Positions 1 through 64,000 of a stretch of 64,000 bases of DNA are shown piece after piece; within the stretch, counting starts at the first letter, position 1; each line of letters starts with the position of its first letter. The DNA is from Armatimonadota bacterium. GTDB lineage: Bacteria; Armatimonadota; SYMT01. The stretch is taken from contig JAWLHY010000002.1 of assembly GCA_041690135.1 (NCBI GenBank), positions 624,342 through 688,341 on the forward strand, in the 5' to 3' direction. Below the pieces are notes generated by a model. It did not search any database, was not told where the DNA came from, and saw only the letters and a program-made list of their open reading frames with translations. A program made the position numbers and the translations under genes.

Positions 1-585
1 CTTGAAGGCGGAGATGACCGAGGCCTGGAGATCGAGCAGGCGCACCACGAGGCGGTAGAAGTAGTGCCCGGCCGCGGATCGGGCGGCCGTGGAGACTCCC
101 ACGTTTGCACTCCACCACTGGTTGTCCGGCATCGTGGCGGACGAGGCGGTCCAGAGGCTTCCGCTGGTCGGGTTGGGGCTGTTTCCGAACCAGCGGCCGA
201 TCACCACGCTGCCGGTGCTGTTTCCCTGCGGGTCCGCGTAGAGGGTGTACTCCAACTGCGCCGTGCCTGCGTCCCAGCTTCCGCCGGGGTCCACGAGCTG
301 TCCGGCGGTGTTTTTGCCCGTATCTCCATCGAAGATACCGACCTCGAAGGCGGTGCTCCCGTCCGGCACGGCGATCCGCATCTCGATGGTCGCCCCAGCC
401 ATGGTTTGCAGGGGAAGCCCGGAGATGAAGAGCATCCGCCCGTCGTTCGTCGCTGGGGTGGGGAAGTAGGAGTAGGTGGGATTCGTGACGGCACGCGCGG
501 GGCTGCGAGCACCGTCGAGGATGAGCACCGCCGCCAGCAAGAGCAGAAGTGCCGGGAGGCGTGAGGGAGCGAGGGGTTGGCGCAC
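1..585 (-). CDS. Secreted protein, 5' part only (runs off window); paralog of the 2567-5041 SdrD-B-domain protein
   Basis: Manual translation: MRQPLAPSRLPALLLLLAAVLILDG...NDGRMLFISGLPLQTMAG...GHYFYRLVVRLLDLQASVISAFK, collinear with the N-terminal domain of 2567-5041. Signal peptide present. GTG start at 585 is tentative. Not in the ORF track because its stop lies outside the window. Confidence 0.85.
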   Translation of the reverse strand, partial: MRQPLAPSRLPALLLLLAAVLILDGARSPARAVTNPTYSYFPTPATNDGRMLFISGLPLQTMAGATIEMRIAVPDGSTAFEVGIFDGDTGKNTAGQLVDPGGSWDAGTAQLEYTLYADPQGNSTGSVVIGRWFGNSPNPTSGSLWTASSATMPDNQWWSANVGVSTAARSAAGHYFYRLVVRLLDLQASVISAFK

Positions 586-785
586 CGGTTGCGTCTCGAA
601 TGGGGGGGACCCCCGGGTTGAGGTAAGCAGTCAGGCCCCTGAAGGAGCCTGGGGTAGACAGTCCACCGCCAACCATAACCACAAACGGCAACTTCTAAAC
701 CGGAAATTTATGGGATTCGCGGGGACCGCCCCTGCTTCCCAGCGCAGGAGGGTACGCCGTCGGAATGTCGCACACTTTCCAGGGC

Positions 786-1268
786 TCAAGCGAAGATGCA
801 CTTCTTGAGAATGGCGTGGCAGCGGCCGCTGCAGCACTGGGTGTTGGAGGTGCAAGCCGCTCCGTAACCCTTGCAGGTGGCGGCCTCCGCGGCGGTGGGC
901 GCGAGGATGGCGGTGATGGCGGGTACGAGGCTGGAGAAGGCGAGCGTGGTGCCGAGCTGGCGCGCGAGGGACCGGCGGGTGCACGGTTGCCGGGGAACGG
1001 GTAGCTCCGGACATTCCTGCAGGAGGTTAGCGCGATTCAAACGGGTCAGCGCGAACCAGACGACCTCCTCCGGCACCGGCTGCCCGAGTTCATCCGCGAG
1101 GTCCGTGGCGAGTTGTTCCACGCTCCGGCTCCCATCTGCCCGACGCCACACGGCCGCCGCGGTGGGGTTGAGGCAGAGGGCCCGATGGGTGTGGCGGTCA
1201 TAGACCAGCAACTCCCCATCGAGTTCCGTCGTCACCAGGCCGGTTGTGCGAGCTTTCGGATGCTTCAC
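786..1268 (-). CDS. PqqD/RRE-family protein fused to a twin-Arg leader and a C-terminal 6-Cys (C-C-CC-C-C) peptide
   Basis: N-terminal ELDGELLVYD...LNPTAAAVWRRADGSRSV...LTRLNRANLL is the typical PqqD/RRE pattern. It is followed by TRRSL-hydrophobic-APTAAEAA and TCKGYGAACTSNTQCCSGRCHAILKKCIFA. Confidence 0.85.
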   Translation of the reverse strand: MKHPKARTTGLVTTELDGELLVYDRHTHRALCLNPTAAAVWRRADGSRSVEQLATDLADELGQPVPEEVVWFALTRLNRANLLQECPELPVPRQPCTRRSLARQLGTTLAFSSLVPAITAILAPTAAEAATCKGYGAACTSNTQCCSGRCHAILKKCIFA

Positions 1269-1289
1269 CGTGGGTCCACCCCCTGCTAA

Positions 1290-1319
1290 CTTATACCGGA
1301 ATTCGCCGGGGAATGTGAA
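1290..1319 (-). promoter_or_regulatory. Possible sigma70-type promoter for the PqqD-peptide gene
   Basis: Minus strand TTCACA-18 bp-TATAAG, about 20 nt upstream of the GTG start. Confidence 0.3.
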
Positions 1320-1334
1320 GCGAACGGCGCCAGA

Positions 1335-2534
1335 TCAGTAGGTACCGCGCAGCCACCACTTGCCCGGTCGCGGAAACTGCGGCGCGGGCGTGGCCGCAGC
1401 CGAGGAAGGCGCCCGGAAGCTGTGCCGGTCTCCGCTGGAAAGGCGGCGCATTGAACCGTTCTGCCAGACGAACGCATGATGTCCGCCGAACTCGTCGCCG
1501 GAAGTTCCCACCACGCACCCCAGCCGGTTGATGCTGCTGGCCTGGACCCGGGTATCTCCGGGGAGAACGCCCAGGTCGCGGAGCCTGCGGCCATCCCAAA
1601 CGAACCCGCGGATCACGAAGTTCGCGTCGCGCGACCAACCGACGACGTACCCCTGGTCGTTCACCCCGTTCGCCTGGCTGGTGAGGTCACCGGGAAGAGT
1701 ACCGAGGTCCTGAAAGCGACCCCGGTACCAGCGGAAGGCCCGCTGGCGCCCGTCCTCGGCGTAGGCGGTGCCGACCACATGCCCCCGGTTGCTGACCGCC
1801 TGGGCGACGCTGCCGGTAAAGCCGGGAAGGGTGCCGAGCGACTGGATCTTCCCTCCCTGCCAGAGCACGGCGGTGGGATTGCCGTCTCCATCACGCGACC
1901 ATCCGGCGATCAGACCGCTGTTGTTGACCCAGTTGGCCTGGCTGGCGATATGCCCGGGCAGGACGCCGAGGTCGGTCATCTTACCGCGGAACCAGAGGAA
2001 GGCGTGCTGCCGGCTGGTCTCGGAGAAAGAGTAACCAACCACGTGTCCGATGTTGTTCACGCTTAGGGCGATGCTCTGCGAGTCCTCCGGAAGCACGCCC
2101 AGGTTGTGTAGGCGGGTGCCGCGCTGCCAAAGCACGGCGCGCGACTGGCCGTTCGCATCCCGCGAGCAGCCGACCACGTCGCCGAAGAAACTGATCCCGT
2201 AGGCGGTGCTGAAGGTAGACCCGGGCAAGCCGGGGAGATTCCGCAGCGTGCCGTTCTGATAGATGAACGCCTGGTCGTTGGTGAAGTCCGTGCCCAGCGC
2301 CCCCACGATCACGTTCCGGTCGCTGACCACGCTGGCCGACTTGGGAAACAGGCCGGGTGCTTCGTGAGTCCGGAGCGAGGCGCCGGCTTTTGCGGGCGGG
2401 GCCGTTTCCCGGACCACCTGGAAGGTACCGGATGCGGTTGCCTGGGTGGCGGCGGGCGCGGCCTGCCGGAAGGCATTGGCCCCGGTGACGGATAGGGCGA
2501 CGATGAACCCGGTACCGATGACGAAACGTTTCAT
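1335..2534 (-). CDS. Secreted HAF-repeat (probable extracellular repeat) protein
   Basis: Repeated 'DLG.LPG...S.A..(I/V)N..G.VVG....(H/R)AF.W' units; signal peptide MKRFVIGTGFIVALSVTGANA. Start trimmed to ATG 2534. Confidence 0.85.
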   Translation of the reverse strand: MKRFVIGTGFIVALSVTGANAFRQAAPAATQATASGTFQVVRETAPPAKAGASLRTHEAPGLFPKSASVVSDRNVIVGALGTDFTNDQAFIYQNGTLRNLPGLPGSTFSTAYGISFFGDVVGCSRDANGQSRAVLWQRGTRLHNLGVLPEDSQSIALSVNNIGHVVGYSFSETSRQHAFLWFRGKMTDLGVLPGHIASQANWVNNSGLIAGWSRDGDGNPTAVLWQGGKIQSLGTLPGFTGSVAQAVSNRGHVVGTAYAEDGRQRAFRWYRGRFQDLGTLPGDLTSQANGVNDQGYVVGWSRDANFVIRGFVWDGRRLRDLGVLPGDTRVQASSINRLGCVVGTSGDEFGGHHAFVWQNGSMRRLSSGDRHSFRAPSSAAATPAPQFPRPGKWWLRGTY

Positions 2535-2566
2535 TGCTCTCGTTCTCCGTTCCTTCGTCGCTCGCC

Positions 2567-5041
2567 CTAGCGGACGTAGCCCGTGTTGTGGGTGCCGTCC
2601 ACGAAGCACTCGTTGATCTTGGAAGCCGTGTCGTTCAAGTCCGAAAGGCTCACGCCCGCGGGCAGCACCGAAGTGCTGCCTCCCAGGACTGCGTTGCAGA
2701 GCGCCAATACCTGAGTGACAGTATACCCCGCCAGCTTGCCGGACTGGACGGTGAGCGCTCCCAGGCCGCGCCGGTGCCCGCCCGCCGCCGCGGCGGAAAA
2801 ATCGACGTTCAACTGCAGTGCCAGGGTCTGGCCGGCAAACACCGTTAGCTTTCCGGTGGGGTTGACGTAGCTGGATGTCAGCGCCTTGGCGGTTCCGCCC
2901 TGCGGTAGGAACTTCTCGATGGCGGAGGCGCTGGTGAACTTCAGGGTCTTGACGCCGCCGATCGTGACCGAACCGGAAGGGTAGACCGTGGTGAAGTTCG
3001 CCGCCAGCTTGGCGCCCGGATTATTTCCGCTGGGCTTGTTGCCCCATCCTCCCTGCGTTTGGGTTGTGAAGGGGCCACTGCCCACGGAAGCGGCCGTGTA
3101 TCCGAACGAGACGCCGGAGTTCACGGTGAGGGAAGAAACGGTGACTGTCGACCGGTGGGCCGAGCTCAGTCCATCGACATCGTAGGTCTGGCTCAGCCCG
3201 GCGGGTAGGGTGGCGGTGTTCACCGTGACGGTGTAGGTACCCGCAGCCAGCCCGCTGAACTCGTAATTCCCCAGGGTATCGGTCTGCGTCGTGGCCGTGA
3301 AGCCGTTCGGGCCGGTGAGGGTGACCGTCACGCCGGCGAAGCCCGGCTCGGTGGTTCCTTGCAGGCCATTGCCGTTCTGGTCGTGCCACACCACGCCGCC
3401 GATGGGGATGGGTCCCGGGTTGGAGCCGCCCACGCCGAACCCGAAGTCGAACGTGAGATTGTTGGCGGAGGTCAGTGCGCCGGTGCGCTTGGCTCCGCCG
3501 GTCGTGGAATTGAGCCCGAGAAGCGGCCGTCCGGGACTGAAGTTGCTGTAATTGACGCGTACCGTGTAAGTGCCGGGGGAAACGTTGAAGCTGTAGAGGC
3601 CGCTGGCATCGGTGGTGGTGCTGGCGATGTATTCACCCGCGGCATCGAGGATGTCAACAACCACTCCGGCTGCACCGCTCTCGCCGCTGTCTTTGACGCC
3701 GTCCGCATCGGTGTCCAGCCAGACCAGGTCACCGAGCAATAATGGGCGCAGTGGCGTGATCGGATCGCCATCGGCCTCCACCCCGAGCACGGACCGGTCG
3801 AATTGGATGAAGCAGAGATTGGCGAGGTCCTGTCCGGTCACATCCACACGCCACACGCCCGCGGGCAGTCGCGGCTCGTTAACGAATGCCGTGTCGTCGT
3901 CGGCGGCGGTGGGGCTATAGTCGGCCGCGGGCCGCAGGGCGGAGTTGTCGGTCGTCACCCGGAACTGCTCCCACTCGAGGTTGCCGGAGGGGTTGCCGAC
4001 GCGGTAGACCTTACCCCGCGGATCCACCACCTGGTATTCAATCCCCGGGCTGCGCCGGAAAAGATCGAAGTCACTGTCGTCCTGGGGCTGGCCGCTCCCC
4101 TGCTGGGCCTCGTTGCGCTCGTAGCCGTTCTTCGCGAACTCGGGAAGGGTGTCCGGCGTATCGGGGTCCTTTGTGTCGAGCGTGTCCCCCAGGGTCAGCA
4201 GCGAGGGCTCGGTGACCAGGCGGTCTTGATTGCCGAAGTCGAGGTCGCCGTCCCAGAAGCGGAGTTCGGTGGTGGTGGCGTTCAGGTCGAGGTGGAAGCG
4301 CCAGGAACCGTCATAGGTGGTGGGGGCGTTGGTGAAGAAGAAGGGGTCCGCCGGCGGATAGTCCCCCGCCCAGGTGGGGTAGACGGCATAGGCATCGGTA
4401 AACTGGTTCAGGACCCCCATGTAGGCGATGGTGTTTGGAATTACGGATACCTGCCCGGAAGTGCGGAGTTTGAAGGCAGAAATGACGGAAGCGTTGAAGT
4501 CCAGTAGGCGCACTACAAGGCGGTAGAAGCAGTGCCCGGCCGGAGAGCGCGCGCCGCTGGTGGTGTTGACCGTTACGGTCCACCAGTTGTTGTCCGGCAT
4601 CGTGGCGGAAGAGGCGGTCCAGTTCGAGCCGCTCGTCGGATTGGTGCTGTTACCGAACCAGCGCCCGATCACCACGCTCCCCGTGCCGGTGGCGAGGGGA
4701 TCGGCATAGAGGGTGTATTCCAACTGCGCCGTGCCTGCGTCCCAACTCCCACCGGGGTCCACGAGTTGTCCGGCTGCGTTCTTACCCGTGTCGCCGTCGA
4801 AGATACCCACTTCGAACGAACTGACTCCGCTTGGCACCCCGATTCGCATCTCGACGGTCGCACCGGCCATGGTTTCCAGCGGCAGTCCCGCCAGGCAGAG
4901 CATGCGGCCGTCGTTGACGGCCCCCGTGGGGAAGTAGGTGTAGACCGGATCGGTAACGGCCCGAACCGGGTTCCGGGACCCATCCACCATTAACACGAGG
5001 GCAAGCGCCGACAGCAGCAGGGCTAGGACACTGCGTTTCAT
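2567..5041 (-). CDS. Secreted/surface protein with two SdrD B-like (CnaB-type) domains and a C-terminal TQGGWG domain
   Basis: LGDLVWLDTDADGVKDSGESG and IGGVVWHDQNGNGLQGTTEPG repeats; signal peptide MKRSVLALLL; SD GGAGA before ATG 5041. Confidence 0.85.
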   Translation of the reverse strand: MKRSVLALLLSALALVLMVDGSRNPVRAVTDPVYTYFPTGAVNDGRMLCLAGLPLETMAGATVEMRIGVPSGVSSFEVGIFDGDTGKNAAGQLVDPGGSWDAGTAQLEYTLYADPLATGTGSVVIGRWFGNSTNPTSGSNWTASSATMPDNNWWTVTVNTTSGARSPAGHCFYRLVVRLLDFNASVISAFKLRTSGQVSVIPNTIAYMGVLNQFTDAYAVYPTWAGDYPPADPFFFTNAPTTYDGSWRFHLDLNATTTELRFWDGDLDFGNQDRLVTEPSLLTLGDTLDTKDPDTPDTLPEFAKNGYERNEAQQGSGQPQDDSDFDLFRRSPGIEYQVVDPRGKVYRVGNPSGNLEWEQFRVTTDNSALRPAADYSPTAADDDTAFVNEPRLPAGVWRVDVTGQDLANLCFIQFDRSVLGVEADGDPITPLRPLLLGDLVWLDTDADGVKDSGESGAAGVVVDILDAAGEYIASTTTDASGLYSFNVSPGTYTVRVNYSNFSPGRPLLGLNSTTGGAKRTGALTSANNLTFDFGFGVGGSNPGPIPIGGVVWHDQNGNGLQGTTEPGFAGVTVTLTGPNGFTATTQTDTLGNYEFSGLAAGTYTVTVNTATLPAGLSQTYDVDGLSSAHRSTVTVSSLTVNSGVSFGYTAASVGSGPFTTQTQGGWGNKPSGNNPGAKLAANFTTVYPSGSVTIGGVKTLKFTSASAIEKFLPQGGTAKALTSSYVNPTGKLTVFAGQTLALQLNVDFSAAAAGGHRRGLGALTVQSGKLAGYTVTQVLALCNAVLGGSTSVLPAGVSLSDLNDTASKINECFVDGTHNTGYVR

Positions 5042-5432
5042 GGAATCTCCCTGGGCCACGCATTCGGTGCGAGGATCGCGCAGCTTTCGTTGTGGGGCAT
5101 GGGCAGGCGGAGACGCCACGACCGGGCTAAGGAAACCATCCGGTTAACCGCTGCCAACGTCTCGGGACGCGCTCCGGCCATAGGCTGGAGGCAAACTGAC
5201 TTCGTACATGGAGGTCGGCTGCCGGAGCAACGGAACACCTCTTTACCCTTAAGTATTACCCGGTTGCCACCTGTGCAAAGGGACGATCGACCCGGTGGAC
5301 GGATCGGACCGGGACGAATGACCCCTCCCTACTGCTGGCCCGCAGCTCATACTGAAGATGCAGGGACTATCCCGCGATCGGCTGTGGCTCTGCCCGGCCG
5401 GTTATCCTTCGCCTGGTTTACAAGGACCCGAG

Positions 5433-6521
5433 ATGAAGCGCGTTTCCCGCCGATTCCTCATGCTGTGCGCAGCCGGCATCGCCGGATCGTTGCTGGCCGT
5501 GCCCGCACACGCGGCGCGGAAGAGCGATGCCCCCAAGGGCGGCCCTAAGCCCGCTCCCACTCCGGAACCCACTCCCACTCCGGCGCCCGGCCCAGGCCGC
5601 GCGGCGCTGGCAGTCGGCATCAATGATGCGGGTGAGGTGGTCGGTGTGTCCCAGACGGCCGACGGTTACCGGCGAGCTTTTCTGTATCGGAATGGAATGA
5701 TGCAGGACCTGGGGACGCTGCCGGGTACGGAGACCAGCGCAGCCTATGCCATTAACGGCTCCGGACAGGTGGTCGGGTCGGCATTCGATGGCTACGGCTC
5801 TCCGCGCGCCTTCTTTTACGCCGAGGGCTCACTGATGGCCCTGCCCGCACTTCCCGGAGGTTTGCTGGGGCAGGCCCTGGGCGTCAACCGTTACGGGCAG
5901 GCTTGTGGTTGGGCGGAGACGAACACCGCTGCGATCCGCGCGGTGGTGTGGAATAACGGCAGTCCCGTGGATATCGGCGGACTGCCGGGCGCGGTGCGAA
6001 ACCAAGCCAATGCCATTAATGACGCGGGGCTCGTCGCCGGTACGTCGCTGGACGCCTACGGCCGGCAACGTGCTTTCGCGTGGCAGGCGGGCGTCGTTCG
6101 CGACCTGGGCTTGCTTTCCGGGAGTACCCGCAGCGCCGCGATGGGCATCAACAACCTGGGCCAGGTCGTGGGCGCCTGCTATACCGACACCGGCATTCCG
6201 AAGGCGTTCGTCTGGCAGAGCGGCCGGCTGACGGAACTGCCTGCCCCCAAGGGGGCGCGGGGTGCCGTTGCGCAGGGGATCAATGACGCGGGGATTGTTG
6301 TGGGTTATTATCTCGCCTCCAGCGGTACCGCCCGGGCGATCCTCTGGAATGGCGGTAAGGTGACGGATCTCGGGGTGCTGGGGAGCGACGCGCAGAGCCA
6401 GGCACGCGGCATCAACAACGCACGCAAGCCGCAGGTGATCGGCACGTCCGTAAGCAGCACCGGGCACAGCCGCGCCTTCCTGTGGCAGGACGGAAAGTTC
6501 ACCGACCTGGGTTCGTTGTAG
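5433..6521 (+). CDS. Tat-exported HAF-repeat protein
   Basis: Tat signal SRRFL...PAHA, Pro-rich linker, then about 7 HAF-type repeats (DLGTLPG...AYAINGSGQVVG...RAF). Confidence 0.85.
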   Translation: MKRVSRRFLMLCAAGIAGSLLAVPAHAARKSDAPKGGPKPAPTPEPTPTPAPGPGRAALAVGINDAGEVVGVSQTADGYRRAFLYRNGMMQDLGTLPGTETSAAYAINGSGQVVGSAFDGYGSPRAFFYAEGSLMALPALPGGLLGQALGVNRYGQACGWAETNTAAIRAVVWNNGSPVDIGGLPGAVRNQANAINDAGLVAGTSLDAYGRQRAFAWQAGVVRDLGLLSGSTRSAAMGINNLGQVVGACYTDTGIPKAFVWQSGRLTELPAPKGARGAVAQGINDAGIVVGYYLASSGTARAILWNGGKVTDLGVLGSDAQSQARGINNARKPQVIGTSVSSTGHSRAFLWQDGKFTDLGSL

Positions 6522-6529
6522 ACCGGTTC

Positions 6530-7603
6530 TTAGGGTCGATCCCCGAGGCGTTTCAGCACCCTCGGCAGGCGAGCCCCCACGGAACGCAGTTGAGCCCGTC
6601 CCGGCAGCGGTGCGCCGGGACGGGTTCCAGTCTCTAGGCAGGCCTGGATGCGGTTCGGCCAGTGCTCCCGCACTTCGCCCCAAACGCGTGCCGGCGTCCC
6701 CAGGCGCCGGAGATGGCTGCCGCTGAGAACCTCACGCCGGCTTGGGCCGGTGCCCCGTCCCCACTGCGCCAGGACGGTCGTCCGCACCCACTCCGGGTAA
6801 GCTCCGTCCCGCACCTCGCCCGGGCTCGACGAAAGGTCCGCACCCAACAGGTCTCGTGCCAGTTGTAGAGCGGTCCGGATCCACTCCCGCTGGAAAGGCT
6901 CGCCGCGCAGCAGATGGTTCCAGTCGGCCACGCCGTGCGATGGTTCCACGGCCGCGGCCAGATCGCAGAGCCAGAGGGGGCGCCACCCGCCATGGACCAG
7001 GAAATGGAAGGCGAGCACCCGGAGATGATCTTCCGGGCCGGGAATCCGCACCGGACAGCCGTCGACGGTGGCTTCTTCCGCTCGTGATAGGATCTCCTCC
7101 CACTCCGAGGTCGGTAAGACCCGATAGGTGCCTTCTCCAGCGGCGTGAGCTTCCACGGGGAGCGCGGACGCATCGGGGCGGGGCAGCAGGGCGAGGGCGC
7201 GAGGAAGGTCGTCCGGAGAAAAGAGGAGATCGAGGTCGCCGTAAGGACGGAGCCCCGGTTCAGGATAGAGGCGTGCCGCCGCCCACCCTTTGATCAACAG
7301 GAACCGAACGCCCGCCTTGTTGAGGGGCGCCAGGACTTGTGCTATTTCGGTCTCATGCACGGCGGCCTGAAGGGACGCGAGCCGGTAAGCGGATCGAAGC
7401 TCGCGGAGGGCAGGATCCGTGCCGTCCGGCGTATCCCGCAGTCGCCGCCAGAAGAGGGGACCGCAGCCGGTGGCCAGCACCTGGGGCAGTACGCCGGCGA
7501 CCTGCTTCAAGGGGAGGGGCAGCGGTGACGGAGACGGTCTCCAGGACTGGTGAAGCAGGCCCGCGATGGTCTTTCCGGCCTCGATCAGAGTGAATTCAGG
7601 CAC
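6530..7603 (-). CDS. Nucleotidyltransferase family protein (NTP_transf_5-like)
   Basis: LIKGWAAARLYPEPGLRPYGDLDLL motif (KG...R..GDxD). GTG at 7603 has SD GGAGGAGG and overlaps the kinase stop; the extension to 7969 in the ORF track is unlikely. Confidence 0.85.
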   Translation of the reverse strand: MPEFTLIEAGKTIAGLLHQSWRPSPSPLPLPLKQVAGVLPQVLATGCGPLFWRRLRDTPDGTDPALRELRSAYRLASLQAAVHETEIAQVLAPLNKAGVRFLLIKGWAAARLYPEPGLRPYGDLDLLFSPDDLPRALALLPRPDASALPVEAHAAGEGTYRVLPTSEWEEILSRAEEATVDGCPVRIPGPEDHLRVLAFHFLVHGGWRPLWLCDLAAAVEPSHGVADWNHLLRGEPFQREWIRTALQLARDLLGADLSSSPGEVRDGAYPEWVRTTVLAQWGRGTGPSRREVLSGSHLRRLGTPARVWGEVREHWPNRIQACLETGTRPGAPLPGRAQLRSVGARLPRVLKRLGDRP

Positions 7604-8444
7604 GCGCCACCTCCTCCTCGGCGCGTCGGAGGAGCTCTGCCGCGAAGTCGGCGGCCTCGCCCCGGAACCCCCGCAGGCTGACGGCGCCCGCAATCGCCTG
7701 ACGGAGAAAACGGAGTGAGGTGGTGGGACGCCGCCGCGCCGGAACCGTGTGGGCCAGCAGAGCCAGCACCGCCTGACCGGACGAGAGTGCTTCCGGGTTC
7801 CAGGCAGCCCCCTCCCGGTACTCAGTGGAGACCACCAGCCCGATCCGGAGGGGGCGAGAACCCGACACGCCCCCCAGCGCTTCGGGCGGGGTCCGACGCG
7901 GACGTTCATCCAGTCCCTGCCGGATGGAGAGCGGGCGGGGAAAAGGGTGGACCCAGCCGCGAGCATCAAGCACGGCGTATTCGTCGGAATAGTACTCCGC
8001 GCCGGCGCGCACGAGCTCGGCCACGAGCGTGGTCTTCCCCGCGTGACTCTTGCCGGGTATCAAGATGGCGCGCCCCCGCCACCCCACCACCCCGGCGTGC
8101 ACGAAAATACGGCGGGGAGCCCGCTCGGCCACGAAGAGGCTGATATCGGCTTCCAGGGCGTCAAGCGCCTCCTGCAGGTCGAGGCTGCGCGCGATCCGCA
8201 GGTGCTCCGAGTAGGCCAGGTAGAAGCGGCGGGTTCCCGGCCGCCTCCCGGTGAGAGCGGCGTCCTTCGTCCCGCCCGCAGGAGCCGGCGCTCCGCTTCG
8301 GAGGGAGTAGAGGAGGTCGACCTGTGGGGCTTCCGTCGGCCTCCAGCCCGGTGGCAGGCAGGCGCGCAGGGGCGCCAGTAGCTCCGGATCATCTGTCCGC
8401 AGCCCCAGGCGCACGCCATAGCAACTCACGCTTTCTCCGACCAC
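7596..8444 (-). CDS. HPr kinase-related P-loop kinase
   Basis: VHAGVV...IPGKSHAGKTTL (Walker A)...YYSDE, the HprK-like signature. True start is uncertain (see findings). Confidence 0.85.
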   Translation of the reverse strand: MVGESVSCYGVRLGLRTDDPELLAPLRACLPPGWRPTEAPQVDLLYSLRSGAPAPAGGTKDAALTGRRPGTRRFYLAYSEHLRIARSLDLQEALDALEADISLFVAERAPRRIFVHAGVVGWRGRAILIPGKSHAGKTTLVAELVRAGAEYYSDEYAVLDARGWVHPFPRPLSIRQGLDERPRRTPPEALGGVSGSRPLRIGLVVSTEYREGAAWNPEALSSGQAVLALLAHTVPARRRPTTSLRFLRQAIAGAVSLRGFRGEAADFAAELLRRAEEEVARA

Positions 8445-8959
8445 CCAGCCCAGGCGGTCCAGCTTTTGTAGTCAGGCGCTCGTCCGCCGTTGGTAGGGTA
8501 GCGACATAGGCTTGGCTTAACTCTCGCCGGTGGGCGCCCTAAGGAGCGGTTAGCCGGTCCGAAGTTCTCCTACTCTTAATTACCGGTTCGGAAGCCGGGG
8601 GCGTTTGCGATCTCTCCACCGGATCCCATAGGAGCGCGCCTGGGAAGCAGCAAGGGGATGGGGGAATTAACTATACAGTTTGACCGATCGGCACGAGCCC
8701 GTTTCTCCACCCAGATCAGCGAAGCTTGCCGGAGTGACGGCGCCGGGTAACCCGTACGGGGTGTCGGCCTCCCGATGGGAAGCTGTACCTGTTCAGGTAC
8801 TTGCACGGACCCTTGAGATGCAGCCAGCGTGCGGTCTCCGGTTGCCCGTGCTGCATTCTACCACCAGCGCGAAAGGAGGGATGCGCCCAAACAGGGGGAA
8901 CGGTATTCCGGGCCCGGCGCCTCCGGATAGACGCGCGCCGGGCGGGAGAATCGATTCCA

Positions 8960-9727
8960 ATGCCAGATACGAGCATCGCCGCACAGCTTTACACCCTGCG
9001 AGATTTCCTGAAGACCCCCGAGGAGATCGCCCAGTCCCTCTCTAAGGTTGCTGCCCTGGGCTACCGCGCGGTTCAGCTTTCCGCGCTGGGTCCGATCGAT
9101 CCTCATGACCTGAAGAAGATCGCCGAAGATGAAGGGCTGACCATCTGCGCCAACCACGTCAACTTCGAGCAACTGCGCGACAACCTGGACGCCGTCGTGG
9201 CGGAGCACGAGATCCTGGACTGCAAGTACGTGGCGATCGGAAGCATCCCCAATGACTACCGGACGGGAGAGGGCTATCACCAGTTTGCGCGCGAAGCCTC
9301 CGAGGTGGCGAGACGCATGAAGGAGCGGGGCCTCATCTTCGGTTACCACAACCACAGCTTTGAATTGGAGAAGTTCGACGGCAAGACGGGCCTGGAGATC
9401 CTCTACAGTGAAAGCGACCCGGAGGTGTTCACCGCGGAGATCGACACGTACTGGATTCAACATGGCGGGGGAGACCCGGCCTGGTGGATCCGCCGGGTGA
9501 AGGGCCGAAGTCCGCTGGTCCACTTGAAGGACATGGTTATGCGGGGGCGCGAACAATTCATGGCAGAGGTCGGTGAAGGCAACCTGAACTGGCCCGCCAT
9601 TCTCGAGGCCTGCCGCGAGGTGGGGGTCGAGTGGTACATCGTGGAGCAGGATCACACCTACGGCCGCGATCCCTTCGAGTGTCTCGCAACCAGCCTTAAG
9701 AATTTGCAGGGGATGGGACTCGAGTAG
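8960..9727 (+). CDS. Sugar phosphate isomerase/epimerase (IolE/xylose isomerase-like TIM barrel)
   Basis: QLYTLR, YHNHSFE, EIDTYW, HLKD, VEQD motifs. Start trimmed to ATG 8960. Confidence 0.9.
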   Translation: MPDTSIAAQLYTLRDFLKTPEEIAQSLSKVAALGYRAVQLSALGPIDPHDLKKIAEDEGLTICANHVNFEQLRDNLDAVVAEHEILDCKYVAIGSIPNDYRTGEGYHQFAREASEVARRMKERGLIFGYHNHSFELEKFDGKTGLEILYSESDPEVFTAEIDTYWIQHGGGDPAWWIRRVKGRSPLVHLKDMVMRGREQFMAEVGEGNLNWPAILEACREVGVEWYIVEQDHTYGRDPFECLATSLKNLQGMGLE

Positions 9728-9729
9728 GA

Positions 9730-9866
9730 TTGGCAGGTTGGCAGGTTGGCAGGTTGAAGGTTGAAGGCAGTGGGCGGTAGGTAGTGAACACAAGCCCAAC
9801 CACGTCCAATCCGTCCGACATTCTCCAACCCGAACGCCCAACGCCTGAACACCCGAACACCCGAAT
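9730..9866. repeat. Short tandem repeat arrays (TTGGCAGG/TTGAAGG and CCCGAACA-like)
   Basis: ttggcagg x3 then ttgaagg x2; cccgaacg/cctgaaca/cccgaaca array further on. Intergenic. Confidence 0.75.
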
Positions 9867-9884
9867 GGCATCCCGGAGGGATTG

Positions 9885-11036
9885 ATGAGCGATATAACCA
9901 CCGCGCGCGATGAAGGGATCCGGCTGCTTCAGGCCGGCGATATGACGGGAGCGCTGAACCTGCTGCGACAGGCTGTATCGCAGAACCCGTCAGACGGGAA
10001 AGCATATGGTTACCTGGGGGTCTGTTACGCCCGCCTGGGAGATTATTCTCTCGCGGTGACGGCCCTCCAGCATTCCGTGCGCCTGATGCCGAACGACCCG
10101 GCGATGCGGTTCAACCTGGGGATGACCCTATTTCAAGCGCAGCGCTACGCGGAAGCCAAGCCGGAGCTGGAATTGGCCCTCTCCCTGAACCCAAACCACA
10201 GCGGCGCTCGCGATCTCCTGGGGCGCATCGCCGGCCTGGGAGCGGCCGCTTTGGCGCCACCAGCTCCGCCACCGGCTCCTCCTGCTACCTCTCCGGCTGG
10301 GTCGGGCGGACTGGGCCAGCCAGCCCAGCCGATGGGCATGGTCTCGGCTCCCACGCCCGCTCCGCTCTCCACCGCCCCCGCCCCGGACTGGAACCCCCCA
10401 CCCAACCCGGGAGCGGGAGCGCCCCCACCGATGCCCTCCTGGACTCCCACTGGGGCGACGACGCCCCCGCCGATGCCTTCGTGGTCTCCGGTGTCCGCCC
10501 CTGCGAATGCCGCCCCGACCGGGGAGTTTCCCCAACCCGGCATGGCTCCTGGGGTCCCGATGGCGCCTGGGGGGATGCCGCCGGCGAGCGGGGCTTTCCC
10601 CCAGAGCCCGCCGGCCGCCGGTGGTCTCCAATACACCCCGGCGGATGCCGGGATTTCCCCGGGGCGAGAGCCGGGAATCGGAAAGCGCCTGCTGCGCGGG
10701 TGGCTGTGGGGTATCGTCTATGGCCAGTGGTGGACGCTGTGGACCGTCATTTCCACCTTCCTCTGGAATGCTGATAAGTTCAACCCCGGCGCGACGTTGG
10801 TCATGGCGTTCATCTACGGGTTCTTTGGTAGTCTCACCGGTATCGTAATCGCGGCCACCAACGCGCGGGAAGGCACCGCAGCCGGGATCGGTGTGGCGGC
10901 CGGCCTTCTGATGATGGGGCTGGAGGTGCTGATCGGGGGCGCCCTGGCCTTCATCAACATCATCTGGTACTTCTTTACCGGCCGCTATGTGGGCGCGGGC
11001 CTGGCTGGGCGCGTGCATTCCCTGATCGACGAATGA
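9885..11036 (+). CDS. TPR-repeat / Pro-rich linker / C-terminal multi-TM membrane protein
   Basis: About 3 TPRs (AYGYLGVCY, RFNLGMTL), a long Pro/Ala linker and about 4 hydrophobic segments. Confidence 0.85.
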   Translation: MSDITTARDEGIRLLQAGDMTGALNLLRQAVSQNPSDGKAYGYLGVCYARLGDYSLAVTALQHSVRLMPNDPAMRFNLGMTLFQAQRYAEAKPELELALSLNPNHSGARDLLGRIAGLGAAALAPPAPPPAPPATSPAGSGGLGQPAQPMGMVSAPTPAPLSTAPAPDWNPPPNPGAGAPPPMPSWTPTGATTPPPMPSWSPVSAPANAAPTGEFPQPGMAPGVPMAPGGMPPASGAFPQSPPAAGGLQYTPADAGISPGREPGIGKRLLRGWLWGIVYGQWWTLWTVISTFLWNADKFNPGATLVMAFIYGFFGSLTGIVIAATNAREGTAAGIGVAAGLLMMGLEVLIGGALAFINIIWYFFTGRYVGAGLAGRVHSLIDE

Positions 11037-13369
11037 CCTGCGCGAGTTGTCTCAAAGCGAACCTGCCGGGGGGAGCCCGGTGCGTCTATTGCGGGATACC
11101 CTTTCCCTCGCTGCCGGACTTCGACTTCGGTGAGGGCGGACCTTCCAGGGTCGGAGCCGCCTCGGAGGGTTCGTCGGACGCCGGCCCCCAGGTGCCGCCG
11201 AAGCGCGGGGTGTCCGCGGGCCTGCTGGTGGGGCTGTTTCTCTTCCTCTTCAAGTGGAAGTCGCTTCTCACCCTGGCGAAGGCGTTTCCCGTGCTGGGCA
11301 GTATGCTGCTCTTTATCTGGGCGGATGCGCAGTTGTTCGGGTGGCAGCTCGGCACGGGGGTCGGGGTCAGCATCCTGATCCACGAGCTGGGGCACGTGGT
11401 GATGAACCGGCGGCATGGGCTCAAGTTCAGCGCGCCCATGTTCATCCCGTTCGTCGGCGCCGTGATTGCGGTGAAGCAGTTTCCCGCCGATCCGAAGGTG
11501 GAGGCCGAGTGTGGGGCCGGGGGGCCCGCGGCGGGTCTGCTCGCGGCGGTGGCGTGCGTGGGCATCGGCCACGTGACGAACCAGCCCGTCTGGATGAGCA
11601 TCGCTTTCCTGGGGTTCGCCATCAACCTGTTCAACATGGTCCCGTTCTGGCAGCTCGACGGAGCCCGCATCTTTTCGGCGATCGGTCCGGGGAACTGGAA
11701 CTTCATCCTGATCGCGCTCTTCCTGATCGTGCTCAAGGCGCCATCGGCCATCGTCTGGGTCTTTCTCGTACTGCTTTTCCTGCTGCGGTTGGGGAGAACG
11801 CAGGAGGGACGCCACAACCTGGCGCTGCCGATCGTCCGCGCCCGGATTGCGGTGGTCTACCTGGGGCTGCTCCTGGCCCTGGCCTACGGGGCCGAACACA
11901 CCCGCAGCGCGCACGAATTCATCTCCCAGGCGCGCGCGGCAGCACCCCTCTCCCGCTCGCTGGACGCTGGTCCGGCCCTGGAAGAGCATGAGGTCAGCCA
12001 ACCGGCGCCTCCTGCTTCCTCGGGTGCGCGACCCGCGCGGGGCCGGACGAGCCCTCCGGGCTGGGTGCCGGCCTTGATGTGGGTCCTGGGCTCGTTCGCC
12101 CTCCTCCTCTCCGTGGTGGTTCTGGGGGTAGTGGCCCTGGCCTGGCCGCTCACCGCGAGCTGGCTGGCGCGCGCGGCCGGGGAACGCCTCCGCAATCGCG
12201 GTCGGAATCTCATCGCGGCCATGTTCGGGGTCCTGGCGGCCCTGGGCGCCTTCACGTTCTGGGGTCTGAATGAGGGCTGGCTCTCGAGCCGCGACGCTCT
12301 GGAGTTGGGGGGAGCCTACCTCGCGGGAATGTTCGCGGCGCTGGCCTTCGCGGGCTACCACGTGACCCACGCCGCCCACCAGGTGGCGCGGCCTCCTCAC
12401 CACTGGCTCACCTGGCGTTGTTTAGGCTGGACGGCGGCCGGCGCCCTGGCGGTGGCCTATGCCGTGGAGAACCTGTGGGTGGTAGCGGCCGTAGCTCTCT
12501 GCGTGGCGGTCTTCTATGCCCAGCGTCCCTGGCTGCTCCCTTCGCTTGCCGCACGCTGGATGGAGGGATTCGGCTACTCGGAGCGCGCCATTGCCCTCCG
12601 GGAGCGCGCGCTGGGCATGAAGCCGCATCCGGAAGTGCTGGGGGATCTTTACGACGGCCTCACGCGCTCCTACCTGAAGCTGGGGCATGGCGACAGGGTG
12701 CTGGACACGCTGAGCCGGGCGACCAACCACGGACCGCAGCCGGACCCGGCCAGTTTTGCGGCCCTGATGCGGGCGTGCTGGCGCGCCCTGGGCCTGGTGC
12801 GGACGGAGCGGTTCGGGGAGGCGCTGGCGCAGTGCGAGGAGATCTTGCGAGCGCCTCAGGGAGACCGCGCCGGTAAGCTCCGGGTCCTCCTGGTGCGGGA
12901 GATTCTGGCGGAGCTGGCCCTCCATCGTGGGTGGCCGGAAGAGGCCCGCTCCCAGGCGGAGGTGGTGCTCCGGGAAACGCCCTCGACCGCCGGCAGCACG
13001 GAGCGATCTTTGATCGCCGGCGCTCGCTGGGTACGCGCGCTCGCGATGGCCACGGAAGGTCGCTCCGATGAAGCGCTGCGGGAGACGGAGCGGGCACTGC
13101 AATGGGGTCGTGAGCCGGAGGCCGAAGTGTCCGCCGCACTGGTGCGCGCGCGAACCGCCCTGGCACGCGGGGAACGCGACGAGGCCCTGCGGGAGGTGCA
13201 GGGCGCGCTGAAGCGGCTGCCGGGTCACCTGGAAGCGCGGTATCAGCAGGCGGTCCTGCTGCGGGAGAACGGCGCACCCGAAGGAATGTCCCAGTTGGCT
13301 GCCCTGGCCCGGCAGTACCCGCACGACCGTTGGGGGCGATTGGCTGCTGCTGCGCATGGCGATGCCTGA
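11033..13369 (+). CDS. Site-2 protease (M50) with N-terminal Zn ribbon and C-terminal TPR-like region
   Basis: CASC...CVYC; HELGH; NMVPFWQLDG; many TM segments. ATGA overlap with the upstream gene. Confidence 0.9.
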   Translation: MTCASCLKANLPGGARCVYCGIPFPSLPDFDFGEGGPSRVGAASEGSSDAGPQVPPKRGVSAGLLVGLFLFLFKWKSLLTLAKAFPVLGSMLLFIWADAQLFGWQLGTGVGVSILIHELGHVVMNRRHGLKFSAPMFIPFVGAVIAVKQFPADPKVEAECGAGGPAAGLLAAVACVGIGHVTNQPVWMSIAFLGFAINLFNMVPFWQLDGARIFSAIGPGNWNFILIALFLIVLKAPSAIVWVFLVLLFLLRLGRTQEGRHNLALPIVRARIAVVYLGLLLALAYGAEHTRSAHEFISQARAAAPLSRSLDAGPALEEHEVSQPAPPASSGARPARGRTSPPGWVPALMWVLGSFALLLSVVVLGVVALAWPLTASWLARAAGERLRNRGRNLIAAMFGVLAALGAFTFWGLNEGWLSSRDALELGGAYLAGMFAALAFAGYHVTHAAHQVARPPHHWLTWRCLGWTAAGALAVAYAVENLWVVAAVALCVAVFYAQRPWLLPSLAARWMEGFGYSERAIALRERALGMKPHPEVLGDLYDGLTRSYLKLGHGDRVLDTLSRATNHGPQPDPASFAALMRACWRALGLVRTERFGEALAQCEEILRAPQGDRAGKLRVLLVREILAELALHRGWPEEARSQAEVVLRETPSTAGSTERSLIAGARWVRALAMATEGRSDEALRETERALQWGREPEAEVSAALVRARTALARGERDEALREVQGALKRLPGHLEARYQQAVLLRENGAPEGMSQLAALARQYPHDRWGRLAAAAHGDA

Positions 13370-13443
13370 CGGGGGCGTGTAGTAACCGCGCAGGTACGGG
13401 TTCTCCAAGGGAAGCCGACCGGCCCACACTCACCGGCTGTTGA

Positions 13444-13485
13444 AAAACACCGCCCGCCCCCAGCGCTGGGGGCGGGCGGTGTTTT
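13444..13485. terminator. Bidirectional intrinsic terminator between convergent genes
   Basis: Perfect inverted repeat AAAACACCGCCCGCCCCCAG-CG-CTGGGGGCGGGCGGTGTTTT with A/T tracts at both ends. Confidence 0.8.
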
Positions 13486-13511
13486 GTTGCGGTTATGGAG
13501 TGGTTGGACCC

Positions 13512-15059
13512 TCAGGCCTTGCGGACGATGGCGGTGGGGTTGGCGGAGAAGAGTTGCCCCTTCTTGAACTTCTCGATCGTCTGATTGGCAGAAAGGGCGA
13601 AGACGATGGAGTAGAAGCAGGCCGCCAGGACCAATCCCAACTTCTTGAGCGGGGATGGCTGGAACTCCTTGGGCAGGAACCGGGAGTTCACGTACAGCGT
13701 GTGCAGGATGCAGCAGGTGATGGCCAGGTTCGCCAGGTTGGCGTTGAACACCATCATCTTCTGGGCCGGGATCTGGAACAGCGTCACCGTGATGCCGACC
13801 GTTACATACACCCCTACGAAGCCGTAGTAGAGCCACTTCACCTTGTGCGGCTCCGCCTGGTGGGCGCGACGGCTGCCGGACCAGATGGCGTCCGTCCAGC
13901 GACGCGCGATCCCGTCCATGGAGCTGAACTGGCCGGGGAAGAGGATGATAAACCCGCAGATGAGCGAGAGCACCAGGAAGATCTCGCCGTGCTTCGCGCC
14001 GAAGTCAATAGCCAGGGTCGCCGCGGCTTGGAGTTCCGCGGTCTTCTTCCCGAAGTAGTTGTTCTGGATGACGTAAGCGCCGAGCACGCACGGCAGCATC
14101 ATGCCGATGATGCTGCCGATGGTCCAGAGCCCAAACTGGTCGACCTTGATGTGCGTCATCCAGCGGTCGAACCGATCTTTGTTTTCGGCGGTCGGCCGGG
14201 CCATTGTGCCGATGTTGTCGAGGGTGACCCCCTTGCCCCCGAAGGCGGACCCGATGGCGCCGACCTTGGCGCCCATGCCCCAGCCCTTTTCACGGACAAA
14301 GTTGCTGGCGAGGATATTGCCGAAGCCGCCGATACCCGCCAATCCGGCTACGGCGCCTACGAGGTCCCAGCGAATGCCTTCCCCTTCGAGGCCCGCGGGC
14401 ACCGGTTTGAAGGGGTTGATCATGCCGGTGACCACCTCGCCCCACACGCTCAACGGTACGAACACGACGGTGACGAACAACAAATAGAAGAGGACGAAGA
14501 GTACTTTTCCGCCGAGTACGACTTCCAGCGTGTTGTAGATCTTGCCGCCGAAGCAGAGGAGAAAGCCGCAGAACAGCAGGATCCCGCAGGCCGTGAAGCT
14601 CGTTGCTTCCTGGGTAGGCGTGGCGCGGGTTACGGTGAAAATCAAGATCTGTGCGGCAAGCCCTGCCAGGGCCGGCATCCAGGAAAGAGAGTCCAGGAAC
14701 AGGTACCAGATGAGCCAGAACCGGGGACCCGGCTTACTCCGCATGAAGCCGGTGAACATCGGCTCGCCCGTGGCCAGGGTGTAGCGCATAACCTCGGTGT
14801 TCAGCATGACCTGACACAGCACCGCCAGTGGTGCTACCCAGAGATATGCGCCCCGGTAAAGGGCTGCAACGCCCGCACCGATCACCCATTCTCCCGTACC
14901 AATCGTTCCGCCGATCATCACCAGGCCAGGACCGAGGAGTGCCAGGATGTTCTTCCATCCGAACGGCACCGGCGCCGGCATGTCGTCGACTTTCCAGCCC
15001 GGAAGACAGCCGGGATCTACCGGGGGCTTCTCAGGCACGCTTGCACTCGTCGCTTGCAC
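13512..15059 (-). CDS. Nramp-superfamily (APC) membrane transporter
   Basis: LGPGLVMIGGTIGTGEW...RYTLATGE motif; about 11 TM segments. Confidence 0.8.
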   Translation of the reverse strand: MQATSASVPEKPPVDPGCLPGWKVDDMPAPVPFGWKNILALLGPGLVMIGGTIGTGEWVIGAGVAALYRGAYLWVAPLAVLCQVMLNTEVMRYTLATGEPMFTGFMRSKPGPRFWLIWYLFLDSLSWMPALAGLAAQILIFTVTRATPTQEATSFTACGILLFCGFLLCFGGKIYNTLEVVLGGKVLFVLFYLLFVTVVFVPLSVWGEVVTGMINPFKPVPAGLEGEGIRWDLVGAVAGLAGIGGFGNILASNFVREKGWGMGAKVGAIGSAFGGKGVTLDNIGTMARPTAENKDRFDRWMTHIKVDQFGLWTIGSIIGMMLPCVLGAYVIQNNYFGKKTAELQAAATLAIDFGAKHGEIFLVLSLICGFIILFPGQFSSMDGIARRWTDAIWSGSRRAHQAEPHKVKWLYYGFVGVYVTVGITVTLFQIPAQKMMVFNANLANLAITCCILHTLYVNSRFLPKEFQPSPLKKLGLVLAACFYSIVFALSANQTIEKFKKGQLFSANPTAIVRKA

Positions 15060-15214
15060 AACAACTCCCTCGTTACGGCAGCTCAATCGGGATCAACAAC
15101 ACCCGCCCGGCGCCGCACCTGTTATTTACGCAGCTAATAGCCCGAGATTCCTTCTTGAGGTGGAGTTTCGGGCCTTAAGCAGGCGGGGCCACACCTCAAC
15201 GCGTGGCCCCGAGG

Positions 15215-17359
15215 TTACGGGCGTGGCCGGACGTAGAAGTCGGCGCCGGAGGGCACCTTGGTCACGAAGGCGTCGGAGCGTCCGCGCCGGCCCGTGTTGG
15301 GGATTGTATTGGGAAAGCCGTGGGAGTCCGTGGCGCCGGTGACGTAGAAATAGCCGTACCGATCCACGGCGATGCCACGTCCCTGGTCTGGACCCTCGCC
15401 GCCGAGATAAGTGCTGTGGAGCACCTGGGTGCCGGGCGCGGTGACCTGCACGGCAAAGGCATCCTCAACGCCGCCGAACAGCATCTGCGCGCCGTACTTC
15501 ACGGGGAAGTCCGGCGAAGTCGACTGGCCGGTCAGGTAGATGTTGTCGTAGGGATCGAGGACGACGCGGTTGCCCTGGTCCAGGTCGCTGCCTCCCAGAA
15601 GGGTGGAGTGGACTAGCGATCGACCGGCGCGGTCGATGCGGGCCAGGAAGGCGTCCCGCGCGCCGCCGAGGGCGGATTGCAGCGGGAGTTGGAGGGGGAA
15701 CTTCTTGGAACCGGTCCAGCCGGTGACGACCGCGCCGCGGCGGATGTCTTCCACAATGTCGAGGGCGGCTTCGTCGCCGGCGTCGCCCAGGTAGGTGGAG
15801 TAGACGATCTGCCGCCCGGTCCCATTCAGCTTCGTGATGAAAGCGTCGCTGGACCCTTTCAGCGCAGACTGCATCGCATTTTTCACCGGGAAGTCCGCGC
15901 TGGCGGTTTGTCCGCAGAGAAAGAGGCCGCCCTTCCCCAGGCCAACACCCCAGATGCCATCGTCCGCTGCGCCGCCCAGGTAGGTGGAAAGGGATGCTCC
16001 GCCGCTTCCAGCGGTAGCGATCGCCAGGAACCCGTCCGTCCCGCCGCCGTACTCCTGAAGCGGTCGTCGGAGCGGAAAGTCCGGAGAGTCGGTTACCCCC
16101 ACCACGTAGACCCGTCCGGAACCGGTAGCGGCCAGGTCGCGAATGTAGTCGTCCCCGCTGCCCCCAATGTAGGTGGAGCGGGTGATCAGCCTTCCGTTGC
16201 GGTGGAGTTGGAGATGGAACCCATCCACGCCGCCACCGGGACCCTGACCCCTGCGCACCAGGGGAAAGTCCGGGGAGTCCGTGTTTCCGGCGATACAGAG
16301 ATGCCCTCCGCGGGCCAGGGTAAGGCCGATGCCCGTATCGTTGCCGCTGCCCCCGATGAAGGTCGTGAAAAGCGGGGTGCGTCCTCGCGGGTCCAGCTTG
16401 ACCACGAATACATCCGACTCGGGTTTGCCGTCCTTGGTGCCGGCCGGAAACGCGGTGGAAAACGTCTCCCCTACAACGTAGGCATTGAGGCTGCTGTCCA
16501 GCGCGATCGCGTTCCCGGCATCGTGGGCGAGACCGCCGACAAAGGTGGAATAGGCCAGCTTGTGGGCGTTGGGCGTGCGGACCACCGGATCGATCACCAG
16601 GCGCGAGCCGGGATCGTAAGCGCCAAGTTGGAAGCCGACGGTGTCCCCTTCGAGCCGGTAGTTGCAGGCGATCCGTTTCCGAACCCCCTTCGTTTCCTGG
16701 TAGGCGAAGGGTGCCAGGTGCCGGATTTCTCCGGCAGGAGTGTCCAATACCAGATCGCCGGCCGGATCGACGCGCGGGCGGTCGGCGCCGTCGAACCGCA
16801 GCTTTACCTGGTACGGATCTCCCCCCGGCGCCACGACGAAGTCGTACTCAAGGGACCCGTTGCGTCCGTAGTAATCCAGGTCCACGCGCGGGTAGACGGC
16901 TGCATAGCCCACGCGGGCGAAGGTGGGGACTTCCGTCCGCCACTTCCGCGGATCGTTGCCGATCAGGTAGTTCACCCGGCCGGGTAATTCCGCGCCCCGA
17001 CGACGGTCGGGAGCCCGATTGGCGCCCACCAGGCGCATCCGTACGGTAGCGGTCCGGCCCGCGTCCCGGCCCGCCTTCGGCGCGCCCGGTCTATCCGGGG
17101 AACGTACCGTCAGAGCCATTCCTCCGCGGCTGAAGTAAGCGCCAAAGTCTCGTCCGCGCGCCAGGAAGTCGACGCCGGAGCTTGCCTGGCCCACGTTGGG
17201 TTCGAACGCCACGGGGAGGGTGAGCGGAACGGGGGCGCTATGTTTCGCGGGCGCGGTGGTCCCGTAGGGGAGCGGGGAAACGCAGGGGGACTGGCCGGCG
17301 AGGGTGGCGCCGGATAGAAGCAGCAGGGATAGCGGTCGATACTGCGGCCGCGGGGTCAT
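15215..17359 (-). CDS. Secreted SBBP-repeat (beta-propeller) protein
   Basis: FEPNVGQ...VNYLIGNDP..W...YDFVVAPG N-terminal domain plus repeated YSTYLGG...D.G..IA.D..G..YV.G.T.S.DFP units. Confidence 0.9.
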   Translation of the reverse strand: MTPRPQYRPLSLLLLSGATLAGQSPCVSPLPYGTTAPAKHSAPVPLTLPVAFEPNVGQASSGVDFLARGRDFGAYFSRGGMALTVRSPDRPGAPKAGRDAGRTATVRMRLVGANRAPDRRRGAELPGRVNYLIGNDPRKWRTEVPTFARVGYAAVYPRVDLDYYGRNGSLEYDFVVAPGGDPYQVKLRFDGADRPRVDPAGDLVLDTPAGEIRHLAPFAYQETKGVRKRIACNYRLEGDTVGFQLGAYDPGSRLVIDPVVRTPNAHKLAYSTFVGGLAHDAGNAIALDSSLNAYVVGETFSTAFPAGTKDGKPESDVFVVKLDPRGRTPLFTTFIGGSGNDTGIGLTLARGGHLCIAGNTDSPDFPLVRRGQGPGGGVDGFHLQLHRNGRLITRSTYIGGSGDDYIRDLAATGSGRVYVVGVTDSPDFPLRRPLQEYGGGTDGFLAIATAGSGGASLSTYLGGAADDGIWGVGLGKGGLFLCGQTASADFPVKNAMQSALKGSSDAFITKLNGTGRQIVYSTYLGDAGDEAALDIVEDIRRGAVVTGWTGSKKFPLQLPLQSALGGARDAFLARIDRAGRSLVHSTLLGGSDLDQGNRVVLDPYDNIYLTGQSTSPDFPVKYGAQMLFGGVEDAFAVQVTAPGTQVLHSTYLGGEGPDQGRGIAVDRYGYFYVTGATDSHGFPNTIPNTGRRGRSDAFVTKVPSGADFYVRPRP

Positions 17360-17521
17360 CACGGAAATCCTCCGGCAGGGCGCGGGCCGCTCTACCGGAG
17401 GCTCCCCTGTGGGCAGGCCCGGTACCAACGAGGCAAGCGCTGACTGCTACAGGAGCAGCTTATCGCTTCTCCTCCCGGAATCCTCCGTGTTCACCGGATT
17501 CCCAGCCTGGGCTACGGTGCA

Positions 17522-18667
17522 TTACCATTCTTTGGGGAGGGCGACCTCGCGCCGGCGCCAATCGTGCAGCACCTGCGCCACCCGCTCTCGGAGCGTGGCG
17601 CGTTTGGGAGCGAGAGCCGGCATCACGCGTGGCGGTTTCGGCCCGACGGCACACGCCTGCGCCAGGTGTTCCGGCTTCACGCCAAGGTCGTAAGGGTCAC
17701 GTCCCTTGCCGTAACGGATGGCATAGAACCCGTCGCCCCCCACGAACCGGGCGTCCGGCTGCAGCATGAGCTCGTTGGCGAGCCAGGGAATCCACTGGCG
17801 TTCGGCCAGGCTCTGCGGTCCGTTGAAGGCGAGGACCCAGGCGGTCCCCTCCTGGCCCACCTTTTCCGTGAAGTCCAGCACGCGGGCGTTGATGTAGCCC
17901 TGTCGCGGGAGATACCGCTTCCAATCGGGGCTGACCCGGAGCCGTAGCGGCGCCTGCCGGCGCTCCTGGCGGCGCAGCCGTTCCAGGATCAGCTCGGGAC
18001 TTCCGCCGCCGTCCAGGTCCGCGGCGTCCATGGCCTCCAGCAGCCGGGAGAGATTCCGCCGCATGGCCGCTGTGGTGTTTGCCGAGAGGGGTCCGAAGGT
18101 CTTGCTGCCGTGGTGCAGCACGTCCCATCCGGTGAGCCAGGCCAGGCCGTAGCCCCGGCGCCAGCATTGCAAAGTGGTAAAAGCCTCGTCGTAGCCGTAG
18201 CCGCTCATGGTCTCCGGCATGCCGCCCCAGGAACGGAAAGCGCTCGGGCGCACGGCCCAGCAGGCTCCGTTGATTCCGCCCTCGACGAACTCCAGATCGG
18301 CCTCACCCGCGGGCCGCCCCGGATTGAGCACCGCCAGCAGCGGCCAGTCCCGGAACGCCGCTTCCAGGCGAGCCAGGTCGCCCTCGGAGCGGAACTGGAG
18401 GTCGTTATTGGCGACGATCCAGACGTCCCCGCCGGCGACTGCTGCTCCGGCATTAACGGCGGCGCAGTAGTTGAACGGCTCGGAGCGGAAGGAAACGACC
18501 CGCGCGCCGATCTCGCGACAGAATTCGGCGGTGCCATCGGTGCTGCCGGAATCGACGATGATCCACTCCACCGCACTCTCGGGGTTGCCCCGTCGGACGC
18601 TTTCGACCAGTTCGCGCGTGTAGCTGAGACCGTTCAGGACCGGCACGATAAACGAGATCACACTCAA
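17522..18667 (-). CDS. Glycosyltransferase family 2
   Basis: ISFIVPVLN...IIVDSGSTDGT...NAGA...NND GT2 signature. Confidence 0.85.
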   Translation of the reverse strand: MSVISFIVPVLNGLSYTRELVESVRRGNPESAVEWIIVDSGSTDGTAEFCREIGARVVSFRSEPFNYCAAVNAGAAVAGGDVWIVANNDLQFRSEGDLARLEAAFRDWPLLAVLNPGRPAGEADLEFVEGGINGACWAVRPSAFRSWGGMPETMSGYGYDEAFTTLQCWRRGYGLAWLTGWDVLHHGSKTFGPLSANTTAAMRRNLSRLLEAMDAADLDGGGSPELILERLRRQERRQAPLRLRVSPDWKRYLPRQGYINARVLDFTEKVGQEGTAWVLAFNGPQSLAERQWIPWLANELMLQPDARFVGGDGFYAIRYGKGRDPYDLGVKPEHLAQACAVGPKPPRVMPALAPKRATLRERVAQVLHDWRRREVALPKEW

Positions 18668-18756
18668 CCTCTATTGCGTTCTGCGCATTCCGGAATACCG
18701 CCGCTTCCGGAACATCTAAGCTGCCAATAGAGGTTCCGTTTGTCAAGCCTCCGCCG

Positions 18757-19575
18757 CTACCCCGTGCGGTTGCAGTGCACGATTTCCACGGCTGCCCGGA
18801 ACTGGTCCGGGCTTGGCGTGCACTCCGCCATCAGGGCCAGTTTCCGCGCGGCTGCCGCGGGATCCTGAAGCACGTCTTCATAGTGAAGTTCCAGATAGGC
18901 GCGGGAAAGACGCATCGCACGGTTGCATTCCGCGACGTAGGCACTGCAGAGGTACCGGCAGTATGCGGGGTCCAGGCAAGGATCGGGCGGAAGTGCAGGC
19001 AGGATTCCCAGCCGGCGGGCGTTGGCCTTGATCCGGGCCACCGCGGACAACGTGGAAGGGGAGGGGGTACCGGACTGCGCCCAGTGGAGTGCCCGCCGGT
19101 GCAGACTGGCGACCACGGCTTCCGGGTCTCGCCGGACGTGAATGACGCGCGCATCGGGGAACAGGTCCAGCCAGAGGGGAAGCGTCACGCTGTTTCGCGG
19201 GTCTTTCCATCCCCAAGGGCCGGAATAGGCGGCCGGCACGGGACTTAGGAAACTGTCCAGCAGAGAGCCGTAGGTAGCCCGCTGGAGAGCCAATTGCGCG
19301 AGCGTTCGAAACGCGGGGCGATCGCGCTTGTGGAGAAACGGGTCCACCCGAGACCAGGTCGCACGGGCTCCGCGCAACAGCATCTCGTTGAGCCGGAAGA
19401 AGGTAGCCGCCTCGGCGTAGCCATTGAGCCGGCACTCCGCGCCGGGTGCGCCGAGCAGTGCACCCGGCACGGCGGCACACTCCGGACCGATGTATACACC
19501 CAGAGCGCCGAGCATCGCCGCCGCCATGCTCGTCCCGGAGCGGTGCATCCCAATAATGATGACCGGCGGATTCAT
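18757..19575 (-). CDS. Sulfotransferase family protein
   Basis: IIIGMHRSGTS (5'-PSB loop), WGWKDPR, IHVRRDP...S. Start trimmed to MNPP. Confidence 0.9.
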   Translation of the reverse strand: MNPPVIIIGMHRSGTSMAAAMLGALGVYIGPECAAVPGALLGAPGAECRLNGYAEAATFFRLNEMLLRGARATWSRVDPFLHKRDRPAFRTLAQLALQRATYGSLLDSFLSPVPAAYSGPWGWKDPRNSVTLPLWLDLFPDARVIHVRRDPEAVVASLHRRALHWAQSGTPSPSTLSAVARIKANARRLGILPALPPDPCLDPAYCRYLCSAYVAECNRAMRLSRAYLELHYEDVLQDPAAAARKLALMAECTPSPDQFRAAVEIVHCNRTG

Positions 19576-20134
19576 CCGTCGGAAACGGGGGTGAACACCG
19601 AGGGGCAGGACGGGCTCCGCGTTCCGGATTCCGAAAGACCCGAGCGGGAATGAGGCGGTCGGCTTCCGGGACCCAGATCGAGTCGGTTCGTGCACCACAA
19701 GTCTCCTCCGGGCGCGCGGAATTGCGCAGCGACAGAGGCCGCACGAAAGAGAGGCGGCGGCCGCTGGGGTGCCCGTGATCGAGGTCACCCCATGGCCACG
19801 GCAGCAAATGAGGCCGCATCGGTCTCCCGAAGCGTTCGAAGAAGGAGATGGTTCGTCCGTGGGAAAACGTCCTGGTGAGAAACGATACCCTCGTACTCTC
19901 ACCGGTCACAGGTCCGCCACGACCTGTGACCGGGTCTCACCCGGCCGGAATCCTTCAGAACTCTGGCTTCCCCTGGTTCGTGCCTACCACGATTTCGGAC
20001 GTTCGATGTCTCTCTCCCATGCCAGCCCGGTAATGGGAGCCTTACTCTCCCGCGCCGGCGGAGCGTCACAGGACTTGTAGGCTTGTCCCTTTAGACGCTG
20101 GTCTTGCGGAGATGTTAAGAAAAACCGAACAAAT

Positions 20135-20881
20135 CTAAGGAGTATCTAAGTGGTGGGCGTGGGCGAGGTAGCGGTCGACCACCGTTTGCGGGTCGGCGTC
20201 GAGCCGAACCTTGCCGTGCTCCATCCAGACGGCCCGGGTGGCGACCCGCAGCACGTCCGTCATTTCGTGGGACACGAAGAGGAGGGTTCGGCCCTCGGCC
20301 TTGAGCGCGTCGATACGGGCGAAGCACTTTTCCTGGAACTCCTCATCCCCCACGGCCAGGGCCTCGTCGACGAGCAGGATCTCCGCGTCGGTATGCACCG
20401 CGATGGAGAAGCCCAGGCGCATGAACATACCCGAGCTGTAGGTGCGCATCGGGGCGTCGATGAACTGGCGCAGTTCGGCGAAATCGATCATGGCGTCCGC
20501 ACGCTCCGCGACCTGGCGGCGGGTCAGCCCGAGGATGACGCCGTTTAACTCGATGTTTTCGCGCCCGGTCAGCTCGGGATGGAAGCCGGCCCCCAACTCC
20601 AGAAGAGGCGCTACGCGGCCCCTCACGGCCAGGGTGCCGGAAGAGGGGAGATAGATCCGCCCCACGAGGCTAAGGAAGGTGCTCTTGCCCGAGCCGTTCC
20701 GGCCCACCAGCGCCACCGCTTCTCCGGGCTGGATGGCGAGGTCCAGGCCCTGAAGGGCGTTCACTTCCTGGCGCGTGTGCTTGCCGCGGGAGAGGAGCCG
20801 CGACTTCAGCGAGGCGGTGTGGAGCGACAGCACAAAGGTCTTGTGCAGGTCGCGGGCTTCGATGATCGGCTGGGTTCCCAT
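20135..20881 (-). CDS. wzt: Polysaccharide ABC transporter ATP-binding protein (Wzt/TagH-like, no C-terminal CBM)
   Basis: GRNGSGKST, ELGAGFHPELTGREN, YSSGM, DEALAVGD, VSH. Confidence 0.9.
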   Translation of the reverse strand: MGTQPIIEARDLHKTFVLSLHTASLKSRLLSRGKHTRQEVNALQGLDLAIQPGEAVALVGRNGSGKSTFLSLVGRIYLPSSGTLAVRGRVAPLLELGAGFHPELTGRENIELNGVILGLTRRQVAERADAMIDFAELRQFIDAPMRTYSSGMFMRLGFSIAVHTDAEILLVDEALAVGDEEFQEKCFARIDALKAEGRTLLFVSHEMTDVLRVATRAVWMEHGKVRLDADPQTVVDRYLAHAHHLDTP

Positions 20882-21777
20882 TACGCCCGCTCCGCCAGTT
20901 TCCATTTGCGGGTGCAGAAGTAGCGGTAGCCCAGGACCAGGATGGCGAGGGAGGTCAGCATCGCGACTCCCAGGAATCCCCACTCGGCGCCGGTCATGGG
21001 TGGGGTGGCCACCGCCAGCCCTTTCTCATCCACCACGCCCAACATCTTGGTGGGTACCAGCGAAAGCTTCCGGAAGGCGGTGATAAATGCGGCCAGGGGA
21101 TTGAGCATGTAGAGCATGTAGGCCTCCCGGTTCCAGGTGAAGTCGTCCTTCATCAGGATCATGTCCGCCCAGTAGACCACCGGCACCATCCAGTAGAAGA
21201 TTTTGAGCCCGCTGTCGGCGATGAACCGGACGTCCTCGAAGTAGAGCGCCCACACGGAAATAATCATCGCCGCGCCGGTCACCAGCATCAGCAGTCCCAG
21301 CATCGGCAGCGGGATCAGAAGGACTGACCACTGGAGGGACCACTCGAACTTCTTCCCAAAGAGCATCCAGAAGAAGGCGTTGCCGGCCGTGTAGATCAGG
21401 AAGACGACGGTGGCGAGGAGAAAGTGCACCAGGTTGGCAGCGACGGTGGCCAGCGGTACCAGCTCGCGGGGGAAGTAGGTCCGGCGCATCAACTGGTGGT
21501 AGTTGAGCAGGGAAGCGGCGGAATCCATCATCGCCGTGCTGAAGAAAAGCCAGGGCAGCGTCGCGCAGAACGTGTAGAGGTGGTAGTTCTCCGGCTTGCT
21601 TCCTTTGGGCATCAGGAAGAGGATGGCGAAGGTGATGGTGAGCACCTGCAGCAGCGGGTTGACCATCGACCACCCGAACCCCAGCACGGAGTTCTTGTAG
21701 CGCACCTTGAGGTCCCGGCGCACGAAGATGTACAGCAGCTCCCGGTAGCGCCACAGTTCTCGCAGCTCGTTCAGCAT
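20881..21777 (-). CDS. wzm: Polysaccharide ABC transporter permease (Wzm, ABC-2 type)
   Basis: YRELL...RDLKVRYKNSVLGFGW...NPL, YFPRE, LNPL; 6 TM segments. Confidence 0.9.
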   Translation of the reverse strand: MLNELRELWRYRELLYIFVRRDLKVRYKNSVLGFGWSMVNPLLQVLTITFAILFLMPKGSKPENYHLYTFCATLPWLFFSTAMMDSAASLLNYHQLMRRTYFPRELVPLATVAANLVHFLLATVVFLIYTAGNAFFWMLFGKKFEWSLQWSVLLIPLPMLGLLMLVTGAAMIISVWALYFEDVRFIADSGLKIFYWMVPVVYWADMILMKDDFTWNREAYMLYMLNPLAAFITAFRKLSLVPTKMLGVVDEKGLAVATPPMTGAEWGFLGVAMLTSLAILVLGYRYFCTRKWKLAERA

Positions 21778-21962
21778 CTCATCCGGTTCCGCACTCCGGC
21801 CGCGCCCTGCGATCCCGCTCCCGCCCCGGCACCTCGCGCGTCCATACTCCCATACTCCCATGCTCCCACCCGCCGGTTCCATCCGGAGCCGGGAACGGGA
21901 ACCGATCTCACGGGTTGTGCGATACTCTGGGGGGAGCATCGCGCTCACCCCTGACCTCACGG

Positions 21963-22646
21963 ATGGACTTGCCCATGGCTTCCGAACTCGAGTGGAACGC
22001 CCACTCCGTCACCGCGCTGCTCACCCCGCCAGGAAGCCGCGTCCTCGATATCGGGTGCGGATTCGGCAGTGTAGCGAAACGCCTGCAAGCGGCCGGCTGT
22101 GAAGTCATCGGGATTGAGCCCGACCCGGAGCGCCGTCAACAGGCCACGGCCTACTGTGCCCGCGTGCTGGACGGGACGGCTGAGGGACTGGATCAACTCG
22201 GACTGGACCCCGCCAGCTTCGATGTCATCCTGTTCACGGATGTGCTGGAGCACCTGGTGGACCCCTGGTCCACGCTGACAGCCGTCCTCCGCTACCTCAA
22301 GCCTGAGGGCCGCGTGGTCATCAGCATCCCGAACGTGGCCAACTTCGGGGCCCGCGTGAACCTGCTGAAAGGGCAGTTTCGCTACCAGCAGGCGGGTCTC
22401 TACGACCGCACCCACCTCCGGTTCTTCACCCGGGAGACGCTGGAGGAGATGGTCCGCGGGGCCGGCCTGCGCGTGGTGGAGTGGCACTATACCACGAACC
22501 TGACGGACACGCGGATCGTCCGCGGCACCGTCGGCCGCATCAAGCCGCTGTACTCGCTGGTTCGCCGTCTGGACCGGTGGTCCACCTACCGGGCCAACCG
22601 GCTGCTCTCGCTGCAGTTCGTGATCGCGTGCGAGCGTGAGGCGTAG
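21963..22646 (+). CDS. Class I SAM-dependent methyltransferase
   Basis: VLDIGCGFG, DVLEHLVDP, SIPNV, DRTHLRFFT. Confidence 0.9.
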   Translation: MDLPMASELEWNAHSVTALLTPPGSRVLDIGCGFGSVAKRLQAAGCEVIGIEPDPERRQQATAYCARVLDGTAEGLDQLGLDPASFDVILFTDVLEHLVDPWSTLTAVLRYLKPEGRVVISIPNVANFGARVNLLKGQFRYQQAGLYDRTHLRFFTRETLEEMVRGAGLRVVEWHYTTNLTDTRIVRGTVGRIKPLYSLVRRLDRWSTYRANRLLSLQFVIACEREA

Positions 22647-22930
22647 GGCATATTGCGTATTGCGCATCGCGTATTGCTCGTGCGGCAGGTGAGCGAGGGG
22701 GCGGGATTGCTGCCTCGTGCGTGATCCTCGTGCGGTGGGCGAGTGCACGGCCGCAACGGGTGCCTCGGATAGATGCAAGCGTGATACGTAAGCCGTAAGG
22801 GACGTGCAGGGGTGCTTGCTTGGAGCAGGGCGGGCCGCCTCGCATCAACGGAGAGCGTGGAACGTAAAACGTGAGGCTTGGGACGGGAAGGATAGCCTCT
22901 CACCGAGATCACCCCTGCGTGGCTACGGGT

Positions 22931-22979
22931 GGGCGAGTAAACTCGCGCCTACAAACAGCGAAGCCGACCTACGTCGGCT
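22931..22979 (-). repeat. GTAG-type REP-like palindrome with companion hairpin
   Basis: Minus strand GTAGGCGCGAGTTTACTCGCCC (GTAG foot plus hairpin), and AGCCGAC-CTAC-GTCGGCT. Confidence 0.55.
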
Positions 22980-23105
22980 GTGGGGCGACGAACAAGGGCG
23001 GTTCAACCCGGAGTCCCGGAACTTGTAGTAGCTTGGCGGCTTCGCGGCTTGGCGCGAGGTATCGGCCGTTACAGCTTGGCGCGAGACAACAGCCGTAACG
23101 GGTGC

Positions 23106-24503
23106 TTAGAGGAGCACTGATTGTAGGGGTTCGCCGTCGCAGGCGCGGAAGGGGCGCTCCAGGCGGTCGGTGACCTCGACGTCGGGAGGGATGCCGAGGC
23201 AGTGGTAGATGGTGGCGTGGAGGGCGGAGGGCTCAACGCGGTCGGCGGCGGGGTAGGCGCCCCGGCTGTCCGAAGCTCCGTAGACGACACCCGGACGGAT
23301 GCCGCCGCCGGCCAGCGCCACGGGGAAAACGTGGCCCCAGTGGTCTCGGCCGCCGTTCTTGTTGAAGTGCGGAGTCCGGCCGAACTCGCCCATCCAGATC
23401 ACGAGGGTTTCGTCTAGTAGCCCGCGCGTCTCCAGGTCCTCAATCAGCGCGGCCACGCCCTGGTCCATGGGGGGCATCAGGGCGTCCTTGATTCGTGCGT
23501 TGTGGTCGGCATGCGTGTCCCAGACGGGGCTGCCGATACTGAAGTCTCCCGGCTCCCGCGGCCAGTTGACGGTCACCAGCCGCACGCCCGCTTCCACCAG
23601 GCGGCGGGCCAACAGGCAGGACTGTCCCCACTTATGCGCGCCGTATTTCTCCCGAAGCGCCCGCGGCTCGCGGCCGAGGTCGAAGGCGGCCCGTGTTTCC
23701 CCCGCGGTCAGGAGATCGAACGCCTGCTCCGAGATCAGGTTATCCTTCAGGAAGGTCTCGCGTGACTGGGCGGCGTCTAGCGCCCGGTTCACTTGCTGGA
23801 GCAGGCCGCGCCGGCGGTCGAGGCGCGCTGCCGGGAGTTCGGGAAGCGGGGTGAGACCGGGCACCTGGAAGTTCGGGGCGTGGGGATCGCACTCGAGCAG
23901 GAATGGCTCGTGCTCCACGGACATGAACCCGGCGTTCTGTCCCGCGACAATGATGCCCGGATTGTTCTTCACCAGCTCCGGCAGGGTGATGGTGGAGGGG
24001 AGCCGGCCGCTGCGGGGGAGCAGACGGCGGGTCACCGCGCCCAGGTGGGGCCAGTCGGACGGGTCCGGCGGGATCGACTCGCCGCTTCGATTGCGGTGTG
24101 GATGCCCGGTGAGCATCCAGTAGCCGCTGCCCGTGTGGGCGTTGACGTCCGTGGCCATCGACCGGATTACGGCGAAGCGGTTCGCCACCCGGGCCAGCCG
24201 GGGCATCAATTCGCCGACCTGGAGCCCGTCGATACTGGAGGGGATCGCCCCGAAGGCCCCGCGGACCTCGGCGGAAGCCTCCGGCTTGGGGTCCCACGTC
24301 TCGTGCTGCGGCGGTCCCCCAACGAGGTAAAGCAGGATACAGGAGCGGGCCTTGCCGAAGGAGCGTGAGGAAGACGCGGCGGCCGGTTGCCGGAGCAGCC
24401 CGGTGAGGGTGAGCCCACCGATCCCCAGCCCACCGACGCGCAGCATTTCGCGCCGGCTCAGCCCGTCGCAGAGCTGAGCTTCTTCGCCCAATACCCGGAA
24501 CAC
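23106..24503 (-). CDS. DUF1501 domain protein
   Basis: CDGLSRREMLRVG, GGPPQHETWDPKP, LLARRLVEAGV, WDTH, GEFGRTP, GRDHW. GTG start with SD GGGAG; the extension to 25304 is spurious. Confidence 0.9.
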   Translation of the reverse strand: MFRVLGEEAQLCDGLSRREMLRVGGLGIGGLTLTGLLRQPAAASSSRSFGKARSCILLYLVGGPPQHETWDPKPEASAEVRGAFGAIPSSIDGLQVGELMPRLARVANRFAVIRSMATDVNAHTGSGYWMLTGHPHRNRSGESIPPDPSDWPHLGAVTRRLLPRSGRLPSTITLPELVKNNPGIIVAGQNAGFMSVEHEPFLLECDPHAPNFQVPGLTPLPELPAARLDRRRGLLQQVNRALDAAQSRETFLKDNLISEQAFDLLTAGETRAAFDLGREPRALREKYGAHKWGQSCLLARRLVEAGVRLVTVNWPREPGDFSIGSPVWDTHADHNARIKDALMPPMDQGVAALIEDLETRGLLDETLVIWMGEFGRTPHFNKNGGRDHWGHVFPVALAGGGIRPGVVYGASDSRGAYPAADRVEPSALHATIYHCLGIPPDVEVTDRLERPFRACDGEPLQSVLL

Positions 24504-24600
24504 GCTGGTAGTTCTCCCGTTCTTGATGGGTGAACTGACACCCGGAGGGGCGGAGAGTTTCGCCCGACGTGTGTTGCAGAGATGGGATGGGTGTGGCGGG

Positions 24601-24802
24601 AGGTTGCTGCTGGGTTGAGAGGTTGAAGGTTGAAGGTTGAAGGTTGAAGGTTGAGTGTTGAAGCCCCCCTCGGCGGCCAGGGGTTGAAGGTTGGAAGGTT
24701 GAAGGTTGGGACCCAGGGGTCCAAAGTGAGTATGGGTTGGCGGGACGAGATCAGGATTGCAGCTCCCCTCGGGGGCTGAAGGTTGGAAGCCCCGAGGGGG
24801 GC
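24601..24802. repeat. GGTTGAA heptamer tandem arrays with embedded inverted repeat
   Basis: (ggttgaa)n runs at 24621-24653 and 24682-24708; CCCCTCGGGGGCT...AGCCCCGAGGGG inverted repeat. Confidence 0.8.
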
Positions 24803-24821
24803 CGGGGTTGGAGGTGTCGAA

Positions 24822-25763
24822 ATGCTTTCGAGTGCAAGCTGGTCGGTGAGGCGGCGACGCTGGGTCCTCGTGGCCCTGGGCCTGGCGTCCGTGGGCGGCA
24901 TCTTCGGGGGCGCATCGTGGTCCGCGGGCGCAACCCAGGCGAAAGAAGGGGTCGCCGTTGCGGAGCAGGTTTACAAGCAGACGCCGCAGGGAGAGCTGAA
25001 GCTGTTCGTCCACTATCCACCGGACTGGAAGGCGACCGACCGTCGCCCCGCCATTGTTTTCTTCTTCGGCGGGGGCTGGCGGCAGGGCACGCCGAACCAG
25101 TTTCTCACCCAGGCCGAGTATCTGGCGCAGCGGGGGATGGTCGCCGTGCGCGCGGACTACCGGGTTTCCAGCCGGCATAAGACCACCCCAGACCGCTGCG
25201 TGGAGGATGCCAAGACGGCCCTCCGCTGGGTCCGAAAGCGGGCGGGGGAACTGGGGGCGGATCCAGACCGGATCGCCGGGGCCGGGGGTTCCGCGGGAGC
25301 GCATTTGGCGGCCTGCGCGGCCCTGCTGGACCCGGCGGTGCTCAGCGATCCCGCGGACGAGGCGTCGATCTCTCCAAAGCCGAATCTCCTGGTGCTCTTC
25401 AACCCGGCGCTGGAATTACGGGGCCGGGGGATCAAGAACGGAGAGGGGAAGGACATTTCCGCCCTGATCAGCCCCAACGCCTACCTGCGGAAGGGCCTCC
25501 CTGCAACGGTGATGTTCTTCGGCACGGCGGACGCGATGCTGCCCGACGCGCGCGAGTTCGTCCAGCGGTCGCGCAAGGCAGGCAACACGGCGGAGCTGTA
25601 CACCGCCGTCGATCAGCCCCATGCCTTCTTCAACCGTCCGCCCTGGAAGGAACTGACGCTGATCCAGACGGATCGCTTCCTCACGGCCCACGGCTATCTG
25701 AAGGGGGAGCCCACCCTCCCGCTCCCAGCCGGAACGACCCAGGAATTGGTCCGGGAACCGTGA
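24822..25763 (+). CDS. Secreted alpha/beta hydrolase (esterase/lipase)
   Basis: FFGGGW oxyanion loop, GGSAG nucleophile, GTAD and HAF catalytic residues. Confidence 0.9.
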   Translation: MLSSASWSVRRRRWVLVALGLASVGGIFGGASWSAGATQAKEGVAVAEQVYKQTPQGELKLFVHYPPDWKATDRRPAIVFFFGGGWRQGTPNQFLTQAEYLAQRGMVAVRADYRVSSRHKTTPDRCVEDAKTALRWVRKRAGELGADPDRIAGAGGSAGAHLAACAALLDPAVLSDPADEASISPKPNLLVLFNPALELRGRGIKNGEGKDISALISPNAYLRKGLPATVMFFGTADAMLPDAREFVQRSRKAGNTAELYTAVDQPHAFFNRPPWKELTLIQTDRFLTAHGYLKGEPTLPLPAGTTQELVREP

Positions 25764-26293
25764 GCCGCCGCCCACGGAACAAAGGAGAGATAGGGGACGG
25801 AGTCACCCCCATCGATCGGTCGATGAAAGCCCTGATCCGGGAGGTACCGGAAGCTTTTGCGCCGCTGTTGGTGCTATGCGAAGATAATCCCAGGGATGAG
25901 ACGCTGCAACTGGAGCGCGAGCTGATCCTGCGAGCTGCCGTTCCCGAGCCGGTGCGCTCGGAGTTGCTGGCCGTGGCGCTGACCGTGGGAGCGCGTTACT
26001 TCTCACGCGACTTGTTGTACGAGTTCTTTCGAAAGGAGCTCGAGATGGTCAAGGGTTCCGGGATCGTTGAAGAGTGGGTGAACGAAGCCGCCGAGAGGGC
26101 GGCTGCAAAGGCGGCGGAGGGTGCTCGGACGGCCGAAGCACGAGACATGCTCTTGATGGTCTTGCGACAGAAGTTCGGTGTACTCTCACCTAGAGCGGTG
26201 TCCGTGGTGCAGGCGGCTGATCAGCAGTCGTGCCACCGGATGCTGAGCCGTGTGGTTGCCGGGGAAACGCTCCAGGAACTGGGCCTCGATTAG
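25760..26293 (+). CDS. Rpn/DUF4351-like protein, apparently lacking the central nuclease region
   Basis: N-terminal D.SMK.L..E.P.AF motif joined directly to the C-terminal helical part (…LRQKFG.L…LQELGL). No PD-(D/E)xK segment visible. Confidence 0.5.
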   Translation: MSRRPRNKGEIGDGVTPIDRSMKALIREVPEAFAPLLVLCEDNPRDETLQLERELILRAAVPEPVRSELLAVALTVGARYFSRDLLYEFFRKELEMVKGSGIVEEWVNEAAERAAAKAAEGARTAEARDMLLMVLRQKFGVLSPRAVSVVQAADQQSCHRMLSRVVAGETLQELGLD

Positions 26294-26331
26294 CTCCCGA
26301 ACGGGCTACTCGCAGGGAAACACTCACCGTT

Positions 26332-28398
26332 ATGCAGATCAAAGGCGCCTGTCCCCATAACTGCCCCGACACTTGCGGTTGGGTCGTGACCCTGGACGAG
26401 ACCGGGACCCCGGTCCGCATCCAGGGGGATCCGGACCACCCCTACACGCGCGGCTGGCTCTGCGCTAAGGTGAACCGTTACCTGGAGTTCGTGCTGCACC
26501 CGGAGCGGCTACGGCATCCCATGCGCCGGGTGGGCGAGAAGGGTGAGGGCCGTTTCGAGCGGATCTCCTGGGACGAGGCACTGGACGAGATCACCTCGCG
26601 CTGGAAGGCATTGATCGCGGAGCACGGACCGGAGGCGATCCTGCCGTACAGCTACTCCGGCACCCTTGGATTCGTGCAAAGCATCGTTTGCAACACCCGT
26701 CTTTGGACCCGGATGGGAGCCTCGGAGTTGGACCGGACGATCTGCTCCGTGGCGGGGACCGAAGCCCTGCGGGTGACGGTGGGCGGCAGCTACGGCGCCG
26801 ACCCCGAGAGCGTGGTCGAAAGTCGCCTGGTCCTTCTCTGGGGCACCAATCCGGCGAGCACGCACCCCCACTTCATCCCCTGGCTGGATGAGGCGCGGAA
26901 GCGAGGGGCACGGGTCATCATGGTCGACCCGCATCGTAACCTGACGTCGCAGCGGGCAGACCTCCACCTGATGCCGCGACCCGGCTCCGACGCGGCCGTT
27001 GTGCTCGCGATGATGCATGTGTTGTTCGCGGAAGGGCTGGTGGACGAGGCGTGGGCTCGGGAGCATACGGTCGGCCTGGATGAGTTGCGTCGCCGCGTCC
27101 GGGAGTGGACCCCGGCCAACGCGGCGGAGGTCAGCGGCATTCCGGCGGAGCAGATCGCGGCTCTCGCACGCGAGTACGGCACCACCCGCCCAGCCCTGAT
27201 CCGCACTTCGATGGGGCTCCAGCGGCACAGCAACGGCGGTAACACGGTCCGGGCGCTGGCCTGCCTTCCGGCACTCACCGGGGACTACGGCCGCCCCGGT
27301 GGCGGACTGCTCTACAGCACGGGCGGGTTCCTGGCGTGGCCGGGGGAAGTTGCCTGTCCGCGCGAGTTGCGGGCGAACAGCCCGAACCCGAACCCTCGGG
27401 TCATCAATATGAACCGGATTGGGGCCGCCCTGCTGGAAACGGACCCGCCCATTCGCGCGCTCTACGTGTTCAACAGCAACCCGGCCTCGGTCGCGCCGAA
27501 CTCCCGCCGCGTGTTGGAAGGTCTTTCCCGCCCCGACCTTTTCACCGTGGTCCACGACCTGTTCCTGACCGATACGGCGAAGTACGCGGATCTTCTGTTG
27601 CCCGCGACCAGCCAATTCGAACACTGGGACCTCCACAAGGCCTACGGGCACCTTTATCTCTCCCTTAACCGGCCTGCGATGGCGCCGATCGGAGAGGCGA
27701 AGAGCAACTGGGAAGTATTCCAACTGCTGGCGGCGCGGATGGGTTTTGACGAAGGCTCCTGGGGCCAGTCGGCCGAGGAGATCATCCGCGAGGCTCTGGA
27801 ACACGGCGGATCGGCGGTGGAAGGGATCACCTGGGAGCGCCTGCTGGACGAGGGGACCTGTCGCCTCAACTATCCGCGGCCGATGGTGCCATTCGCCGAC
27901 GGCCGGTTCCCCACGCCCAGCGGCAAGGTAGAGCTGTATTCCCAGCAACTAGCGGACGCCGGGGCCGACCCGCTGCCGCACTGGGTGCCGGATGTGGAAA
28001 GCCGCGAAGCGGCGCCGGAGCGGGCGCGGAAGTACCCGCTGCAGATGGTCAGCGCGGCCAGTCACTACTTCCTAAACAGCAGCTTCGGGAACGTTCCCAC
28101 CCTCCGGCGGCTGCACGGGGATCCGTCGGTCGAGATCCACCCCGGCGACGCGGAAGCCCGCGGCATCCGGAGCGGCGATTGGGTGGAAGTGAGCAACGAC
28201 CGCGGCAGCTTCCGCGCCCGGGCCGAGGTGGGGGAAACGGTGGCGCCGGGCTCCGTCTTCTGTCCCACCGTCTGGTGGAGCCAGCACAGCCCGGACGGCC
28301 GCGGCGCCAACTGGACCACCAGCGATGCCCTGGCCGATTACGCCGGCGGTGCTACATTCCATGGCAACCTGGTGGAGGTCTCCGTCGCAGCCGGTTGA
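26332..28398 (+). CDS. Molybdopterin oxidoreductase family protein
   Basis: CPHNCPDTC...GWLCAK [4Fe-4S] motif, WGTNP, TDTAKYADLLLPAT, C-terminal molybdopterin dinucleotide-binding domain. Confidence 0.92.
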   Translation: MQIKGACPHNCPDTCGWVVTLDETGTPVRIQGDPDHPYTRGWLCAKVNRYLEFVLHPERLRHPMRRVGEKGEGRFERISWDEALDEITSRWKALIAEHGPEAILPYSYSGTLGFVQSIVCNTRLWTRMGASELDRTICSVAGTEALRVTVGGSYGADPESVVESRLVLLWGTNPASTHPHFIPWLDEARKRGARVIMVDPHRNLTSQRADLHLMPRPGSDAAVVLAMMHVLFAEGLVDEAWAREHTVGLDELRRRVREWTPANAAEVSGIPAEQIAALAREYGTTRPALIRTSMGLQRHSNGGNTVRALACLPALTGDYGRPGGGLLYSTGGFLAWPGEVACPRELRANSPNPNPRVINMNRIGAALLETDPPIRALYVFNSNPASVAPNSRRVLEGLSRPDLFTVVHDLFLTDTAKYADLLLPATSQFEHWDLHKAYGHLYLSLNRPAMAPIGEAKSNWEVFQLLAARMGFDEGSWGQSAEEIIREALEHGGSAVEGITWERLLDEGTCRLNYPRPMVPFADGRFPTPSGKVELYSQQLADAGADPLPHWVPDVESREAAPERARKYPLQMVSAASHYFLNSSFGNVPTLRRLHGDPSVEIHPGDAEARGIRSGDWVEVSNDRGSFRARAEVGETVAPGSVFCPTVWWSQHSPDGRGANWTTSDALADYAGGATFHGNLVEVSVAAG

Positions 28399-28416
28399 GC
28401 GAACGGCAACGGACCG

Positions 28417-28857
28417 TTATTCAGGTGTCGATCTGCCGAAGTACGCCTGTGTGCGCGGCTGGAACCAGTAAATCAGCAACAGCACCGAAATGGGCAGCGT
28501 ACAACCGCTCAACCCCAGACAGATGATCACGATGTGGTAGATCCACGATCCAGGTGATGGCTTGAGCGTGAAAGCGATCGCCACCGGGATGGAAAGGACG
28601 AGGCAAAGGCCGATGGGGAGCATTGCGCGCCCCATCATTTCGGCGCGCCGTTGTGCCTCCAGTTCCTCCATCATCCGGTCAACGTGGGCCATCCCGGTGC
28701 CTGTCAGTGGAAATTCTGATCCTTGTGAGATGAGGATCCAGATCAACACGGGAGTCACGATCAGCCAAACGACGAGCAGCAAGGCGCAATAAGCACGGTA
28801 GTATCCGAGAACCGGCGGCTCTTCTCTTTGCACCCCACCCTGATTGATTTCGTTCAT
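28417..28857 (-). CDS. Hypothetical membrane protein (about 4 TM)
   Basis: ATG with SD GAGGAAGG; hydrophobic segments; fills the gap between neighbours. Confidence 0.7.
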   Translation of the reverse strand: MNEINQGGVQREEPPVLGYYRAYCALLLVVWLIVTPVLIWILISQGSEFPLTGTGMAHVDRMMEELEAQRRAEMMGRAMLPIGLCLVLSIPVAIAFTLKPSPGSWIYHIVIICLGLSGCTLPISVLLLIYWFQPRTQAYFGRSTPE

Positions 28858-28975
28858 AACAGCCTTCCTCTACCCGTAGGAACGGCGTAAAACGGTGGGG
28901 GATACGGGCTAGTGTGTGCTCGCCGCCATTGCCGGCAAGGTGCGCCCGGTGAACCCTGCCGCGGAGGGCGAACTT

Positions 28976-30844
28976 TTAACGACGCACCGCGACCATTTGC
29001 TTCTGCTCGAGGATCTTGCGGCCTTCACGGTCCAGGACGAGCAGGCGGATCGGGTACTGGCCCGGCTGGACCTTGCGCGTGTCCCAACGGCAGACGATCT
29101 CGCCCGGTTCGTCGCCGGCGTAGAGGACCTGGTCGGCGGCGGTGATATACACTCGCGGCCGCGGAATGGGTGCCCGGACCCAGGCACTTAACGTGAACAC
29201 GCCCTTCACGGGCTCCCCTTTTTTCAGAGGGCGGATCCGCTCCTCGGGCTGCTCATCGCTCCGGCCCAGGAAGTAGGAAGGGGAGATCATGCGCTGGTAG
29301 GCTTTGAGCACGGACGCATTCTCGGTGAGGGAGTAGTTGTTCAACTGTCGTCCCGCCCGGGCGTGCTTCAGGTTATTGCAGTCGAACCAGTCCACGAGCT
29401 TCACCCGGGGGAAGCGGCGGGGTAGGGCGCCGTAAAGCTGGGAGATCTTCTGGACGGCCAGCGCGGGGCGGGGCTGGGGATCGCAAGCCGCCTGGTGGCT
29501 GGCGGCATACTCGCAGATGGCGATCGGCTTGCGAGCCGCGTACCTCCGGTAGACCCCGCTCAACAGGTCGGCGGGATGGACCTGATCGGCCGGGCGGGAG
29601 CGATCGTTGTCGAAGTACAGGACGTTGTACATGTTCACACCGACCCAGTCCACCGCGTCGTCGCCGGGGTAATACGCCTCGATGTTGCCCTCCGGCACGG
29701 TGTTGACGCACCAGATCAGGGCCGCCTGGGGGGCGCGGCTGCTGATGATCCGGTGGACCATCCGGAACTTCTCCCGGTAGAGGGCCGGATCCCCATGGTA
29801 GCGGGTCCAGTTCCCGTTCATCTCCCCCGCGAACCGGATGAAGATAGGGGCGCCGAACCGGGCAACCTCATCCGCGAACCGCCCGACAGTCGCCTCGTCC
29901 ACCTCTCCCATTCCGTGATGCGGCTCCCAGGCGATGTGGGGAACGATTCCCTGCCGCCGAAGGCGTTCGGACCACTTGCGGGGGAAGGGGCGGCCGAACC
30001 GGAGATACCAGAAGTACGAGGCGTGTTTCTTCCCCACCAGTTCCTCGAATTCGGATGGCTCGCGATGCGTTTGCCAGGTCTCGTCCATGAAGGTGGTCGG
30101 TAACTGGTCGTCGTGGTCGATGAAGGCCCCGACCATGCATCCGTAGGCCGGCTCGAGCCGCGCGAGGCCGGCTTGTCCCGTGCTCGTCGGCACGGGCTCG
30201 TGGAAGTAGAGGCTTCCCTCCGCGGAGTGGCGCCCGGCCTTCAGCGTTTCCACCGCGGCCGCGTTGGGGTCACCCTGACGCCGGTAGAGGGCGGCCTCCT
30301 TCAGGTAGGCCTCTGCCGCGATCGCATGGATCCCGGCTTTCGCCGCGGCGTCCGCCAGGCGGCGCCACACGACCGGCGAGTTGCTGCCCCTCACACGCGC
30401 GGCCAGGGAGCGGAGTTGCGCTGGGAGTGGGGGCGCGGCGGCAACGTCGGGCAACCGCGGAGGGAGATTGCCCGCCGGACGCACGGGTTCCTCTTCTGGT
30501 TGGGGTGGGCCATAGGCTTCGCCGAAGCCTGGAGCGGGGCCAGGTTCAGGTGCCTCCGCTGGGATTTCTTCCTTCTGTTCGGGGGCCGGTTGCGGCGTCT
30601 TGTTCGGGAGGTCTTTCCCGCGCGAGGTGGTCTGCGGTTTCTCCCAGGGCCGCCAGGACCGGGCCCGCTCCCAGGCGGCGTGCGCGAACTGGCGGACCAC
30701 GGGCGCGGCAGCCCGTACGGCGGGGGTGGCGGTCCGCACGATCGTCGCGCGCCAGTCGGGCCGCCAGATGAGCACTCCGACCGCAACTCCCACCACGAGC
30801 CAGAAAATATACCGGGCCTTCACCGGGCAGCCGTTCCTTTCCAT
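28976..30844 (-). CDS. Membrane-anchored glycoside hydrolase family 26-like protein
   Basis: IAWEP, IRFAGEMNGNW (acid/base Glu), YYPGDDAVDWVG, KPIAICEY (nucleophile); N-terminal TM plus Pro-rich linker. Confidence 0.8.
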   Translation of the reverse strand: MERNGCPVKARYIFWLVVGVAVGVLIWRPDWRATIVRTATPAVRAAAPVVRQFAHAAWERARSWRPWEKPQTTSRGKDLPNKTPQPAPEQKEEIPAEAPEPGPAPGFGEAYGPPQPEEEPVRPAGNLPPRLPDVAAAPPLPAQLRSLAARVRGSNSPVVWRRLADAAAKAGIHAIAAEAYLKEAALYRRQGDPNAAAVETLKAGRHSAEGSLYFHEPVPTSTGQAGLARLEPAYGCMVGAFIDHDDQLPTTFMDETWQTHREPSEFEELVGKKHASYFWYLRFGRPFPRKWSERLRRQGIVPHIAWEPHHGMGEVDEATVGRFADEVARFGAPIFIRFAGEMNGNWTRYHGDPALYREKFRMVHRIISSRAPQAALIWCVNTVPEGNIEAYYPGDDAVDWVGVNMYNVLYFDNDRSRPADQVHPADLLSGVYRRYAARKPIAICEYAASHQAACDPQPRPALAVQKISQLYGALPRRFPRVKLVDWFDCNNLKHARAGRQLNNYSLTENASVLKAYQRMISPSYFLGRSDEQPEERIRPLKKGEPVKGVFTLSAWVRAPIPRPRVYITAADQVLYAGDEPGEIVCRWDTRKVQPGQYPIRLLVLDREGRKILEQKQMVAVRR

Positions 30845-30924
30845 CCGGTCCATCCGGGGTGCCCATTCCGATAAACGGAGGCGCCTCCAGATTATCCCAA
30901 CGGTGGATGTGGGGGACGGGTTAC

Positions 30925-31764
30925 TCAGGAACGTTTCTCCAACTCCTCCCGGATGAAGGAGCCGCTTTCCAGGAGTTCCTTGAAGTCCCGCGCGAGATGC
31001 GCCGCGGTGAGGCCGGAGATGACGTAGTTGTCCACCATGAGCGAGCACTTGAGAACGTCGCCCACCACGATCTCGCGACCCCGGACACAGGGTTCTTGCT
31101 TGAGGCCGCCGATGCCGAATACCACGCTGGTGGGCGCGATGGGGAGGAAGTGCTCGAACCAGTCGCCGCCCACGAAGGTGAGGCCGCAGGTGCCCACGTT
31201 TCCCGCATAGAACTCCGGGTCCCAGGTCATCCGCCAGTGGATCGCCCGCGCGAGCCAGAGGGGCATCCGGGAGAACTGCCGGATGCGGCGGATGGCCGGT
31301 GAATCGGCTGGATCGCAGTGCTGGTAGAAGGAGATTTCCTCCTGGAGCTGGGCCAGGGATTTTTTCGCGGCGTTGCGCAGCGTGCCGATGAAGGTCACCG
31401 GCCGGCCATCGATCTCGCGGGTGATCGGCAGGTTGACATCGATCCGCTCGAAGCGGACGATCCGCAGCCCGAACGGCTTACGGAAGAGGATGGCGTTGGC
31501 CTCCGGATTGCGCTGTAGGGCCAGCGCCGTGGCCTTGGCGTAGATCGGGACCAGGGTGATGGTCCGGACCGCCCTGCAGTACTGCTTGTGCAGGCGCAGC
31601 AGCTCCGATACTTCCAGGGAGGCGGTCCCGTATCCCAGGCAGTGATGGTGTTGAGCCCGCGACTTGAAGCCATAGATGTAGGCTTCCTCTCCCCGGACCG
31701 TGCGGCTCTCCGCGATGGGGTTCGGCAGGGCTGAGGGCCCATGTCCGGGATTCTGCGTCTTCAT
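30925..31764 (-). CDS. 2-oxo-acid dehydrogenase E2-like (CAT-fold) acyltransferase domain protein, no lipoyl domain
   Basis: AKATALALQRNPEANA, LRNAAKKSLAQLQEEI, GIGG...CSLMVDNYVISG. ATGA-coupled to the AurF-like gene. Confidence 0.75.
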   Translation of the reverse strand: MKTQNPGHGPSALPNPIAESRTVRGEEAYIYGFKSRAQHHHCLGYGTASLEVSELLRLHKQYCRAVRTITLVPIYAKATALALQRNPEANAILFRKPFGLRIVRFERIDVNLPITREIDGRPVTFIGTLRNAAKKSLAQLQEEISFYQHCDPADSPAIRRIRQFSRMPLWLARAIHWRMTWDPEFYAGNVGTCGLTFVGGDWFEHFLPIAPTSVVFGIGGLKQEPCVRGREIVVGDVLKCSLMVDNYVISGLTAAHLARDFKELLESGSFIREELEKRS

Positions 31765-32693
31765 GCGTGGGGCGAACCTTTCAGGATCTCGGAGAGGAGG
31801 CTGAAAACCCGCCGCTTGAAGGGCGCCTGGGTGCGGCGCATCAGGGAGGGCAGGTGCCGCAGGGAGACCTTCGCGCCCAACTGGCGGGCGATCCAGATCT
31901 CGTTGGCGTTGAGCAGCAGCGAGAGCAGCACGCAGCATGGAGTGGCGAGGACCCGGGGCAGCCACTCCACGGCGCGAGGGAGCCGGTTCTGCTCGAGAAT
32001 CATCGCGTCAAAGGCGAGGTGGCGCGCCTCGTCCAGAGCGTGGAACGCCCAGATCTGGCACACGAGACTTTCCCGGCGGGCGATCCGCTCGTGGGCCATC
32101 TGGTGGGCGTAGATCGAGATCAATTCCGCGAACCGCAGCAGCGTAAAGGTGACGGATACCCGCAGCTTCCGGCCCGGCAGCGTGCCCGCCAGCCGGAACA
32201 CCCAGCGCAGGACGCGATCGACGCTCCGCACCGGTAGCGGAGGGCGGCCCGGCAGCGAGCCTTGAATGGCGGCGACGGCCCGGTTGAAGAGGGTGACATG
32301 GTAGATCTCTTCCTTGATGAAGTGGGCGATGTATTCGGTGAACGGTTGGGCGTCATCCAGGTCATACAGGCCCGCGAGCGTGCCGATTGCATGGCGCTCC
32401 AGCAGCCCTGTGAACGCCATCAGGTTCATCTGCTGGTATTTGGCGAACGCCACCTTCGCAGCCGGACCGAGGTCCTGGTCGTAACCCGTGCCCACCAGCA
32501 GGCTCCAGGCGTCGTACAGGGCAGCGTACTCCTCGTCTGTCGTCTCCGCGCTCCAGTCCACGTCCAACTCGGGTGTGAACGACCGCGTGAGCGACAACCG
32601 GTTCAATCGCTCCAGCAAGCAATCGCACATCAACTTGCCTTCGCAAACCGCGCCGACCGCCGCCACTTTACTTTCCAGCCGTTCCCGGTCCAT
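31761..32693 (-). CDS. AurF-like diiron oxygenase
   Basis: F.PELDVDW, LLE, EEIYH, AE, H..DEARH diiron ligand pattern. Confidence 0.8.
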   Translation of the reverse strand: MDRERLESKVAAVGAVCEGKLMCDCLLERLNRLSLTRSFTPELDVDWSAETTDEEYAALYDAWSLLVGTGYDQDLGPAAKVAFAKYQQMNLMAFTGLLERHAIGTLAGLYDLDDAQPFTEYIAHFIKEEIYHVTLFNRAVAAIQGSLPGRPPLPVRSVDRVLRWVFRLAGTLPGRKLRVSVTFTLLRFAELISIYAHQMAHERIARRESLVCQIWAFHALDEARHLAFDAMILEQNRLPRAVEWLPRVLATPCCVLLSLLLNANEIWIARQLGAKVSLRHLPSLMRRTQAPFKRRVFSLLSEILKGSPHA

Positions 32694-32892
32694 GCTCACC
32701 CCATTGCCTCCGGAGGCGCCGCAACAACAGCCTTTGCCATTTCCACCATCGTAGGGCGCTCAGCGGCGTCCCACACGGCACGACAGGTGCTTGGCCAAGA
32801 CGAGGCAGGCATCGGAAAGCCTGCCCTACATCGGTGGGTGTACAAGGGGATGTTTACTTGCCACAAGGCGACACGTAGGTAAAGCGCATATT

Positions 32893-34353
32893 TCAGTGGC
32901 AGGCGGTAGTTGGAAGCGCATAATACTCGTCCGCTTCCGCATCCGGAGCGCACTCCCCGCGCTGCCGGCCGGGATCGCGGAGGTTGCGCAGGATCTGGCG
33001 GTAGTGGCGCTTCCGCTCCGTAAAGGCCTGGGCATTCCAGGTGTCCTGCCAGAGTGAGACCAGTCCGTCTTCCAGTTGTTCCACCGACATGCCGCGCGGC
33101 CGGAAATTCACGTCGAACAGTGTGCAGCGGTCCCAGGCGCCGGGGTAGAGGAGCCGGCCCTCTTCCAGCAGCCGCTGGTACAGGCGGGTGCCGGGGAAGG
33201 GGGTGAGAGCCGTGATCTGGACTTCCAGAAGGCGCGCCTGCTCTACGAAGCTCCGGATTTCGTCGAACACGGCGGGGGTGTCGGCGTCCAGGCCCACGAT
33301 GAAGCAGCCACACACGCTGACACCGCGGCTCTGAATCTTCTCGATGGCCTCCAGGTACCGGTCCAACTGCCGGGCCTTCCAGTTGGCGCGGTCCAGGCCC
33401 TGCAGGCTGTCACGGCGGGGGCTTTCCAGACCGATCAGTACCTGCCGGCAGCCGCTCGGATAGAGCAGGTCGAGGAGTTCCTCGTCCTCAGCGACCGAGA
33501 TATCTGTCTCCGTGAAGTAACGAAGATCGCGCTCCGCCAGACCGTGCAGCAGCTCCTTCGCCCAGGCCTTGTGGACGAAGGTGTTATCATCCGCGAACTC
33601 GATGAACGGACGCCGCCAGAGGGCCCGGACGGCGTCGATCTCCGCTAGAACGCGGGACACGGGCTTGAGCCGGTAGCGGGGGCCGTAAAGCCGGGAAGCC
33701 GCGCAGAACTCGCAGTCCCAGGGGCAGCCGCGCGTGGTCTGGACGGTGATGCGGTTGTAGACGCCCAGGCGGTGGATCTCGCCGGTTTCTCCCGGCGTGC
33801 CCCGCGGCGCCGCCTGCTGGCTCGTTTGGGTCAGCAGGTCGTAGCGAGGCATCGGGGCGTGCGCCAGGTCAAAGCGCCCGGGCTGCTCCTCGCGGTACAG
33901 CTTCCGCAGCCCTGCTTTGCCGCCGGCGAGAAAGTCTTGGACTACCTGGGGCCACAGGGTTTCCCCCTCGCCCACCACCACGGCGTCCGCATGCCGCTCC
34001 ACCTCGTGGGGCAACACCGTGGCGTGGAGCCCGCCGAACACCACCGGCATCCCGCGCTCCCGGTAAGCATCCGCCACCTGGTAGGCGTCGAAAGCCCGCG
34101 CGGTATACGTTGAGAGGGCGACCAGGTCGAAGCCCATCCTCGGGTTAGCGGCGAACGTCTCCACGTCATCGACTTCCAGGTACTCGACCTCCACCGTTTC
34201 CGGAGTCGCTCCCGCCAGGGTCAACAGCGCGAGGCTGGGAAGCTGCGCGATGACCTTCCCCCGGTTCATGAACTGCGGCAGCGTGATGCCGAGCTCGATG
34301 AAACGACGGGTCTGGAGTTTTACGCCCGCAATGGCGATGAGTCCGATCTTCAC
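32893..34353 (-). CDS. B12-binding radical SAM protein
   Basis: PSLALLTLA...VFGGLHAT...VVGEGE cobalamin domain; RGCPWDCEFC; FADDN; TPFPGT. Confidence 0.92.
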   Translation of the reverse strand: MKIGLIAIAGVKLQTRRFIELGITLPQFMNRGKVIAQLPSLALLTLAGATPETVEVEYLEVDDVETFAANPRMGFDLVALSTYTARAFDAYQVADAYRERGMPVVFGGLHATVLPHEVERHADAVVVGEGETLWPQVVQDFLAGGKAGLRKLYREEQPGRFDLAHAPMPRYDLLTQTSQQAAPRGTPGETGEIHRLGVYNRITVQTTRGCPWDCEFCAASRLYGPRYRLKPVSRVLAEIDAVRALWRRPFIEFADDNTFVHKAWAKELLHGLAERDLRYFTETDISVAEDEELLDLLYPSGCRQVLIGLESPRRDSLQGLDRANWKARQLDRYLEAIEKIQSRGVSVCGCFIVGLDADTPAVFDEIRSFVEQARLLEVQITALTPFPGTRLYQRLLEEGRLLYPGAWDRCTLFDVNFRPRGMSVEQLEDGLVSLWQDTWNAQAFTERKRHYRQILRNLRDPGRQRGECAPDAEADEYYALPTTACH

Positions 34354-34517
34354 CACGCCCCCCTTTCCTCGTCTTGGTTCCTGGCTTCTTGGGCTCAGGA
34401 TACCGGCGGCATACACCCGCGAGGGGTGACGACAGACCCGCTTTCCCTGTAGAGAGGACCCACGCCGGGAGGGACCTTGGGCCTCCGGGCTCCGGTTTCA
34501 ACCCATAAGACGTGGGA

Positions 34518-35555
34518 CTATTCCTGCACGGTATCCCGTTCTGGTCCCACATGCTGGGTCCACCTCCGGTCTTGCTGCCCCAGGACCAGGGCCATTCCCA
34601 GGACGACCGCCCCGGAGTGCGCCGCCCGCATCCAGGTCCGGATCTCGGCGTCGTAATCTCCGACGGGAGAGGGGAGGGGACCGTCGAACGCGTACCCGCC
34701 AATCCCCATGCCCACCAGCATACTGGCCGCCACGAGGCCCCATCCGAGAAGCTCGATCCGACGGCCCAGGCGCCATGCCAGCCAGCACCCCGTGAAGGTG
34801 CCCGCAAGGACCAGGTCCGCCGTCACGGGCAGCAGGTACTTCAGGCGCGTGTCCACCACCGCGGCGACGGTCAGCAGCAGGGGCATCCCCACGGCCCCGG
34901 CGGTCATTCCCCGGACCAACCATTCGACCACGCGCTCGCGCTTGACGGGCACACCCAACGTGGCGTCGCGTGCCCGGTCCCTCAACGCTCCCAGCGCCAG
35001 CGCGAGCAGCGGAAGCGTGACAGCGGCTACCCGGGCCAGCCGGAGCAGCCGCTGCGGCAGCTCCTCCGGCGTGCCGATCCACCGGACGAGCGGTTCGGCC
35101 GGCAACAGGAGGCCCACCGAGAGCAAGGCATCCAGGCTCAATCCGAGACCGATCGCGATGCCCGCCCACCGGCTCCGGTGCGGTGCTCCCTCCAGAAGAA
35201 TTCCCGCCGCTGTCAGCAGCGCACCGGCCGGCAAGAGCCACGCCGCCGGGGCCGTCCACCGTTGGGCGACACACCCGGATGCGTAAAGCACCGTACCCGC
35301 CAACGCCGCCCGCGACATTCCCGGGCCCAAGAGGTCCCTGCCCCAGGACACCAGAACCAGCGCGAGACAGAGCCAGACCACGTCCGCGTGCGGCACCGCG
35401 ACCTCCATTCCGAAGCGAGAGTTTGCATACGAAACGAAGTCCTGCGCGAGCACGGAGAAGCCAAAAGTCCAGAGAATTCCCGCAAGCAGCAGCCCCAGCC
35501 CCACGCCACGAGCGGCCCTTCCGGAAACCCGAACGTCCCTGCTGATGGTATCCAT
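34518..35555 (-). CDS. Hypothetical polytopic membrane protein
   Basis: ATG with SD GGAG; about 9-10 hydrophobic segments. Confidence 0.7.
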   Translation of the reverse strand: MDTISRDVRVSGRAARGVGLGLLLAGILWTFGFSVLAQDFVSYANSRFGMEVAVPHADVVWLCLALVLVSWGRDLLGPGMSRAALAGTVLYASGCVAQRWTAPAAWLLPAGALLTAAGILLEGAPHRSRWAGIAIGLGLSLDALLSVGLLLPAEPLVRWIGTPEELPQRLLRLARVAAVTLPLLALALGALRDRARDATLGVPVKRERVVEWLVRGMTAGAVGMPLLLTVAAVVDTRLKYLLPVTADLVLAGTFTGCWLAWRLGRRIELLGWGLVAASMLVGMGIGGYAFDGPLPSPVGDYDAEIRTWMRAAHSGAVVLGMALVLGQQDRRWTQHVGPERDTVQE

Positions 35556-35690
35556 GTCTAACGGCTCCGCGGGTCGGGCTCTTCGGCGGGTGTGGACCGG
35601 GAACGTCCCGGCGGGGGGTCTTACGGGAATACGTTCCGGCCCGCCTCGGCGACGCCCTTCCAGATGGCAGCAACATGCCTCCGCCGATGA

Positions 35691-35719
35691 TTGACAACCC
35701 CTATACCCTCATGTATACT
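35691..35719 (+). promoter_or_regulatory. sigma70 promoter of the str operon
   Basis: TTGACA-17 bp-TATACT. Confidence 0.85.
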
Positions 35720-36010
35720 TGCACGGCTTGAAGCGGCTCTGTGCGTGGGCACACGGACGGAGCATCAGGGGCACGCCGGAACCGAGAGACCCTGGTTTCG
35801 GCGGATGGGAGGAGCCCGGGAGGCCTTGTGCCTCCTCGCCGGACGGACCGTCCGCACGCGCCGCCCGCAGGGGCACGGCGCCGTCACCCGGCAATTCCCG
35901 TGTGCTTGCTCCTGGCTTTCGGGCAAGCTTTCTGGTTTCTGCAGAACCCGGGCACCCCGCAGCACGGCGGCCCGGCAACCCCGAGGGCATTCGGGGAGGT
36001 ATACGAGTCC

Positions 36011-36382
36011 ATGCCGACAATCAACCAACTGGTCCGCAAAGGCCGCAAGAGCATTATCAAGAAGACCAAGGCACCCGCGCTCAAGGGCGCGCCGCAGAAG
36101 CGCGGCGTGTGCCTGGTGGTCCGCACGGTGTCTCCCAAGAAGCCGAACTCGGCGCTGCGCAAGATCTGCCGCGTGCGTCTGACGAACGGCATGGAAGTCA
36201 CCGCCTACATTCCGGGGATCGGTCACAACCTGCAGGAGCACTCGGTCGTGCTCATCCGCGGGGGACGCGTGAAGGATCTTCCCGGCGTGCGCTACCACGT
36301 CATCCGCGGCGCACTGGACGCGGCCGGCACCCGTGACCGCAAGACGAGCCGCAGCAAGTACGGCACCAAGCGGCCCAAGTAA
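36011..36382 (+). CDS. rpsL: 30S ribosomal protein S12
   Basis: [12 protein letters not shown]...[10 protein letters not shown]...[12 protein letters not shown]; SD GGAGGT. Confidence 0.99.
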
Positions 36383-36480
36383 GATTGACGGTACGCGCCC
36401 CGCGGTTTAGGCGGATCTTAAGCGGACCCGTCACTGTTTGTGGGCGCTGGTAGAAACATACTTCGGAAAGAGGATCGACG

Positions 36481-36954
36481 ATGCCCAGGAAAGGACCGGC
36501 GCCCCGCCGCCGACTCAATTCAGATCCGGTCTACCACAGCGAGCTGGTGACCCGGTTCATCAACCGGATGCTGTTGGACGGTAAGCGCAGCACTGCCGAG
36601 CGCATCTTCTACGGCGCGATGGAAATCGTGGAAGAGCGGACCGGCGCTCCGGCGATTGAAGTGTTCGAGCGCGCGATGCGCAATGTAATGCCCGTGGTCG
36701 AGGTACGCCCTCGGCGCGTGGGTGGTGCGACTTACCAGGTGCCCGTCGAGGTCCGGCCGGACCGCCGCCAGGCCCTGGGGATCCGCTGGATGGTGGGCGC
36801 GGCACGCCGCCGGGCGGGCAAGACGATGATCGACCGGTTGTCCGCCGAGATCCTCGACGCCGCGAATAACACGGGCGCTTCCGTCAAGAAGCGCGAAGAC
36901 AGCCACCGCATGGCGGAAGCCAACAAGGCTTTCGGCCACTATCGGTGGTCCTAA
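36481..36954 (+). CDS. rpsG: 30S ribosomal protein S7
   Basis: [11 protein letters not shown]...[10 protein letters not shown]. Confidence 0.99.
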
Positions 36955-37085
36955 CAGGATCCTTACCGGTCCTCTAGAGTGGATTAATCGGGGCGCAGTC
37001 TGCCGCCCGGAATTCTTACGGGTGGGCAGGCTGCGCTCTTGCGTCGCCGGGGGCCCCATTGGTGCCCGAGAGGTCAGGACGAGAA

Positions 37086-39179
<2,094 letters not shown>

Positions 39180-39222
39180 GCACTACGGTCGCTGTTGTTA
39201 CAACAGCGAATGGATAGAGAAC

Positions 39223-39266
39223 AGAACGGCCGGGGATCCTCGCGATCCCCGGCCGTTCTTCATTTT
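39223..39266 (+). terminator. Intrinsic terminator after fusA
   Basis: AGAACGGCCGGGGATC-loop-GATCCCCGGCCGTTCT followed by TCATTTT. Confidence 0.8.
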
Positions 39267-39765
39267 GGCCTTCCCGCACGGCGACTCGCGGAACCTCGCC
39301 CCACTCCGGTAACCGAGGGACAGTCCTGCCCCATTACGGAGTCCCGTCCCCAGACGGTGGTTTGCGACCCTGACCTGGAATCCCGTTAGCGTTCACCGAA
39401 CACGCCTGCGCCCACGCCCCGTTCGCGACCTACTGACCGGATCCGAACCCGTTCCTCCTAATCGGCAGCCGCCCGTACCCCCATCGCGACCCACGGACCG
39501 GATCCCGTCAACAGTTTTGCGAACTACCGCGAGAAGGCGGTACTCCGCACTCGCGCCCAGCGAGTGGAATCCAGGAGGCGATTACCTCGCCCGATGGCTG
39601 CCTCTCCCAAACCGCAGGTCCCCCACCACCTCTGGTCTCCCGTCGAAAAATGTTGGCAATTTGAGGGGGGGGTCATGTATACTTCACTCAAGCTCATTTA
39701 ACAACCAGCCGGTAACCATTGCAGTACCTCCCGCTACAGGCTCGATCCCGTCAGGAGTGCGCCCC

Positions 39766-40023
39766 ATGAATTCCGGTATCTGCTATGTTCCCACCCCCGC
39801 CGAACGCGAGGTGCTGCAGGCCCTCGTCGACTACGGCGAAGTTCCCGCCGCTGCTGCCGCGTCTTGCCGGTCCCCGCACACCATCGAGGCGCACCTGGCT
39901 CGCCTGCGTGACGCCACTGGTCTCCGCCGGCTCCACCAACTCACCGCCTTCGATGGCAACGGCGATGTCGTTGGTGGGCACAACGTGAGCCACTCCTTCG
40001 CTGTCGTAGAAACAGGACCCTGA
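39766..40023 (+). CDS. Small LuxR-type HTH protein, possibly chimeric or truncated
   Basis: TPAEREVLQAL...S.HTIEAHLARLRDATG...LHQL LuxR pattern, followed by an unrelated-looking tail. Confidence 0.55.
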   Translation: MNSGICYVPTPAEREVLQALVDYGEVPAAAAASCRSPHTIEAHLARLRDATGLRRLHQLTAFDGNGDVVGGHNVSHSFAVVETGP

Positions 40024-40024
40024 C

Positions 40025-41755
40025 ATGAGTGGCGGAGATCCACGCAGGATGGCATTCAGATTGGCCCCGTACGCGTTGGTGTTTTTCTCTGCTGTCGCAT
40101 TGGGTGCAGCGCGCGGCGATTCCGACACGGAGTCGCCGCCGTCTGTCCTCTTTCCGGAGGATCATCGTCTGGTCAAGACGGTTCGGGTGAGCCGCCCACG
40201 GGTCTATCTCGGCGAACTACTGGAGCAGTTGTCCGATCAGTCCGGCGTGCGCCTCCTGGCAGAAGACGGCAAGGGCCCCTTGGACGGAGTGCAACTTACT
40301 GCCCTTCTGCGCGATCGCCCGCTCCGGGAAGGCATGGCAGCGCTGGCCGATCTTCTGACCACCGCCTATCATCGCTTCGAGTGGCGCAAAAGCGGACAGG
40401 CTTATACCTTACGCCACTACCCGACGTTCGGCGAGGCAGCATCCATGGCACGCGCGCGCCTGCTGGCCGACTGGATGGCGGACGTGCGGTTCGCTCACGG
40501 CCTGGCGGCACTCCCGGAGGCCGCACGCACGGCCCAGGCCGCGTCTCGGCGCAGCCTCTTCGGCAAAGCCGAACCTCCTCATCGATATCTGGCGCTTCTG
40601 GGGAAACTCAGCCAGCCAGACCTCGATGCGGTGTTCCGTGGGGTTCAGGTGCCCCTCGATCCTGGAAAACTGGGGACGGCCGATCACGAAGCGTTGAAGC
40701 TCGGCGTACGTGGAGATGCAGGCGCTGCCGTCGCGAAACCGGTGGCCCCGGCCCTCTACGTCGCCTGGGACCGCCGCGAAGTCGGACCGGTCCTGTGGGT
40801 CCGCAATCACACGCGTGCCGCCGTGAGCGTCGTAGGCGGTTTCGCCTGGGACGGGCGATGGCTCGAGAGCCGCGAGACGGGCTGGAAAGGCTTGACCGAC
40901 CCCGAAGCGCAGGAGTTACAGCAGCGCCGAGCGCGCAACGGCGGTGGTGTCGGCACGCGGGTTGCGGATGCTACGCTGCCGGATTGGCTCAAGCGGGCGG
41001 CCGGAGCCCACGGGGTCAGCATCCTGGCGGACCCTGTGCTGCCGCGGGGCGGACGGAGCGTGAGCGGCTCGGCTCGTCTCGGCGTCAACTCCGACCAGAC
41101 CATGCTCCACGTTGTGTTGAGCGCCTACGCCTCCTGGCGGAAGACTGGAGAGATCCATCTCCTCCGCGACAAGACCGCCCTGGTCCACGCCCGCGAACAT
41201 CTTGTGCCGTGGAAGCAGATCCGCGGGTGGCGCTCGGTCTGCACGGAGAGTGAGGGGTATCTACGTCTGGAATCCCTAGCCGAAATGTCCGAACTCACCG
41301 GCGCCCAACTCGAGGGGCTCGCCGAAGAGTTTCCGGATGCGCGCGCCAACCTCGTGCAGCAGTGGCGCGGTATCCTGCGCTTCTACTCCCTCCTGGATCG
41401 CACAGCGCGCAAAAAGCTGCTGGGCGAAGGCGGCCTGCGCTACCCGGACGCCGGCGTGGTCGCCCGGGCGGCGCTTACTGAGACCAACCCGGCAGAGCGC
41501 CCAACTCCGGGACCGGGTGAAGCCCCGGCCAACGCTCCACGCCCGCCCATACGGTCCGATGTGCGCGGCCTCCCACTGCTGGCGGAGTTTTCCAGCCGGG
41601 CGGTGCTGCATCTTGCCTTCGAGAAGCTACGCATTCCCGGGCGCGATGGAGAAACCGACCGGTACATGATCAAGTGGACCGTGACCGTACCGGGAGAGCG
41701 ACAGCACGAGGCCCGCCAGTTCCTCACCCCCCGTCGCCCGCTCAGACCGGAGTAG
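40025..41755 (+). CDS. Hypothetical secreted protein (STN/secretin-N-like N-terminus); paralog of the next gene
   Basis: Signal peptide; LGELLEQLSDQSGVRL; ...EGYLRL...QLEGLAEEFPDA. Confidence 0.8.
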   Translation: MSGGDPRRMAFRLAPYALVFFSAVALGAARGDSDTESPPSVLFPEDHRLVKTVRVSRPRVYLGELLEQLSDQSGVRLLAEDGKGPLDGVQLTALLRDRPLREGMAALADLLTTAYHRFEWRKSGQAYTLRHYPTFGEAASMARARLLADWMADVRFAHGLAALPEAARTAQAASRRSLFGKAEPPHRYLALLGKLSQPDLDAVFRGVQVPLDPGKLGTADHEALKLGVRGDAGAAVAKPVAPALYVAWDRREVGPVLWVRNHTRAAVSVVGGFAWDGRWLESRETGWKGLTDPEAQELQQRRARNGGGVGTRVADATLPDWLKRAAGAHGVSILADPVLPRGGRSVSGSARLGVNSDQTMLHVVLSAYASWRKTGEIHLLRDKTALVHAREHLVPWKQIRGWRSVCTESEGYLRLESLAEMSELTGAQLEGLAEEFPDARANLVQQWRGILRFYSLLDRTARKKLLGEGGLRYPDAGVVARAALTETNPAERPTPGPGEAPANAPRPPIRSDVRGLPLLAEFSSRAVLHLAFEKLRIPGRDGETDRYMIKWTVTVPGERQHEARQFLTPRRPLRPE

Positions 41756-41894
41756 CGGCCGTCGTCGGTTTGCCGAGGACACTGAGCCCAGGCTGTGTTC
41801 CCGAACCTGGTCCGAGGGTCTGACCACTCATCCTCGGAATTCGATGGTAGCTCGATCTGCTCCCCCGAATGGGAACTGCTGCAAACACAGAGCT

Positions 41895-43553
41895 ATGAAG
41901 ATGCAGCGTCGCATTTTGCTCAAGGGGTGCTGCAACCTATCGCTGGTGGGACTGCTGCTGCAGCTCACGACCCAAACTGCCGCGACTGCAGAAGGCGGCG
42001 GAGATAGGCTTCTCTGGAAGGAAGCTCGTCTCGCCGGGAGAGTTACACTGCGAGAGCAGCAGATCACGATCGGCGAACTGCTCGAGAAGGTGGGAGCCGA
42101 GTGCGGAGTAGCTCTGGAGGCCGACGACCGGATCGCTCCGATCTCCGGCTACCACGTGACAGCCGTCTTCCGGGAGTGTCCGGCGCGTGAGCTCCTCTCT
42201 GCACTGGCCTCCCTCTATCGAATGCCCCCGGATCGGTGGTACTGGGAGCGCACCTCGCGACGCGGCAAACGGACTTACATCCTCCGCTGTACGTTGCCGC
42301 CCGAGGCGGAACTCGTGGCACGCGAAGAGTTCGGCCAGCAGTTCCGCCTCGACCAGCGGCGCCGGCGTGCCGCGTACTATGCCGCTTCCCCGGAAGTCCG
42401 GGCACGAATGGCCCGGACGGATCCCATGCTGGCGGCCGTGACCCCCCGCTCACCGGGGTTCTTCTCCTTCATCGCACCGCTTACCGACGTTGAGTTGCGC
42501 TCCATCGCAAACGGCCAGCAGATCGACATCCCCGCGGAACGCTGGACCCCTGAGCAAAGGGCGTTCATCCGGGAGGAGTTCCGCATTGCCAATCTCCTGG
42601 GCCGCCCAGGTGTCACCCAACCGGAAGAACTGACCCAGGTACGCCTCCGCTACAACGGCGAGGGAACGGTCGTCCTGGATCTCGGCCCCGTCGGCGCCCA
42701 CGGTGTCCTCGGCGGAATCTGGCTCCAGAAAGCCAACCGTGAAAACGACCTGCGGCGCTGGGTGGGAGACGGCGATACCACGGATGCTCCCGACCTGACC
42801 CTCCCCGCGCCTGATGAGCGGGGAAGCACCAGACCTGAAGATCTCGTGATCCGGGGCGAAACCGCGGATGCCGTCCTCTTCCGTCTGGCAAGACTCGGCC
42901 GGTTGAATCTGCTCTTCGACTCCCCGCCTCGGGTCCTGGGTCACCGCAACACCCCGAATTACGGACTGGCGGGACCCCTCCCACAGGTGCTGGCCGCTAT
43001 GGGGAAACAGGACCTCATCTGGAAACGTCGGGGGAAAGTCCTGCTTTTCCGCCGTCCGGACTGGGCAGCGGCGCGAACAGAGCGCGTTCTGCCGTGGGCG
43101 GTGGTCCGCGACCTGCGCGCCTCCGCGGCCGCGAACGGTGGCTACCTGCGGCCACAGGACTGGCTACGCCTTGCTGCCTTCGACCGGGCACAGTTGGACA
43201 GTCTCTCCGAAGAGTTTCCGGACGCTGGGAAACTGGCTTACTACCAGCTCCTGTTACGGCTTTACGGCGCGATGAGCCGGCGGGAGCAAACCGCCTGCCA
43301 ACGCCCCCAGGGAGCCGGCTGGCAGGACTGGACCAACGAAACGCGCCGGCGGCTGGAAGTCCTCTATCCACCGGCCGACGCCCGTCGCGCAGTTCTCTTG
43401 GTGCAGTGGGACACCGAGAAAAAGCCCCCACAGGCACGCTTCTATATGGGCAGCGGCCTGACAGCACCGGCAATCCGCGTCATAACCTTCGAAGCCCGCC
43501 GAGAGCCCGACGCGGCCTCCACGCATCCGCGCCGCCCGAGGCCCGAGAGGTGA
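41895..43553 (+). CDS. Hypothetical secreted protein (STN/secretin-N-like N-terminus); paralog of the previous gene
   Basis: Signal peptide; IGELLEKVGAECGVAL; ...GGYLRP...QLDSLSEEFPDA. Confidence 0.8.
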   Translation: MKMQRRILLKGCCNLSLVGLLLQLTTQTAATAEGGGDRLLWKEARLAGRVTLREQQITIGELLEKVGAECGVALEADDRIAPISGYHVTAVFRECPARELLSALASLYRMPPDRWYWERTSRRGKRTYILRCTLPPEAELVAREEFGQQFRLDQRRRRAAYYAASPEVRARMARTDPMLAAVTPRSPGFFSFIAPLTDVELRSIANGQQIDIPAERWTPEQRAFIREEFRIANLLGRPGVTQPEELTQVRLRYNGEGTVVLDLGPVGAHGVLGGIWLQKANRENDLRRWVGDGDTTDAPDLTLPAPDERGSTRPEDLVIRGETADAVLFRLARLGRLNLLFDSPPRVLGHRNTPNYGLAGPLPQVLAAMGKQDLIWKRRGKVLLFRRPDWAAARTERVLPWAVVRDLRASAAANGGYLRPQDWLRLAAFDRAQLDSLSEEFPDAGKLAYYQLLLRLYGAMSRREQTACQRPQGAGWQDWTNETRRRLEVLYPPADARRAVLLVQWDTEKKPPQARFYMGSGLTAPAIRVITFEARREPDAASTHPRRPRPER

Positions 43554-43929
43554 CCACTGAACACTGGAACGGGATCTCGTCCCATTCACCGCACAGCGCC
43601 GTGGACTCCCACGGTGCTCGCGATCCAGGAACGGGATCCCGCGCCGTTTTCTCACAAACCCCGCGTCCCCTATCGCGACATACCCCCTGAGGAGACACTG
43701 TCGCTAAAATCAATGCCGTGTGCCAGCCGACACAACGGGATCAACCCCCGAACTGCGGAATGGAACGGCGTCGCATTCCCTACGGCTCCAACGTCCCTCA
43801 TTCCTCCAAACTACCAACACTACCTCATTAGGATGGGACTCCCACCTTCCACTTCCGACCACCGACATCCTACCATCCAGCCTGGCAGCGCCTCCCAGCC
43901 AAACCGTACCTGTAACGACCAGAAGGATC

Positions 43930-44092
43930 TCAGCCTTCCAGCCTTCAACCGTCCAACCCAGAAGCCAGTTCTGCCAACCTGCACCTTCTTTGTGCCTTCC
44001 GTTTTCCAACCTTCAACCTGCAAACCTCCAACCGCTGGCCCCCCAACCCCCAAGCCCCAACCTTCCACCTTCCACCTTCAACCTTCAAACCC
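43930..44092. repeat. CAACCTT-type heptamer array (reverse complement of GGTTGAA family)
   Basis: caaccttcaacctgcaaacctccaa; ccaaccttccaccttccaccttcaaccttcaaac. Confidence 0.75.
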
Positions 44093-44134
44093 AAAGGCAC
44101 CCTCCGCCAAACCGCACCCCCTCTCAAATAACCG

Positions 44135-44163
44135 TTGACACGCACGCCTCACCCTGCTACGAT
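44135..44163 (+). promoter_or_regulatory. sigma70 promoter for tuf-S10 operon
   Basis: TTGACA-17 bp-TACGAT with extended -10 TGn. Confidence 0.8.
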
Positions 44164-44713
44164 ACGCAGGTTCGCGACCTGACCCCACGGGGAAAACGGT
44201 CCGAACGAACGCAATTGAGTTTGCGTACGTCGCGGTTGTAACTTCCACGGCCCCTGGCCGCGATCCGGAGAAATACCGGACCTTAGGCGGCGAGCACTGT
44301 GTCTGCCGGGCGACGACGGTAGACCGCCAGTGGAATGCGGAGAGTTCCCATGAATTCTCCACCGTTGCAGGTCTCCCTCTGGGAGAGGACTGCGAAAGCG
44401 GATTTTCGGCGGAGACGCGTGGCGGCCTCCGTGCGGGCGAGAGCGCGCATGGCCACGTTTCGTGTCACGCCATCCCGGGTGGCGCCACCACCCGAGCCCG
44501 CAGGGCTCCAAGCCGCGGGTGCACGAGCGAAGTGCGCCCGCCCGGTAGAGGAGTACGTCGCCTGCGGTTGTACTGAGTGGCGGGTCGAGATCTTGCAGGC
44601 CTCCCGCAGCGGGTGGCTGCGGCTGCAGGATGTGCGTGACGCACGGGCCGGGCCATGGCCTGGCGAGCGCCGCCGATGAGGCGGAAACGGATCCAATACG
44701 AACGGGAGCTACT

Positions 44714-45898
<1,185 letters not shown>

Positions 45899-45910
45899 GA
45901 TAACGGCGCG

Positions 45911-45962
45911 AAGGGAGGGCAGCCCCCCAGGGGTTGCCCTCCCTTCCCTTTGCCCGAGGGAA
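45911..45962 (+). promoter_or_regulatory. Hairpin(s) between tuf and rpsJ (terminator/attenuator-like)
   Basis: AAGGGAGGGCAGCCCC/GGGGTTGCCCTCCCTT stem followed by a pyrimidine tract. A second hairpin TTCCCT..AGGGAA covers the rpsJ SD. Confidence 0.55.
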
Positions 45963-45965
45963 ACT

Positions 45966-46274
45966 ATGCGACGACAGAAGGTTCGCATCCGGCTCAAGGC
46001 GTTCGATCACCAGATCATCGACCAGTCCGCCGGCAAAATCGTTGAAACGGCCCGCCGCACCGGCGCCCGGATCTCCGGACCCGTGCCGCTGCCCACAGAG
46101 AAGAACATCTTCTGCGTGAACCGCGGCCCGACCATCGACAAAGAATCGATGGAGCACTTTGAGATGCGCACGCACAAGCGGCTGATCGACATCCTGGACC
46201 CGGGTCCCAAGACGATCGACGCCTTGATGCGCCTCGACCTGCCGAGCGGGGTCGATATCGAAATCAAGCTGTAA
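45966..46274 (+). CDS. rpsJ: 30S ribosomal protein S10
   Basis: RIRLKAFDH...GPVPLPT...[11 protein letters not shown]. Confidence 0.99.
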
Positions 46275-46377
46275 GGGGACGCCGGGCGCCCCTGGGACAG
46301 CCGTTCCGGAGCGGTGGCAGTAGCTCGCGACTGCGGAGTGCCGCCCGGAAGGGCTGAGGACAGAGATAGAAGCAGCA

Positions 46378-47028
46378 ATGGTCAAGTCAATCCTGGGCAG
46401 GAAAGTAGGGATGACGCAGATCTTCGACGAGAAGGGACGCGTAGTCCCGGTCACGGTCGTTGAAGCGGGCCCCTGCATCGTCACCCAGAAGAAGACGATC
46501 GAGACCGACGGGTACGAGGCCATCCAGGTCGGCTATGGCGAGGCTAAGCCGTACGCCAAGGGCGCGAAGGGGCGCGGGCGGGCACGCCTGAACAAGCCGG
46601 AGCAGGGCCACCTGGAGAAGAACAGCCTGCCCGCGCGGCGGCACCTGCGGGAGATCCGCATGCCGGGCGTGGAGAACGTGAACGTCGGAGACGAGATCAA
46701 GGTCGACGTCTTCTCGGTCGGGGATCTGGTGGACGTGACCGGTACGTCCAAAGGAAAAGGTTTTGCGGGCGTCGTCAAGCGCTACCACTGGCACGGTGCC
46801 GACATGACGCACGGCTCCATGGTCCATCGTAAGCCGCAGTCGGCGGGTGCGACGGACGCCGCGCGCATCTTCAAGAACGTCGGTCGGCCCGGTCACATGG
46901 GGCACGAGCGGGTTACGGTCAAGCGTCTGCAGGTCGTCCGCGTGGACGGCGAGCGGGGCGTGATCCTGATCCGGGGCTCCGTGCCCGGCCCGAACGGCAC
47001 CCTCTTGACGATTAGGGAGGCCAAGTAA
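46378..47028 (+). CDS. rplC: 50S ribosomal protein L3
   Basis: [10 protein letters not shown]...[12 protein letters not shown]. Confidence 0.99.
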
Positions 47029-47029
47029 G

Positions 47030-47656
47030 ATGCCATCGGCACCACTCTACAGCGCGGCTGGTGAGCGCGTCGGCGAGCTGGAACTGGCGGAGACGATCTT
47101 CGGGCAGGCCGTCCGGGTCGACCTGGTGCACCAGGCCGTGGAACGGGAACTGTCGAACCGCCGCCAGGGCACGCACGATACGAAGAGCCGCCGCGAAGTT
47201 CGCGGCGGTGGTAGGAAGCCCTACCGCCAGAAGGGCACCGGTCGTGCCCGGCAGGGGAGCATTCGTGCCCCGCACTACCGCCACGGCGGCATCGTGCACG
47301 GGCCCACCCCGCGCGATCACGACAAGGATATGCCCCGCAAGATGCGGCGAGCGGCGTTCCGCAGCGCCCTTTCGGCCAAGGCGGCCGACGGCGGTATTCG
47401 CATTCTGGAAGGTCTGGAAGTTGCCGAGATCAGCACGAAGCAGTTCGCGCAGTGGCTCGGCCGGCTGGAACCGGGAGCGAAAGTCGTACTCGTCCTGTCC
47501 GAACGGAACGAGAACGCTGCGCTGTCGGCGCGCAACCTGCCGAACGTGAAGGTGATTGTTCTTCCCGGTCTTTCGACCTACGAAGTGGTGAAGAACGAGA
47601 CCCTGATCCTGACGCGGGATGCCGTCACGAAGATCGAGGAGCTCTACACGGCATGA
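47030..47656 (+). CDS. rplD: 50S ribosomal protein L4
   Basis: KPYRQKGTGRARQGSIR. Confidence 0.99.
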   Translation: MPSAPLYSAAGERVGELELAETIFGQAVRVDLVHQAVERELSNRRQGTHDTKSRREVRGGGRKPYRQKGTGRARQGSIRAPHYRHGGIVHGPTPRDHDKDMPRKMRRAAFRSALSAKAADGGIRILEGLEVAEISTKQFAQWLGRLEPGAKVVLVLSERNENAALSARNLPNVKVIVLPGLSTYEVVKNETLILTRDAVTKIEELYTA

Positions 47657-47955
47657 AAGACGCTACAGAAGTCATCGTTCGGCCGCTCCTTACGGAGAAG
47701 AGCACCCTCCTGCAGCGGCTGAACAAGTACACCTTCGAAGTGGCGAAAGACGCGACGAAGATCGAGATCCAGAAGGCCATCGAGCAACTGGGTCGCTGCG
47801 AGGTGGACAAGGTCAATACCCTGGTCGTGAAGGGGAAGGTCCGCCGCCGCGGTAACCGGGTCGGTCGCACCGCCGACTGGAAGAAGGCGGTCGTCACCCT
47901 GAAAGACGGGGAGTCCCTGGGCGGAGTCCTGGGGCAGGCTTACGAGAACCTCTAG
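47653..47955 (+). CDS. rplW: 50S ribosomal protein L23
   Basis: RPLLTEKS...KYTFEV...WKKAVVTL; ATGA overlap with rplD. Confidence 0.98.
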
Positions 47956-47957
47956 CC

Positions 47958-48788
47958 ATGGCTATTGAGAAATACAAACCGACTTCGGCCGGTCGTCGCT
48001 TCGGCTCGGTCTCCTCTTTCAAGGAGATCACCAAGGACGAGCCCGAGAAGTCCCTGCTCCGGCCGATCAAGAAGACCGGCGGCCGCAATCACCGCGGCGT
48101 GGTGACCTCGCGTCACCGCGGCGGTGGCAACAAGCGGCAGTACCGGGTGATCGACTTCAAGCGGGACAAGGAAGGCGTACCCGGCAAGGTCGCGTCGATC
48201 GAGTACGATCCCAACCGGTCCGCGCGCATCGCCCTGGTGGTTTACCGGGACGGCGAGAAGCGCTACATCCTCGCCCCGCAAGGGCTGCAGGTGGGCCAGG
48301 AGATCGTCTCCGCGGAAGCGGCGGACATCCGCGTGGGCAACGCGATGAAGCTCCGCAACATTCCCGTGGGCACGCAGATCCACGCCATCGAGCTCCAGCC
48401 GAACCGCGGCGCCCAGATGGTGCGCAGCGCCGGCACCGGCGCGCAGTTGATGGCGAAGGAAGGCAAGTACGCCCAGGTGCGCCTCCCTAGCGGGGAGACG
48501 CGCATGGTGCTGCTGGAGTGCCGCGCCACCATCGGTGTCGTCGGCAACAACGACCACGAGAACATTTCGCTCGGTAAGGCCGGACGAAAGCGTTACCTCG
48601 GGCAGCGGCCGCACGTCCGCGGTGTGACGATGAACCCGCGCGACCATCCCCACGGGGGTGGCGAGGGTAAAGCGCCCGTGGGTCGCAGCGGTCCCGTCAC
48701 TCCCTGGGGCAAGCCGGCTCTGGGCTACAAGACGCGGCGTAACAAGGCGACGGATAAGTTCATCGTCAAGCGGCGCGGCCAGCGGTAA
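47958..48788 (+). CDS. rplB: 50S ribosomal protein L2
   Basis: IEYDPNRSA...[13 protein letters not shown]. Confidence 0.99.
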
Positions 48789-48807
48789 CGCGTAGAGGGA
48801 TCAAGAG

Positions 48808-49095
48808 ATGGGCAGGTCACTGAAAAAGGGTCCCTATGCGGACCCCAAGCTGCTGGCGAAGATCGACGAGATGAACGACCGGGGCGAGAAGCGCATCATC
48901 AAGACGTGGTCTCGCCGGTCGACCATCTTCCCGAGCTTCATCGGCCATACGATCGCGGTGCACAACGGTAAAACCCACGTGCCCGTATTCGTCACGGAAA
49001 ACATGGTGGGCCACAAGCTCGGCGAGTTCGCCCTCACCCGCACCTACAAGGGTCACGCGGGCGGGCCTCGCGAGCGCTCCAGCGGGCTCCGGTAG
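48808..49095 (+). CDS. rpsS: 30S ribosomal protein S19
   Basis: RSLKKGP...KTWSRRS...GHKLGEF. Confidence 0.99.
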
Positions 49096-49121
49096 TCAAC
49101 GGTTAAGAGAGGCTAACGAAG

Positions 49122-49727
49122 ATGCCTGAGTATCTGGGAGGCCCCGGGCTCCGAAAGATCGTGCGCGCCGGCACGGATAAGGCGGCGTTCAAGCGCGTTT
49201 CGGTGCAGGCGGCGGGACAGGTGGCCGTGGTAACGGTTCACACGGTCAAGCCGGACGCACTGGAGCAGCGCCGCAACGCGGACCTCGTGCCCGGTTTGGA
49301 AAAGGCGCTCAAGAAGAGCGTCACGGTGCAGGTTCAGCCGGAAGCACAGGCCGTGCACAAGTTCGTGCGGGTATCGCCGACGAAGGCCCGGCGCATCATG
49401 GACGAGGTACGCGGAAAGTACGTGGACGAGGCGCTGGCGATTCTCCAGTTCCTTCCGAACCGTGCTGCTCGCTACGTCGCCAAGCTGATCCGCTCCGCGG
49501 CGGCCAACGCCTACGAGGGGTGGGGCGCCGACCCGGCCGAACTGAAGGTTGCCCTGCTGACGGCCGACCCCGGCCCGACGTGGAAGCGCATCCAGCCCCG
49601 CGCGATGGGACGGGCCTATCGAATTCTAAAGCGAACGGCTCACCTCACCGTGGCGGTGCAGGCTGCCGAGCCGCGCGCGACGAAGGGCGGTCGGCGGCGC
49701 GGTCGATCCGCGGTGACGCGGGCTTAG
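49122..49727 (+). CDS. rplV: 50S ribosomal protein L22 with an N-terminal S3-like KH-domain extension of about 73 aa
   Basis: L22 core [17 protein letters not shown]...[16 protein letters not shown] starts near residue 74; ATG 49122 has SD GAGAGG. Confidence 0.95.
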
Positions 49728-49743
49728 GCCGGCGGAGAAGACT

Positions 49744-50628
49744 ATGGGACAGAAAGTACATCCAATCGGATTCCGGATTGGGATCATCCGCGACTGGGAG
49801 AGCAACTGGTATGCCGACAAAGGCTACAGTGATCGCCTGTACGAGGATTACCAGATCCGGCGGTACCTGCGGAAGCGGCTCGCCAACGCCGCTATCTCGC
49901 GGGTGACGATCGATCGCCAGGCCGACAAGCTCCGCGTGGTCCTGCATACCGGCAAACCGGGCGTGATCATCGGTCGCGGCGGCCGCGGCGTCGACGAAGT
50001 CAAGGCGGATCTCGAGAAGAAGTTCGGCAAGCAGGTGAACCTGGTCGTCCAGGAGATCCGCCAGCCCGATCTCGACGCCCAGCTCGTCGCCGAGGCGATC
50101 GCTCAGCAGATCGAGAAGCGCGTTGCTCCCAAGCGCGCCATCCGGCAGGCGATCCAGCGCAGTGTGCGCATGGGCGCCAAGGGAATCAAGGTTCTCGTCT
50201 CCGGCCGCCTCGGCGGGGCTGAAATGGCGCGCAAGGAAGGGGACAAGACCGGAAAGATTCCGCTCCACACGCTGCGGGCGGACATCGACTACGGCTTTGC
50301 GGAAGCTCCCACCACCTATGGCAACATCGGGGTGAAGGTGTGGGTCTACCGCGGGGAGATCCTTCCGGATCAGCGCCGCCAGCAGAAGGAGCAGATGGCG
50401 CCCGAGCCGTTCATGCCGCGTCAGCCGCGCCGAGCGGAAGATCGCGATCGCGAGCGCGCCGGCGGTGGCCGCGGTGGTGATCGCGGGGACCGTGGTGGCG
50501 ACCGCGGTGGTCGTGGTCGTGGACCCGGCGGCGGTGGTGGTCGTGGACCTGGCGGTGGCGGTCGCGGTCCGGGGGGCGGCGGTGGTCGCGGACCTGCCGG
50601 TGGTGGTCGCGGACCCGGCAGACAGTAA
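49744..50628 (+). CDS. rpsC: 30S ribosomal protein S3 with RGG-rich C-terminal tail
   Basis: [11 protein letters not shown]...[12 protein letters not shown]; tail (GGRGPGGG)n. Confidence 0.99.
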
Positions 50629-50643
50629 ACGAGGGAACTACAG

Positions 50644-51132
50644 ATGTTAGCTCCGAAGCGAGTGAAGCACCGCAAGGTGCACCGGGGTTCGCTGGCCGGA
50701 CGCGCCAGTGGCAACACCGAAATCAACTTTGGGGAATATGCCCTGAAGGCGATGGGTCGGTGCTGGCTCACCAACAAGCAGATCGAAGCCGCTCGTATCG
50801 CCATGACGCGCCACATCCGGCGCGGCGGTAAGATCTGGATCCGCGTCTTCCCGGACAAGTCCTACACCAAGAAGCCGGCGGAAACCCGCATGGGCTCTGG
50901 CAAAGGCGCGCCGGAAGGCTGGGTCGCGGTGGTGAAGCCGGGCCGCATCCTCTTCGAGATGTCGGGAGTCGCGGAGCCGCTGGCGCGGGAAGCCATGCGC
51001 CGCGCGGCGCACAAGCTTCCGATCGAGACGAAGTTCATCGTGAAGGGTCGCGAGGAGGCGCTTCCTGCGCCGGTTGAAGCGGAGACGGACGTCGCCGCGG
51101 CAGCCGAGTCGACCGAGGCGGGTGAGGAATGA
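50644..51132 (+). CDS. rplP: 50S ribosomal protein L16
   Basis: QIEAAR...RMGSGKG; acidic tail. Confidence 0.99.
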
Positions 51133-51344
51133 AGAAGACGGAAGAAAACGAGCAGCTTCAATCCCTCGGCCTGGTTGAGCTGCAGCAGGAGCTGAGGCAG
51201 GCGCGTCAGGAGTTGTTCCAGAACCGCGTGCGCTACGCCACGCGAAACCTGGACAACCCGGAGCCGCTCCGCAAGGGTAAGAAGCGGATCGCGCGCATCC
51301 TCACGTATATCCGCCAGCGCGAGCTGGAAGAGTTGCAGGGATAA
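51129..51344 (+). CDS. rpmC: 50S ribosomal protein L29
   Basis: ELFQNR...KKRIARILT; position in the S10 operon. Confidence 0.95.
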
Positions 51345-51360
51345 GGCTGCGGTAACGCTT

Positions 51361-51645
51361 ATGTCGGAATTGGAAGCAGCGAGCACGAGCAGTGAGCGCG
51401 GACGACGCAAAGTCCGCCAGGGCCGGGTGGTCAGCGACAAGATGGACAAGACCGTCGTCGTGGCGGTGGAGTCGCGCATGAAACACCCGCTCTACGGGCG
51501 CATTGTGCGCCGTACCAAGAAATACAAGGCGCACGACGAGCAGAACGACTTCCACGTGGGCGATCTGGTGGAAATCACCGAATGCCGTCCCCTCAGCCGG
51601 GACAAGACGTGGCGCGTAAGCCGGCTCATCGAACGAGCGAAATAA
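51361..51645 (+). CDS. rpsQ: 30S ribosomal protein S17
   Basis: [14 protein letters not shown]...ECRPLS. Confidence 0.99.
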
Positions 51646-51761
51646 TCCCGCTGTTTCCGGCGGCGTTCGCTTGCCGGGCGGAAACCCTCCGGGGGATTCC
51701 GCCGGCCTGCGCGCGCGTAAGGAAACAAACGGGCTAGACGAATTCTGGAAGAGGTCAGGTT

Positions 51762-52127
51762 ATGGTCAGACCCTATACCAGGCTGCGGGTCGCGGATAAC
51801 TCCGGCGCGCGCGAACTCCTGTGCATCCGGGTGCTGAAGGGCAACAGCCACACGGCCGAAGTCGGCGATGTGATCATCGCCGCGGTCAAGGTGGCTACCC
51901 CCGGCGCGCAGGTGAAGAAAGGCGACGTCGTCCGGGCCGTGGTCGTTCGCACGCACTTTCCGATCCGGCGGCAGGACGGTTCGGTGCTGCGGTTCGACGA
52001 TAATGCAGCCGTCGTGATTCAGCCGAGCGGGGATCCCCGCGGCACTCGCATCTTTGGCCCCGTGGCCCGCGAGTTGCGCGACAAACAGTTTATGAGGATT
52101 ATCTCCCTCGCACCGGAGGTGCTGTGA
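51762..52127 (+). CDS. rplN: 50S ribosomal protein L14
   Basis: VADNSGA...FDDNAAV...GTRIFGPV...SLAPEVL. Confidence 0.99.
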
Positions 52128-52128
52128 G

Positions 52129-52500
52129 ATGGCACGGACGCAAAAGAGGCACGAAGCGGGCCAGTTCAAGGCCCACGTCCGCAAAGGGGATGAGGTCGTC
52201 GTGATCGCCGGCCGCAGCCTCGGGCAGCGCGGCCGCGTGATCAGTGTCGACCCCCAGCGCGAGCGGGCCGTGGTGGAAGGCGTGAACCTGGTGGTGAAGC
52301 ACCAGCGCCCCCAGGGCCAGCAGGGTGCCGCCCGGCAGCAGGGCGGTCGGGTGGAGAAGCCGGCCCCCATCCATGTGAGCAACCTCATGGTGGTGGATCC
52401 GGAGACGAACCAGCCCACGCGCGTGGCGCACAAGCTGGTGGATGGCAAGTGGGTCCGGGTGGCGAAGCGCTCCGGCGCGGCGCTGGATCGCACTGAGTAA
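52129..52500 (+). CDS. rplX: 50S ribosomal protein L24
   Basis: [10 protein letters not shown]...VEGVN...PIHVSN. Confidence 0.99.
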
Positions 52501-52517
52501 GGACGGAGTTTCCGAAG

Positions 52518-53072
52518 ATGCCACGCTTGAAAGATCGGTACCGGGGCGAAGTTGTTCCGGCGCTGATGAAAGAATTCTCGTATAAGAACGTCATGCAGGT
52601 GCCCCACCTCGACAAGGTGGTCATCAGCATGGGGGTTGGCACCGCCGTTCAGGATCCCAAGACGCTCGACGCGGCCGTGCGAGACATGACCGCCATCTCC
52701 GGCCAGAAGCCGGTGGTGACGCGGGCGAAGCGCTCCATTGCCGCGTTCAAGATCCGCGAAGGAATGCGGATCGGCTGCAAGGTGACCCTACGCGGTGACC
52801 GGATGTGGTACTTCCTGGACAAACTGTTCAACGTTGTGATGCCCCGTATCCGCGACTTCGGCGGGATCAATCCCGATTCGTTCGACGGACACGGCAATTT
52901 CGCAATGGGCCTGAAAGAGCAGTTGGTGTTCCCGGAGATCGAGTACGATTCGATCGACCGCATCCGGGGGATGGACATCATCATCGGCACCACGGCGAAG
53001 ACCGATCAGGAAGCACGCGCTCTGCTGCGGGCCCTGGGTCTACCGTTCCGGTCGGAGGCGCAGCGCCGTTAA
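52518..53072 (+). CDS. rplE: 50S ribosomal protein L5
   Basis: GQKPVVT...GCKVTLRG...PRIRDF. Confidence 0.99.
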
Positions 53073-53163
53073 GGCGTTTGCGCTTCCCTCGGGGCGGGAG
53101 CCCGACCCGAGAGACGTTCCCGATCGCTCCTAGCACCAATGACGTTGTAATGGAGGCGAAACT

Positions 53164-55197
53164 TTGAAGCGGTACAGCGGCGAGGCGTTGAGAAACGTGG
53201 CCCTGGCGGGTCACCAAGGGTCGGGTAAGACTACCCTGGCCGAGGCGATGCTGTACGTGACCGGGGCGATTGACCGCCTCGGCCGCGTCGAAGACGGCAC
53301 CGCGAAAACGGATTTCGATCCGGATGAAGTGCGGCGGCAGATCAGCATCAACCTGGCGCTTGCTCCCGTCGAGTGGAGCGGGCACAAGATCAACGTCATT
53401 GATACGCCGGGTTATCTGGACTTCGTCGGAGAGGTCGGGAGCGGGATGCGGGTGGCCGACGCCGCCGTACTGGTGGTGCCGGCGCCCTCCGGGGTGGAAG
53501 TGGGGGCGGAAGCGGCCTGGGAAATCGCGGGTGACCAGAAGCTTCCCCGGTTCATTTTCGTCAACAAGATGGACCGGGAGAATGCCGACTACGCGCGCGT
53601 GATGGAGTCGATCCGGGAACGCTTCGGCAACCGCTGTGTGCCGGTGCAAGTCCCCATCGGGCAGGAAGGCACCTTTTCCGGAGTGGTGGACGTGCTTCGG
53701 CAGGTCGCCTACACCGGACATGGGCGCGAATTGGTGCGGGGAGAAGTGCCCGATTCCTGCCGCGCGCTGGTGGACGAGTGCCGCGAGGCGCTGATGGAGA
53801 GCGCAGCCGAGGCCGACGACGAGTTGCTGGAAAAGTATCTCGGGGGCGAAGCCCTGTCGGACGAGGAGCTGTCGCGCGGCCTGGTGGCCGCCGTGAAGAA
53901 CGGCGGCGCCGTGCCCGTTCTTTTTGGCAGTGCCGGCGCGCTGATTGGCGTCCAGGCACTAATGGATGTGCTCATCGAAATGGCGCCGTCCCCTGCGGAA
54001 AAGGGAGCGGACGAGAGCGCGCCGTTGGAAGCGCTGGTGTTCAAGACGCTGAGTGATCCCTACGTGGGCAAGCTCACCTACTATCGGGTGTACTCCGGCG
54101 TTCTGAAGAGCGGAAGCGATGTCCATAACGCGACGCGGCAGCACGATGAGCGCATGGGACAGATTTTCGTGCTGCGCGGCAAGCAGCAGGAGATGGTTGG
54201 AGAGATACCGGCGGGTGACATTGGGGCGGTGGCGAAACTCGGGGTCACGGCGACGGGCGACACGCTCTGCGACCGGGGCCGCCATGATACGCTACCTGCC
54301 ATCGAGTTCCCGCAGCCGTCGTACAGCCGCGCCATCGTGGCGCAGAGCAAGGCGGATGAAGACAAGATGGGACCGGCGCTGACCCGGTTGGCGGAAGAGG
54401 ACCCCACGTTCCACTTCCATCGCGATCCGGAGACCGGCCAAACCGTGATCTCGGGCCAGGGGGACACCCACCTGGCGGTGGTCATCGAGCGCCTGAAGCG
54501 ATTCGGGGCGAATGTGCACGACGAGGAAGTGCGCATTCCTTACCGGGAGACGATTCAGGGAGTGGCGCGGGTTCAGGGCCGGCACAAAAAACAGACGGGG
54601 GGCCGCGGGCAGTTCGGCGATTGCTGGGTGAAGTTCGAGCCGCTCCCTCGGGGCGAGGGATACCGGTTCGTCGACGCCATCGTCGGCGGGGCGATTCCCC
54701 GGCAATACATCCCCGCAGTAGATAAGGGGCTGCAAGAAGCCATGGAACATGGTATTCTTGCCGGGTTCCGTGTGGTGGACGTCAAGGCGACGTGCGACGA
54801 CGGGTCCTTCCACGACGTCGATTCGTCCGAAATGGCCTTCAGGCAAGCGGCGCACCTGGCGTTCCGCGCAGGCATGGAGAAGGCCCGGCCCGTGCTCCTG
54901 GAGCCGGTGATGAACCTCGAAGTCACCGTGCCGGAGGAGAACATGGGCGACATCATCAGCGATCTGAACACGAAGCGGGGCCGCATCAGCGGCATGGAGC
55001 CGGTCGGCGATGGGAAGCAACTCATCCGCGCGACGGCGCCCATGTCCGAGCTTCAGCAGTATGCGATCGACCTCCGGTCGATCGCGCGCGGTCGAGGCCG
55101 GTTCCGGACCGAGTTCAGTCATTATGAGGAAGTGCCTGCGCACGTGGCGCAGCAGGTGATCGAGAACGTTAAGAGGGAACGCGAAGAGCATGGCTAA
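53164..55197 (+). CDS. Elongation factor G-like protein (EF-G2 type paralog)
   Basis: [14 protein letters not shown] in place of RGITI, DTPGY in place of DTPGH; full five-domain length. TTG start with SD GGAGG. Confidence 0.93.
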
Positions 55198-55375
55198 GCA
55201 GGCTTTGATTGAGAAGGCCAAGCGACCGCAGAAGTTCAAGGTGCGCCAGTACAATCGGTGCAACGTTTGCGGGCGCTCGCGGGGTTATTTCCGCAAGTTC
55301 GGTCTTTGTCGTATTTGTCTCCGTGAGATGGCGCTGCGGGGTCTCGTACCCGGCGTGACCAAATCGAGTTGGTAA
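55190..55375 (+). CDS. rpsN: 30S ribosomal protein S14 (type Z, Zn-binding)
   Basis: 61 aa, CNVC...CRIC. Confidence 0.98.
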
Positions 55376-55385
55376 GGGATCGACG

Positions 55386-55781
55386 ATGGTAACAGATCCG
55401 GTAGCAGACTTGTTGACCCGCATCCGCAATGCTTCGCGGGCGGGCCACGAGCAGGTAGAGATCCCCGGCTCGCGCCTCAAGCTGGGGGTTGTCAAGATTC
55501 TGGCGCAAGAAAAGTACATCCGCGGCTATCAGTTCATTCAGGATGGCAAGCAGGGCGTGATCCGCGTCTTCCTGAAATACGGCGCCAAGCGCGAGCCGGT
55601 GCTGAACCAGCTCGAGCGCGTGAGCAAGCCGGGCTTGCGGGTTTACGCCCCGGCCACTAAAATACCGCGGGTTTTGAACGGCATGGGGATCGCGATCCTG
55701 AGCACCAGCAAGGGGCTCCTGGTCGATCGCGACGCGCGACGCCAGCAGGTCGGCGGAGAAGTCCTCGCCTACGTCTGGTAG
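55386..55781 (+). CDS. rpsH: 30S ribosomal protein S8
   Basis: [13 protein letters not shown]...SKPGLRVY...GGEVL. Confidence 0.99.
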
Positions 55782-55855
55782 TTTCGCAGTTCCGTGAGCT
55801 GGTCGGCGCGTTATCCGCGGGGACCAGCTCACGAGCCCGAATGTGGAGTTGATAG

Positions 55856-56437
55856 ATGTCACGAATTGGAAACCAACCGATCGCCCTGCCGGCTGGCGTG
55901 GAGATCTCCCGGAACAACGGTCACCTGGTGGTTCAGGGGCCAAAAGGCTCGCTGGAGCGGCCCGTGCCGGGGAACATCCAGGTCGAAGTCGACGGCGGGC
56001 AGGTCCTGGTCACCCGTCCGGATGACGAGCAGCAGACGCGCGCCCTGCACGGGCTCACGCGTACCCTTGTCGCCAATATGGTCAAGGGGGTGACCGACGG
56101 ATATGAGAAGGTGCTCGACATCGTGGGCGTCGGCTTCCGCGCCGAGATGGTCGGGCAGGCGGTGCGCATGCAGTTGGGCTACTCGCACCTGGTCGAGGTG
56201 CATCCGCGGCCGGGCATCTCGTTCGAGGTGGGCCAGGAGACCAACACGCGCCAGTTTTTCCTGCGTATCAAGGGCATCGATAAGGAGACCGTCGGTCAGC
56301 AGGCCGCCGAAATCCGAAGCCTGAAGAAGCCGGAGCCGTACAAGGGCAAGGGCATCCGCTATCGTGGAGAGGCCGTGCGCCGGAAGGCAGGTAAGACTGC
56401 CAAGGGCGGCGGTAAAGGCGGCGGCAAGAAGAAGTAA
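55856..56437 (+). CDS. rplF: 50S ribosomal protein L6
   Basis: MSRIG...PEPYKGKGIRY. Confidence 0.99.
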   Translation: MSRIGNQPIALPAGVEISRNNGHLVVQGPKGSLERPVPGNIQVEVDGGQVLVTRPDDEQQTRALHGLTRTLVANMVKGVTDGYEKVLDIVGVGFRAEMVGQAVRMQLGYSHLVEVHPRPGISFEVGQETNTRQFFLRIKGIDKETVGQQAAEIRSLKKPEPYKGKGIRYRGEAVRRKAGKTAKGGGKGGGKKK

Positions 56438-56446
56438 GGAACACCG

Positions 56447-56806
56447 ATGCTACGCAAGTACGAATTGAGAAAGCGCCGCCACGTGCGCGTGCGCAAAAAG
56501 GTTAACGGCACCACGGCGCGCCCGAGGCTGTCGATCTTCCGGAGCGAGCATCACATCTACGCTCAGGTGATTGACGACACGCTTGGCCGCACCCTGGCCG
56601 CGGCCTCGAGCATGGACAAGGAACTCCGCGGCAAGGTCGGCTACGGCGGCAACGTCGAGGCGGCGAAGCAGGTGGGACAGCTCGTGGCGGAGCGCGCCAA
56701 GGCTGCGGGGGTCGAGAAGGTCGTCTTCGACCGGGGTGGTTTCAACTACCACGGCCGTGTGGCCGCGCTGGCGGATGCCGCTCGCGCCGGCGGACTGGAA
56801 TTCTAG
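56447..56806 (+). CDS. rplR: 50S ribosomal protein L18
   Basis: RPRLSIFRS...FDRGG..YHGRV. Confidence 0.99.
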
Positions 56807-56810
56807 AATT

Positions 56811-57368
56811 ATGCGACGTATCGATCCGAACACGCTCGAGCTTCAGGAGCGGGTGATCAAGACGAACAAGTGCCAGAAGACGCACAAGGGCGGCCGGACT
56901 TTGAGCTGGAATGCCCTCGTCGTCGTAGGCGACGGCCACGGCCATGTGGGTGTGGCGATGGGTAAGGCGCGCGGTATCCCGGATGCGATCCGGAAGGGTG
57001 TCGAAGCGGCGAAGAAGGTCATCATCGAGGTGCCGCTCGACGGGACGACCATTCCGCATCCGATCCTGATTTCCTCCGGCGCGGCGAAGGTACTTCTCAA
57101 GCCGGCGTCTCCCGGCACCGGAGTGGTGGCGGGCGGCTCCGTGCGCGCCGTATTGGAAGCGGCGGGAGTGCGCGACGTCCTGGCGAAGTCCCTGGGATCG
57201 TCCAACGCCATCAACTGCGCCTGGGCGACCATCGAAGCGCTCAAGTCGCTGCGCACTCCGGAAGAAGTTGCGGCGGCGCGCGGGGTGGAGCTTTCCCAGC
57301 TTCCGGTGCGACGGCAGGCCAGCGCCACGCATACGCCGGCGTCGATGGAGGAGACCGCCAATGCCTAA
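56811..57368 (+). CDS. rpsE: 30S ribosomal protein S5
   Basis: KGGR...[11 protein letters not shown]...[12 protein letters not shown]; start ATG 56811. Confidence 0.98.
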
Positions 57369-57561
57369 GATCAGGGTCACGCTGGTCCGCAGCACGATCG
57401 GTGCTCCGGGACCCCAGCGCCGTACCGTCGAGGGCCTGGGCCTGCGGCGTCTGAATCAAAGCGTCGTCCACAACGCGAACCTGCAGATCCTCGGAATGGT
57501 TCGTAAGGTGACGCATCTCGTCCGCGTCGAGGAAGTCACGGAAGAAGCCGAAGCGAAATGA
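57361..57561 (+). CDS. rpmD: 50S ribosomal protein L30
   Basis: [11 protein letters not shown]...LGLRRL...[10 protein letters not shown]. Confidence 0.97.
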
Positions 57562-57998
57562 GACTGGAAGATCTGAAGCCGAACCCCGGCGCCAAGCACC
57601 GCCCGAAGCGAGTGGGTCGCGGCATCGGGAGCGGTCACGGGAAAACATCCACCCGCGGCCACAAGGGTCAGTATGCGCGGAACACCGTTCGCCCCGGCTT
57701 CGAGGGTGGGCAGACCCCGCTGCATCGGCGCCTGCCGCGGTACCGCGGGTTCAACAACCTGTTTGCGAAAGAATACGCCATCGTCAACCTGTCCCAGTTG
57801 GACAAGTTCGAGGCGGGCACCGTCATCACGCCGGAACTGCTCCTGGAAAAGGGAGTGATCCACGACGTGAAGAGCGGTGTGAAGATCCTGGGCGACGGCG
57901 AGCTGACCAAGAGTTTCACCGTGCACGCCCATAAGTTCAGTAAGAGCGCCGTCGAGAAGCTCCAGGCCAAGGGCGGCGCCGCGGAGGTTATCGGCTGA
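57558..57998 (+). CDS. rplO: 50S ribosomal protein L15
   Basis: [13 protein letters not shown]...GFEGGQTPL. Confidence 0.99.
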
Positions 57999-59365
57999 TG
58001 CTTCGGAACTTGATGACGGCGTGGAGCATTCCCGAAGTCCGCGCACGGATGCTGTATGTGGTGGGCATGATCATGGTTTTCGTGGTCGGTCTCCACATAC
58101 CCGTGCCGGGGGTCAATTTGCGCGCGCTCGAGGAGCTGATCCGCCAACTGCCAATCCTGACGCTCTTCGATACCTTTTCGGGCAGCGCCTTCCGGCGGTT
58201 CACGATCTTTGCCCTCGGCATCACGCCGTACATCAACGCTTCGATCATCATGCAGTTGCTGACGGTGGCGGTGCCCCAGCTTGAGGCGATGTCCAAAGAG
58301 GGGGAGAGCGGGCGGAAGCGGATCGCGCAGATCACCCGCTACCTCACCGTCGGCCTGGCGCTTTTCCAGGCGATCGGCCTCGTGACGATGCTGTCGAACC
58401 AGAGCGGCCAGACCGGAGCTCCCATCTTCAGTGGCGGATGGCTGACCATCGTGCAGGTGGTGATTTCCCTCACTGCGGGAACCACCTTCCTGATGTGGTT
58501 GGGTGAGTCGATTACGGAGAAGGGCATCGGGCAGGGCGTCAGCCTGATGATCTTCATGGGGATCATGGCACGCCTGCCGTATGATGTCCGGCTCACGGCC
58601 ACGGCTCTCCAGGGCGCCCAGGCCGGCGTGGCGATCTTCCAGTTGTTGATGCTGTTCGTGCTGTTCCTGGCGACCGTGGTGGGAATTATCTACGTCACCG
58701 GCGGCACGCGACGGATTCCCATCCAGCACGCGAAGCGCCAGATGGGGAACCGGATGGTGCAGCCGCAGAGCAGCTTCCTGCCGTTCAAGGTGAACACCGC
58801 GGGCGTGATGCCGATCATCTTTGCGATTTCGCTTCTGATGTTCCCGGCTACGCTCGCCTCCTTCGTGAATAACCCTTCGAATCCGGGACCGTTGACGAAC
58901 TTCGCACGGTTCGTGATCGATTGGACCACTCCGGGTCAGAATCACTTCGCTTCGCTCTTGTATGCGGTACTGATCGTCCTGTTCACGTACTTCTATGCGG
59001 CCATCGCGGTGAACATCCCGGAGCTGACGGACAACCTGAAGAAGTACGGCTCATTTATTCCGGGTATCCGGCCGGGGCGACCCACGCAGGAGTACCTGGA
59101 CCGGGTGTTGACCCGAATCACCTTTGCCGGAGCCATCTTCCTGGCGGTGATCGGCCTGGTGCAGTACTACATCCCAATGCTCACGGGAATTGCTACCTTC
59201 ACTCTGGTGGGGGGAACTTCACTGCTCATCGTGGTGGGCGTGGCGTTGGATACGATGCAGAACCTGGAGTCGCACCTCGTGATGCGCAACTACGAGGGCT
59301 TCATCCGGCAGTCGTCTCGACGGCGGGGCGGAGCCACCGGTCTCGGCGGCGTGAGTCTTCGGTAG
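57998..59365 (+). CDS. secY: Preprotein translocase subunit SecY
   Basis: FALGITPYINASII, WLGE.ITEKGIG, GVMPIIFA, IPGIRPG, GGTSLLIVVGV. Confidence 0.99.
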   Translation: MLRNLMTAWSIPEVRARMLYVVGMIMVFVVGLHIPVPGVNLRALEELIRQLPILTLFDTFSGSAFRRFTIFALGITPYINASIIMQLLTVAVPQLEAMSKEGESGRKRIAQITRYLTVGLALFQAIGLVTMLSNQSGQTGAPIFSGGWLTIVQVVISLTAGTTFLMWLGESITEKGIGQGVSLMIFMGIMARLPYDVRLTATALQGAQAGVAIFQLLMLFVLFLATVVGIIYVTGGTRRIPIQHAKRQMGNRMVQPQSSFLPFKVNTAGVMPIIFAISLLMFPATLASFVNNPSNPGPLTNFARFVIDWTTPGQNHFASLLYAVLIVLFTYFYAAIAVNIPELTDNLKKYGSFIPGIRPGRPTQEYLDRVLTRITFAGAIFLAVIGLVQYYIPMLTGIATFTLVGGTSLLIVVGVALDTMQNLESHLVMRNYEGFIRQSSRRRGGATGLGGVSLR

Positions 59366-59403
59366 GAAACTGCGGCCCAGGAACGGAAAGTTCCGGCAGG
59401 AGT

Positions 59404-59450
59404 AGAAGTGGAGGGGAGGAGCGATTCGCTCTCACCCCTCCCTTCTGTTT
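59404..59450 (+). terminator. Terminator-like hairpin after secY
   Basis: GGAGGGG..GAGCG/CGCTC..CCCCTCC stem followed by CTTCTGTTT. Confidence 0.5.
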
Positions 59451-59517
59451 AACCGGCAAGCACCCGAGGGGCTAGATGAGCGCCAAACCCGGCGCTGAGA
59501 GGATTGAGAGGACCTGG

Positions 59518-60174
59518 ATGAGGCTTGTTCTGCTGGGCCCGCCCGGCGCCGGCAAGGGTACTCAAGGGCAGGTGTTGACCGAGCAGCTCGGCATCCCCCG
59601 GATATCTACCGGAGACATGCTGCGAGACGCGGCGGACACCGGTTCAGAGGTGGGAGTTGAAGCGAAGCGCTTCACGGACCAGGGTCGCCTGGTGCCGGAC
59701 GAGATGATTCTGCGGCTCGTGGAGCAGCGCCTCAAAGCTTCCGACGCGCAGGCCGGCTATTTACTGGACGGGTTTCCCCGGACGGTCAACCAGGCCGAGC
59801 GGTTCAGCGAGTGGCTCACAGCGCACCACCAGACACTGGACGCCGTGGTGGATCTACGTGTGGCGGATGAGATCATTGTTGGGAGAATTTCCGACAGGAG
59901 GGTCTGTCCGGCTTGCCACGAGACCTACCATATGACCAGCCGTCCGCCGCGGGAGGATGAACTCTGCGACGTGTGCGGTGCGGGGCTCGTCCAGCGCGAC
60001 GACGACCGTGCCGAGTTGGTGCGGGAGCGCCTCCATATTTACCACGAGCGCACCGAACCACTCACGAATTACTATGCCGACCGCAACCTGCTCATCGCCA
60101 TTCAAGGCGATCGCCCCGTGGGTGAAGTCACTCAGGCCATCATTGCGGCGCTGCAGGCGCGCCGCCTGGGCTAG
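59518..60174 (+). CDS. adk: Adenylate kinase
   Basis: GPPGAGKGTQ, STGDMLR, LDGFPR, Zn-lid CPAC..CDVC. Alternative start at 59476. Confidence 0.98.
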   Translation: MRLVLLGPPGAGKGTQGQVLTEQLGIPRISTGDMLRDAADTGSEVGVEAKRFTDQGRLVPDEMILRLVEQRLKASDAQAGYLLDGFPRTVNQAERFSEWLTAHHQTLDAVVDLRVADEIIVGRISDRRVCPACHETYHMTSRPPREDELCDVCGAGLVQRDDDRAELVRERLHIYHERTEPLTNYYADRNLLIAIQGDRPVGEVTQAIIAALQARRLG

Positions 60175-60183
60175 GAGCGGCAC

Positions 60184-60978
60184 ATGGGCCGGATCATCTA
60201 CAAGAGTGGTCGGGACATTGAGAAGATGCGGGAGGCCGGCTACATCGTTTCGACGGCTCTTGCCGCAATGCGGGAATCGGTGGCCCCCGGCGTCAGCACG
60301 ATGGAGCTCGACCGGCTGGCTCACGAAATAGTGAAGCGTCACGGTGGCACGCCTTCTTTTTTGGGGTATCGCCGGGAGACTCGGGTCTATCCCGCCAGCA
60401 TCTGCGCTTCGGTAAACGAAGAGGTGGTTCACGGCATACCGAATGAGAGCCGGGTGCTCCGCGAGGGTGACATCGTGAAGCTGGACATCGGGGTTCGCCT
60501 CAAGGGATTTCACGCCGACAGCGCAATCACCGTGCCGGTGGGGGAAGTCTCGCCCCGCGTGGGTGAATTGCTCGCCGCCACGCGGGAATCGCTGTGGCGG
60601 GGGATCCGGGCCATCCGGTACCGGGGTCGCCTGCAGGAAGTCTCCGCGGCGATTCAGGAGCACGTGGAGAGCAAGGGGTTCAGCATCGTTCGGCAGATGG
60701 TCGGTCACGGCGTCGGGAAAAGCCTCCATGAGGAGCCCCAGATTCCCAACTATGTCGATCCGACCCACCCGAATCTGCTGCTGGATGAGGGGATGACCCT
60801 CGCCATTGAGCCCATGGTTAACATGGGTGGCTGGGAAGTGGAAGTGCTCCCGGACGAGTGGACGGTCGTGACACGCGACCGCAAATGGAGCGCTCATTTC
60901 GAACACACCGTGGCGGTAACCAAGCGCGGGGCGGAAGTGCTCACGCTGGGTCCGCACGAGCAGGGATTTCCCGACTAG
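60184..60978 (+). CDS. map: Methionine aminopeptidase type I
   Basis: SVNEEVVHGIP, GHGVG..LHEEP, AIEPM, SAHFEHT. Confidence 0.98.
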   Translation: MGRIIYKSGRDIEKMREAGYIVSTALAAMRESVAPGVSTMELDRLAHEIVKRHGGTPSFLGYRRETRVYPASICASVNEEVVHGIPNESRVLREGDIVKLDIGVRLKGFHADSAITVPVGEVSPRVGELLAATRESLWRGIRAIRYRGRLQEVSAAIQEHVESKGFSIVRQMVGHGVGKSLHEEPQIPNYVDPTHPNLLLDEGMTLAIEPMVNMGGWEVEVLPDEWTVVTRDRKWSAHFEHTVAVTKRGAEVLTLGPHEQGFPD

Positions 60979-61032
60979 CGGCGGCGGATCCGGCTTTGTC
61001 CGCTATCCGCCTGTGTCACGCGTGAAATGCGC

Positions 61033-61061
61033 TTGAAAACGCATGCGTGTTCTGCTATTCT
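61033..61061 (+). promoter_or_regulatory. Candidate sigma70 promoter for rpmJ-alpha operon
   Basis: TTGAAA-17 bp-TATTCT with extended -10 TGn. Confidence 0.55.
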
Positions 61062-61117
61062 AGTCGGGTTGTCACCTCCCAGGCTCGTCCGTGGGGCGGG
61101 CAATGAGGACAGGTTTT

Positions 61118-61234
61118 ATGAAGGTACGACCCTCCGTTAAAAAGATGTGCGACGACTGCCGAGTCATTCGTCGCGAAGGCGTCGTTCGGGTGATCTGCAA
61201 GAAGAACCCGAAGCACAAGCAGCGCCAGGGCTAA
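61118..61234 (+). CDS. rpmJ: 50S ribosomal protein L36
   Basis: Manual translation [38 protein letters not shown] (38 aa, below the ORF-track cutoff); SD GAGGA. Confidence 0.98.
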
Positions 61235-61251
61235 GTTGAGGAGTAAGACTA

Positions 61252-61629
61252 GTGGCACGTATCGCCGGCGTTGACTTGCCACGCGATAAGCGCGTAGAAA
61301 TCGCGCTCACGTATATTTTCGGCGTGGGGCTGACGACGAGTCAGCAGATCCTCGCCAAGACGGGTGTCAATCCGGACACGCGCGTCCGCGAGCTGAGCGA
61401 GTCCGATGTGGCTCGTCTCCGCGAAGTGCTGGAGCGCGAGTTCCGGGTGGAAGGGGATCTGCGTCGGCAGATCGCGATGAACATCCGTCGCTTGAGTGAA
61501 ATCTCGTCTTTCCGTGGTATTCGCCACCGGCGCGGACTGCCCGTACGCGGTCAGCGCACCAAGACGAATGCCCGTACCCGCAAGGGTCCGCGACGCGCAG
61601 TCGCCGCGAAGAAGAAGAAAGGCAAGTAA
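61252..61629 (+). CDS. rpsM: 30S ribosomal protein S13
   Basis: ARIAGVDLP...[15 protein letters not shown]. Confidence 0.99.
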
Positions 61630-61632
61630 ACC

Positions 61633-62028
61633 GTGGCAAAGAAGCAATCCACCAGCCGCCAGAAGGTCAAGGAGAAGCGGCAGGTTTTGCATGGCGTGGT
61701 TCATATCCAGTCCACGTTCAACAACACCATCATCACCATCTCCGACCAGCGAGGCGAAGTCCTCTCCTGGGCCTCTGCCGGTTCGGTCGGCTTCAAGGGT
61801 ACGAAGAAGGGCACGCCCTTCGCTGCCCAGATGGCCTCGGAGAATGCGGCTCGCAAGGCGGCGGAGCATGGTTTGAAGCGGGTGGACGTCATGGTGAAGG
61901 GACCGGGAAGTGGTCGGGAAACCGCCATTCGCGCCCTCTCGACCGTCGGGTTCGAAGTGACGCTCATCAAGGATGTGACTCCGATCCCGCACAACGGTTG
62001 CCGCGCCCCCAAGCGCCGCCGCGTGTAA
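61633..62028 (+). CDS. rpsK: 30S ribosomal protein S11
   Basis: STFNNTI...[11 protein letters not shown]. Confidence 0.99.
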
Positions 62029-62041
62029 GCTTCGACGGAAG

Positions 62042-62077
62042 TTGCAATTTGCAGTTTTCAATTGGCAATTTGCAATA
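62042..62077. repeat. TTGCAAT-type heptamer array between rpsK and rpsD
   Basis: ttgcaat ttgcagt tttcaat tggcaat ttgcaat. Confidence 0.7.
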
Positions 62078-62228
62078 TTCAGCACAGTAGAGAGATGCGG
62101 TTCCAGGGGTAACCCTTGGGGTTCGTCTACAGGGTGCAATGGGCGCCGCGCGTGTGGCGATCAACACCCACCCTTGTTCAGCCGTGTCACGCCCCCGGGT
62201 CGTGATCCCGGAAGGAGTTTCTAACGAT

Positions 62229-62855
62229 ATGGCAGTTTACAGCGGCCCCGTCTGCCGGCTTTGTCGCCGCGACGGCGTGAAGCTGTTTTTGAAGGGCGAG
62301 CGTTGCTACACCAGCAAGTGCGCCATCGAGCGGCGCAAGTACGCCCCCGGCCAGCACGGCCAGCGCCAGCGCAAGCTCGCCGATTACGGAGTGCAGCTCC
62401 GCGAGAAGCAGAAGCTGAAGAGGATCTATCGGGTCCTCGAGCGGCAGTTCCGCAGCTATTTCAAGGAAGCCGTGCGGCGCAAAGGCGTCACGGGTGAGAT
62501 TTTGCTGCAGCTCCTCGAGCTCCGTCTCGACAACGCCGTTTATCGATTGGGTTGCGCCATGTCCCGGCGCCAGGCGCGGCAGTTGGTGAACCATGGTCAC
62601 TTCCTGGTGAACGGGAAGCCGGTCAATATTCCTAGCTACCAGTTGCGCGTGGGCGACACCATCTCGGTCGCTCCGGCCAGCCGCACCGCGGGTGCCATCC
62701 AGGAGTCGGTGGCCAGTGCCGGTGGGCGCCGGACGCCGGAGTGGATGACGTTCGACACCAACGGCATGACCGGGCAGGTAACCTCGGTACCCACCCGCGA
62801 GCAGATTGATACGCAGGTCAACGAAGCGCTGATCGTCGAGTTCTACTCGCGCTAG
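62229..62855 (+). CDS. rpsD: 30S ribosomal protein S4
   Basis: CRLCRR...KLFLKG.RC...LE.RLDN...RQLVNHGH; start ATG 62229. Confidence 0.99.
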
Positions 62856-63062
62856 GCCGCAGTCGGGGCCCGATCCGGGCAAAGTTTACGCGGAGTCGGG
62901 GGCGCTCTTCATTCTGTGGCGGAAAGAAGACGGAGAGGATGAGCGCCTTCCGGTTCCGGATGATCAGGTAGATGGATACTCGGTCGCGGGTCCCAACATC
63001 GGACGAATGTTGGGACCTAGTATCGCGTCTCTGGCTCGTCCGATAGCGAGGAGCACAGTCGT

Positions 63063-64000
63063 ATGGAAACCCAGGGTCCGCGCGTTGAGACGCTGGAACA
63101 GAATGAAACCTACGGCAAGTTCGTTGTAGAGCCGCTCGAGCGGGGTTATGCGGCCACGCTCGCCAATCCCCTGCGCCGTGTGTTGCTGTCTTCCCTGCGG
63201 GGAGCGGCCATCACCTCGGTGCGAATTGATGGGGTGCTGCACGAATTTGCTACGATCCCGGGCCTGCGTGAGGACACGTCGGAGTTCCTCCTGAACCTCA
63301 AGGCCCTGTCGGTGAAGGTGCAGGAGCCGGAAGCCGGATTCGGCGAAGAGCCGCGGCTTTACACGCTCCGCATCGATAAGCGCGGCGAGGGGGATGTCAC
63401 CGGCGCCGACATCGAATGCCCGGCGGACGTGGAAGTCGTGAACCCGGAAGTGCATCTCGCCACCCTGGCGGACGACAATGCGGCCTTGACCGTGGAGTTG
63501 ACCGTCGAAGTGGGGAAGGGATACGTCCTGCCGGAGAAGCACGAGCGCTTCAAGGGGCAGATCGGTGTGATCCCGGTGGGCTCTGCCTTTTCCCCGGTCC
63601 GCAAGGTGAACTTTGCGATCGAGGGGACGCGCGTCGGCAGCCGGTCAGACTACGAACGGCTCATCTTCGAGATCGAGACCAACGGCACCATCAGCCCCGG
63701 CAAGGCGCTGGCGGAAGCGGCGGCGGTCCTCGATCAGTACGTGCGCCTGTTCATGGATGTGAGCTCCGAACGCGTGGTGCGTCGCATTGACGACATCGAA
63801 GTCCCCAGCCAGCAACGGCAGCCTACCGGCGCGCCGGATATCCGGATCGAGGAGTTGGACTTTTCCGTCCGGACGTACAACTGCCTGAAGAAGGCGAACA
63901 TTCAGACGGTGGCGGATCTCACTCGCGCCAGCGAGGAAGAGTTGATGAACATCCGCAATTTCGGTCGCAAGTCGCTGGTTGAGGTTCAGGAAAAGCTGTC
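63063..64000 (+). CDS. rpoA: RNA polymerase subunit alpha (runs off window end)
   Basis: Manual translation: YGKFVVEPLERGYAATLANPLRRVLLSSL...IEELDFSVRTYNCLKKANI...NFGRKSL. Confidence 0.98.
   Translation, partial: METQGPRVETLEQNETYGKFVVEPLERGYAATLANPLRRVLLSSLRGAAITSVRIDGVLHEFATIPGLREDTSEFLLNLKALSVKVQEPEAGFGEEPRLYTLRIDKRGEGDVTGADIECPADVEVVNPEVHLATLADDNAALTVELTVEVGKGYVLPEKHERFKGQIGVIPVGSAFSPVRKVNFAIEGTRVGSRSDYERLIFEIETNGTISPGKALAEAAAVLDQYVRLFMDVSSERVVRRIDDIEVPSQQRQPTGAPDIRIEELDFSVRTYNCLKKANIQTVADLTRASEEELMNIRNFGRKSLVEVQEKL

Follow-up and report, generated by a model that had tools for sequence, protein, structure and literature searches.

The ribosomal protein L22 (uL22) of an Armatimonadota bacterium begins with a 73-residue extension which, on the sequence comparisons reported here, is a diverged paralogue of the KH domain of the small-subunit protein uS3, the likeness between the two being far beyond chance. 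The explanation that we consider likely for the observations taken together is that of a two-domain uL22, in which an S3-derived, basic KH-like domain devoid of the GxxG loop would sit permanently on the surface of the 50S subunit. Core ribosomal proteins of bacteria are usually treated as invariant in their domain make-up, the known lineage-specific changes being mostly tails, loops and whole extra proteins. The case described here appears to be one of a complete folded domain copied between two universal ribosomal proteins, from uS3 of the 30S subunit to uL22 of the 50S subunit.

Genomic context and gene layout

The window (the whole stretch of 64,000 nucleotides that was analysed) is part of contig C2 of an Armatimonadota genome (G000; 9.1 Mb in 25 contigs, 97% complete) and contains an S10-spc ribosomal protein operon at positions 45966-59365. 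The rplV gene is located between rpsS and rpsC of the S10 operon, a gene position in keeping with the assignment of its product to uL22, and its ATG is separated by 26 nt from the stop codon of rpsS (TAG, 49093-49095). The Pfam family Ribosomal_L22 (PF00237) covers residues 77-179 of the 201-aa product (E 4.5e-34, 117.2 bits versus a cut-off of 28, model positions 1-103 out of 104), and is thus preceded by an N-terminal part of 73-76 aa. The coordinates of the relevant features are collected in Table 1.

Table 1. Features of the rpsS-rplV-rpsC region of the window and the evidence for each
Feature	Position	Strand	Evidence or remark
rpsS (S19)	48808..49095	+	ORF list, sequence; directly 5' of L22 in all related loci
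SD-like GAGAGG	49107..49112	+	Read from the sequence; 9 nt upstream of the ATG
rplV, ATG start of the long form	49122..49124	+	ATG at the homologous position in 6/6 close loci (L001-L006)
rplV (L22), 201 aa	49122..49727	+	ORF list and Pfam Ribosomal_L22
N-terminal extension of L22 (residues 1-73), KH-like, predicted type II topology	49122..49340	+	Profiles, predicted fold
In-frame GTG (codon 69), alternative start, not favoured	49326..49328	+	No GGAG-type SD upstream
Canonical uL22 part (residues 74-201) with short basic tail and stop codon	49341..49727	+	PF00237, AlphaFold2
rpsC (S3)	49744..50628	+	Pfam KH_2 (38-109) and S3_C (119-201); sole rpsC in the genome
KH segment of S3 (residues 35-103) matching the extension, GxxG intact (GRGGRG)	49846..50052	+	hhalign, BLASTP

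A search of the six-frame ORFs of the genome with the L22 core returned one phmmer match, i.e. a single rplV, and rpsC is likewise present in a single copy. Because rplV is single-copy, every 50S subunit of this organism would be expected to carry the extension.

Homology of the extension to the KH domain of uS3

An earlier note on this DNA, made from the sequence alone, had aligned the extension by eye with the KH domain of the adjacent S3. Both sequences quoted there are correct, and the alignment was reproduced exactly by BLASTP, which pairs residues 10-72 of the extension (query residues 1-73) with residues 38-103 of S3 at 19 identical positions out of 66 (29%), with a single 3-residue gap at the position of the GxxG loop. 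With a score of 22.3 bits (E 0.001 for a single comparison), this pairwise result is marginal when taken alone, and family profiles were therefore employed.

An HMM of 41 non-redundant extension sequences, searched against 126,850 six-frame ORFs (at least 40 aa each) of the genome, matched S3 (residues ~35-102) with an E-value of 1.3e-5; this was the sole non-self match below E 0.1, the next one having E 0.64. In the reverse search, an HMM of the KH segment from 41 Armatimonadota S3 proteins recovered the extension (E 2.2e-4) as its sole non-self match at E<10. By profile methods, the extension and uS3 are each other's best match, with significant E-values. An hhalign comparison of the extension alignment (48 sequences) with the alignment of the S3 N-terminal part gave a probability of 97.1% and a P-value of 5.5e-11, equating extension residues 7-72 with S3 residues 35-103. 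The same query reached at most 0.6% with the controls, for which the C-domain of S3, the core of L22 and S19 were taken.

The same picture emerged from larger collections. Among 177,635 PDB sequences, the top 43 matches of the extension profile were all uS3 from many bacteria (best E 2.7e-6), located at chain residues ~38-103; all 40 sequences with E ≤ 0.01 were uS3, and the first unrelated protein appeared at E 0.16. None of the best 60 PDB matches was a uL22 chain, and in this respect no solved ribosome covers the extension. In a set of 1.84 billion representatives clustered at 50% identity, 28 matches with E ≤ 1e-3 were obtained: 12 with L22-like lengths or fragments, 5 multi-stretch repetitive proteins, and 11 matched in a single stretch at residues ~38-103, of which the 4 tested against Pfam carry KH_2. 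(Among the former 12, P0130 was identified as L22 by Pfam, P0053, P0090 and P0095 were known from the L22 search, and the rest were classified by eye.) Four of the repetitive matches (P0132, P0134, P0135 and P0139), which contain repeats of SRCR, Cna_B and other kinds, were discarded as spurious, as was P0136, which matched in six stretches and has no Pfam family.

The extension profile was also applied to 216 genomes of the phylum that lack the fusion, where its best six-frame match had E-values from 2e-9 to 1e-3; in a sample of 20 such matches, 19 were identified as S3 by BLAST and the 20th by reading the sequence. A single-sequence tblastn search had already given this S3 pattern. It also produced weak matches (E 0.02-0.2) to two ORFs of 439 aa (L013, in G017:C170) and 311 aa (L020, in G021:C41) that are not S3; the extension HMM does not match either of them at E<1.

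General searches did not recover the domain: no Pfam family matched residues 1-73 alone at E ≤ 10, KH_2 matched none of 17 extension sequences at that threshold (nor the one from the window), and an ESM Atlas search with residues 1-73 gave no usable match. The failure of KH_2 reflects the limited sensitivity of comparing single sequences with a general model and does not speak against homology. The expectation of the earlier note that profile searches would show KH similarity thus held for the family profiles and failed for Pfam KH_2 on the 17 single sequences, while its central claim, that L22 carries a degenerate, fused copy of the KH domain of S3, was supported by the reciprocal profiles, by hhalign with its controls, by the PDB sequences and by the predicted fold (see below).

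Predicted fold of the two-domain protein

AlphaFold2 modelling of full-length L22 (with an alignment of 31 sequences) yielded a pLDDT of 89.7 and a pTM of 0.78, the blocks of the extension scoring 86-95. The elements of the model are a strand at residues 3-5, a helix at 8-17, strands at 25-31 and 34-41, helices at 44-49 and 55-63, and a strand at 66-82, and their predicted order (alpha-beta-beta-alpha-alpha-beta) is that of the type II KH topology, albeit as a prediction only. The last strand runs continuously from the extension into the first strand of L22. Translation from the ATG at 49122 would give a KH-like domain of 73 residues and then, with no linker, a normal uL22 fold, the former being held rigidly in the model on the globular head of the latter through this one shared beta-strand. 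The modelled L22 core itself is a globular alpha/beta domain with the long beta-hairpin (strands 141-159 and 165-181) of the uL22 fold and superimposes on solved uL22 chains with Z 12-18 (best rmsd 1.1-1.3 Å over 109-115 residues). When the extension was folded alone (17 sequences), the confidence was moderate (pLDDT 67, pTM 0.46), and the same elements were obtained except that the two central helices merged into one (residues 44-63).

Structural comparisons revealed a likeness to solved type II KH domains. A Foldseek search with the extension-only model listed 49 rows, 47 of which belong to ribosomes or to Rps3 (TMq 0.56-0.76, probability 0.99-1.00). The lowest E-value was 1.4e-3, no row reaching 1e-3, and 14 chains were the same as those named uS3 in the PDB sequence search. 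When the full model was compared with 48,161 chains by VIA-align, uL22 took ranks 1-27; next came, for residues ~2-74, 2cy1 (Z 7.8), uS3 (Z 7.6) and the KH domain of human S3 (1wh9, Z 6.9), followed at overall Z 5.0-6.7 by archaeal S3, CPSF-KH, NusA (5.9), Der, Era (5.3) and KhpB. According to the tool's own warning, Z-scores below 8 may reflect a merely common arrangement of elements. Since values of 5-8 are not decisive by themselves, the fold is assigned from the agreement between sequence, topology and the composition of the hit lists.

That the resemblance to S3 might be convergent or accidental, the extension being an unrelated small alpha/beta domain (e.g. one formed de novo from spacer sequence), appears highly improbable to us. 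These Z-scores, the low pairwise identity, the failure of KH_2 and the empty Atlas search would all be compatible with such an origin, yet it would leave unexplained why extension and S3 are each other's unique genome-wide matches, why the hhalign P-value is so low with clean controls, why 40/40 PDB sequences with E ≤ 0.01 are uS3 from many phyla, and why both domains have the same order of secondary structure and a common HTxKP turn (in 48/48 extensions).

The donor might also have been another KH_2 protein (Era, KhpA/B, NusA or a Der-like protein) contributing its own type II KH domain. The fold search does return NusA, Der, Era, KhpB and the archaeal CPSF KH (Z 5.0-6.5), and the two weakly matching non-S3 ORFs could be quoted in the same sense, but both fold searches place S3 ahead of these KH domains, and the gene adjoins rpsC. 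Moreover, the extension HMM finds no KH protein besides S3 in the genome at E<10 and does not match those two ORFs at E<1, and no KH protein other than S3 occurs among the best 60 PDB matches or the 4 Pfam-tested single-stretch matches. We regard this source as very unlikely and retain S3 as the relative from which the domain would have been derived.

Loss of the GxxG loop and retained motifs

The earlier note had stated that the RNA-binding GxxG loop is lost. The loop has indeed degenerated and been shortened by 3 residues: no GxxG occurs within 22 residues after the HTxKP turn in 47/48 extensions, whereas it is present in 38/41 S3 sequences. In this feature, a GxxG loop between the central helices, the extension departs from type II KH domains. 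Many extensions of family f1 have 'RRGAD' where S3 has 'GRGGRGVD', and the former looks like a relic of the latter. Given the loss of the loop, canonical KH-type binding of single-stranded RNA is not expected. The KH core is otherwise predicted to be kept, including a turn of the form [H/Y/F/R/L][T/S]x[K/R/N]P that is present in 48/48 extensions and common to S3 (HTGKPG). The extension is also basic, with a pI of 9.5-10.7 in 11/12 sampled sequences.

Translation start and coding status

Several observations argue that the extension is translated. The earlier note had credited the ATG at 49122 with a good SD, and the SD-like GAGAGG is found there (9 nt upstream); it had also named, as the event that would remove the extension from the protein, initiation at an internal GTG. 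The data favour the ATG, which is conserved in 6/6 close loci, whereas the relatives do not consistently have a start codon where the GTG stands (codon 69). In the loci of family f29, stop codons are often found 3-8 codons upstream of the ATG, and in most of them this ATG is the only listed start with 60 or more residues ahead of the L22 core. Counted by codon position, the differences between family-1/2 genes (15 pairs) number 327/253/561 for the extension, against 337/231/696 for the core, with 304 and 483 synonymous codon changes, respectively, and a GC3 of 0.82 in both. The extension evolves faster than the core, yet as a protein and with a coding pattern.

We consider it barely credible, in view of these data, that the extension is not made, i.e. 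that translation starts at the GTG at 49326 or nearby and that 49122-49325 is a long open spacer between rpsS and rplV. An in-frame GTG does exist at that position, and six database gene calls (P0069, P0071, P0072, P0074, P0083 and P0084) start inside the extension. Against such a spacer stand, besides the SD-like GAGAGG preceding the conserved ATG and the preponderance of third-position changes, the conservation of the extension as a protein over four families, its confident folding together with L22, and the tight packing of the operon, where a non-coding gap of 230 nt would be exceptional.

The six public calls begin 33-36 residues inside the extension and 37-40 residues before the core. 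Annotation of the start is inconsistent in this L22 family (calls of 168 aa and 203 aa are both found in NCBI), and Pfam misses the domain.

Distribution and conservation

When 401 Armatimonadota genomes were searched with a profile of 12 sequences, 38 of them had an L22 with the extension (E ≤ 7e-16), namely 5/7 genomes of f1 (including G000), 1/1 of f2, 3/3 of f8 and 29/29 of f29; the two f1 genomes that gave no match are 80% and 69% complete. A clear score gap separates this class from the next matches, which start at E 2.3e-9. Across the four families the extension is conserved as a protein down to ~25% identity and has been kept under purifying selection.

Among the best 120 L22 relatives in a collection of 5.8 billion proteins, 87 have an extension detectable by BLAST, 20 have an extension of 75-84 aa with the same pattern, and 13 have none. 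In the group of 87 the extension mostly comprises exactly 73 residues, with seven proteins beginning 33-36 residues in or at residue 14. A search with one f29 extension as the query gave 2 loci, one from an 'uncultured Armatimonadetes' MAG and one from a 'Capsulimonadaceae bacterium' MAG, the latter encoding S19, a 268-aa L22 with the extension and then S3.

The domain appears to be rare and was found only on L22 in these searches: in the 1.84 billion representatives, the 13 proteins at E ≤ 1e-10 are the 12 of L22-like length or fragments and one repeat protein of 1636 aa. A stand-alone form of the domain was considered and dismissed, the short matches P0126, P0127, P0128 and P0131 being read as truncated or frameshifted L22 genes.

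At the other end of the protein, the L22 sequences of family f29 (L024-L044, P0093-P0120) have C-terminal tails of about 15-120 residues that are rich in Ala, Pro and Glu. The segment 'EATPVTASDAPE' is conserved in several of these tails, and 'EGE' forms the end of many.

Origin of the fusion

Three groups of extensions can be distinguished, all with the shortened loop and the same junction, in which the last KH strand is followed by P or A and then by 'EA', the residues that normally follow the start Met of L22. The groups match each other with E-values of 1e-16 to 1e-28, versus 1e-9 at best for S3. A single fusion event would be the simplest reading of these features. A tree of S19, the L22 core and S3 (39 rows, 422 columns; the duplicates L021 and L022 were left out, as were L013, L020 and L031, which lack genes) supports clades f1+f2, f8 and f29 and gives no support for the backbone, and as such is compatible with one origin, with or without later losses, as well as with several.

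An old partial duplication of rpsC, as put forward in the earlier note, can reasonably be inferred from the finding that S3 comes out as the nearest relative in every case. In such an ancient event at the rplV-rpsC boundary, which is the most likely origin, S3 codons ~35-103 would have been set in frame before the start of L22, possibly through a tandem duplication of rplV plus the 5' portion of rpsC and a subsequent deletion that left the present order. S3 proteins of the own phylum (28-39 bits) score no higher than Bacillus-type S3 (31 bits), and the extension, with ~65 strongly diverged columns, is too short for a phylogeny of the donor. With the duplication granted, the fusion would provide a dated example of a ribosomal protein gaining a domain by duplication within its operon.

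Possible place and role on the ribosome

uL22 has its globular head on the solvent side of the ribosome near the tunnel exit, and the surface near the exit serves nascent-chain processing and targeting factors in model bacteria. By virtue of the place of uL22, the extension would be positioned at the solvent side near the exit as a permanent, basic (pI ~10) domain of the 50S surface. There, non-canonical surfaces of the domain would probably make contact with 23S rRNA or with neighbouring proteins, and the domain, if ordered, would probably alter the docking surface for the factors that act on nascent chains. It probably adds a new surface knob to the ribosome.

A further proposal, that the uS3 KH domain grafted on uL22 has given part of the phylum an additional ordered domain next to the exit, where it alters the docking of nascent-chain factors or makes a new contact with rRNA or mRNA, is in our estimate rather doubtful. 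If true, it would amount to a remodelling of the bacterial ribosome by domain transfer between subunits, with consequences for co-translational processing.

Factors that assemble the ribosome repeatedly contain type II KH or KH-like domains. With Era, Der and KhpB among the fold matches and with the basic character of the extension, one could therefore suppose that the S3-derived domain serves mainly in assembly of the 50S subunit (as a chaperone or placeholder) or in feedback binding of the operon mRNA. We deem such a main role quite unlikely, as the GxxG required for canonical RNA binding is degenerate in nearly all extensions and the rigid and confidently predicted junction (pTM 0.78, strand 66-82) would suit a permanent domain better than a flexible one. 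A permanent surface domain of the 50S subunit is the role we prefer.

Two correlates of such a domain were looked for. Compensation for a lost neighbour was rejected, as bL32 and bL17 are present in the genome and ORFs of the size of uL23, uL29 and uL24 are found in the window. A co-evolving element of 23S rRNA was sought in 4 bearers of the extension (f8/f29) versus 5 extension-less genomes, a small comparison (no 23S gene is assembled in G000 or in 5 f1/f2 genomes) which revealed no indel of at least 4 nt exclusive to the bearers.

Relation to known systems

By every sequence and fold test, the nearest known relative is the KH domain of uS3 (KH_2, PF07650), with which the extension shares the order of helices and strands, the HTxKP turn, the basic character and an alpha/beta domain that follows directly. 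Unlike its counterpart in uS3, it resides on a large-subunit protein without S3 residues 1-34 and the S3 C-domain, has a GxxG loop that is 3 residues shorter with its glycines lost, and falls below detection by Pfam KH_2.

The predicted fold also resembles the KH domains at the C-terminus of Der/EngA (6xrs_A, Z 5.7) and in Era (1ega_A, Z 5.3). The KH-like domain of Der has no GxxG and still contacts the ribosome. By analogy, we propose that the extension may work as the Der domain does, contacting the ribosome without GxxG. On the other hand, it has no detectable sequence relation to the Der and Era domains, which belong to free assembly factors and are not parts of structural ribosomal proteins.

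Other additions to uL22 include the N-terminal extension of mitoribosomal uL22m and the C-terminal tail of actinobacterial uL22. Like these and their chloroplast counterpart, the extension described here would enlarge the surface of the ribosome. In solved organellar uL22 chains, as aligned by VIA-align, the core begins at residue 61-360. For the chloroplasts of Caryophyllales, a published account describes a C-terminal extension of uL22c that, together with extensions of uL13c and bL21c, forms a domain adjacent to the exit tunnel. In contrast to the present case, these other extensions are not reported as KH domains or as copies of a domain of another ribosomal protein; the extension here is, in addition, N-terminal and occurs in free-living bacteria. 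Lineage-specific extensions of ribosomal proteins are thus known as such, and what is unusual is the source, a KH domain of a universal protein of the other subunit. In the open full-text literature that was searched, neither a uL22 with a KH domain nor such a feature of Armatimonadota L22 is described; the supplements of surveys may list the lengths.

Additional observations

Several features of the same genomes deserve mention in their own right. The 23S rRNA gene of an extension-less genome of family f22 (L074, G143:C1:727176-730589) contains an insertion of 430 nt near alignment position 1920 that is absent from the other eight sequences compared, and may be an intervening sequence or an intron. 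Isolated matches of 83-98 nt to positions ~1071-1170 of the bacterial LSU rRNA model were found in G000 (C4:52623-52705, minus strand; L067) and in G183 (C1:1204286-1204383). They score 54-55 bits, above the cut-off, lie away from any rRNA gene, and may represent an rRNA-mimic regulatory element.

Within the operon of the window, S3 ends in a Gly/Arg-rich repeat tail of ~65 residues (GGRGP-type; 50425-50625, plus strand), and the S3 proteins of relatives have still longer Gly-rich tails, exemplified by an ORF of >425 aa in L060. The spc part of the operon includes a gene for a 677-aa EF-G-like protein (53164-55197, plus strand) between rplE (52518..53072) and rpsN (55190..55375); the product has the GTP_EFTU domain, EF-G domain 2 and domains III, IV and C, and its location is an unusual place for an EF-G paralogue.
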